The notes beneath the pieces are model-generated. The model had not been told where the DNA came from. It saw nothing but the letters and a program-made list of their open reading frames with translations, and ran no database searches. The position numbers and the translations under genes were made by a program. Of a DNA stretch of 42,541 nt, positions 1-42,541 are shown one piece after another; within the stretch, counting starts at the first letter, position 1; each line of letters begins with the position of its first letter. Source of the stretch: Syntrophorhabdales bacterium (lineage in GTDB: Bacteria; Desulfobacterota; Syntrophorhabdia; Syntrophorhabdales; WCHB1-27); assembly GCA_050011095.1 (NCBI GenBank), contig JBEKJU010000023.1, forward strand, positions 1-42,541. The letters run 5' to 3'.

Positions 1-118
1 GCGTCGCCCCCTCTGTGGGCAAAGCCACGACCCGCAAGCGGGTGCCCCGAGACTCCCTGCTCAAAGACTCGCTCCGCTCGTTGTCTTGGATACCCTGCTG
101 CAAGCAGCAGGGTCATTT
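1..118. repeat. Palindrome-rich REP/MITE-like element, probably truncated by the window edge
   Basis: Stacked hairpins: GTGG-gcaaag-CCAC (15-28), ACCCG-CAAG-CGGGT (30-43) and a perfect 9-bp ACCCTGCTG-CAAG-CAGCAGGGT (92-113). The last two share a CAAG loop, with CTCGCTCCGCTCG between them. No credible ORF. Confidence 0.4.
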
Positions 119-138
119 ATTCGGATACCGCCTCCTTC

Positions 139-167
139 TTGAAGAAATGACGGGCTGCCCCTATAAT
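139..167 (+). promoter_or_regulatory. sigma70-type promoter for pncA
   Basis: TTGAAG (139-144), 17 nt, TATAAT (162-167), about 90 nt upstream of the ATG at 256. Confidence 0.55.
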
Positions 168-255
168 GGATTCGTAGGGGAGTGAGACCTGGACCGACAC
201 CCCCGAACCATGCACATAAGGCAGCAGTGCATGACTACTGAGGCAGGGGGCGGAA

Positions 256-915
256 ATGCAAGAAAAATGGGGCGCGCTCGTCGTCGACGTGCAGGGGGAT
301 TTTACCACATGGAAGAAAGGGGCGCTCGCAGCCCCGGACACCGGCGAGGACTACGTAAGGGACGTGGAGAGGGCGACGAGACGCCTGAAAGAGGCCGGCG
401 TCGTCATCCTCGGCTCCCAGGACTGGCACCCCCCGAACCATATCTCGTTCGCCTCCAACCACCCCGGAAAACAGCCTTTCGAATCGATCATCATCAACGG
501 GAGAACCCAGGTCCTCTGGCCGCCTCACTGCGTCCAGGGAACCGAACAGGCGCGGGTGCTGATCGATAACAGCCTGTTCCTGACGATTGTGAGGAAGGCG
601 CAAAACCCCGGCCGTGACGGCTACTCCGCATTTCAGGACGACGGGGGCGAAAGGACCGAGCTTCATGCCATCCTCGGGAGAAACGGGGTGGAAAGGCTGC
701 TCGTCTATGGAATAGCGACCGATTACTGCGTACGGGCCACGGCAATCGACGGGGTTGCCGCCGGGTATCAGGTGACGGTGGTGAGAGGGCTTTGCAGGGG
801 GATCGCCCCTGAGACCACGCTTCAGGCGCTCGACGAGATGAGGCAAAGGGGGGTGAGGATAGTCGAGACCCCGGAAGAGGCGGCCGGCGAGGTCGGTAGC
901 CCGAAGGCCCGGTGA
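256..915 (+). CDS. pncA: Nicotinamidase/pyrazinamidase (isochorismatase-like cysteine hydrolase)
   Basis: 219 aa with VVDVQGDF, DWHPxxHxSF, WPPHC, YSAF and IATDYCV (catalytic Cys) motifs. Confidence 0.9.
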   Translation: MQEKWGALVVDVQGDFTTWKKGALAAPDTGEDYVRDVERATRRLKEAGVVILGSQDWHPPNHISFASNHPGKQPFESIIINGRTQVLWPPHCVQGTEQARVLIDNSLFLTIVRKAQNPGRDGYSAFQDDGGERTELHAILGRNGVERLLVYGIATDYCVRATAIDGVAAGYQVTVVRGLCRGIAPETTLQALDEMRQRGVRIVETPEEAAGEVGSPKAR

Positions 916-938
916 AGCCCGAAGAAGGCGACTTGGTA

Positions 939-1175
939 TCAGCGGCGGCCTATCCGCGCTCCCAGGACCTGGCCCGCGAAAAAGGCCCCGACAAACAGGG
1001 GGAATGTCGCATAGTGCCAGCCGATTCCGGACGCGAGACGCAGGGCGATCACGAGGGGCACCGGCAGATGAACGGCGAGAAACCACCGCACCGAGAATTT
1101 TCTCACCCGTGACCGCCAATAACCGAAAGGGATGTTGAGGAGCAGCACGACCGCCGAGAGGACCGCGAGATACAT
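939..1175 (-). CDS. Small hypothetical membrane protein (about 3 TM segments)
   Basis: 78 aa, hydrophobic (LNIPFGYWR...WFLAVHLPVP...GQVLG). Lies just downstream of the MES-type gene on the same strand. Confidence 0.75.
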   Translation of the reverse strand: MYLAVLSAVVLLLNIPFGYWRSRVRKFSVRWFLAVHLPVPLVIALRLASGIGWHYATFPLFVGAFFAGQVLGARIGRR

Positions 1176-1228
1176 AGGTCCATCAGTATACTACGTCGGC
1201 CACATTTCCCGGTGAGAAAAAAGGGACA

Positions 1229-4200
1229 CTATCGGCAGGACACGAAACGGACGGTCCTCGCCGACGTGGAAACGACGTCGCCGAGCGCCTGGAGCGTCCT
1301 TTCTATCTGCTCGTCCGTGTTATCCAGCCCTAGAGAGAACCGGAGGGCGCAGTGGGCCTCCTCTTCGGTGCGACCCATCGCCAAAAGGACGTGGGACGGC
1401 TCGGGAGAGCCCGACTTGCAGGCCGAGCCGGAGGAAAAGAAGACCCCCAGGGAGTCGAGCGCTAGGACGAGCGACTCGCCCCGCATGCCCGGAAGCGTGA
1501 CATTCAGGGTATTGGGGAGCCTCTTTTCTGGGTGGCCGTTCAGTTTCACCCGCGGGACGATCCGCATGACCCCCTCGTAAAGGGCATCGCGCATCCGCCT
1601 GACCCTGTGTTCCATCTCACCCAGGCGCCGGGCGGCCAGATGGGCGGCCTTACCCATCCCCACAATACCGGGGGTATTCTCCGTTCCACCCCTCAGCCCT
1701 CCCTCCTGCTTTCCCCCGTGGATAAGGGCGGGAAGGTCGAGCCCCTTGCGGACGTAAACCGCGCCGGTCCCCTTCGGCCCGTGAAACTTGTGCCCTGAGA
1801 GCGTGAGGAAATCGACGCCCCACGCGCCCACGTCGACCGGTATCTTGCCGACGGCCTGCACCGCGTCCGTGTGAAAGAGGGCGCCCTTTTCTTTCGCGAT
1901 ACGGGCCAGCTCGGCAATCGGCTGGAGTGCGCCGGTCTCGTTGTTCGCCGCCATGATGCTCACGAGGCACGTCGCATCCGATAGGGCGTTCGACAGATCG
2001 TCAGGGCTGACAATGCCGTCGCCATCGACGGGAAGGTAAACGATCGTGAAGCCGAGCCTTTCAAGCCAGCGGCACGCGGCGATCACCGAGGGGTGCTCGA
2101 TGGAGGTCGTGATTATCCGGCCTTTGGCGCGACCGAGGGAGAGGGCGATGCCCTTGATGACGAAATTGTTCCCCTCGGAACCGCCACTCGTAAAAATGAG
2201 GCGGCGGGGCGTGCAGTTGATCAGGAGGGAGAGGCTTTTGCGGGCCTCCGCGATGGCCCCGGCCGCCTCCCTTCCAGCCGAGTAGATGCTCGATGGGTTG
2301 CCGTAGCACCCGAGGAAACCGGCCATCGCCTCCTGCACGGCCGCATCGACGGCGGTCGTCGCGTTGTGGTCCAGGTATACGGGGGCAACTGCCGGCGGGG
2401 GTTGGAGGCGGCTGTCGACCGCATACTCCCCCCGGCCCGCCACCTCTTTCATCCCGGCGCAGTCGACCCTGGTCACCTCGCACAAAAGGGCCTTGTAGGC
2501 GGGGAATCCGGAAATGGGATCGTAATTTGAGAGATCCGTTAGTTCGTTGACGCAGGCCTTTTGCCAGTCGGCCGAGCCGAGGGCGCCGCCGCCGGCCCCG
2601 CTTGCCTCCACCGCGCCCGCTACGATATCGTCGCTCACCCGGGCGTACATCTCGACCTCTCCCCGCAATGTCCGGATCAGGACCTTGTCCCCATTACCGA
2701 TCCCCCGCGCCAGGGCATCGCTGCGGTTCATCATGACCCTAGGCGCCGGCAGTTCCCTCGCGAGGGAGGCCACGGAGTGATGCAGGGTGTGGAGGTCGAT
2801 GTTGTGGCGTGCCCCGGAATTGAAGACGAGGGGGAACCGCGCGGCCAGCGCGGGGTTGGAGGCGGGGCTCTCGCGGGGCTCGGCGTAGCGGGGCAGGGGC
2901 TCGTAGCCGTATTCCTCGAGCAGGGAGGAGGCGATCTCGAACCTTCCGCTCGGTGTCTCGAAACCCGGCTTGCCATCGTCCCTGAGCAGACCCTTCTCCC
3001 ACTTTCTGTACTGCATCATCGCGGGCGGAACCTGCACCATACCCCCGGCCCTTTTCACGTCGTCCAGGGTGAACCCGGAGCCGGAAAGCACGTGGGAGAG
3101 CAGTGCTTCCGTGTCTTGCGGGTAGAGATGGCCGTACCCGAGGCGGCGTGCCAGTTCGGAGAGGATGAAAAAATCATAGCGGGCCTCGCCGACGGGTTCG
3201 ACGAGTCGCTCCCGTATCCTGAAGACGGAATCGTAGACCACGTAGGACTCCGCTTCGTAGTACGTCGACGCGGGGAGTACGATATCGGCGTAGGCCATGT
3301 CGGATGTCCACTGACGGTCGATGCAGACGAGAAAGTCGAGGCCTCCCAGGGTCTTTCGCCAGATGGCCGATTGGGGCCACGACGTGATGATCGATGCCCC
3401 GAGGCTTATGAGCATCCTGATAGGATAGGGGTCGCCCTGGAGGACCGCCCGGGGAAGGGCGATGGCGTGGAACTCGCCCCGGTATCGGGTATAGAGGGGA
3501 AACTCGTTGTGGCCGGCCGCCTTTTGGGCATCCGGGTTGGCGACGAGGCCCTTCCGGTTGAGGGAAAACCTGTTCTGCCTCATCTTGAAGCACTGGCCGC
3601 CGGGGACGTCCAACTGGCCCGCGAGGGCCAGAAGGGTGAGGACCGCCCTCACGGTCTGCACCCCGTTGCCGTTGTATTCGAGACCGCTGTACATGACGGG
3701 CGCGACACCGTCGGCCTGTGCCATCCGCCTCGCGAGAGAGCGGACCGTGTCGGCGGGCACCCCCGTGACGCCTTCCACGTAGTCCGGCCTGAAGTGCTGC
3801 ACGTATTGCGAGAAGGCGTCGAAGCCCGTCACCCAGTTTTTGACGAAGGCCTCATCGTAGAGCTCCTCCTCGATCAGGACGTTGCACATGCCTAGGGCCA
3901 GGGCGGCGTCCGTGCCGGGCCGGAGGGGAATCCACGTGGCGCGCGGGTATCTCGCCACCGCGGTCTTCCGGGGATCGATGACGACGATCTCGGCGCCACG
4001 TCCGTGGGCCGCCTCGATCTTCAGGAAGTCGTCCGGCGGGCAATGGGCGGCCGGGTTCTTCCCCCATACCACGATGAGCCTCGCGTGCTCGATATCGGAA
4101 AACATGTCGATATACATGCTCCCCATGGTGACGTGGGGGGCGATCATGGCGAAGGCCACGTAGCAGAGCGCCCCGACGCCGAGCGTGTTCGGGGAGCCGA

Positions 4201-4615
4201 AGGGGAAGAGGACGCTCGACGCCGACGAGACGGCGACGCCTTCCGGCTGGTACACGTCGCACAGGGCGCGGTCGAAGCTTCCGCTTCCCGTGTAGACGGC
4301 GGCCGCCTCGGGACCCGATTCTTTCTTTATCCGATTCAGCTTCGCGACGATCTCATCATACGCCTCGTCCCATGAGATGCGCGTGAACTCGTAGGTCCCT
4401 TTGGGGCCGCTCCTCCGCAGGGGATAGGGAATTCTATCATGGGAGTAGACGATCTCCGGCGAGCGCTCCCCGACCCTGCAGATCATCCCGAAGGGCGATT
4501 CGTTATCCGCCCTGACGGCGGTCATACGGCCTTCCCGGTCGTACGTGACGACTACCCCGCATCCGGCCGAACAGATGCCGCATACCCCGCTCTTTTCATT
4601 GTCCTGAAGGGCCAT
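1229..4615 (-). CDS. Metallopterin-dependent ergothioneine synthase (MES-type): Mo/W-bis-PGD oxidoreductase domain fused to an IscS/NifS-type cysteine desulfurase
   Basis: 1128 aa. N-terminus has CGICSAGC...C (4Fe-4S), ISWDEA, IDPRKT, LRPGTD, ADIVLPA and a C-terminal molydopterin-binding domain. From about 2380 downward it has VYLDHNATT, FTSGGSE, SIEHPSV, HTDAVQ, SGHKFHGPKG (PLP Lys) and SGSACK (catalytic Cys). Directly downstream of egtD. Confidence 0.85.
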   Translation of the reverse strand: MALQDNEKSGVCGICSAGCGVVVTYDREGRMTAVRADNESPFGMICRVGERSPEIVYSHDRIPYPLRRSGPKGTYEFTRISWDEAYDEIVAKLNRIKKESGPEAAAVYTGSGSFDRALCDVYQPEGVAVSSASSVLFPFGSPNTLGVGALCYVAFAMIAPHVTMGSMYIDMFSDIEHARLIVVWGKNPAAHCPPDDFLKIEAAHGRGAEIVVIDPRKTAVARYPRATWIPLRPGTDAALALGMCNVLIEEELYDEAFVKNWVTGFDAFSQYVQHFRPDYVEGVTGVPADTVRSLARRMAQADGVAPVMYSGLEYNGNGVQTVRAVLTLLALAGQLDVPGGQCFKMRQNRFSLNRKGLVANPDAQKAAGHNEFPLYTRYRGEFHAIALPRAVLQGDPYPIRMLISLGASIITSWPQSAIWRKTLGGLDFLVCIDRQWTSDMAYADIVLPASTYYEAESYVVYDSVFRIRERLVEPVGEARYDFFILSELARRLGYGHLYPQDTEALLSHVLSGSGFTLDDVKRAGGMVQVPPAMMQYRKWEKGLLRDDGKPGFETPSGRFEIASSLLEEYGYEPLPRYAEPRESPASNPALAARFPLVFNSGARHNIDLHTLHHSVASLARELPAPRVMMNRSDALARGIGNGDKVLIRTLRGEVEMYARVSDDIVAGAVEASGAGGGALGSADWQKACVNELTDLSNYDPISGFPAYKALLCEVTRVDCAGMKEVAGRGEYAVDSRLQPPPAVAPVYLDHNATTAVDAAVQEAMAGFLGCYGNPSSIYSAGREAAGAIAEARKSLSLLINCTPRRLIFTSGGSEGNNFVIKGIALSLGRAKGRIITTSIEHPSVIAACRWLERLGFTIVYLPVDGDGIVSPDDLSNALSDATCLVSIMAANNETGALQPIAELARIAKEKGALFHTDAVQAVGKIPVDVGAWGVDFLTLSGHKFHGPKGTGAVYVRKGLDLPALIHGGKQEGGLRGGTENTPGIVGMGKAAHLAARRLGEMEHRVRRMRDALYEGVMRIVPRVKLNGHPEKRLPNTLNVTLPGMRGESLVLALDSLGVFFSSGSACKSGSPEPSHVLLAMGRTEEEAHCALRFSLGLDNTDEQIERTLQALGDVVSTSARTVRFVSCR

Positions 4616-4641
4616 CGCATGCCTCCTTGAACGGCGTCCCC

Positions 4642-5682
4642 TTAGCCCGCGTCCATGAGAGGCGCCGGATGTCCGAAGGCGGCATCCTTGCGATACAGGC
4701 CGACCGCGAAGTATGAGGCGGGGTCTGTCCAGACGTCCAGCCGGCGGAAGCCGGCGCGTGCCGCCAGGGCGTCAAAGCCCTCAACCGTGTATTTGTACGA
4801 GCTTTCCGTGTGCATGTGCTCCGAGGGACCGAACAGGACCGACTCAGTGCCTATCCGCACCTTCTGCCCCGCGAGGCTTTCGAGGTGCATCTCCATCCGG
4901 CACTCCGCCTCGTTATACCTCGCCACGTGGCGGAACCCGCCGAGGTCGAAATCCGCGCCCAGTTCGCGGTTGAGACGGGCAAGGAGGTTCAGGTTGAATG
5001 AGGCGGTTATACCGTCGGGATCGTCGTAGGCCCGATGGAGGAGGGCGTGATCCTTCTGCAGGTCGTAGCCGATGAGGAGGGCGTCGCCTTCCTCGAGCAG
5101 GTCGTGAAACTGGCGAAGGAGCCGGCGCGCGTCGGGTGGATCGAAGTTCCCGATGCTCGAACCGGCATAGAATATGAGACGCGTGGCGGCCCGCGGCAGC
5201 AGCGGTTTGAGGCTGTCGAGCCCGGCGAGGAAATCCATGGCGACGGCGTGCACGGAGACATCGGGAAAGCTGTCCGCCACGCCGAGGGCCGCGTCCTTCA
5301 GGTACTCGGCGGAAATGTCCACGGGAACGAAGGCCGATGCCCGGTCCGTTTCGAGCAGGAGACGGCCCTTGCCGCACGCCCCCGCGCCGGGCTCGATGAT
5401 GCAGAGGTCGGGCCCGATCCTGTCGAGTATCGCGTGGCCATGCTCTTTCAGAATAGAGGTCTCCGTGCGGGTGAGGTAGTACTCGGGAAGCTCGCATATC
5501 CGGTCGAACAGCCTCGATCCTTCGGCATCGTACAGGTATTTGGGGGAAATCGTCTTCGGCACGGCCCTGAGCCCCGCGAGCACCTCCTCTTCCATTGTTC
5601 GCGCATCGACCTCGACCTTGGTGAAGTCTACCCGACATCGGGTGCCCCCGAGCCGGGCTGTTTCCATTCGGCTGATGTCCAT
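4642..5682 (-). CDS. egtD: L-histidine N-alpha-trimethyltransferase (EgtD / Methyltransf_33 family)
   Basis: 346 aa from ATG 5682 with an AGGAGG RBS at about 5691-5696. Motifs PKYLYDxxGSRLFDRICELPEYYLTRTE, IEPGAG, VDIS, GSSIGNF, AYDDPDGITASFNLN, EMHL and TESSYKY. Confidence 0.93.
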   Translation of the reverse strand: MDISRMETARLGGTRCRVDFTKVEVDARTMEEEVLAGLRAVPKTISPKYLYDAEGSRLFDRICELPEYYLTRTETSILKEHGHAILDRIGPDLCIIEPGAGACGKGRLLLETDRASAFVPVDISAEYLKDAALGVADSFPDVSVHAVAMDFLAGLDSLKPLLPRAATRLIFYAGSSIGNFDPPDARRLLRQFHDLLEEGDALLIGYDLQKDHALLHRAYDDPDGITASFNLNLLARLNRELGADFDLGGFRHVARYNEAECRMEMHLESLAGQKVRIGTESVLFGPSEHMHTESSYKYTVEGFDALAARAGFRRLDVWTDPASYFAVGLYRKDAAFGHPAPLMDAG

Positions 5683-5924
5683 GATTGACCCCTCCTGTTG
5701 CCGAAAAGAGATAGAATCGCTCTCAACGCGGGCGATGGGTTGCAAAGCGACGGAAACAGCCTCGGAAATGGGATCCAAGACGGTTCTGCAACAAAAACGG
5801 CTTGTCAGGAATATAATCACTCCCGCGGGCCGCGTGCAGGGCCCTTGCGCTTTCCGGTCCCGAGAGAGGATGGATGAAGAAGGCGCCTTTCCCGCGAGTG
5901 CCGCCGACACATAGTGATGGGTCC

Positions 5925-5951
5925 TTAAGAATACGGACGAAAGGCCGACAA
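5925..5951 (+). promoter_or_regulatory. sigma28 (FliA)-type promoter of the chemotaxis operon
   Basis: TTAAG-N14-GCCGACAA versus the consensus TAAAG-N14-GCCGATAA (one mismatch per box), 120 nt upstream of the STAS/che operon. Confidence 0.55.
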
Positions 5952-6071
5952 CTATTTCATAGGCAGGCAGGCCGTTGGCGTGCATCGCATAAGGGTGCGC
6001 CAAGGGATGGAGGCGGCGGGGAAGACTGAAGGAGGACCGGGAAAAATGTGGAGCCTTTCTAGGAGGAGCGG

Positions 6072-6377
6072 ATGATCGACTTCAGGCTGGAAGACACGAC
6101 CCAAGGGCCGACGCTCAAGCTGTGCGGTGAGCTGACGATAGAGAGCGGGGAGAGACTCAAGGCGATACTTCTGGAATCGATTGAGGGCAGCCGTTGCCTC
6201 TTCCTCGATCTCGCGGAGGTGACGGCCGTTGACGCCGCGGGTTTTCAACTCCTCTTCTCAGCCCTTGGGACCGAAGGTTACCGGATGCAGGGAGGCGACC
6301 TTGCCGGCAGTCTGCCCGAGGGGATGAGGCGGGCAGCGGTGGACGCGGGATATGCCAAGAGGGGCGGAACCGTGTGA
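6072..6377 (+). CDS. STAS-domain protein (chemotaxis-associated)
   Basis: 101 aa, LKLCGELTI...LDLAEVTAVDAAGFQLL. AGGAGG RBS; first gene before cheY. Confidence 0.85.
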   Translation: MIDFRLEDTTQGPTLKLCGELTIESGERLKAILLESIEGSRCLFLDLAEVTAVDAAGFQLLFSALGTEGYRMQGGDLAGSLPEGMRRAAVDAGYAKRGGTV

Positions 6378-6420
6378 AGATGAGGGAAGATAATGTTTCG
6401 TGAACGGGGAGGAACGATAA

Positions 6421-6786
6421 ATGGGCAAGACGATCATGACCGTCGACGACTCGGCCAGCATTCGCCAGATGGTCGGTTTCACGCTGAAGGGCGCCGGGTA
6501 TGACGTGGTGGAGGCCGTTGATGGCCGCGATGCCCTTGCCAAGTTGAACGGCAAGCCCGTTAATATGGTGATCACCGATCTTAACATGCCCAATCTTGAC
6601 GGCATAGGGTTGATTGGGGAGCTGAGAAGGAAAAGCGGCTACCGGTTTATCCCCATCGTCATGCTGACGACGGAATCTCAGGAGTCGAAAAAACAGGAAG
6701 GCAGGGCGGCAGGCGCCACAGGGTGGATCGTAAAACCCTTTAAGGCCGAACAGCTTCTCGCCGTGGTGAAGAAGGTGCTGGGATGA
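6421..6786 (+). CDS. cheY: Chemotaxis response regulator CheY
   Basis: 121 aa single receiver domain: VDDS, ITDLNMPNLDG, MLTTES, WIVKPF. Confidence 0.93.
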   Translation: MGKTIMTVDDSASIRQMVGFTLKGAGYDVVEAVDGRDALAKLNGKPVNMVITDLNMPNLDGIGLIGELRRKSGYRFIPIVMLTTESQESKKQEGRAAGATGWIVKPFKAEQLLAVVKKVLG

Positions 6787-8879
6787 ACGATGACCATAGA
6801 CAACTTTTTGAAGAAGAGGCACACGAGCTTCTCGCCGACCTCGAAAATTACTTGCTCGAGCTGGAACAGGCCCCCGATGATAAAGAGCTGATAGGCAGTA
6901 TATTCCGCGCCATGCATACCATAAAGGGGTCGGGCGCCATGTTCGGGTTTGAGGATATTGCCGCCTTCACCCACGAAGTGGAGAGCGTCTACGACAAGGT
7001 ACGGGATGGGCAGATACCCGTGACGACGGAATTGATCAACCTCACCCTTAAGGCTAGGGACCAGATCACAGTCATGTTGAAAGGTCAGGCCGAAGGCGGG
7101 TCCGCCCCCGGTATGGCCGCCCCCGAAATCATCGCCGGCCTTAAGGCGCTGACCCCTGGGGCGCCTGCCACGACGATTCTCCCCGCCCCGACACCCGGCG
7201 ACGAAGAAAAGGCCGTTATCGAGGGGGGCACCGATGCGGTCACGTACCGGATCAGGTTCGCGCCGTGCCCCGATATTTTTCTAACCGGCACCAACCCGCT
7301 TCTTCTTCTTGATGAGTTGCGCGGGCTTGGGGAATGCAAGGTGTACGCGCAGCTCGACGCGATCCCCCCATTGAAGGACCTCGATCCGGAGAAGTGCTAC
7401 ACCTCCTGGGACATTATCCTGACCACAAAACAGGGTATAAACGCGGTGAGGGATATTTTTATCTTCGTGGAGGATGACTGCGGACCGACCATAGAGGCGA
7501 TCGATCCCGAGCCCCACCGGGAGCCGGATGAGGGCTACAAGAGACTCGGCGAGATACTCGTGGAGAGAGGCGATATAAGGAAGGAGGAGTTGAGCGAGGT
7601 CCTCACCGGGAAGAAGTACCTCGGGGAGATGCTGGTGGAGAAGGGTATTACCACCCCAGACAAGGTCGGATCGGCGCTGGTCGAGCAGGAACACATCAGG
7701 ACGATGAGGGAGAAGGCCCACGCCAAGGAGGAATCGACGGCAAGCATAAGGGTCCCCGCGGAGAAGCTCGACACCCTGGTCAACCTCGTGGGGCAGCTCG
7801 TCACTGTTCAGGCCCGGCTCAATCAGACGGCCGCCCGGGCGCAGAGCAGTGAATTGACGTCCATCGCGGAGGAAGTGGAGAGCCTCACGGCGGAGCTTCG
7901 CGACAATACGCTCAATATCCGCATGCTCCCCATAGGGACGACGTTCGGGAGATTCAAACGCCTGGTGCGCGATCTGTCCAATGAGCTGGGCAAGGAGATC
8001 GACCTTGTCACCGAGGGCGCGGAAACGGAGCTTGATAAAACGGTGATCGACCGCTTGAATGATCCCCTCGTCCATATCATACGGAACGCAATCGACCACG
8101 GCATCGAGCTACCCTCGATCAGGGAGGCGCAGGGTAAGCCCGCAAAGGGCACCATTCACCTCTCTGCCTCATACTCAGGGGCATCGGTCCTCATCACGGT
8201 GAAAGACGACGGCGCGGGTCTCGACACAGAGGCAATACGGCAGAGGGCCGTCTCGAAGGGCCTCATCGCGCCGTCCGCGGAGCCGACGAAGAAGGAGCTG
8301 TTCGCCATGACCTTTGCGCCCGGTTTTTCCACCGCAAAGACGGTGACGAACGTGTCCGGCCGCGGAGTCGGCATGGATGTGGTGAGAAAGACCATCGACA
8401 CGCTGAGGGGCGCGGTCGAGGTGGAGAGCGAGCAGGGATCGGGCACATCGGTCACCTTGAAGCTTCCCCTCACCCTCGCCATTATTGACGGGCTTCTCGT
8501 GAAGGTGGGAAGCAGCTTCTTTGTCCTGCCTCTTTCCACCGTGGAGGAGTGCATTGAGCTGATCCATAAGGCAGATGAGAAAAAGAACGGTAATTGCCTG
8601 GTCAGCGTGCGGGGCCAGCTCGTTCCTTATATCCGTTTGAGGGAGACCTTCGCCGTGAAGGGCGATCTCCCGTCTATAGAGCAGATCATCATCACCGGCG
8701 CAGACTCGGGCAGGATAGGGTTCGTGGTGGACAATGTAATAGGGGAACACCAGACCGTGATAAAGACACTCGGCAAGGTCTACAGGAATGCCGAGGGCAT
8801 ATCGGGGGCGACAATCCTGGGCGACGGGAGGGTAGCGCTCATACTCGACACGAACAGGCTGGGGTGCGTGGCCTCGTGA
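6783..8879 (+). CDS. cheA: Chemotaxis histidine kinase CheA (with MshEN-like insert)
   Basis: 698 aa. Hpt FRAMHTIKG, dimerisation LDTLVNLVGQLV, HATPase IRNAIDHG, DDGAG, PGFSTA and SGRGVGMDVV, and a C-terminal CheW domain. Confidence 0.96.
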   Translation: MNDDHRQLFEEEAHELLADLENYLLELEQAPDDKELIGSIFRAMHTIKGSGAMFGFEDIAAFTHEVESVYDKVRDGQIPVTTELINLTLKARDQITVMLKGQAEGGSAPGMAAPEIIAGLKALTPGAPATTILPAPTPGDEEKAVIEGGTDAVTYRIRFAPCPDIFLTGTNPLLLLDELRGLGECKVYAQLDAIPPLKDLDPEKCYTSWDIILTTKQGINAVRDIFIFVEDDCGPTIEAIDPEPHREPDEGYKRLGEILVERGDIRKEELSEVLTGKKYLGEMLVEKGITTPDKVGSALVEQEHIRTMREKAHAKEESTASIRVPAEKLDTLVNLVGQLVTVQARLNQTAARAQSSELTSIAEEVESLTAELRDNTLNIRMLPIGTTFGRFKRLVRDLSNELGKEIDLVTEGAETELDKTVIDRLNDPLVHIIRNAIDHGIELPSIREAQGKPAKGTIHLSASYSGASVLITVKDDGAGLDTEAIRQRAVSKGLIAPSAEPTKKELFAMTFAPGFSTAKTVTNVSGRGVGMDVVRKTIDTLRGAVEVESEQGSGTSVTLKLPLTLAIIDGLLVKVGSSFFVLPLSTVEECIELIHKADEKKNGNCLVSVRGQLVPYIRLRETFAVKGDLPSIEQIIITGADSGRIGFVVDNVIGEHQTVIKTLGKVYRNAEGISGATILGDGRVALILDTNRLGCVAS

Positions 8880-8995
8880 GCGATGTTCCCACGCACCGGA
8901 TGACGAAGCTTTAGAGGCTCTGAGAAGGCGGCGGGGACGTGGCGCAAAGTGCGGCCATCCGCCTGCCCCTTGTCGTGAAAAAAGGGAGGAAACGC

Positions 8996-9511
8996 GTGAA
9001 TGTGCCGGGTATAACGGAAACGAGGCAATATCTCACGTTCAGCCTGGGTGAGGAGTCCTTCGCCTTCGACGTGGCGCACGTGAGGGAGATCCTGGAATTT
9101 ACCACTGTCACGAAGGTGCCGCGGACACCGGGGTTCATGAGGGGTGTCATCAACCTGAGGGGAAGCGTCGTGCCGGTGATGGACATGGGGTTGAAGTTCA
9201 ACCTCTCCCGGACGGAGAAGACCGTCAATACCTGCATCATAGTCGTGGAGGTATCCTTTGGGGGTGAGACGACCGTCATGGGCGCGCTCGTTGATTCCGT
9301 GCAAGAGGTTATCGAGCTTGAACCGGACCGGATCGAACCGGCGCCGAAGATCGGTATGCAGGTGAACAACGGGTTCATCAAGGGCATGGGGCGCCGGGAT
9401 GACCGGTTCATCATCATTTTGGATATCGATCGTGTATTCTCGTCCGCGGAGCTGGCAATCGGCCAGGCGATGGAGACCGAAGGGCGGATGGGATTGGCGG
9501 AAAACGCATAA
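8996..9511 (+). CDS. cheW: Chemotaxis coupling protein CheW
   Basis: QYLTFSLGEE, VREIL, GVINLRGSVVPV, GALVDSV, IILDIDRV. GTG start at 8996 chosen from the GGAGG RBS at 8985-8989. Confidence 0.92.
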   Translation: MNVPGITETRQYLTFSLGEESFAFDVAHVREILEFTTVTKVPRTPGFMRGVINLRGSVVPVMDMGLKFNLSRTEKTVNTCIIVVEVSFGGETTVMGALVDSVQEVIELEPDRIEPAPKIGMQVNNGFIKGMGRRDDRFIIILDIDRVFSSAELAIGQAMETEGRMGLAENA

Positions 9512-9577
9512 GACGTTGGTGAGGCAGAAGGGGCATCCGCGGATGACGCGCTTTCCGGCTTTTCGCCTCCGGTGAGG

Positions 9578-10447
9578 ATGATGACTGCGACAGAGACACG
9601 GGAGGATGGTTCACGAGGTTCACTCATCACCCTCTCCAAGTCCGACTTTTCCCGCCTGAGGAACTTCATCTACGACCACTGCGGGATCAGGATTACGGAC
9701 ACCAAGAAGATCATGCTCGAAGCGCGCCTCCAGAAGAGGTTGAGAAGCCTCGGGCTTGATTCCTTCTCCCAATACTGCACCTACCTGTTCAGCTCCGACG
9801 GGATGGCGGAGGAGCTGAACCACATGGTAGACCGGGTCACCACGAACAAGACGGATTTTTTCAGGGAGCCTCTCCATTTCGATTACCTCACCCGCAAGGT
9901 ACTTCCCGAGGTCTTCCGGGTCAACAGGACCGTCACCGTCTGGAGCGCGGGGTGTTCGAGCGGGGAGGAGCCCTACACCCTGGCAATGGTCATTAAGGAG
10001 TTTATCGGCGACGATTGCGCGATCGACTTCCGCGTCGTCGGAACCGACATCTCGACCCGGGTGCTCGAAACGGCAAAACTCGCCATCTACGATGGAGAGA
10101 GACTGGCCCCCGTTCCACCGGAGATACAAAGAAAATACTTCATGCGAAGCAGGGACAGGACCAAGGGGCTTTACAGGGTAACACCCGAACTGAGGGCGCG
10201 CGTGACCTTCCGGCGCCTGAACTTCATGGACGACGATTTTGGATTCCGGGAAGAGGTGAGCGTTATCTTTTGCAGGAACGTGATCATCTATTTCGACAAA
10301 CCGATCCAGCAGAGGCTTCTCAACAGGTTCTGCCGCTGCCTCAAACCTAACGGTTACGTTTTTGTCGGCCACTCCGAGACACTCCTCGGGATGGACGTAC
10401 CCCTGGTTCAGGTCGCGCCTACAATATACCGGAAGAAGGGCGGATGA
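9578..10447 (+). CDS. cheR: Chemotaxis methyltransferase CheR
   Basis: TTNKTDFFRE, WSAGCSSGEEPYT, GTDIS, IFCRNVIIYF, GHSE. Start uncertain (9572, 9578 or 9581). Confidence 0.93.
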   Translation: MMTATETREDGSRGSLITLSKSDFSRLRNFIYDHCGIRITDTKKIMLEARLQKRLRSLGLDSFSQYCTYLFSSDGMAEELNHMVDRVTTNKTDFFREPLHFDYLTRKVLPEVFRVNRTVTVWSAGCSSGEEPYTLAMVIKEFIGDDCAIDFRVVGTDISTRVLETAKLAIYDGERLAPVPPEIQRKYFMRSRDRTKGLYRVTPELRARVTFRRLNFMDDDFGFREEVSVIFCRNVIIYFDKPIQQRLLNRFCRCLKPNGYVFVGHSETLLGMDVPLVQVAPTIYRKKGG

Positions 10448-10905
10448 GGATTTTTCTTAAGCCGGGCGAGTGCTACCTGGGACAGAAGCACGCACTGGTA
10501 TCGACCGTCCTCGGCTCATGCATCTCGGTCACCATGTTCAGTGACGCCTTGCGGACAGGCGCCATCTGTCACGCGCTCCTTCCGATGAATGCCGCGCCGC
10601 AAGACGTGAACATGTTTCGCTACGTGGACAGTTCCATCTACTCCATGCTCCGATACTTTGACGCGATGGGTGTCGGAAAGGGGGCACTCAAGGTGAAGGT
10701 CTTCGGCGGAGCGGATCTCCTCCCTTCGCTGCGTGACAGGACCGTTGGGCGCGCAAATATAGAGCGCGCCGTCGCCATCGTCAGAAGTGAGAACCTGGAG
10801 CTCGTGACGTCCGATGTGGGGGGTTTCCAGGGGAGAAAGATTATTTTCAACACCCTTACGGGGAGTGTCTTTCTCAAGAGAATCAAAATGAGGGGATTCC
10901 CATGA
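10444..10905 (+). CDS. cheD: Chemoreceptor glutamine deamidase CheD
   Basis: 153 aa, TVLGSCISV...CHALLP, KVFGGA, VGxx[11 protein letters not shown]. Confidence 0.92.
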
Positions 10906-11966
10906 AGAAGATCAAGGTGCTCATCGTCGACGATTCCGCACTTGTTCGCCAGGCATTGACGGACATCCTCTCCAGCGACCCTTCGATCGAGGTGATCGGG
11001 GCCGCGAGGGACCCCTTCATGGCGGCGCAGAAGATGAGGGAGGTTATCCCGGATGTCATTACGCTGGATATCGAGATGCCCCGGATGGACGGCATCACGT
11101 TCCTGCAGAAACTCATGAGCCAAAATCCCATCCCCGTGGTCATTTGCTCGTCCCTTGCGGAAAAGCAATCGGAGACAACCTTGAGGGCCCTGGAATACGG
11201 GGCGGTCGAGATCATCCAGAAACCGAGAATAGGGGTCAAGCAGTTCTTCGAGGAATCGAAGATTCTCATCTGTGATGCCGTGAAGGCAGCTTCCGGGGTG
11301 ACGCAGAAGAAGATCGCTTCCCCGTCTTTTCACGTCCCTCCCAAGCTGACCGCCGATGCCGTTTTGCCGAAGGCGTATGGCAAGTCCCTGCTGCGGACCA
11401 CGGAGAAGGTGGTCGCCATAGGCGCCTCCACGGGGGGCACCGAGGCCTTGCGGGTATTCCTCGAAGCCCTTCCTGAGGACGCGCCGGGTATGGTCATTGT
11501 CCAGCACATGCCGGAGAATTTCACGCGGGCCTTCGCAAACCGACTGGACACCTTCTGCCGGGTATCGGTCAAAGAGGCGGAAAATGACGACACCGTCATA
11601 CGGGGACGGGTCCTGATCGCACCGGGGAACAAGCACACGCTTTTCAAGAGGAGCGGGGCCCGCTACTATGTCGAGGTGAGGGAGGGGCCCCTCGTCTGCC
11701 GGCACAGACCTTCCGTTGATGTCCTCTTCCGGTCCGCGGCGAGGCATGCGGGGAAGAATGGGATCGGGGTCATCATGACCGGTATGGGCGACGACGGCGC
11801 CAAGGGCATGCTCGAAATGAAGGAGGCAGGGGCGTATACCATCGGCCAGGACGAGGCCTCCTGCATCGTATTCGGCATGCCGAAGGAGGCGATCAAGCTC
11901 GGCGCCGTTGATAACGTCGTGCCCCTGGAGCATATCGCGAGTACGATCCTGAATCACGCGCAGTGA
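10902..11966 (+). CDS. cheB: Chemotaxis methylesterase CheB (receiver + methylesterase)
   Basis: 354 aa, [27 protein letters not shown] and TGMGDDG catalytic motifs. Confidence 0.96.
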
Positions 11967-12090
11967 GCCGCTTAGGCGCCGGCGCGTGAAGGGATGCGTG
12001 TCGCGCGCCGTGCGACCGATAAGTCTCCCCTGATTGCCAAGTGTAATAGGAAAAGACCTCCCATGATGTACGGCACGGGTTCCCCCCTTT

Positions 12091-12119
12091 TGTAACCTTT
12101 TGACGGATCCGAGCGACTT
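12091..12119 (+). promoter_or_regulatory. Possible ECF-sigma promoter upstream of the Spy/CpxP/ZraP-like gene
   Basis: TGTAAC (12091-12096), 17 nt, CGACTT (12114-12119). Fits the AAC/CGx pattern of ECF promoters. Confidence 0.3.
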
Positions 12120-12187
12120 ATCCCATAGCAAGCACGAGTAGCATCGAGGGCCTTTAGGGGCCAAACAAAAAAATCGGAGGAGGTACT

Positions 12188-12649
12188 ATGAAAAAGCTCT
12201 ATGTGATCGCTCTCGCATTGCTCATGGTGAGTTGGACGGCGGTTGTATTCGCGGAACCGCCCGACCAGGGTTCGGCTCCCCCCGGCCCCGCCGCTCCCCA
12301 CCAGTGGGCCCACCCGGAGCACCAACACGGATCCTTCCTGAATCTCTCGAAAGAGCAGAAGGAGAAGATGCGGGGGATCAGGAACAGCTTCTTTGCAGAC
12401 ACGCACGATCTGAGATACAATATCCGGGAGAAGCACTTGGAGATGCGGAAGCTCTTCACCGATCCGAAGGCCCCAGATTCAGCGCTTCTCGCAAAACAGA
12501 AGGAACTGGACGCCCTGCTCGTGAAGCTCATGGACAGGAAGGCCCAGATGAAAATCGAATGGAGAAGGGTGCTCACCCCCGAGCAGATCGAGAAGCTTGA
12601 CCGGCCTCACCACTTCGGGTTTCACCATCACGGCCATTTCGAGGGTTGA
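12188..12649 (+). CDS. Periplasmic Spy/CpxP/ZraP-family (heavy-metal sensor / chaperone) protein
   Basis: 153 aa with signal peptide MKKLYVIALALL...VFA, LNLSKEQKEK and VLTPEQ (LTxxQ) motifs, His-rich termini and a GGAGGAGG RBS. Confidence 0.85.
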   Translation: MKKLYVIALALLMVSWTAVVFAEPPDQGSAPPGPAAPHQWAHPEHQHGSFLNLSKEQKEKMRGIRNSFFADTHDLRYNIREKHLEMRKLFTDPKAPDSALLAKQKELDALLVKLMDRKAQMKIEWRRVLTPEQIEKLDRPHHFGFHHHGHFEG

Positions 12650-12692
12650 GGGCCTTTCCCGGGGGCGGTCTTGGCATGAGGTTTGGATTGTG

Positions 12693-12724
12693 AAGGGCCT
12701 TTCGGGCGGACCGGGAGGCCTTTC
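12693..12724 (+). terminator. Putative intrinsic terminator hairpin after the Spy/CpxP-like gene
   Basis: GGCCTTTCGG-GCGGA-CCGGGAGGCC followed by TTT. Confidence 0.4.
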
Positions 12725-12777
12725 CGTGCCCGGAACAATGATTCGGGCCGGCCGTTTACAGGTTTAACCACGTGTCG

Positions 12778-13602
12778 ATGAAGTTTCAGAAGGATACCGC
12801 AACCGAAGCGGAACGTGATCGTATTCGCTGGATCACCTGGGCTCCGTTAAGTCCCGGACTCGTCAGGGACTTAACGCCGGCTGTAGCCGCCCTGGCCGCG
12901 GCAATCATCTTCTCTTTCTTCTTCGGCCGGTCTCACACCGCCTGGCAGCCGGCAATCATCATGAGGGGGATCCTTCGCTTCTTCAGGATCACTGTGGCGC
13001 TCTGCATCCCTCTCTGCGTCCTGTTCCCGGTCTACCGCTTCATCATTGAGTGGAAAAGGGACGTGCTCCTCCGTGTCGAGCAGAATGAGCTTGTCATCCA
13101 GCCCGTGAAGCACTGGCTGGAACGGCCCTTCCAGGGCATCGGGATAGCCTTTCTTTTTCGCACGAAGCTCCTGATCATGCTTCAACTGATCGGCGGACCG
13201 GCGATGCCGGTATCTCTCTTCGCGCGGGGAGGTCTGGGTTGGCGTCAAACCCTCCTCGCGTCCGCCGTGATCGCCTTTGCCTCTCTTCTCCTTTCCACCC
13301 TCTGGACCCTTGACGACGTGGGGATACGCTACGCCAACCGAAGGAGTCACGAGCTGAAGATGATCGGCAAATACGTGGGGACCGTCATGCCCCTCGTCTT
13401 CGGGACGTACGGCGTTATAGGCCTAATGGCCAACTATCCCACGGCCGAGGCCCTCCTGGCTGTCCTGAAGGCCGTTTTCGTCCTCTACCCGCCTTTTGCC
13501 TGTTTCACGGTGCTTCATACCTATCTGATCAGGGGCAGGAGGGGCTTTATCGCCATGGGGAATACGATAGAAGAAGGGGGTGTCTGGCGTCGCGGCGGGT
13601 GA
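12778..13602 (+). CDS. Hypothetical polytopic membrane protein (about 6 TM segments)
   Basis: 274 aa ORF with multiple hydrophobic segments and coding-like composition. No family recognised. Confidence 0.7.
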   Translation: MKFQKDTATEAERDRIRWITWAPLSPGLVRDLTPAVAALAAAIIFSFFFGRSHTAWQPAIIMRGILRFFRITVALCIPLCVLFPVYRFIIEWKRDVLLRVEQNELVIQPVKHWLERPFQGIGIAFLFRTKLLIMLQLIGGPAMPVSLFARGGLGWRQTLLASAVIAFASLLLSTLWTLDDVGIRYANRRSHELKMIGKYVGTVMPLVFGTYGVIGLMANYPTAEALLAVLKAVFVLYPPFACFTVLHTYLIRGRRGFIAMGNTIEEGGVWRRGG

Positions 13603-13660
13603 GTGAAGAGAAGGGACGGACGAGTGACGGCCTTGAGACGGCGGTTATGGAGGATAGGCA

Positions 13661-14281
13661 ATGATAAGGAAGATGTGTGACCGGTTAAGAAAGGCCATGC
13701 CGGGGAAAGGGTTCGCCTGTTGCGCGGCGGCGGTGATCCTGGGCCTCTCTGTCACGGCGGGATACGGGTTTAGCTCGGCGCACCTCGATCAGGTCAAGAA
13801 GACGAACAGGTGCGAGGGGTGCGACCTAACCGGTGCCGACCTCGGCAAGGCCATCATGAACGACGCCAGGATGGCAGGCGCCAGGATGGCAGGCGCCAGG
13901 ATGGCAGGCTCGGACCTGTCCTCCGCGGACCTGTCCTCCGCGGACCTCTCGGGCGCGGACCTGTCAAAGGCCGACCTCGTGGGCGCCAATTTCTGGAAGG
14001 CAAACATGTCCGACGCCAATCTGGCCGGAAGCAGGCTCTCCTGGGCGAGGCTGACGAATGCGGACCTGTCCCGGGCGAACCTTAAAGGGGCTGATCTTGC
14101 GCGGACGGACCTTGCGGGCGCGAAGTTGTCCGGTACCACCTGGACGGACGGAAGGATATGCAAGGAAGGCTCTGTAGGGGAGTGCAAGACCGGGCCCGGC
14201 CAGCCCGCGGAAAAGACGAAGTCCGGCAAAGGCCCCCACAGGTCCCCTCAAAGTCCGCCCGGTTCCCCCGGCGGGGGGTGA
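13661..14281 (+). CDS. Exported pentapeptide-repeat protein
   Basis: Signal-like N-terminus, CEGCDL followed by A(D/N/R)(L/M)xx pentapeptide repeats, WTDGRIC...EC, and a Pro/Gly tail. GGAGG RBS. Confidence 0.88.
   Translation: MIRKMCDRLRKAMPGKGFACCAAAVILGLSVTAGYGFSSAHLDQVKKTNRCEGCDLTGADLGKAIMNDARMAGARMAGARMAGSDLSSADLSSADLSGADLSKADLVGANFWKANMSDANLAGSRLSWARLTNADLSRANLKGADLARTDLAGAKLSGTTWTDGRICKEGSVGECKTGPGQPAEKTKSGKGPHRSPQSPPGSPGGG
13864..13947 (+). repeat. Two exact 15-bp tandem repeat tracts inside the pentapeptide gene
   Basis: CGCCAGGATGGCAGG x3 (13864-13908) and CGGACCTGTCCTCCG x2 plus a partial copy (13911-13947). Confidence 0.9.
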
Positions 14282-14666
14282 GACTTTGTCCCGGGCCCTT
14301 CCCCCCGGCTCGAGGACGTCTCAGGGGAAATGGGTTCAGGTTCCGGGCGAGTCGGTCGGAGGAAGGTGGGTCCCGCCCCATTGGGTCTGGGTGCCCGCGT
14401 ATCCCCGCTCCCGCCGGAGGGCAGGTCGGCTATGTCCCGTATACACCCATGCCGGCCTACGTCGTGGCCCCTGCCCCCTTCGTTCCCCGGCATCCTAGCC
14501 TTAGTATTGCGGCCCCTCGGCCTTGTAGGGATAGCCCTTGGAACGGGGGCCGCCATCGTGGCGATGCCCTTTGCCATACCGAGCGGAAGTATGCAGGAAA
14601 GTGGGCCAGGAACTTATTGTTGGACCTTTTGACTTCACGTTCCGGAGGCCCCTGGGGGTCTGGTGA
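14280..14666 (+). pseudogene. Frameshifted coding region: Trp/Pro-rich segment plus a small membrane domain (LRPLG...PF...FTFRRPLG type)
   Basis: Coherent protein emerges across successive +1 shifts: KWVQVPGESVGGRWVPPHWVWVPAY / PAPAGGQVGYVPYTPMPAYVVAPAPFV / PGILALVLRPLGLVGIALGTGAAIVAMPFAIPSGSMQ / KVGQELIVGPFDFTFRRPLGVW*. Shifts fall at C4 (14403), C4 (14485) and GGAAA (14596). Confidence 0.65.
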
Positions 14667-14785
14667 CGGCCTGGTTCCGGTCCCTAAGGCCGGCAATCCA
14701 CGGAAGGGAGAGGGCCACACCACGGCCCTCAATGCCCTTTACCGCGAAAAATCGTTCATTACCGGCTTTGACAAACCTCGGGGGG

Positions 14786-15079
14786 TTAATAACGGGGTCT
14801 GTTGTCCTGTCTAGCCCTGAACGCCAGGGCTAGTTTTAGCTGCTTTATCGCCTTCTCGCTCGCCTCAATGGCCTTGGCCTTGTGTCCCCGGAAATCATGG
14901 GGGGCCCGCTGCATCTCGGCTACCGCAGCCTCCAGAGCCTCTATCGCCCTTGCGATGTTGGGATGCTCGACGGCCTCCTCCCGCACCATGGGCCCCTGGG
15001 CCTGCACCGTCCTGACCGTTGCAGCGGTCACGCAGACAAGAAGAAATACCACCATCACCATACCGATAACCTTTTTCAT
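14786..15079 (-). CDS. Small exported helical protein (HP...HDFxGHK motif)
   Basis: 97 aa from ATG 15079 with a GGAGG RBS. Signal peptide MKKVIGMVMVVFLLVCVTAA; mature part EHPNIARAIEALEAAVAEMQRAPHDFRGHKAKAIEA. Confidence 0.8.
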   Translation of the reverse strand: MKKVIGMVMVVFLLVCVTAATVRTVQAQGPMVREEAVEHPNIARAIEALEAAVAEMQRAPHDFRGHKAKAIEASEKAIKQLKLALAFRARQDNRPRY

Positions 15080-15290
15080 CACGCCTCCCTTCTGATTTTT
15101 TTTGGTTCCTTCTCTCAAAATCGACCTCGCTTGAGAAAGTCGGGACCATAGTGAGCCCCATTTTGTGTCCCTGTCCCCCCGTCCGCCATGAGGGGGGCTA
15201 AATCGCCCTTTTTGCGACAGGGTCGGTGAAGACCAACGGAAGGCCTTCATGCGGCAGAAGGCCCCTCAATGCCCTCTGGCATGGCCAACA

Positions 15291-15306
15291 AGCAACAGGT
15301 GTGCCA
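15291..15306 (-). promoter_or_regulatory. sigma54 (-24/-12) promoter for the 15079 gene
   Basis: The minus strand reads TGGCACACCTGTTGCT, i.e. TGGCAC-N5-TTGC with exact GG-N10-GC spacing. Confidence 0.75.
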
Positions 15307-15391
15307 GACATGCCGGGTAGGGGGCGATCCTTGAGCGAAAAGGGCTTTTGGCAAAGGGGAGCGTCTTCTCGATCCCGCTTCATACATAAGA

Positions 15392-15437
15392 TGTCGAACA
15401 GGGCGCTCCCGTTCGACAGGATTGTCGAATATCGCCA
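15392..15437. promoter_or_regulatory. Candidate enhancer (UAS) sites for a sigma54 activator
   Basis: Inverted repeat TGTCGAAC...GTTCGACA (15392-15418) and TGTCGAATATCGCCA (15423-15437), about 85-130 bp upstream of the -24 box. Confidence 0.4.
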
Positions 15438-15613
15438 CCCGTCTTTTCTCTCTCGACCCTCTTAGCACAATCCGTGTTCTCCACCCGATCGCGGCACGTG
15501 CGCGGCGCGGGACGGCCGTCTACACAGTGGCAGTACGGATTGATGGCAGGCAGTATGTTGGTTGAGGGTCTTGGTGCCGGTGCAAAGGGAGGCGTGAAGA
15601 AGTCGACGAGGTA

Positions 15614-17296
15614 TCACTTGGGCGAGATGACGGCCTTCGCCCTTTTCTCCTTCTCCCCCTCGACGTGAACGCGGTCCTCGTTGATATAGTACGTCACGGT
15701 GTCTCCCGAAACCCTGTCATTCCCTGAGAAGACGACCACATCCCCCTTCAGTATGATCTCGCCCTTATCGTTATAGAAGAACGCCTCTTTGCATGTTGCC
15801 GTTCTTTCAAGCTTGACGATCTTCACGTTTCCTTCGGCCTTTGCCCGGTCGATCTCGTTTGTCTGTTCATTGATGTAGGCGGTGAGCACATCCGAAAAGA
15901 GGTACATATCCACCTGCTTCGCGATCACATTGCCCTTGAAGACGATGATCGTGCCTTTCTCGAGTCCTTCCATCGTATCGGAGACTACGTCGACCGGTTT
16001 CTTTTCTGAAAAAAATCCGAGGGAGCCCTTCTTGTCACCACGTTTTTTCGCCTGTTCCTTCCCCCCGGCCTTCTTGTCAACATCGCCCTTTTCCGTCGCC
16101 GGACCGGCCGCCGTGGCCTCGCCTCCCGCCGCAGCCCCGGTCGTGCCCGCCGTGCTGTCCGATGACGCATGTGTCCCGGCCGCTTCGCCCGCGCCCTTCG
16201 GATCGGAGACGGTGGCCACCAACACCCCCGGCCTTCCCGGGTCGCCGCCCTGCCCTTTCTGACCGGTCGCGGCTGTAGCGGTTGAGAAAGGCGCCGGGCC
16301 GTTCCCCACCGCTCCGGTTTCCCCGGGGTTCCCCTGGGACAGGCCTGTGCCTGTCGCGCTGTCGCCGCTCGCCGCCGTCTGGACGGGTTTCAGGTCGATC
16401 TGCCTCACCTTCCTTTCATCGTAGGAAAAATCGGACATCGCCGGCCCCTGCCCCTGGCTTGCCGAAGCGCCTCCCGGCGTTACCGCGGGCGGAGCCCCCG
16501 CCCCGGTGTCGCCTCCCGCGCGGGCGGTAGTCGTCGAACCGGCCGCGGCGGCGCGGAGCGTCTTTTTCTGCCTCTTCGTCGACCCCGCGTAGATACTCTT
16601 TGGATATTCCTTTGCGAGCCTGTCCGCATAGAACTGGGCCCTCTCCGGATTCTGCAGCTCCCTGTAGTTCTGCGCCAGGTAATAAAGCGCCTTATCCCTG
16701 TCCTTGGCGTCGGGATACTTGTCCAGGAAGTAATTGAACCGGATGATCGAGGCGTTATATTTTCCCCACTTGTAGTAAAACTCGCCGACATAAACTTCTC
16801 GGCCCGCGAGCTTCTCCGTGAGGTTCTTGATGCGGATGTCGGCATCTTTCGCGTACGGGCTTGTGGGATAACGATTCTTGAGAAAAGTGAAACGCTCGAC
16901 CGCCTTGAACGTGTTTGCCTGGTCGCGGTCGATGGTGGGGGAAAGCCTCTCGTAGCATTCGGCGAGTCGCCGGAGCGCATAAGCCGCGTTCTCGTCTTCG
17001 GGGTAGCTGTTGACGAAGTCCTCATAGATGCCCGCAGCCACCAGATAGTTCTTTTTTTCGAACTGCGAGTCCGCCTGTTTCACCTGTGCGATGAGGGCAA
17101 TGGGATCGAAGGGAAAGTTCTCCCGGACCTTGCCGAAGCTCTCGATGGCCTTGTCGTAATTCTTCTTCTTCATGAAGGCGACGCCCTCGACGTAAAGGTT
17201 CGCGGGGTTGTCAACCTTCTTCACCTCGGCCTTTTTCCCGCCGCAGGATGGGAGGATGAGGCACAAAATGGCGATAACTATGAGGCTTTTTCGCAT
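15614..17296 (-). CDS. bamD: Lipoprotein fusion: BamD (YfiO TPR) + Ala/Gly/Thr/Pro-rich linker + LptA/OstA beta-jellyroll domain
   Basis: Lipobox LPSC. BamD-type TPRs (LYxEG...YDKAIESF...FPFDP, YEDFVNSYP, DRDQANT, YPTSPYA, LAGREVYVGEFY, YPD). C-terminal PVDVVSDTMEG...FKGNVIAKQ...AEGNVKI...LKGDVVV...GDTVTY is typical of LptA. Confidence 0.88.
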   Translation of the reverse strand: MRKSLIVIAILCLILPSCGGKKAEVKKVDNPANLYVEGVAFMKKKNYDKAIESFGKVRENFPFDPIALIAQVKQADSQFEKKNYLVAAGIYEDFVNSYPEDENAAYALRRLAECYERLSPTIDRDQANTFKAVERFTFLKNRYPTSPYAKDADIRIKNLTEKLAGREVYVGEFYYKWGKYNASIIRFNYFLDKYPDAKDRDKALYYLAQNYRELQNPERAQFYADRLAKEYPKSIYAGSTKRQKKTLRAAAAGSTTTARAGGDTGAGAPPAVTPGGASASQGQGPAMSDFSYDERKVRQIDLKPVQTAASGDSATGTGLSQGNPGETGAVGNGPAPFSTATAATGQKGQGGDPGRPGVLVATVSDPKGAGEAAGTHASSDSTAGTTGAAAGGEATAAGPATEKGDVDKKAGGKEQAKKRGDKKGSLGFFSEKKPVDVVSDTMEGLEKGTIIVFKGNVIAKQVDMYLFSDVLTAYINEQTNEIDRAKAEGNVKIVKLERTATCKEAFFYNDKGEIILKGDVVVFSGNDRVSGDTVTYYINEDRVHVEGEKEKRAKAVISPK

Positions 17297-17414
17297 CGTT
17301 TACTATAACAGAAACAGAAAATTTATGCTAATTTTATTACGGTGGCCCGCCTTTGTCAAAGGATAGAACCATACTTTGGGTCCTTAGGCGGATGGGCGGG
17401 TCCGGTGGTGTCTC

Positions 17415-17945
17415 GTGGAACGACTGCAAGACCTGATCGAGGAAGGTCTCACCCATTTTAATATCGACCATGACGCGAAGAGCGTCGGCCATCTCGTCTC
17501 CTACATCGGGGAACTAGAGCGGTGGAACCGGACGATGAACCTCGTCGGCCTTAAGGACAGCCGGCGGATCGTGGGCGAGCTCGTGTACGATGCCTTTTTC
17601 CTCCACACCCGCGTCGCCGGGGAGAGGTCCCTTCTCGACCTTGGATCGGGCGCGGGGGTTATCGCAATTCCCCTTTCCATACTGGATCCCACGATGCGGG
17701 TCATTTCGGTTGATAAGGGCCTGAAGAAGGTCCTTTTTCAGAGGCACGCGAGGAGACTCCTGGGTCTTGCCGGCCTCGAGATCATCCATGGACGCATGGA
17801 AGACGTCGCGCCCCTCGGCGTTCGGACACTCGTTGCAAAGGCCTTCGGGCCTGCGCGCGTTATTCTTGCCGAAGGCCGGAGGCATCTGGGCGAGGGGGGT
17901 CGTGCGTTCATCGTGAAGGGGTTCGTTTACAAAAAGGTTTCATAG
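17415..17945 (+). CDS. rsmG: 16S rRNA m7G527 methyltransferase RsmG (GidB), short C-terminus
   Basis: ELERWNRTMNLVG, LLDLGSGAGVIAIPL, KKVLFQ, GRME. Sits in the classic position upstream of parAB. Only 176 aa. Confidence 0.85.
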   Translation: MERLQDLIEEGLTHFNIDHDAKSVGHLVSYIGELERWNRTMNLVGLKDSRRIVGELVYDAFFLHTRVAGERSLLDLGSGAGVIAIPLSILDPTMRVISVDKGLKKVLFQRHARRLLGLAGLEIIHGRMEDVAPLGVRTLVAKAFGPARVILAEGRRHLGEGGRAFIVKGFVYKKVS

Positions 17946-17976
17946 ACAGATTGTTTTGTGCTAATGTATCTTGTCC

Positions 17977-18741
17977 ATGGGAAAAATCATAGCGATTGCG
18001 AACCAGAAGGGCGGCGTGGGGAAAACGACGACGGCAATCAATCTCGCCGCCTCGGTCGCCGTCGCCGAACATCGCACCCTCCTCATAGATATGGACCCCC
18101 AGTGCAACGCGACCAGCGGGTTCGGCGTATCATACGGTAAACTGAAAAAACACCTGTACCGGACCATTATCGGCGAGGCGACCATAGAACAGGTGATCGT
18201 GAAGACGGAACTTCCCATGCTCGATCTCGTCCCCGGCCATCCCGATATGATCGGCGCGGAGATCGAGCTTCTTGATATGGAGGAGCGGGAGCTGATATTG
18301 AAAAAGGCCCTCGTTGGGGTAAGGGAGAGTTATCCCTATACGATTATAGACTGCCCCCCTTCCCTGGGGCTCCTGACGGTCAATGCCCTGGCCGCCTCCG
18401 ATTTTGTCATCATTCCCCTTCAGTGTGAATATTACGCGCTGGAGGGGCTTGTTCTTCTCTTAAAGACGATCTCCGTGATCAAGAAGAAACTCAATCCCCC
18501 CCTGGACATTCTCGGGGTGCTTCTCACCATGTTCGACAAGCGGAACAACCTTTCCTTCCGGGTCATGGAGGAAGCGCGGAAACACCTCGGCAGCAAGGTG
18601 TTTCAGACGGTTATTCCGAGGAACGTTCGGTTGAGCGAGGCGCCGAGCTACGGGAAGCCCGTGATCCTTTACGATGCAGCCTCGAAGGGTGCGGAAAGCT
18701 ATCTCGATCTCGCCGCGGAAATATCATTTGACGGGGGATAG
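17977..18741 (+). CDS. parA: Chromosome partitioning ATPase ParA/Soj
   Basis: IANQKGGVGKTT, DMDPQCN, IDCPPSLG, QCEYYALEG, IPRNVRLSEAPSYG. Confidence 0.96.
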   Translation: MGKIIAIANQKGGVGKTTTAINLAASVAVAEHRTLLIDMDPQCNATSGFGVSYGKLKKHLYRTIIGEATIEQVIVKTELPMLDLVPGHPDMIGAEIELLDMEERELILKKALVGVRESYPYTIIDCPPSLGLLTVNALAASDFVIIPLQCEYYALEGLVLLLKTISVIKKKLNPPLDILGVLLTMFDKRNNLSFRVMEEARKHLGSKVFQTVIPRNVRLSEAPSYGKPVILYDAASKGAESYLDLAAEISFDGG

Positions 18742-19557
18742 ATGCGGAAGAAGGACCCGCTGGGGAGAGGACTTTCGGCTATACTGAAGGACGTGGACGA
18801 AGGGGGGATTCATCTTATCCCCGTGCAGCAGATAATCGTGAACCCCACGCAGCCCCGCGTCGAGATGCGGCAGGAATCGCTCGCCGAGCTCGCCTCCTCC
18901 ATCGAGGAAAAGGGGCTGCTCCAGCCTATTCTCGTGCGGAGGAAAGAGGGCGCCTACGAGATCATCGCGGGCGAGCGCCGTTTTAGGGCCGCAAAGATGG
19001 CGGGGCTGAAAGAGGTGTCCGCGATCATCAGAGACGTCGACGACCGCGAGGCCCTTGAGCTTGCAATGGTCGAGAACCTCCAGAGGGAGGACCTGAACCC
19101 TATCGAGATAGCGACCGTCTATGAGCGGTTCGTGGAGGACTTCGGCTACACCCACGAAGGCCTCGCCAAAAAAATGGGCATCGAGAGAAGCTCTGTTTCG
19201 AATTATATCAGACTCCTCAAGCTCCCGTCATGGATAAAGGATCTGATGGTAGAGGGCAGGCTGACCCAGGGCCACGGAAGGGCCCTCATCGGATTGACGA
19301 CCGAGCAGGATCAGAAGAAATACGTGAGAAAGGTGCTCGACGACGGCCTGTCGGTAAGAGAGCTGGAACAGGTGCGAAAAAAGGCGGGGCTACCGAGGCC
19401 CTCACCCTTCTCCCAGGTGGAAGAGATGCTGCGGGAGGTACTGAAGACGAAGGTGCAGGTGACCTTCAGGAGGAATAAGGGGAAGGTGATCATCGAGTTC
19501 TATTCAAAGGAGGACCTCGAAAGACTGCTCGACTCCCTTGCTGCCCTGCATCAATAA
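18742..19557 (+). CDS. parB: Chromosome partitioning protein ParB/Spo0J
   Basis: LGRGL, QPR, GLLQPI, IAGERRFRA, ENLQREDL and an HTH region. Confidence 0.96.
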   Translation: MRKKDPLGRGLSAILKDVDEGGIHLIPVQQIIVNPTQPRVEMRQESLAELASSIEEKGLLQPILVRRKEGAYEIIAGERRFRAAKMAGLKEVSAIIRDVDDREALELAMVENLQREDLNPIEIATVYERFVEDFGYTHEGLAKKMGIERSSVSNYIRLLKLPSWIKDLMVEGRLTQGHGRALIGLTTEQDQKKYVRKVLDDGLSVRELEQVRKKAGLPRPSPFSQVEEMLREVLKTKVQVTFRRNKGKVIIEFYSKEDLERLLDSLAALHQ

Positions 19558-19660
19558 AATTTGAAAATTTGGTTGAAAATCTACCGGCTTTCATGTTATG
19601 AAAGACTCGGTTGGGAAAAACATTCTAATAACGGCTGTACGGCCTTACAAGGGATAACGC

Positions 19661-20086
19661 ATGATTGATCTCAATTACACCCTCATTATTCAGTTTAGTC
19701 AGTTCCTTATCCTCCTTATCCTCCTTAATTTCCTCCTCTTCAGGCCCATGCTCAACGCGCTGAAGAAACGGCACACCACGATCCAGTCTCTGGCCGAGCG
19801 GGCGGAGGACACGGGCAAAGAGGCGGAGGGGCTCACGAGGACCTATGAGGAAAACCTGAAGGAAAAGAGGCTGCCCGTAATGGAGCAGCGGGAGAAGGCG
19901 CTCAAGGAGGCGCATGCCGTCTCAATGAAGGTCATCGAAGAGGCAAGGCGAGACCTTGCCGAAGAGCTGACAAAGGTGAAAGACACGGTAAAGAGCGAGG
20001 GCGAGAGCGCGTTCAAGGCGCTTCTGGGTGAATCCGACCGGTTTGCCGTGGAGATAGCTCAAAAGATAATGAAAAGAGGCATCTGA
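19661..20086 (+). CDS. atpF: F0F1 ATP synthase subunit b' (peripheral stalk)
   Basis: N-terminal TM (MIDLNYTLIIQFSQFLILLILLNFLLFRP) followed by coiled coil. First of two tandem b-type genes. Confidence 0.88.
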   Translation: MIDLNYTLIIQFSQFLILLILLNFLLFRPMLNALKKRHTTIQSLAERAEDTGKEAEGLTRTYEENLKEKRLPVMEQREKALKEAHAVSMKVIEEARRDLAEELTKVKDTVKSEGESAFKALLGESDRFAVEIAQKIMKRGI

Positions 20087-20586
20087 TGGGACTTGGTAGA
20101 GATCTTCCCGTATGGCTCCACTTGCTGTTGCAGTTCGTCAATTTTGCCATCCTCGTCGGGGTTCTCGTCTATTTTTTGAGGAAGCCCCTCAAAGGGTTCC
20201 TCAAAAACAGGCAGTATGCCGTGAAGGAGAAAATAGAGCAGGCCGAGCGGGCGATAAGGGAGGCCGAGGAGCTTAAAAAGGCTTATCAAGAGAGGCTCTC
20301 CAGGATCGAGGGCGAGATAGACGCCTTTCGTGCCTCGGTTCTCGGGGAGGTAGAGAAGGAGAAAAAGAGGATCCTCGACGGGGCTCATGCACTCGCCGGC
20401 CGGATAGGCGAACAGGCGCGCCTTGCGTACGAACAGGAAATGAAAGAAGCGACTGCCAGGATTCGCACCGAGATCGCCGAGCGGACGACCAGGGAAGCCG
20501 ACCGGAAGGTACGCGAGATGTTCAAGGAGGAGGACCATGACCGGATGGTCGAGGAGTTTATTCAGAAGGTAAGGAGCGTCAATTGA
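20086..20586 (+). CDS. atpF: F0F1 ATP synthase subunit b
   Basis: QFVNFAILVGVLVYFLRKPL TM followed by coiled coil; precedes atpH. Confidence 0.88.
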   Translation: MGLGRDLPVWLHLLLQFVNFAILVGVLVYFLRKPLKGFLKNRQYAVKEKIEQAERAIREAEELKKAYQERLSRIEGEIDAFRASVLGEVEKEKKRILDGAHALAGRIGEQARLAYEQEMKEATARIRTEIAERTTREADRKVREMFKEEDHDRMVEEFIQKVRSVN

Positions 20587-21125
20587 TACGACAGTCGATT
20601 GCGAAGAGATATGCGAGAGGCCTTTTCGCCGTGGGCGAAAAGGATGGGAAGTACACGGATTACCTGCGAGGGCTGCAGGAGATACTCAGTACCGTGGAAG
20701 GGGAGCCGAGGATCGGGAAGGCCCTGATGCTGCCCCTTTTCGAAATGGACAAGAGAAAGGCCGTGCTTTCCGATCTCATGGGTCTCCTCGGCGCCGCGCC
20801 GCCGGTTGCCGCTCTTTTGGGCCTGCTCCTTGAGAGAAACAGGATGAATTATCTGCCCCTCATCCGTGATGCCTATGAGGAGATGGTCGATGACAGGGAG
20901 GGAAGGGTCAAAGGCATCGGCTATTCGGCGTACCCTGTCTCTGATAAGGTGAAGTCCCGGATCGAGGAGGCCCTCGGCGAGAGGCTCAACAAGAAGGTGC
21001 AGCTCCAGATCAGGGAGGACAAGGACCTCATCGGCGGGATCAAGGTGATCGTGGGCGGGATGAGAATCGACGGGAGTGTCAAGAAGCAGCTTGAATTACT
21101 GAATGAAAGCATGATGAAGGAGTAG
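20583..21125 (+). CDS. atpH: F0F1 ATP synthase subunit delta
   Basis: [18 protein letters not shown]...IDGSV. TTG start overlaps the atpF stop. Confidence 0.93.
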
Positions 21126-21129
21126 ACCG

Positions 21130-22638
21130 ATGGCAGTCAAGGCAGACGAGATAAGCAGGATCATAGAACAGAAGATATCGGGTTTCGAGAGGGAGATCGA
21201 CCTCCAGGAGACGGGCACCGTTATCTCGATCGGAGACGGTATTGCCCGGGTCTACGGCCTTGAAAATGCCGTGTCCGGCGAGCTGATCGAATTTCCCCAC
21301 AATGTGATCGGCATGGTCCTGAACCTGGAGGAAGACAACATAGGGGCCGTTATCTTCGGCGATTACACGGAAATAAAGGAAGGGGACATAGTCCGGAGGA
21401 CCAACAGGATCGCCCAGGTGCCCGTGGGTGAGGGCCTTGTCGGTCGCGTCGTTGACGCCCTGGGGAACCCCCTTGACGGAAAGGGGCCCATCGAGGCGAA
21501 GGAGTATAGAAACGTGGAGCAGAGGGCCCCGGGCGTCGTCGTGAGGCAGCCCGTGAAAGAACCTCTGCAGACGGGCATAAAGGCGATCGATGCCATGATC
21601 CCCATCGGGAGAGGGCAGAGAGAGCTGATCATCGGGGACAGGGGCACCGGCAAGACCGCCATCGTCATCGACACTATTATCAACCAAAAGGGTAAGGATG
21701 TCTTCTGCATCTATGTGGCCGTGGGCCAGAAGCGGTCGTCCGTGGCAAGGATCGTCGATACGCTCACCGCGTACGGCGCCATGGAATACACCACGGTGGT
21801 GGCCGCCACCGCGAGCGATACGGCCCCGCTCCAGTACCTCGCGCCTTTTTCGGGTTGTTCGATGGGCGAATACTTCAGGGATACGGGGCGGCATGCCATG
21901 ATCGCCTACGACGACCTCTCGAAACACGCGGTCGCCTACAGACAGCTCTCGCTCCTCTTGAGACGGCCGCCTGCACGGGAGGCCTACCCCGGTGACATAT
22001 TCTACCTCCATTCGAGACTGCTCGAAAGGGCGGCGAAATGGGATGACGCCCACGGCGGGGGCACTTTGACCGCCCTTCCCATCATAGAGACCCAGGCGGG
22101 CGACGTGTCGGCATACATCCCTACAAACGTCATCTCCATTACGGATGGACAAATATACCTGGAGCCGGAGCTATTTTATTCGGGCAACAGACCGGCGATC
22201 AATGTGGGCCTCTCCGTGTCGCGCGTCGGCGGCAGCGCGCAGACAAAGGCGATGAAGCAGGTGGCGGGCCGCCTCAGGATCGACCTTGCCCAGTATCGGG
22301 AGATGGCCGCGTTCGCGAAGTTCGGGAGCGACTTGGACAAGTCCACACAGGCCCTTCTCTCCCGGGGCGCGCGACTCCAGGAGCTTTTGAAGCAAGGCCT
22401 TTATACGCCTTATCCCGTCGAGAAACAGGTGGCGCTGCTTTTCGCGGGGACGAACGGCTACACGGACATATACCCCGAGGCGCTTATTCCGCGCTACGAG
22501 CAGGAGATGCTGGCCTACATGGAAAAGGAGCACCAGGACATACTGGCAGCCATAAGGGAAAAGAAACAGATCGACGCGGCCACTGACGCGAGCCTGAACA
22601 AGGCGCTGGCCGCATTCAAAGAAAAATTCACCTACTAA
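21130..22638 (+). CDS. atpA: F0F1 ATP synthase subunit alpha
   Basis: [43 protein letters not shown]. Confidence 0.98.
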
Positions 22639-22648
22639 CGGACTGACT

Positions 22649-23509
22649 ATGGCGACCCTGCGAGATATAAGAAGAAAGATCAGCAGTATCAGGAGCACCC
22701 AAACAATTACCAGGACCATGAGGATGATCTCCGCGTCGAAGTTGCGGCGGGCCCAGGATGAGCTGGAAAAGGTTACCGCCTACGCGCTCCGGACGGAGGA
22801 GCTTTTGAAGCGGTTGGCGAGCCACATCCCGGAGAATAGCCATCCTCTCCTTTCCGGGCGGGAGGAGGTCAAGAAGGTCCTCCTTTTCCCGATTGCCTCC
22901 GATAGGGGTCTTTCCGGCGCCTTCAACCTCAACGTTTCCAACGCCGTTGAGCGCTTCATCGAGGAGAACAGGGCACAGTACGAAAGGATAGCCGTCTATG
23001 TAGTCGGGAGGAAGGTGAGGGACTACCTGAGAAGGAGAAGGGCCGAGATCACGAAAGAGTGGCTCGATCTGAAGGTCTTGGGCCTCGATGTGGCACGAGA
23101 GATGGCCAGGGAGCTGACGGAGTTTTATCTGAGCGGCGAATTCGAGAGGGTCTATCTCGTTCACACCCACTTCCAGTCGGCCGCCGTTCAAAAGGTGGTG
23201 TTCGAAGAGTTTCTGCCGCTCAGGGCGGAAAAAGCCGAAGACGCCCCGGATTACCTGTACGAACCTGACATGCAGTCCATAGTGGACCGCTTTATCCCCC
23301 ACTACGTGCTGACGAAAATCTACTTCGCCCTCGTGGAGTCGCAGACGTCCGAGCACGCGGCCCGCATGGTGGCAATGGAAAACGCAACCACTAACTGCGG
23401 TGAGATGATCGATCATCTCACCCTCGTGTATAACAAGACACGCCAACAGAGCATCACCAATGAAATGATGGACATCGTTGGCGGTGCCGAGGCCTTACAG
23501 AGCACCTAA
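22649..23509 (+). CDS. atpG: F0F1 ATP synthase subunit gamma
   Basis: IRRKISSI...ITRTM, SDRGLSGAFN, SEHAARMVAMENAT, NKTRQQSITNE. Confidence 0.97.
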   Translation: MATLRDIRRKISSIRSTQTITRTMRMISASKLRRAQDELEKVTAYALRTEELLKRLASHIPENSHPLLSGREEVKKVLLFPIASDRGLSGAFNLNVSNAVERFIEENRAQYERIAVYVVGRKVRDYLRRRRAEITKEWLDLKVLGLDVAREMARELTEFYLSGEFERVYLVHTHFQSAAVQKVVFEEFLPLRAEKAEDAPDYLYEPDMQSIVDRFIPHYVLTKIYFALVESQTSEHAARMVAMENATTNCGEMIDHLTLVYNKTRQQSITNEMMDIVGGAEALQST

Positions 23510-25351
<1,842 letters not shown>

Positions 25352-25355
<4 letters not shown>

Positions 25356-26050
25356 TTTTCTCGATAGACGAGAGGCTCTTTGAGCTTTTTCCCGGCCTTA
25401 GGATAGGCGTCCTTGTGTGCCGCGCGGACAACACGCGGTACGGCGAGGATATCCTGGAGCCCGCTCTCGAGCAGATCCGCACCCGATTCGGCCACGAAAG
25501 GCCCCAGGACCACCCGTATGTGCGGGCATGGCGGGAGGCCTTCGCGAAGCTCGGCGTATCGGCATCCAAGTATCAAAGCTCCATCGAATCACTCGTGAGG
25601 AGGGCCCTGAAAGGCGGTGTCCTGCCGCGGGTCAACCCCCTCGTCGATCTCTACAATGCGGTTTCCCTCGAATTCCTCGTCCCCATCGGGGGTCACGATC
25701 TTTCCCCCCTTGAGGGCGATATCCACCTTGGTTTTGCGACGGGCACGGAGCCCTTTACGCCAATGGAGGGCGGCGAGGAGGAGACCGCGCAAAAAGGAGA
25801 GGTCATCTACAGGGATAACCGCTCGGTGCTGACCCGGAGATGGGTCTGGAGGCAGACGAGCAAGGACATGGTTACACCCACCACACGGTCGGTATTCATG
25901 CCCATAGACGTGCTCGGAGGCCTCGCCCCTGACCTGGCCGAGCGCGTGATGGAGCGGATCAACACGCACCTCCGGGAGAACCGGACCGGAGAGGCCATCT
26001 ATCACGATATCCTTACCGCGGAAAAAACCACGGTCGATTTCACCTTTTAG
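25352..26050 (+). CDS. B3/B4 tRNA-binding/editing domain protein
   Basis: AWREAF, SSIESLVRR, VNPLVDLYNAVS, PIGGHDL, GEVIYRD and RRWVWRQ, typical of free-standing B3/4 proteins. Confidence 0.88.
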
Positions 26051-26192
26051 GGCTCGTCAGCCGACCGCCGGTTCCGAATGGACTCGATGCGGGGAAAGCG
26101 GTCTGTTTAAAAGTGCTATCCCCGAACAAACACGCCCACCGGTCATCACCGGAAATACCCGCTCTATACAACCGGAAACGTCACCCGTCCGT

Positions 26193-27017
26193 TCATTGTG
26201 GCTTCTCCCCTTCATTCTTGGGAGCGGGCTTCGTTTGCTGTCGCGGCTTTGGCTGGGCAGCGGGCTTTGCCTGCATCTGCGGTTTGGGCTGAGCCTGCCG
26301 GCGAATTTGCGGACCGGCCGGCTTCGCCTGCATCGGCTGTCCCTGGTGAATCTGCTGACCGGTCTGTGTGGCCGGACGAATGATGGGCCTGGCCGGCTGT
26401 CCGGGGTACTGCACGGAACCAGGCCTCATTTGTTGAAGCTGTCCCTGGTGTCCTGCCTGGACCTGAGGCGTGTGGAACTGCTGGAGAGGGGGAGCCTGAT
26501 GTCCCGGCTGACCCGGATGGTCATTGCCCATCTGAGCATGGACCGGTTTGAGTCCAAAATACGCGTCATTATGGATTATGTGGTGATTGTGCTCAAGGGC
26601 CGCCCGATGGCGTTCGATCTCAACCCTTCGAACCATGTGTTCGTGACGCCAGCGGTCCATATAGACCGGTGTCACCCTCACTCCGTGATCACGCCAGACT
26701 TCGACGTGCCTTACGCCACTAGCGATAAAGACGACGTCAACGTATGCCCCATGTCTTTCATATACATAATAGTCGTAATGATAGGCGACGGGGAAGGGCG
26801 GAGGAAGATAGACGGGCTCTCCATAGACGACCGGAGGCTGCTCCATGTATTGCTCCGCCGGAGGCTGCCCCGCATATTCCTGGGGCGGCGGGGTGTTAAT
26901 CGGAGCGACCATCGCCCCGTTAGGATTGTCGCCCCTTTCGGCGCATCCACATAAACCGGCGACACCTAACGAACAGATAGCCGCGAAAAACAAAAACCGC
27001 ATTACTCCATTTCTCAT
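26193..27017 (-). CDS. Hypothetical lipoprotein with Pro/Tyr-rich, His-rich and Gln/Pro/Lys-rich regions
   Basis: ATG 27017 with a GGAGG RBS; signal peptide ending LCGC (lipobox-like); low-complexity C-terminus (MQAKPA, QPKP repeats). Confidence 0.7.
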   Translation of the reverse strand: MRNGVMRFLFFAAICSLGVAGLCGCAERGDNPNGAMVAPINTPPPQEYAGQPPAEQYMEQPPVVYGEPVYLPPPFPVAYHYDYYVYERHGAYVDVVFIASGVRHVEVWRDHGVRVTPVYMDRWRHEHMVRRVEIERHRAALEHNHHIIHNDAYFGLKPVHAQMGNDHPGQPGHQAPPLQQFHTPQVQAGHQGQLQQMRPGSVQYPGQPARPIIRPATQTGQQIHQGQPMQAKPAGPQIRRQAQPKPQMQAKPAAQPKPRQQTKPAPKNEGEKPQ

Positions 27018-27204
27018 CCGGTCCTCCATGAAATACTCCGTAGACCTGCGGGGAGGATCACCCCGCCAGGTTAAAAAATGCAATTGCGTCACCCGTGGCG
27101 GCCGGGCGTATCATTCCTTCACGGACATGGCGTCTTACGACCCCGAAACCTTCGGGCGGACATGGTATAGCACCTTCCGCCGCAAAGGTTCAACAAGAAA
27201 ATGA

Positions 27205-27234
27205 TTGACATCTGCCGTTTGTCTTAGTTAGATT
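27205..27234 (+). promoter_or_regulatory. sigma70-type promoter for the membrane pyrophosphatase
   Basis: TTGACA (27205-27210), 18 nt, TAGATT (27229-27234), followed by an AT-rich tract. Confidence 0.5.
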
Positions 27235-27362
27235 TAGAGACTCATGTGAATTTTTTAATTATTTCTCGCAACTGGCAACGGCAAGTCCATGAGGCGCTGC
27301 GGTTGCGGTTTCTCAATAGGGCGCTCGGTACTAAAAAAACTTTATGTTCAAGGAGGTTATAA

Positions 27363-29837
27363 ATGGGGTCCACAAAGGCGCGTAAGGCATTATCGGTGCT
27401 GCTTGCCCTCGGTCTATTGGTTCTCGTGGGCGTATCGCCTGCCCTCGCAGGCGAGGCGGACATCGTATTGCCCAATCTCAGCGACGTCAACTTCACGGTG
27501 TTCGGCATCGTGCTGAACGGCATTAATATCATGTATTTCGGCCTGCTCGTCTGCGTCCTCGGCTTGGTCTTCGGCCTCGTCCAGTCCAATCAGACGAAAA
27601 ACCTTCCGGCCCACAGCTCAATGCTCAATGTGTCGGATATCATCTGGGAGACCTGCAAATCCTATCTCGCCCAGCAGGGCAAGTTCCTCGTCATCCTCTG
27701 GGTCCTCATCGCCATCTGCATGACCTATTATTTCAGTGGGCTGCAGCATGCCCCCGTCTTCAACATAGCCGTTATCCTTTTTTGTTCTATTCTCGGTATA
27801 CTCGGCTCCTACGGCGTGGCCTGGTTCGGCATGAGGATCAATACCCGCGCGAATTCCAGGACCGCCTTTGCATCGCTTTACGGCAAGCCGGTCAACGTGG
27901 TTGCCATCCCCCTGCGCTCGGGCATGAGCGTGGGTCTTTTGCTCGTGAGCGTCGAGCTTTTCTTCATGATCTGCATCCTGGTTTTTCTCCCCAAGGCCGT
28001 GGTCGGCCCTTCCTTCATCGGGTTTGCCATCGGTGAATCCCTGGGCGCAAGCGCCCTCAGGATCTGCGGCGGCATCTTCACGAAAATCGCCGATATCGGC
28101 TCGGACCTGATGAAGATCGTCTTCCATCTGCCTGAGGACGACCCGAAGAACCCCGGTGTTATTGCCGACTGCACGGGTGACAACGCGGGCGACAGCGTTG
28201 GACCGACAGCGGACGGCTTTGAAACGTATGGCGTGACCGGCGTTGCCCTGATTGCTTTTCTCGCCCTGGCCCTGGCCCTCAATCCTGTCATGGCGGGAAC
28301 CCTCATCATCTGGATATTCGCCATGCGTATCCTCATGATACTCACCTCCGTCGTCTCGTACTTCATCAACACCGGCATCACGTCGGCCGTATACGGTGAC
28401 AAGAAAAAATTCAGCTTCGAGCAGCCTTTGACCAACCTCGTCTGGATCACGTCCGCCATCTCGATCATCGTGACCTTTTGCGCGACCTATCTCCTCCTGG
28501 GCAACCTCCCCGATCCGAAATACGCATCTTTGTGGTGGGCCCTCTCGATCATCATCAGTTGCGGCACGGTGGCCGGGGCATTGATCCCTGAATTCACCAA
28601 GGTCTTCACGAGCACGAGTTCCCGGCACGTCAAGGAGGTCGTGGCAAGCGCCCGGCAGGGTGGCGCCTCCCTCGATATCCTTTCCGGTTTCGTCGCAGGC
28701 AACTTTTCCGCCTTCTGGGAGGGGTTGACGATCCTTGTCCTCATGCTCGTCGCGTACCTCGTCTCCACTAATCCGTCGATCCAGGCCCTCATGCCGAAGG
28801 AATATACCTTTGCGGCCCCTGTCTTTGCCTTCGGTCTCGTGGCCTTCGGTTTTCTCGGCATGGGTCCCGTGACGATCGCCGTCGACAGTTTCGGCCCGGT
28901 TTCCGACAATGCCCAGTCCGTGTATGAGCTTTCCCAGATCGAGAGCGTCCCCAACATCAAGGCGGAGATAAAGAAGCAGTTCGGCTTCGAGCCCGATTTC
29001 GAGAATGGCAAGGATTACCTCGAAGAGGCGGACGGCGCGGGCAACACGTTCAAGGCAACGGCGAAGCCCGTGCTCATCGGCACGGCCGTCGTCGGCGCGA
29101 CCACCATGGTCTTCGGCATCATCATCCTTCTCGAAAGGATTTTCGGCGGCGTGGTGGCGAAGCTCTCCCTGGTGCAGCCCGAGATCATCCTCGGCCTCCT
29201 CATGGGCGGCGCCGTGATCTACTGGTTTACCGGGGCGGCGACCCAGGCCGTCGTGACGGGCGCCTACAGGGCCGTCGTCTACATCAAGGAGAACATCAAG
29301 CTCGACAGCAAGACGGCCTCCATCAATGACAGCAAGGAAGTTGTGAAGATCTGCACGCAGTATGCCCAGAAGGGTATGATCAACATCTTCATCGTCATCT
29401 TCTTCATGGCCCTCGCCCTTTCCTTCTTCAACCCCTACTTCTTCATCGGCTACCTGATCGGTATCGCCTTCTTCGGCCTCTTCCAGGCCATCTTCATGGC
29501 GAACGCGGGCGGCGCATGGGACAATGCCAAGAAAATCGTCGAAGTGGACCTGAAGGAAAAGAACACGCCCCTCCACGAGGCGACCGTCGTGGGTGACACG
29601 GTGGGTGATCCGTTCAAGGACACCTCTTCGGTCTCCATGAACCCGGTGATCAAGTTCACCACGCTCTTCGGTCTCCTCGCCACGGAGATCGCCGTCACGA
29701 TGCGATCGCAGACACTGAAGACGGGCATCGCGGTCGTCTTCTTTATCGTCGCCCTGGTCTTCATTTACCGGTCCTTCTACGGGATGAGAATCGGCGGGCA
29801 GGCGCTTACCGGGAACACGGAAACCGGCACGAAGTAG
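27363..29837 (+). CDS. hppA: Membrane-integral ion-translocating pyrophosphatase (divergent, K+-independent type)
   Basis: 824 aa with many TM segments. GGIFTKIADIGSDL, EDDPKNPGVIADCTGDNAGD, DSFGPVSDNA, GNTFKA, GGAWDNAKK, GDTVGDPFKDT. Confidence 0.95.
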   Translation: MGSTKARKALSVLLALGLLVLVGVSPALAGEADIVLPNLSDVNFTVFGIVLNGINIMYFGLLVCVLGLVFGLVQSNQTKNLPAHSSMLNVSDIIWETCKSYLAQQGKFLVILWVLIAICMTYYFSGLQHAPVFNIAVILFCSILGILGSYGVAWFGMRINTRANSRTAFASLYGKPVNVVAIPLRSGMSVGLLLVSVELFFMICILVFLPKAVVGPSFIGFAIGESLGASALRICGGIFTKIADIGSDLMKIVFHLPEDDPKNPGVIADCTGDNAGDSVGPTADGFETYGVTGVALIAFLALALALNPVMAGTLIIWIFAMRILMILTSVVSYFINTGITSAVYGDKKKFSFEQPLTNLVWITSAISIIVTFCATYLLLGNLPDPKYASLWWALSIIISCGTVAGALIPEFTKVFTSTSSRHVKEVVASARQGGASLDILSGFVAGNFSAFWEGLTILVLMLVAYLVSTNPSIQALMPKEYTFAAPVFAFGLVAFGFLGMGPVTIAVDSFGPVSDNAQSVYELSQIESVPNIKAEIKKQFGFEPDFENGKDYLEEADGAGNTFKATAKPVLIGTAVVGATTMVFGIIILLERIFGGVVAKLSLVQPEIILGLLMGGAVIYWFTGAATQAVVTGAYRAVVYIKENIKLDSKTASINDSKEVVKICTQYAQKGMINIFIVIFFMALALSFFNPYFFIGYLIGIAFFGLFQAIFMANAGGAWDNAKKIVEVDLKEKNTPLHEATVVGDTVGDPFKDTSSVSMNPVIKFTTLFGLLATEIAVTMRSQTLKTGIAVVFFIVALVFIYRSFYGMRIGGQALTGNTETGTK

Positions 29838-29872
29838 GGAAAGGCGTTCTTAGACGCCCTTGAGCAAACCCA

Positions 29873-29910
29873 GCCCCTGTCCGGCAAAGCCCGGGCAGGG
29901 GGTTTTTCTT
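29873..29910 (+). terminator. Rho-independent terminator after hppA
   Basis: CCCCTGTCCGG...CCGGGCAGGGG hairpin followed by GTTTTTCTT. Confidence 0.75.
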
Positions 29911-30172
29911 GCCCCTTCCGTGGGGGCAAGCCGGCATTATAGTCCGACCGTGGTTGGAGGGCGCCCTTAGAGGCGGTGTCGGCGTGGCTATGGGCGCAGG
30001 AGGCGCGCCCCCGCCGGGGGATGGACCGATACCGGGTCGCTTGTCCTTGCCCCATCTTCGCCGGCGCATTAAAGCCGCCCGCGGCGGGTAGTGCGCGAAG
30101 CGGCTGTCACGCAAAGGGTCGCCGCCGAAGGCGAGGGTAGCGGCTTTGGATGCAACTGGGTATGAGATACCC

Positions 30173-30841
30173 TCAGAAAGCGGATTTCCCCGGCACGATC
30201 TCCAGAAGTCCCCTTATATCGTCCGCAACATAGTCCGCTCCCGCGTCTTGCAGGTCCGCCCTCGATGTCCTTCCCGTCAGCACGCCCAGGGTGGATGCCC
30301 CCGACGCCCTGCCCCCGAGCATGTCCGTGGGGTGGTCACCCACAAGGATGGCGTCACGGGCGGTCACCTTCAGGGCCTCCAGGATCGCCTCGACATGGTC
30401 CGGGCTCGGCTTGACGTGACGCACGTCTTCCCTCGTCTTCAGCGCGTCCACGTACGTCCCCATGTCGGGAAACACCTTCTCCACGGCGGCGGGGCAGTTC
30501 CTCGTGATGATGCCGATCTTCACCCCCCTGTGCCGCAGGGTCCGGAGCACGTCCCTCACGTAGGGGTAGAGGGCCTTGCCGTCGGCCGCCTCAATCTCCA
30601 TTCGGCGAAGCGTCGCAAAGGCCCTACCCGTAAAGCGCTGCCCGGCCTCGCGGATCATGGCCTCCACCTCATAGATCATCTCTATGACGTAAATGCCCTG
30701 ATGCGCGAGGCGGCGCACCTCGACGGGAGAGATGTAGTCCTCCGCGATTCTTTCGATCTCCCCCCTGATCTTCTCTATGAGGCCGAAGGCCATCGGGTCG
30801 GTCAAGGTTCCGTCGAAGTCGAAGGCAACCGCCTTGATCAT
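30173..30841 (-). CDS. HAD-superfamily phosphatase (subfamily IA, Gph-like)
   Basis: FDFDGTL motif I, ITRN, VKPSPD, LVGDHPTD. ATGA overlap with the ade stop. Confidence 0.88.
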   Translation of the reverse strand: MIKAVAFDFDGTLTDPMAFGLIEKIRGEIERIAEDYISPVEVRRLAHQGIYVIEMIYEVEAMIREAGQRFTGRAFATLRRMEIEAADGKALYPYVRDVLRTLRHRGVKIGIITRNCPAAVEKVFPDMGTYVDALKTREDVRHVKPSPDHVEAILEALKVTARDAILVGDHPTDMLGGRASGASTLGVLTGRTSRADLQDAGADYVADDIRGLLEIVPGKSAF

Positions 30842-32511
30842 GGGCAATCCTCGATGTAGCGGGACGTCAGGACGTCAAAGAGGCCCCCCGTGGTGAGCCG
30901 GACCTGCGGGATGACGGGCAGCGGGAGAAAGGACATCTGAAAAAAAGGATTCGTCATCTGCACGCCCATTTTCCGCACCAATCCATCCAGTTCCGCCTCC
31001 CTTTTCAGAAAGGTGGCGGCATCGAGGTGCGAAATAATGCCGAAGTACGGCATGGGGATGACGAGACCCGATCCCCTGTGCGATGCCGCCATGCCGCCCC
31101 CGCAGGCCTGCAAAAGGCCGAACACCTCGTGGATATCCTCCAGGTTGTCGCCCACGATGAGGAGATTGTGGCTGTCGTGCGCGTAGGTCGTGCCGAGGGC
31201 GCCGTTTCGCAATGAAAAACCCTGGACAAGACCGAACCCGTACGTCTCTTTTGCGCTGTACCGGTCGAAGAGGTAGGCGAAGACGAGGTCCCTTCCATGG
31301 TCGGGAACGAGATACCCATTCTCGGTCCGCGCGTCACAGATCACGTCGTCCGTGATGATCGTGCCCTCCCTGACGCCTATCGCGTGGACCCTCTCCCCCT
31401 TTGCCCTTCTTCGGAGATCGTCCTTCGTGAAGGGCGCCACGTTGAGCCGGGCAATCGCCCGACCGGCGGCCCTCTCATCATGGTCTGTCCCAACGCCTTC
31501 CCCTTCCCTGAATACGACCTTTCCGTCCTTCACGGTTGCCCTGACCCGCATTTCTTCCGGGTTGTCAAAGACTACGAGGTCCGCCCTCCTTCCGAGGGCA
31601 GGGCCCATCCTATCGCAGAGCCCGAAGTAGACGGCCGGGTTTATCGTCACGAGCCTGATCGCCCGGAAAAGGGGGATACCCGACCGCACGAGCCGGCTCA
31701 CGAGCCGGTCGAGGTGGCCCGATTCATAGAGGTCCCGGCTGGAGAGATCGTCCGTACAGAGGGAGAGGCTCGCCAGGTTCTCAGGCCGGACCAAACCAAG
31801 GAGGTTGTCGAGATCGCGGGACGCTGAACCCTCCCGCAGGAAAAGATGCATCCCCCGGCCAAGTTTCTCCTCGCCCTCATCGACGTTTGTTGTCTCATGG
31901 TCCGAATATATGCCCGCCGACATGTAGAGGTCGAGGTCGTCCCCCCTGAGCCCCGGCGCGTGACCGTCGACGGGCCTCCCCTCGAAGAGGGCGATCTTCC
32001 TCATGACCGCGCCTCGCCGCTCCATCACGGCAGTGAGGTCCATCACCTCTCCAAGGCCGATCACGCCCTGCATACCCTTGATCCGCCTCAGGTCCCTTAT
32101 GCCGATATTTGATGCCCCGCGCTCGAAGGGGCTCGACGGCACGCAGGAGGGGGCCATCAGAAAGAGGTCGATCGGCACCCCCCCGGCGAGCGAAAGGTAC
32201 CATTGAAGCCCTGCCACGCCGCCCGCATTGGCGATCTCGTGGAGGTCCGTCACGATGGCGGTCGTGCCATGGGCGAGAAAGGCCCGGAAGTAGTGACCGG
32301 GCAGGAGGTGGAGGCCCTCCACGTGCAGGTGACTCTCGATGAAACCGCATGAGACATAGCAGCCTCCTGCCTCAACGACTTCCCTCGCCCCGGTCCGGGA
32401 AAAAGAGAAGATCTTCCCATCTTTGATGGAAAGATCCGTCTTTTCTGCCCGTTCCCTGAGTGGGTCGACCAGAAGGCCGTCCCTTATGAGAAGATCGGCT
32501 ATGGGTTTTAT
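30838..32511 (-). CDS. ade: Adenine deaminase (Ade/YicP family), apparent non-canonical ATA start
   Basis: The frame stays open 63 codons upstream of the called GTG (32322) and encodes KPIADLLIRDG...GFIESHLHVE. Downstream motifs DLHEIAN, GLGEVM, DGHAP, SDHE, LCTDD and AHDSHN are intact. Confidence 0.88.
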   Translation of the reverse strand: MKPIADLLIRDGLLVDPLRERAEKTDLSIKDGKIFSFSRTGAREVVEAGGCYVSCGFIESHLHVEGLHLLPGHYFRAFLAHGTTAIVTDLHEIANAGGVAGLQWYLSLAGGVPIDLFLMAPSCVPSSPFERGASNIGIRDLRRIKGMQGVIGLGEVMDLTAVMERRGAVMRKIALFEGRPVDGHAPGLRGDDLDLYMSAGIYSDHETTNVDEGEEKLGRGMHLFLREGSASRDLDNLLGLVRPENLASLSLCTDDLSSRDLYESGHLDRLVSRLVRSGIPLFRAIRLVTINPAVYFGLCDRMGPALGRRADLVVFDNPEEMRVRATVKDGKVVFREGEGVGTDHDERAAGRAIARLNVAPFTKDDLRRRAKGERVHAIGVREGTIITDDVICDARTENGYLVPDHGRDLVFAYLFDRYSAKETYGFGLVQGFSLRNGALGTTYAHDSHNLLIVGDNLEDIHEVFGLLQACGGGMAASHRGSGLVIPMPYFGIISHLDAATFLKREAELDGLVRKMGVQMTNPFFQMSFLPLPVIPQVRLTTGGLFDVLTSRYIEDCP

Positions 32512-34088
32512 GACAGGGTTACCCTTTTCACGCTGATGACGTTCGGCAGCGCGGAGAGGTCCTTAAGCACGGCGTCGTCCATGCCCCCGTCCACGTCGAG
32601 GAGGCACAGGGAAACACCGCCGATCTCTTCCCTGCCGAAATGCATGCCTCCGATGTTGATCCCCTTGCTCGCGAACACCGACCCGAGCCCGCCTATGATG
32701 CCGGGTCTGTCATAGGTGAGGATGAACAGCATGTCTCCGGTCAGGTCCGCGTCAACGGCGATCCTGTTCACCCTGATGAGCCTCGGCTCCTTCTTGCCGA
32801 GGAGGGTTCCATAAGCCGCGTTCTCGCTTTTCTTCCCGCTCACCCTTATTCCGAGCAGGGTGGTAAAGTCCTCGTGCTCCTTTTTCTTGATCTCCTTGAC
32901 CTTGATGCCCCTTGATTGCGCGAGCATGAGGGCGTTGACATAGTTGACCCCCATAAGGTGGGGCGAGAGAATGGCCTTGACGATACCCTGCGTCAGTATC
33001 TTCGTCTCCACCTCGGCGATGGCCCCGCTATACTCTATTTCTATGTGCGTCAGAGGTGGCTCGGTGACCAGGGAGACGAATCGCGCGAGCCTCTCCGAAA
33101 GGGCGAGATAGGGGGAGAGCTGCGCCTGGATATCCATGGAGACCGGCGGCGCGTTGACGCTGTTCTTTATCACGCCGTTCAAGGCATAGTCCGTAATCTG
33201 GTTCGCGATGTCGATGGCCACCTTGCTCTGCGCCTCTTTAGTCGATGCGCCGAGGTGGGGTGTGGCGACCACCTTGTCCGAGAGGACAAGGGGATGGTCC
33301 TTCGGCGGTGGCTCCGATTCGAAGACATCGAGGGCCGCCCCCGCGACCTGGCCGCTTTGGATCGCCTCGTACAGGTCTTTCTCGTTTACAATGCCGCCCC
33401 TTGCCGTGTTGATGATGAAGACGCCCTTCCTTGTTTTACCGATGTTGGCATTCGTGATGAGGTCTTTCGTATCCTTGAGGAGGGGCACGTGAATGCTGAT
33501 GAAATCACTCCTGGCGAGGAGCGTGTCCAGGTCGACGAGCCCGATCCCCTTCTGGGCCGCAACCTCCAGGTGGGCGTAGAGGTCGTAGGCAATCACCTTC
33601 ATGCCGAGGGCGATCCCCTTCTCCGCCACGATCATCCCGATGTTTCCGATGCCTATGACGCCCAGGGTCTTCTCGTACACTTCGACGCCCATGAGGGACT
33701 TCTTTTCCCACTTCCCCTCTTTCATCGTGCGGTCGGCGAGGGATATCTTTCGCGCGAGGGCGAACATGAGGGCAATGGCGTGTTCCGCGGCCGCGAGGGC
33801 GTTGCCCTGGGGCGTGTTCATCACCACAATGCCCTTCTCGGTCGCTGCCTCGACATCGACGTTATCCACGCCGATGCCCGCCCTTCCGATAACCTTCAGC
33901 TTATCGGCCTTCTCAATGACATCCCTCGTGACCTTGGTGGCGCTCCTCACCACGAGCGCATCGTACTGCCCTATGATGGCCTGCAGTTCTTCCTTCTTCA
34001 GGTCTGTCTTCACGTCCACGTCCAGGTGATTCGACCGTAGGATGTCTACCGCCTTATCAGACATGGAATCTGCGATCAGGATCTTCAT
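32508..34088 (-). CDS. serA: D-3-phosphoglycerate dehydrogenase (type I, with ASB and ACT domains)
   Basis: 526 aa, VRSATKVT, GRAGIGVDNVD, GIGNIG, NTARGG, TPHLGAST, DRPGIIG. Confidence 0.96.
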   Translation of the reverse strand: MKILIADSMSDKAVDILRSNHLDVDVKTDLKKEELQAIIGQYDALVVRSATKVTRDVIEKADKLKVIGRAGIGVDNVDVEAATEKGIVVMNTPQGNALAAAEHAIALMFALARKISLADRTMKEGKWEKKSLMGVEVYEKTLGVIGIGNIGMIVAEKGIALGMKVIAYDLYAHLEVAAQKGIGLVDLDTLLARSDFISIHVPLLKDTKDLITNANIGKTRKGVFIINTARGGIVNEKDLYEAIQSGQVAGAALDVFESEPPPKDHPLVLSDKVVATPHLGASTKEAQSKVAIDIANQITDYALNGVIKNSVNAPPVSMDIQAQLSPYLALSERLARFVSLVTEPPLTHIEIEYSGAIAEVETKILTQGIVKAILSPHLMGVNYVNALMLAQSRGIKVKEIKKKEHEDFTTLLGIRVSGKKSENAAYGTLLGKKEPRLIRVNRIAVDADLTGDMLFILTYDRPGIIGGLGSVFASKGINIGGMHFGREEIGGVSLCLLDVDGGMDDAVLKDLSALPNVISVKRVTLS

Positions 34089-34099
34089 GCGGCCTCCTT

Positions 34100-35239
34100 C
34101 TACTGGTCTTTTAAGGCGTTCGTCGCGGCGGCCACACCCTTCCCCATCTCGAACGCGTACCCGAGGTCTCTCAGGGTGAACTCAAGGGCCGCGATGGCGG
34201 TGATGACATCGTACTTGTCGGCGTAGCCCAGGGTTGCGATCCGGAAGATCTTGCCCTTCAGCTGATCCTGTCCGCCTGCCCCGGTGACGCCGTACTTTTT
34301 CCACAGGGTCTTGTAGATGGCCTGCCCGTCGACGCCCTCCGGCGCAACAATGGCGGTCACGGCGGGACTCGGCGACTTGGCGAATATCTTGAGGCCGAGG
34401 GCCTGCGCCCCTTCCCTCGTTGCCCTGGCGAGGAGATCGATCCGCTTGAAGACGTTCTCCAGGCCCTCCGTCTTTATCATGCGCAGCGACTCCCTTAGCC
34501 CTATGATGAGCGAGATGGCGGGGGTGAAGTTCGTCTGGTTCTTCTCCAGGTTGGACCGTTCCTTTGCCCAGTTGAAGTAGAACCTGGGCAGCTTCGATGT
34601 CTTGTTAAACTCCCAGGCCTTGTCGCTGACACTACAAAAGGCGAGTCCGGGGGGCAGCATCAGCGCCTTCTGGGAGCCGCCCACGAGGACGTCAATATTC
34701 CATGCGTCGGCGGGCAGCTCGAAAACGCCTACGCCGGTGATGCCGTCGACGACCATGAGCGTATTCGCACGATTCTTCACGATCGTCGCAACCTCTTTGA
34801 CCGGGAACCTGACACCTGTCGAGGTCTCCGTCGCCTGCATGTAAACGGCCCTGACATCGGGATTCGCCTTGATCGTCTGCTCGATGACGGCGGGGTCGAG
34901 GGCATCACCCCACGGCAGGTCTATATTGATCGCCTCGACGCCGTATGCCTTGCATATGTTGGCCCACCGCTCTCCGAATTTCCCGCTCCTTACGCAGATG
35001 GCCTTGTCGCCCGGCGAAAGGACGTTCGTCACGGAACTTTCCATTGCCCCCGTGCCCGACGATGCAAAGATGAGCACCTCGTTCTTCGTGCCGAACACAT
35101 GCTTCAGATTCTCCCTCACCTCCGCCACGACCTCCTCGAAGAGGGGGTTCCGGTGGTGGATGATGGGTTCGGCCATTTTCAGGAGCACTTCCGGCGGAAT
35201 GGCAGTCGGGCCCGGTGCCAGTAAATATCTCTTTTCCAT
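34100..35239 (-). CDS. Class V aminotransferase (alanine-glyoxylate / serine-pyruvate / phosphoserine aminotransferase-like)
   Basis: 379 aa from ATG 35239 with an AGGAGG RBS. LLAPGPT, HHR, SSGTGAME, ETSTGV, GSQKALMLPPG. Directly upstream of serA. Confidence 0.9.
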   Translation of the reverse strand: MEKRYLLAPGPTAIPPEVLLKMAEPIIHHRNPLFEEVVAEVRENLKHVFGTKNEVLIFASSGTGAMESSVTNVLSPGDKAICVRSGKFGERWANICKAYGVEAINIDLPWGDALDPAVIEQTIKANPDVRAVYMQATETSTGVRFPVKEVATIVKNRANTLMVVDGITGVGVFELPADAWNIDVLVGGSQKALMLPPGLAFCSVSDKAWEFNKTSKLPRFYFNWAKERSNLEKNQTNFTPAISLIIGLRESLRMIKTEGLENVFKRIDLLARATREGAQALGLKIFAKSPSPAVTAIVAPEGVDGQAIYKTLWKKYGVTGAGGQDQLKGKIFRIATLGYADKYDVITAIAALEFTLRDLGYAFEMGKGVAAATNALKDQ

Positions 35240-35404
35240 GTATGCCTCCTTCATTTATTTGCAGACGGTGTGCGGCTCGCATAGTTTAAAAGATTTTCGC
35301 AAAAAACGTCAAGGAAAACGGTGATACCGGAAGCGGCGCCACCCTCCGCTGCACACAAAAACATTACCATGCGTCCGGACAACATGTGGTATTATATTCC
35401 TCGC

Positions 35405-36604
35405 ATGAAGAGGATTTACTTTGATCACGCCGCGACCACGCCGGTCGATCCCAGGGTCCTTGCGGCGATGCGCCCCTACTTCACGGAGCTCTTCGGCAAT
35501 CCCTCTTCGGTCCTTGTCGAAGAGGGATTGGAGCCCAGAAAGGCCATGGACGAGGCGAGGGCCAAGGTCGCGTGTCTCCTCAACGCGCGGACAGATGAGG
35601 TGATCTTTACGGCCTCGGCCACCGAAGCAAACAATATGGCCATAAAAGGTCTTGCCCTCGCGAACAGAAACAGGGGCGGCAGGATACTCTTTTCCGATAT
35701 CGAGCACTACTCGGTCTTGAGCCAGGCGGATTTCCTGAGGGACCTCGGCTTCGAGATCGACTACGTGGGGGTCGACCGGTACGGCATGGTCGACATGGAT
35801 GACCTGAAAAAGAAGGCGATGCCGGGGACAATCCTCGTCTCGATCATGCACGCGAACCTTGAGATAGGCACGATCGAGCCGATCAGGGAAATCGGCCTTT
35901 TCCTCAAGGAACGGGATATCCTCTTTCACTCGGACGGCACGGGCACGTGCGGCCGGATCCCGATCGATGTCAAGGATATGCCCGTCGACGCCATGACCGT
36001 TTCCGCCCATCAGCTCTATGGCCCCAAGGGCGCGGCCGCCCTCTATCTGCGGAAAGGCGTCCCCCTGCGGCCCATCTTCCAGGGCGGCTTCCAGGAAGCG
36101 GGCTACAGGGCAGGCACGGAGAATGTCCCGGCCATTGTCGGCTTCGGTGAGGCGAGCCGTCTCGCCTATGAAGAGATGACGGGAAGGATAGAGAGGCTCA
36201 CCGCCCTCGGGCAAAAGCTGTGGAAGGGGATCGAAAAGGAGATCGATCATTTGCATTTTACGGGCCATCCGGTAAAGAGACTCCCCGGCCACGTCAGCTT
36301 CTGGATAGAGTTCGTCGAGGGCGAATCACTCCTTATGTGGCTCAATCTGAACAATATTTCATCGGCGAGCGGGAGTGCCTGCGCCTCGAACGTGCTCGCG
36401 GCTGACGAGACCGGGCTCAAGGCCTCCCACGTGCTGACGGCGGTGGGCGTGCCCCCCGAGATATGCCACGGCTCCATCACCTTCAGTCTCGGCACGGAGA
36501 ACACGGAGGCGGAGGTCGATTCCACCCTTTCGACCCTGCCGGGGATCGTGGAAAGGCTGAGAGAGATGTCACCCCTTTACCAACACGCGCGAGGAGGACA
36601 ATAA
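35405..36604 (+). CDS. iscS: IscS/NifS-family protein with the PLP-binding Lys replaced by Gln
   Basis: YFDHAATT, FGNPSS, ATEANN, IEHYSV, RAGTENV and SGSAC are present, but SAHQLYGPKG replaces S(G/A)HKxxGPKG. Precedes iscU. Confidence 0.85.
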   Translation: MKRIYFDHAATTPVDPRVLAAMRPYFTELFGNPSSVLVEEGLEPRKAMDEARAKVACLLNARTDEVIFTASATEANNMAIKGLALANRNRGGRILFSDIEHYSVLSQADFLRDLGFEIDYVGVDRYGMVDMDDLKKKAMPGTILVSIMHANLEIGTIEPIREIGLFLKERDILFHSDGTGTCGRIPIDVKDMPVDAMTVSAHQLYGPKGAAALYLRKGVPLRPIFQGGFQEAGYRAGTENVPAIVGFGEASRLAYEEMTGRIERLTALGQKLWKGIEKEIDHLHFTGHPVKRLPGHVSFWIEFVEGESLLMWLNLNNISSASGSACASNVLAADETGLKASHVLTAVGVPPEICHGSITFSLGTENTEAEVDSTLSTLPGIVERLREMSPLYQHARGGQ

Positions 36605-36993
36605 TGGCACAGGGCCCTTATAGCGATAAGGTCATGGATCACTTTATGCATCCGCGAAACATGGGTGAGATAGAGGATCCGAGCGGCGTGGGCGAAGTGG
36701 GAAACCCCGCCTGCGGCGACGTGATGAGGCTCTACCTCAAGATTGAAAACGACACGATCGTCGATGCAAAATTCAAGACCTTCGGGTGCGGGGCGGCAAT
36801 TGCGTCGAGCAGCATGACGACGGAGCTCATAAAGGGAAAATCGGTCGATGAGGCCCTCCGCATATCGAATGAGGCCGTTGCCGAGGCGCTCGGGGGCTTG
36901 CCGCCCGCGAAGCAGCATTGCTCGGTCCTGGCCGAAGAGGCGCTTCAGGCCGCCCTCGAAGACTATAAGAAAAGACAGCGGTTGGGGGGCTAA
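36604..36993 (+). CDS. iscU: Fe-S cluster scaffold IscU/NifU-N
   Basis: 129 aa from ATG 36604 (TAATG overlap, GGAGG RBS). YSDKVMDHF, NPACGD, FKTFGCGAAIAS, KQHCS. Confidence 0.94.
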   Translation: MAQGPYSDKVMDHFMHPRNMGEIEDPSGVGEVGNPACGDVMRLYLKIENDTIVDAKFKTFGCGAAIASSSMTTELIKGKSVDEALRISNEAVAEALGGLPPAKQHCSVLAEEALQAALEDYKKRQRLGG

Positions 36994-37020
36994 AGGCAAA
37001 GGCCCCACACCACGCTTCGC

Positions 37021-37059
37021 GACCGGGTGCGGGCGGACCGCACCCGGTCATCCTTCTCT
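37021..37059 (+). terminator. Putative terminator hairpin after iscU
   Basis: Perfect 12-bp stem GACCGGGTGCGG-GCGGA-CCGCACCCGGTC with only a weak pyrimidine tail. Confidence 0.45.
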
Positions 37060-37246
37060 ACCATCATCACGGCCCTCCACAGGCTAAAACGTCCCAATGT
37101 CGCCCATACACCCCCTTCTTACCCGCCCTCTCGTGGGTGCGCCCCGATACCGGTTCGCCGTCGTGGCCGCGAATTGGCGGAAGATACCGAAAAACAACAA
37201 TAGATTCGCACTCCTGAGCCCTTGGGGGAAATCCAAAAAAAAAGAG

Positions 37247-37275
37247 TTGACAAAAAAAGAGGCTCCAAGTATATT
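37247..37275 (+). promoter_or_regulatory. sigma70 promoter of the dcw cluster (Pmra)
   Basis: TTGACA (37247-37252), 17 nt, TATATT (37270-37275), with an A-tract UP element upstream. Confidence 0.75.
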
Positions 37276-37282
37276 GGCTCTA

Positions 37283-37318
37283 GTGGGAAGAAGTGGTATC
37301 CATGTGGTACACGGTGGG
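37283..37318 (+). promoter_or_regulatory. MraZ-binding direct repeats
   Basis: GTGGG (37283), GTGGT (37293), GTGGT (37304) and GTGGG (37314), spaced 10-11 nt apart, between the promoter and the mraZ start. Confidence 0.75.
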
Positions 37319-37322
37319 ATAG

Positions 37323-37841
37323 ATGCTATCCGGCAGATATGAATACGCGATCGATGATAAAGGAAGGCTCAGTATTCCAGCCAAGTTCCGGGATATTCTT
37401 GCATCCCGCTGCGAACCGCAGAAGAGGCGGATCGAGGACCACTACATCACGGAAAGGGCATCGGCCAAAAAGACGGCCGGCCCGCCGGTCGAGCTGAAGC
37501 TCATCCTCACGAACCTCGACGGCTGCATCGTGGCCTATCCGGAAAGCGAATGGGAAGAGCTTCAGGGCAGAATAGCACGGTCGGCCATTGCCAGGAAGGA
37601 GGCGAAGAACTTCCTGAGGTTTTTTTATTCCGGTGCGTCCGACTGCCCGATAGACAGGCTCGGACGGATCCTCATACCGCAATATCTAAGGAATTACGCG
37701 GCAATCAAAAAGAATGTCGTCATAGTAGGGATGACTACAAAGATAGAGATATGGGCCGAAGAGGCATGGAGCGAGGTCATGAATCGGGTGACGTCGGATC
37801 CCGACCAAATGGCTGACATCGCTTCAGAACTCGACCTTTGA
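37323..37841 (+). CDS. mraZ: Division/cell-wall cluster transcriptional repressor MraZ
   Basis: IDDKGRLSIPAKFR and IDRLGRILIP motifs, IEIW. Carries an internal insertion (172 aa total). Confidence 0.93.
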   Translation: MLSGRYEYAIDDKGRLSIPAKFRDILASRCEPQKRRIEDHYITERASAKKTAGPPVELKLILTNLDGCIVAYPESEWEELQGRIARSAIARKEAKNFLRFFYSGASDCPIDRLGRILIPQYLRNYAAIKKNVVIVGMTTKIEIWAEEAWSEVMNRVTSDPDQMADIASELDL

Positions 37842-38707
37842 TGGCATCTGCCCATATTCCCGTCCTCCTTGAAGAGGTGGTGCACAACCTGATCGACGTC
37901 GACGACGAGCTGCTCGTGGACGCGACGATAGGGGGCGGGGGACACGGATATTACGCACTGGAAAAGTATGGCGGTCTAAGGCTCGTGGGGATAGACGCCG
38001 ATGAAGAGGCGTTGGCCCTGGCAGGTGTTCGTCTCTCGCCTTTTAAGGAGCGGGTGCTCTTGAGAAAGGGGAACTTCAGGGATCTCGGACGCATCTTGCA
38101 GGAGGAGTCGATCGACGAGGTCGATGCGGTGCTTTTTGACCTCGGCATATCAATGTACCAGATGTCGGGCGAGAGGGGCTTCAGCTTCGCCGACGAGACA
38201 AGCCTTGACATGCGTATCGACCGGGAGGAGGCGCTCACGGCCCGGGAGGTGGTGAACAGGTATGGCTACCGCGCCCTGACGCGCATCATCCGCGAGTATG
38301 GGGACGAAGGTGACGCGGAGAGGATAGCGCGGGCAATCGCGGAGGCGAAAAAGAGGGGACCCATAACGAACGCGAAGGACCTGGCCGACATCATCGCGAA
38401 GGCAAAAAGAGGAAGGGGGAGAATCCACCCCGCCACGAAGACGTTTCAGGCCATACGGATAGAGGTGAACAGGGAGCTCGCGAATCTGGAGAAGGGCCTG
38501 CGGGATGCGACGGAGGTCGTCAAAAGGTCGGGAAGGATCGGTGTCATCACCTTTCATTCCATAGAAGACCGGATGGTGAAGATGTTTTTCAAGGACAACC
38601 CCCTCCTCGCCGCGATAACGAAAAAACCGATCAAGCCCGGCAGGGAGGAGATCATGACGAATCGGAAGGCCAGGAGCGCAAAGTTGAGGATAGCGGAGAA
38701 GCTATGA
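37841..38707 (+). CDS. rsmH: 16S rRNA m4C1402 methyltransferase RsmH (MraW)
   Basis: HIPVL, DATIGGGGH, DLGISMYQ, RGFSF, LDMR, FQAIRIEVN, FHSIEDR, ARSAKLR. Confidence 0.96.
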   Translation: MASAHIPVLLEEVVHNLIDVDDELLVDATIGGGGHGYYALEKYGGLRLVGIDADEEALALAGVRLSPFKERVLLRKGNFRDLGRILQEESIDEVDAVLFDLGISMYQMSGERGFSFADETSLDMRIDREEALTAREVVNRYGYRALTRIIREYGDEGDAERIARAIAEAKKRGPITNAKDLADIIAKAKRGRGRIHPATKTFQAIRIEVNRELANLEKGLRDATEVVKRSGRIGVITFHSIEDRMVKMFFKDNPLLAAITKKPIKPGREEIMTNRKARSAKLRIAEKL

Positions 38708-39033
38708 TCACGAAGGCGATGAGCAGAAGCGCATATATCAGGGTGGAGCGCATACGGTACAGGCGATCGCGGGTATCGCCTCTCGTCGTGGTCGCAACGG
38801 CGATTTCCTGCATTGTCGTGGCGCTGGCCTTCTTCCTTCTGACGAGTGCCTACGAAGAGGCCCGTGGCCAGTTCATGGAAAGGCTCAGAAAGGAAAAAGA
38901 GATCGTTGAGATAAATGAGGCCCTGAAAATGGAGCTAGCGGCTGTCACGCAAAAGGGCTACGTGGAATTTGCCGCGCAGGAAAGACTTGGCCTCAAACGG
39001 CCGAATGACGGGGAGGTCGTTGTCTTGAAATGA
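38704..39033 (+). CDS. ftsL: Cell division protein FtsL
   Basis: 109 aa bitopic protein, one TM plus coiled coil, AQERLGLKRP. Canonical position after rsmH. Confidence 0.8.
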   Translation: MITKAMSRSAYIRVERIRYRRSRVSPLVVVATAISCIVVALAFFLLTSAYEEARGQFMERLRKEKEIVEINEALKMELAAVTQKGYVEFAAQERLGLKRPNDGEVVVLK

Positions 39034-39983
39034 ACAAGAAGTCCAGGAAAAGGGCTTTCCTTGTTTATATCATCATGTGCCTTCTCTATGTTTCCGTCAC
39101 GTTTCGATTGCCTGAAAAAGTGAGTATGAAAAGGATGTCAGAGGACCATACGGCGCCGTCAAAAGGCATGATCTTACCGGTTGAGATTCCGGATTCCACA
39201 GACTGCAACGCCCCTCCACTCCAAAGGGCTCTATCCCCCCTGGCTGCTTCATCAGTACCGGCGGAGGCAGACGAGACAATAAAGGGACCGGACGTCAACG
39301 ACGTGCCGGCCCCGGCAGAGGAGAACCATCAAGCCGACGCCAGCCAGTCCGGGATAGAGCCCTCCCTCCTTATTACGATCCCTGTTGTTTGTCATGCCAT
39401 AAGGGAAGGATGGGTTGAAAAGGAGAGTTTGATTTTCGGAAAAAAGGATGCGTACAATAATGTCATCTGGAAAAAACCCATCGAAATCCTTAAGGATCGC
39501 GACGAAGACGGCATAAGGAATATTCTTAATACAATAGGGCAAGAACGTGTGGTCGAATTCATGAAGAAGGAAGGCTTAAGCCGGTCATCCCGGTTGAGCG
39601 CCGAGGATATCATCCTCGGCAGGGGGTACCTGGTGGACAAGGGAAGGCTGATCGCATTGTACGACAAGCACGTGGGGACGATGTGCGACGAACTCTTCCC
39701 TTTTTCGTTGGGACATATCGGGATCGCGAAGGGCAGGCAGGGATTCGAGATTACGAGCGGCAAGGGGGGGCTGAAAGTGACCGACAGGACCGCGGAGGCC
39801 GAGTGGATGATGCCAAACCTCGCGAACCTGCCAATCAGGCTCGCCATAGAGAAGCTATCCGTCCATACGTCCCGGATCAAGGTGCACGGGAACGGGCGCG
39901 TCACGAATCAGTCCCCAAGGGCCTTCGAGAGGCTGACGGGGGAGCCGGAGTGCGTGATTCAGGGGAAGGCTGAAAACGAATGA
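39030..39983 (+). CDS. Degenerate FtsI/PBP3-like protein: TM + vestigial transpeptidase fold + PASTA domain, catalytic motifs absent
   Basis: 317 aa in the ftsI slot between ftsL and murE. Residual similarity to transpeptidase segments (IEPSLLITIPVVCHAIREG, IILGRGYLVDKGRLIALY) and a PASTA domain (MPNLANLPIRLA...GNGRVTNQSP). Confidence 0.7.
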   Translation: MNKKSRKRAFLVYIIMCLLYVSVTFRLPEKVSMKRMSEDHTAPSKGMILPVEIPDSTDCNAPPLQRALSPLAASSVPAEADETIKGPDVNDVPAPAEENHQADASQSGIEPSLLITIPVVCHAIREGWVEKESLIFGKKDAYNNVIWKKPIEILKDRDEDGIRNILNTIGQERVVEFMKKEGLSRSSRLSAEDIILGRGYLVDKGRLIALYDKHVGTMCDELFPFSLGHIGIAKGRQGFEITSGKGGLKVTDRTAEAEWMMPNLANLPIRLAIEKLSVHTSRIKVHGNGRVTNQSPRAFERLTGEPECVIQGKAENE

Positions 39984-41437
39984 AGCTCAGGGAACTCCTG
40001 GCCGGTATGCCCGTGATCGCACTCACAGGCGATCCCCCGGGGGGACAGGAGATCACGGGGATCACCAAGGACTCCAGGGAGGTCCGCGAAGGGTTCATGT
40101 TTTTCGCCACGGGCTCGGGAACGTCTTATCTCGCGGATGCCCTCACGAACAGGGCCTCGGTCATCGTTTCCGAAGGGCCGCTGCCCGTTGATGTCCCCTG
40201 CCACGTGGTCACCAGGGACGCGCGGCAGCTCCTTGCGCGCGTTGCGGCGAGGTTCTACGGCCTTCCCTCGCGCACGATGCATGTGACGGGCATTACGGGC
40301 ACCAACGGAAAAACGACCGTGAGCTATCTCATAGAGTCGATTCTGCGCGCGTCGGGCAGGCCGGCGGGCGTGATCGGCACCATCTCCTACCGCTACAACA
40401 ACCACGTACGCAAAGGGCCTAACACGACGCCGGGATCCGTGGAGATCCAGTCGCTCCTCTCGGACATGAAGGAGGAGGGCGTCCGGTACGCGGTCATGGA
40501 GGTCTCTTCCCACGCCCTCGATCAGAGCCGGGTCGATGGGGTCGATTTCGATTGCGCCATATTCACGAACCTCACCCACGACCACCTCGATTATCATGGC
40601 GATGCGGAGCACTACAGAAGGGCCAAGGCCCTCCTCTTCCACCGCTGCCTGAGAGAGAGCGCGAAGGAGAGGAAATACGCGGTCATCAATATCGATGATC
40701 CGAGTGCGGCCTCTCTCATTCCGGCGCCTCCCGTCACGACATTGACATACGGCACGTCGGCTCGGGCCGACGCATACGCCACGTCCATAGACGAGGACAT
40801 CGACGGTCTTACGGTGAGCCTTTCCGTCTGCGGCGCACGGGTGGAGGTATCGACCCCCATGGTGGGCCTTTTCAACGTCTCGAATATCCTCGCGGCCGCG
40901 CTTTTCGGCCATGCCGCGCATGCGGCGCCGGAGGCGGTCGCCTCGGGTATCGCGTCGCTCGCGGGGGTGCCGGGAAGGCTGGAAAGGGTCGCAACGGACA
41001 GGGGTTTTCACGTTTTTGTCGACTATGCCCACACGCCCGACGCCCTGCAGAAGACAATGGAGACCCTCAACCGCGTCCGCGCGGGCAGGTTGATCGTCGT
41101 GTTCGGTTGCGGCGGCGACAGGGACAGGACGAAAAGACCCGTCATGGGCCGGATCGCCTCGACACTTTCGGATGTTGCGATCATCACGTCGGACAATCCG
41201 CGCACGGAGGAGCCCCTGTCGATTATCGAGGAGATCAAGGCGGGTATCACGGGAAACGGCTTCACGACCATAGAGGACAGGAAAGCGGCCATCGCCGAGG
41301 CGATCGCCATGGCAAAAGAGAAGGATGTGGTGCTCGTCGCGGGAAAGGGCCACGAGGATTATCAGATTATCGGGAAGGTCACCTATCCCTTCAGCGACAG
41401 GGAGGTGATCGAGGAGTATCTCCGTGTGGCGTCTTGA
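39980..41437 (+). CDS. murE: UDP-MurNAc-Ala-Glu:meso-diaminopimelate ligase MurE
   Basis: GITGTNGKTT, NTTPG, MEVSSH, FTNLTHDHLDYH, DYAHTPD, CGGDRD, SDNPR (mDAP-specific), AGKGHE. Confidence 0.97.
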   Translation: MKLRELLAGMPVIALTGDPPGGQEITGITKDSREVREGFMFFATGSGTSYLADALTNRASVIVSEGPLPVDVPCHVVTRDARQLLARVAARFYGLPSRTMHVTGITGTNGKTTVSYLIESILRASGRPAGVIGTISYRYNNHVRKGPNTTPGSVEIQSLLSDMKEEGVRYAVMEVSSHALDQSRVDGVDFDCAIFTNLTHDHLDYHGDAEHYRRAKALLFHRCLRESAKERKYAVINIDDPSAASLIPAPPVTTLTYGTSARADAYATSIDEDIDGLTVSLSVCGARVEVSTPMVGLFNVSNILAAALFGHAAHAAPEAVASGIASLAGVPGRLERVATDRGFHVFVDYAHTPDALQKTMETLNRVRAGRLIVVFGCGGDRDRTKRPVMGRIASTLSDVAIITSDNPRTEEPLSIIEEIKAGITGNGFTTIEDRKAAIAEAIAMAKEKDVVLVAGKGHEDYQIIGKVTYPFSDREVIEEYLRVAS

Positions 41438-42541
41438 GACAATCCTCCAGGCTGTGAAGGGAAGCGCCTACAGGGTCGAGAGGGCCGCATTCCCGGCGAT
41501 CTCGACCGATTCGAGGACCATCGGGCCGGGGGAGTTATTCATACCCCTCTCGGGGCCGAACTTTGACGGCCATCTCTTCATCGACGCGGCCTATGGCCGC
41601 TCGGCGGGAGGCAGCCTCTGCGACCGCGGCCGGGAGGAGATATACGCGGCCGTGAGGGGGACGGTCGTCCTCGTCGACGACACGAACCGGGCGCTCCTCG
41701 ACCTCGCGTCCCACAAGAGGCGGGAGATTCCGGGGACCTTCGTCGCCATAACGGGGAGCAACGGCAAGACCACGACAAAGGAACTGCTCGTCCACCTCAT
41801 GGACGGCCTCTTGCCGGTCGTCTTTAATGAGAAAAACTACAATAATCAGATAGGCGTGGCAAAAGCCATGCTGGCCATCGAGAAAGACCCGGAGTATTGC
41901 ATCTTCGAGCTGGGCACGAACCACAGGGGGGAGATACGAACGCTCGCCCGCATGGTGGAGCCCCACATCTCCCTCATCACGAACATCGCCCCGTCTCACC
42001 TCGAAGGCCTCTCGGACCTGGAAGGGGTCCGCGAAGAGAAGCTTGACCTCTTCGAATCGACCCTGCCCGGCGGCACCATCTTTGTCAATGCCGACGATCC
42101 CTCCCTCGCGCCGTACCACAGGGCCGATTGCGCCCGTTACACCTTCGGCATGGGGAAAGGCGCGGACTTCGCGCTCCGGGTGTCGGCCGACAAGGGGCTC
42201 GAGGGGTTTGAGATCGGGCTCACCCTGATGGGCGAAAAGGTCATGACCCATACGCGCCTCCTCGGCCGCCACAACCTCTATAACGTGCTCGCCGCCACGG
42301 CGCTGGCCTTTTCAATGGGTGTGAAAGGGCGGGCGCTCGCGGATGGGATTGCGGCATTCGAGCCATATTCGGGCAGGTTCAGGCCGGTGAGATCGGCCAG
42401 GGGATACATGGTCGTCGATGACGCGTACAACGCGAACCCCGCCTCCATGGAATGGGCCATAACGACACTGACCTCGCTCCCGTGCAGGGGCAAGAGGGTC
42501 GCCATCCTCGGGGAGATGAAGGAACTCGGCGACAGGACGGA
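41424..42541 (+). CDS. murF: UDP-MurNAc-tripeptide:D-Ala-D-Ala ligase MurF (partial, runs off the window end)
   Basis: GTG 41424 reads MWRLETILQAVKG...STDSRTI...GPNFDGH, AITGSNGKTTTKE, NYNNQIG, ELGTNHRGEI, DDAYNANP, LGEMKELG. Not listed in the ORF track because it has no stop in the window. Confidence 0.95.
   Translation, partial: MWRLETILQAVKGSAYRVERAAFPAISTDSRTIGPGELFIPLSGPNFDGHLFIDAAYGRSAGGSLCDRGREEIYAAVRGTVVLVDDTNRALLDLASHKRREIPGTFVAITGSNGKTTTKELLVHLMDGLLPVVFNEKNYNNQIGVAKAMLAIEKDPEYCIFELGTNHRGEIRTLARMVEPHISLITNIAPSHLEGLSDLEGVREEKLDLFESTLPGGTIFVNADDPSLAPYHRADCARYTFGMGKGADFALRVSADKGLEGFEIGLTLMGEKVMTHTRLLGRHNLYNVLAATALAFSMGVKGRALADGIAAFEPYSGRFRPVRSARGYMVVDDAYNANPASMEWAITTLTSLPCRGKRVAILGEMKELGDRT

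Follow-up and report, generated by a model that had tools for sequence, protein, structure and literature searches.

LptC is a jellyroll anchored at its N-terminus, and LptA is in the general case a separate protein. The sequence-only reading of the locus described here took the separate state of LptA as normal; this has to be qualified for the phylum in question, where several N-terminal modules carry LptA-type domains. LptA reportedly stays longer on the outer-membrane side, to which no weight is given here. How outer-membrane protein insertion is coordinated with LPS delivery is an open question, as is the count of LptA units per bridge. For reconstitutions with E. coli components, PMC11447908 groups LptA into an outer-membrane 'LptADE' unit, and PMC12498426 describes the Lpt bridge as containing 'at least one' LptA. 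Full-text literature searches found no description of a BamD-LptA fusion, so the architecture reported below is apparently uncharacterised, as had been supposed earlier.

The window, that is the whole stretch of DNA analysed (42,541 nt), encodes on its minus strand one lipoprotein in which a BamD domain, a long linker and an LptA-type jellyroll follow each other. Its features are as follows.

17331 to 17359, minus strand: sigma-70-like promoter, TTGACA-17-TAAAAT, 11/12 (consensus scan; a consensus match only)
15614 to 17296, minus strand: whole gene of the BamD-linker-LptA lipoprotein, 560 aa (ORF list, translation, both families matched)
17243 to 17296, minus strand: lipoprotein signal peptide with lipobox L15-P-S-C18, residues 1-18 (sequence; the TIGR03302 alignment starts at residue 3)
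16544 to 17242, minus strand: BamD TPR domain, residues 19-251 (TIGR03302, YfiO, AlphaFold2 helices 31-251)
16010 to 16543, minus strand: disordered Gly/Ala/Thr/Ser/Pro-rich linker, residues 252-429, 178 aa (pLDDT, composition)
16382 to 16429, minus strand: conserved motif in the linker, residues 290-305, F-S-Y-D-E-R-K-V-R-Q-I-D-L-K-P-V (alignment)
15617 to 16009, minus strand: LptA-type beta-jellyroll, residues 430-560, at the extreme C-terminus (LptD_N, TIGR03002, AlphaFold2 strands 436-556)
15392 to 15418, minus strand: terminator-like hairpin, 11 pairs (consensus scan; weak)

The 560-aa frame runs through 15614-17296 on the minus strand without an internal stop and ends with a stop codon at 15614-15616. 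Its continuity had been asserted by the sequence-only reading, whose boundaries for the BamD domain (17240-16590), the linker (16590-16010) and the LptA domain (16005-15614) agree with ours to within a few codons. The putative promoter ends 35 nt before the ATG, and the consensus promoter scan returned 3 sites versus a mean of 0.6 in shuffles. The hairpin, some 200 nt past the stop codon, is considered weak because terminator-like sites show no excess (5 versus 4.2 in shuffles). Contigs of RNA libraries match 15544-15680 and 16523-16741; such matches do not prove transcription.

The BamD half looks functional. A hydrophobic h-region precedes L-P-S-C18, the lipobox that had been picked out as LPSC and that we place at residues 15-18. 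Proline at lipobox position -2 is less usual, and C18 is retained in at least 90% of the 55 aligned homologues. NCBIfam TIGR03302 (BamD) matches residues 3-235 with 202.5 bits (cut-off 81.4), covering model positions 2-237 of 239, and Pfam PF13525 (YfiO) matches residues 30-220 with 116.3 bits (cut-off 25). AlphaFold2 predicts a helical TPR domain at residues 31-251, with pLDDT mostly 92-98 for residues 31-240. Foldseek aligns this five-TPR fold with E. coli BamD in BAM complexes at target-normalised TM-scores of 0.87-0.90 (0.89 for 5d0o_D, rmsd 1.9; 0.87 for 7nri_D) and with Rhodothermus marinus BamD 3qky at E 5e-14. R186, which is invariant in the 55 sequences, is aligned by phmmer (against 5d0o_D) to R197 of E. 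coli BamD, the residue that contacts BamA POTRA5. The genome, 94% complete, encodes BamA (662 bits), and apart from the fused protein nothing in it passes the TIGR03302 cut-off. The presence of a further canonical BamD was considered and rejected for the assembled 94%, where the remaining TIGR03302 hits reach at most 34 bits.

The jellyroll in the C-terminal half belongs to the LptA type. Pfam PF03968 (LptD_N) matches residues 437-541 with 58.1 bits (cut-off 20.4), so that the HMMER scan recovers both the YfiO and the LptA domain expected from the sequence-only reading. The NCBIfam equivalog TIGR03002 (LptA) covers residues 431-560 with 64.1 bits, which is 7.6 under its cut-off of 71.7. A beta-sandwich is predicted by AlphaFold2 at residues 436-556 (pLDDT about 84-94), and over 130-140 columns Foldseek matches it to E. 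coli LptA (2r1a_H, TM 0.79; 2r19_B, TM 0.77) and to P. aeruginosa LptH (4uu4, TM 0.76). Within its 131 residues the 55-sequence alignment has 14 invariant columns, with some at both ends of the jellyroll (P434 and D440; Y536 and P559). The nearest free relatives of the domain are products of lptA genes in lptC-lptA-lptB(-rpoN) operons of other families, with 35-46% identity. At nine loci of other families the gene between lptC and lptB makes a free LptA of 162-207 aa; these proteins match the fused LptA domain at 85-118 bits, and the LptC-fused jellyroll of the genome studied here matches it at only 26 bits. In a jellyroll tree the fused domain groups with free LptAs, apart from LptC-fused jellyrolls (support 83-88).

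The long flexible linker that had been proposed between the two domains is seen in our analysis as a 178-aa segment with low pLDDT (<50 for residues 254-423), composed of 56% Ala/Gly/Thr/Pro and 11% hydrophobic residues. Its DNA is 70% G+C, versus 52-55% in the BamD and LptA domains, and the 120 homologues listed have linkers of anything between 29 and 334 aa. AlphaFold2 assigns no fixed orientation between the BamD and jellyroll domains (pTM 0.47). The motif at residues 290-305 is conserved at R298 (45/54), I300 (52/54), L302 (53/54) and P304 (49/54), counted over the 54 sequences that occupy those columns out of 55 aligned; a related motif is present in a second fused lineage, and one relative has three tandem copies.

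Such a linker brings to mind a precursor, fused only for co-expression and export, from which a periplasmic protease would free soluble LptA. The length and predicted disorder of the linker would make it accessible to a protease, the LptA domain always lies at the extreme C-terminus in the 120 homologues listed, and a family search found no free lptA in this genome (94% complete) nor in 41 sampled genomes of the order. However, the same segment varies between 29 and 334 aa with little sequence conservation save the one motif, and we recognised no cleavage-site signature in it. In addition, LptA-type domains of the same phylum are linked to several different N-terminal modules, with TolB_N-like domains and BamD carrying an added Cds6_C domain among the partners found on similar linkers, which suggests that anchoring itself is selected. 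Release by cleavage seems improbable to us.

The order of BamD, linker and C-terminal LptA is kept in 120/120 homologues listed, and since all of them hold both domains in this one order, the fusion is far beyond chance. A check of related genomes, as proposed with the sequence-only reading, showed it to be conserved in Syntrophorhabdales, where the two halves are adjacent and collinear in 41/41 genomes and form a single frame in 34 of them. A further sample comprised 41 genomes of the order with a completeness of 90% or more; in 38 of them the top-scoring LptD_N hit falls within a frame of 417-587 aa. An orthologue of 568 aa is present in the cultured Syntrophorhabdus aromaticivorans UI, and the fusion also occurs in Thermodesulfobacteriota outside the order, in four or more groups at family level. 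In 7/41 relatives the frame is broken at the locus; the three cases inspected are frameshifts in which the downstream piece has no signal peptide, and these could be assembly errors or decay.

Broken frames, together with the GC-rich, low-complexity linker and the origin of the genome (a metagenome-assembled genome of 444 contigs), might be taken to mean that the fusion itself is an artefact, produced by a frameshift, a chimeric join or wrongly merged genes in a fragmented metagenome assembly. The chance of this is practically negligible in view of the 34/41 relatives with a single frame, the 120/120 listed proteins from several sources, the isolate genome and the other families. Misassembly was rejected. 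Contigs of three other DNA runs (three studies) match the linker without differences or gaps where they cover it. These independent metagenome contigs, short and of low depth, span most of the linker, with no indels, and leave uncovered 16406-16459 (54 nt) and several parts of both domains, gaps that carry no weight either way. The conservation described above indicates that the architecture is real and under selection. Deep branches are weak both in the jellyroll tree and in the BamD-half tree, which was a quick one. In these trees the fused proteins fall into three to four groups separated by unfused ones, and a single origin would be compatible with such weakly supported topologies.

LptC, LptB, LptD, LptE and KdsD are all encoded in the genome. 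A separate lptA was looked for in the genome, and none was found; instead, the lptB locus (kdsD-lptC-lptB-rpoN, on contig C91; the BamD-LptA gene is on contig C23) specifies a protein of 326 aa in which an LptC domain is joined to an LptA-type domain. AlphaFold2 predicts for it a TM helix and two jellyrolls (pTM 0.70), and the LptC double jellyroll is present in 10/10 members of the order inspected. Both this fusion and BamD-LptA are carried by S. aromaticivorans UI. A complex prediction for three chains (periplasmic part of the LptC double jellyroll, N-terminal domain of LptD, fused LptA domain) gave 0.56, versus 0.38 for a control with chain 1 replaced, a result that counts neither for nor against the interaction. 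In three other lineages (families f9, f10 and f58) the BamD fusion exists beside a free operon-encoded LptA, which makes the fused unit of those lineages a supplementary and not the sole LptA.

It follows from the free LptA in those lineages, and from the LptA-type domain borne by LptC in this order, that a complete bridge might exist without the fused unit. The jellyroll could then conduct no LPS and work instead in docking or as a holdase, catching the N-terminal jellyroll of nascent LptD at BAM and aiding folding or hand-over of this slow, difficult client. A review (PMC13067283) states that BamD touches LptD folding intermediates in E. coli, and the 29-aa minimum linker keeps the jellyroll close to BAM. 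On the other hand, the domain is LptA-like over its full length and, compared with the LptC-fused jellyroll, stands closer to the LptAs of operons. Docking alone would need only one conserved edge, whereas invariant columns lie at both ends. A role in LptD assembly appears rather unlikely to us, and it is compatible with a role in the bridge.

The conserved linker motif implies a binding partner, and in family f23 a Cds6_C domain is found as the C-terminal module of BamD. One might think of a spatial organiser in which the jellyroll or the motif ties BAM to another envelope structure, or in which the jellyroll carries a non-LPS lipid to the surroundings of BAM, with no canonical role in the bridge. 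This is hard to reconcile with the nearest relatives of the domain, which are bona fide operon LptAs, or with an LPS pathway that is otherwise complete and would have no LptA unit on the outer-membrane side, and we regard it as highly improbable.

The explanation we favour, with a probability of about one half, is that the protein is a working BamD which keeps beside BAM the LptA unit lying nearest to the outer membrane in the Lpt bridge. Lipidation of C18 would place it in the inner leaflet of the outer membrane, where the TPR domain, presumably residing in the BAM complex, would act as the BamD subunit of the cell. The disordered leash, with 178 aa in this protein and 29-334 aa in relatives, would keep the jellyroll within the periplasm and close to the outer membrane. 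There it may serve as the outer-membrane-proximal unit of the bridge, its C-terminal edge pairing with the N-terminal jellyroll of LptD and its N-terminal edge with the second of the two jellyrolls in the LptC-LptA-type protein of the lptB locus, which is anchored in the inner membrane. An anchor at the N-terminus is compatible with such edge pairing, since LptC is likewise an N-terminally anchored jellyroll. In this order the bridge would then have no freely soluble component, both of its ends would be membrane-anchored, and the number of LptA-type units would be set by the genes. Going one step further, sites of LPS delivery might be kept beside BAM, where LptD is assembled. Given the architecture, coupling of BAM with Lpt, and so of OMP insertion with LPS export, is plausible, and delivery of LptA to newly folded LptD, which the sequence-only reading had put forward, is conceivable. 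In families f9, f10 and f58, where free LptA is present, the fused domain is not needed as the sole LptA and could act otherwise.

The bridge model as such does not account for the conserved linker motif. We tentatively consider an extended and less likely version, in which the Syntrophorhabdales bridge would lack any soluble part and have a composition fixed by the genes, namely LptF/G, the LptC-LptA-type fusion anchored in the inner membrane, BamD-anchored LptA and LptD; BAM and the translocon would form one site, and the motif would be a latch recruiting a partner. If BAM and the LPS translocon were indeed one linked site, new LPS and beta-barrel proteins would be inserted at the same spots.

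A natural covalent fusion of a core BAM subunit with LptA argues, in the Rosetta-stone manner, for two machines working side by side. The presence of BamD-LptA and LptC-LptA-type fusions in the same genomes would mean fixed stoichiometry and anchored ends, which is suited to structural work. S. aromaticivorans UI offers a cultured host of both fusions, and the domains can be tested in E. coli depletion strains.

Compared with BamD of E. coli and R. marinus, the protein shares the lipobox, the five-TPR fold and an arginine at the R197 position, and differs in about 310 extra C-terminal residues that form the disordered linker and a complete LptA-type jellyroll; E. coli BamD has 245 aa, and in most families of the same phylum BamD frames are of 230-320 aa. 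With LptA (YhbN of E. coli, LptH of P. aeruginosa) it shares the jellyroll fold, but here the jellyroll is the C-terminal domain of a lipoprotein rather than a separate secreted protein with its own signal peptide, and it is encoded away from lptC and lptB. With LptC it has in common an N-terminal membrane tether of the jellyroll, so that the fused LptA looks like its mirror image at the outer membrane. LptC uses an inner-membrane TM helix and a short connector, whereas here the tether is a whole BamD lipoprotein with a long disordered linker. The LptC of this order itself departs from the usual one, being fused to a second, LptA-type jellyroll. Like LptY (YedD) and LptM, subunits of the E. 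coli LptDE translocon described in PMC12644819, the fusion is an outer-membrane lipoprotein. LptY and LptM act on LptD, at its periplasmic beta-taco or its gate. Their folds are unrelated to that of the fusion, neither being a BAM subunit or an LptA homologue; they provide a precedent for lipoproteins at the outer-membrane end of the Lpt system.

A single lipoprotein in this genome joins a full BamD to a full LptA-type jellyroll, and it is the only BamD scoring above cut-off there. Its gene (window 15614-17296, minus strand) is one open reading frame of 560 amino acids with no internal stops. The sequence-only reading, which had described BamD, a linker and LptA in one ORF, proved accurate in coordinates and description by ORF, profile, AlphaFold2 and Foldseek results, and the profile scan that it had proposed returns both families.

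Segments of the fusion protein, by residue
1-18: lipoprotein signal peptide, lipobox L-P-S-C18 at its end
3-235: TIGR03302 BamD (NCBIfam, 202.5 bits, cut-off 81.4)
30-220: YfiO (BamD) (Pfam, 116.3 bits)
31-251: helical TPR domain (AlphaFold2, pLDDT mostly 92-98)
254-423: low-confidence region (AlphaFold2, pLDDT <50)
431-560: TIGR03002 LptA (NCBIfam, 64.1 bits, slightly below the cut-off of 71.7)
436-556: beta-sandwich (AlphaFold2, pLDDT ~84-94)
437-541: LptD_N, the LptA/LptD N-terminal jellyroll (Pfam, 58.1 bits, above the cut-off of 20.4)

The AlphaFold2 model, made from an alignment of 55 homologues, has a pTM of 0.47, which means that it gives the BamD and LptA-type domains no fixed mutual orientation. 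By Foldseek the N-terminal domain matches E. coli BamD from BAM complexes at TM 0.87-0.90; the C-terminal domain matches E. coli LptA (TM 0.79 for 2r1a, 0.77 for 2r19) and P. aeruginosa LptH (TM 0.76). A PDB sequence search had the same outcome for both domains. R186, invariant in the 55 homologues, is the alignment partner of E. coli BamD R197, a residue that contacts BamA.

The gene has a promoter match of its own, and a hairpin match lies ~200 nt beyond its stop codon. The rsmG, parA and parB set found upstream is frequent near chromosomal origins.

Surroundings of the fusion gene, window positions
17415-19557, plus: rsmG (GidB)-parA-parB, upstream and divergent
17359-17331, minus: sigma-70-like promoter, sequence match TTGACA-17-TAAAAT
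14786-15250, minus: 154-aa ORF, immediately downstream, no Pfam match
13661-14281, plus: pentapeptide-repeat protein of 206 aa (131 bits), downstream

In the 154-aa ORF, translation from an internal Met would give an apparent signal peptide and then a small helical protein; the pentapeptide-repeat protein is hydrophobic in an N-terminal segment and has a tail rich in Pro and Gly.

That the fusion is an artefact seems hardly credible. As the sequence-only reading had wondered, it is conserved in related genomes: its halves are adjacent and collinear in 41/41 genomes of the order, in one open frame in 34. The frame is broken in seven (G004, G007, G009, G010, G018, G019, G020), and the three broken loci inspected each carry a frameshift, which falls in the repetitive linker in two and in the last TPR in the third; their downstream pieces lack a start codon leading into a signal peptide and are thus not independent lptA genes. 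All 120 homologues listed and examined by phmmer, among 193 database proteins with E <= 0.001 whose label 'same order' is assumed from similarity, have both Pfam families, with BamD leading and the LptA domain closing the protein at its extreme C-terminus. Among species-representative genomes 235 relatives were found, and the 75 loci kept are labelled Syntrophorhabdales, Syntrophorhabdaceae and Syntrophorhabdus MAGs, plus the isolate Syntrophorhabdus aromaticivorans UI, whose orthologue is 568 aa long. The sequence-only reading had also pointed to reads over 16000-16600. Here contigs of three other DNA runs, from three studies, match with 0 differences and 0 gaps over 15938-16405 and 16460-16907 (one short off-target fragment set aside), so continuity is upheld up to 16405 and from 16460, while 16406-16459 lies outside their coverage.

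Full-text literature searches returned no description of a BamD-LptA fusion, in line with the earlier remark that the architecture is uncharacterised, and a 2026 BAM review (PMC13067283) contains neither 'LptA' nor 'fused'. Public annotation of the homologues reads plain BamD or LptA.

The source genome, a MAG, is in 444 contigs and 94% complete. Only the fusion gene passes the TIGR03302 cut-off in it (runner-up 34 bits), and BamA (662 bits) and LptE (33 bits) are encoded. LptD_N matches in three places only. Besides the fusion gene these are LptD, whose gene is split between the ends of C79 and C71, and an ORF of 326 aa on contig C91 (locus L002, 1453..2433, minus strand). All three being accounted for, this profile search finds no free lptA in the MAG. 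Where a separate lptA had been suggested as a check, the lptB locus has instead this 326-aa ORF, a double LptC, which lies between kdsD and lptB-rpoN in the place usual for lptC and lptA; the other LptA-type unit of the genome is carried by LptC. In the double LptC a TM helix is combined with an LptC domain (74 bits) and an LptA-type jellyroll (LptD_N, 56.8 bits); AlphaFold2 models it as a helix and two jellyrolls (pTM 0.70). All 10 order members inspected have it: the source genome, S. aromaticivorans UI and eight relatives. Across a second sample of 41 genomes of the order, each >=90% complete, nearly all LptD_N frames are of 417-587 aa (fusion), 303-348 aa (double LptC) or 650-800 aa (LptD). 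Outside these classes fall the broken fusion loci of G007 (284 aa) and G018 (262 aa), an LptD N-terminus truncated by a contig end in G005, two small frames (165 and 198 aa, the one of them at a contig start) and, in 285-290-aa frames, three weak matches (21-29 bits). Relative G017 has two double-LptC-sized frames with LptD_N (340 and 306 aa) and a 290-aa frame that matches weakly, on contigs C16 and C17; its double LptC may be duplicated.

The fused domain is akin to free LptAs. In a phylum sample of 151 genomes (>=90% complete), 149 match the fusion protein at E <= 1e-12, nearly always to its BamD half. Most families have the BamD match in a frame of 230-320 aa and a separate 160-220-aa frame that matches the C-terminal domain at 35-46% identity. 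This separate relative is encoded between lptC and lptB in 9/9 fetched loci, and the five with wider flanks show the canonical kds-lptC-lptA-lptB-rpoN-hpf operon. The fused domain scores 85-118 bits against free LptAs but only 26 bits against the LptC-fused jellyroll of its own genome. In a maximum-likelihood tree built from 22 of the 120 database homologues, eight other-family fused domains, nine free LptAs, nine LptC-fused domains and an LptD-N outgroup (49 jellyrolls in all), fused domains cluster with free LptAs and the LptC-fused ones stand apart (support 83-88); the tree gives no resolution of the branching among fused clades and free LptAs.

We favour, at a probability of roughly 0.5, a reading in which the BamD part would be a functioning BAM subunit and its leash would hold an LptA unit where the Lpt bridge reaches the outer membrane. 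The C-terminal edge of the fused jellyroll would pair with the LptD N-terminal domain and its N-terminal edge with the LptC-fused jellyroll, an N-terminal attachment being compatible with edge pairing by the precedent of LptC. The shortest linkers, 29 aa between assigned domain boundaries, would keep the domain within a few nm of BamD, which fits an outer-membrane-proximal position. Also consistent with this reading are E. coli reconstitutions in which LptA is loaded together with LptDE as 'LptADE' (PMC11447908) and a published LptA count per bridge that goes no further than 'at least one' (PMC12498426). BamD touches LptD folding intermediates, according to the BAM review (PMC13067283). The tethered jellyroll might instead be an LptD-assembly helper, an explanation that we consider unlikely.

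The linker itself (residues 252-429) is 56% Ala/Gly/Thr/Pro, with DNA of 70% G+C against 52-55% in the domains, and among the 120 homologues listed of 193 its length runs from 29 to 334 residues (median ~130, phmmer). Inside this disordered stretch a motif, F-S-Y-D-E-R-K-V-R-Q-I-D-L-K-P-V (residues 290-305, window 16382-16429, minus strand), is conserved: R298 is kept in 45/54, I300 in 52/54, L302 in 53/54 and P304 in 49/54 of the sequences that occupy these columns, out of 55 aligned, and the flanking columns are almost unconstrained. The f10 fusions, from another family-level group, have a related aromatic-acidic-basic motif in one or two copies, and relative G007 (locus L149) has three tandem copies of a core R-Q-I-E-L-x-P-P. 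Judged by this conservation the linker is more than a spacer; our guess is a strand-like partner-binding peptide, and the AlphaFold2 model has no docking of it on BamD or the LptA-type domain. That the protein is a precursor, cleaved into its parts, seems improbable.

The BamD-LptA architecture recurs in at least four further family-level groups of the phylum (f9, f10, f23, f58). Fusions of f10 (524-568 aa, four genomes) and of f9 and f58 (503-560 aa, four genomes) stand alongside a free LptA. In f23, verified at one locus (L142, 917..3538, minus strand), an 873-aa lipoprotein consists of BamD, linker, LptA-type jellyroll, second linker and a Cds6_C NTF2-like domain; in three further genomes of that family the BamD match lies in an open frame of 674-885 aa (frame lengths only). 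Two other families tether the LptA-type domain on similar low-complexity linkers to TolB_N-like N-terminal domains, not BamD, with ordinary signal peptides.

TolB_N/FlgT_M-like domain plus LptA-type jellyroll
L143, 463..2217, plus: 584 aa
L144, 387..1610, minus: 407 aa

Some other organising or lipid role of the tethered jellyroll is, to our mind, less probable still. Three fused-architecture clusters of the ESM Atlas (55, 92 and 108 members) have Thermodesulfobacteriota as the commonest phylum where known. In a quick tree of the BamD half, whose 20 unfused rows are the best of the phylum match list rather than random, fused proteins are scattered among unfused ones in 3-4 groups, the deep branches being weakly supported, and the tree leaves room for one origin of the fusion as well as for several.

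Compared with known systems, the N-terminal half shows every BamD feature examined. The C-terminal half shares fold, Pfam family and relatives with LptA, but it is not a separate soluble protein of an lptCAB locus and falls narrowly below the NCBIfam equivalog cut-off; we therefore call it an LptA-type domain rather than canonical LptA. The fusion combines known kinds, BamD and an LptA-type domain, in a new arrangement.
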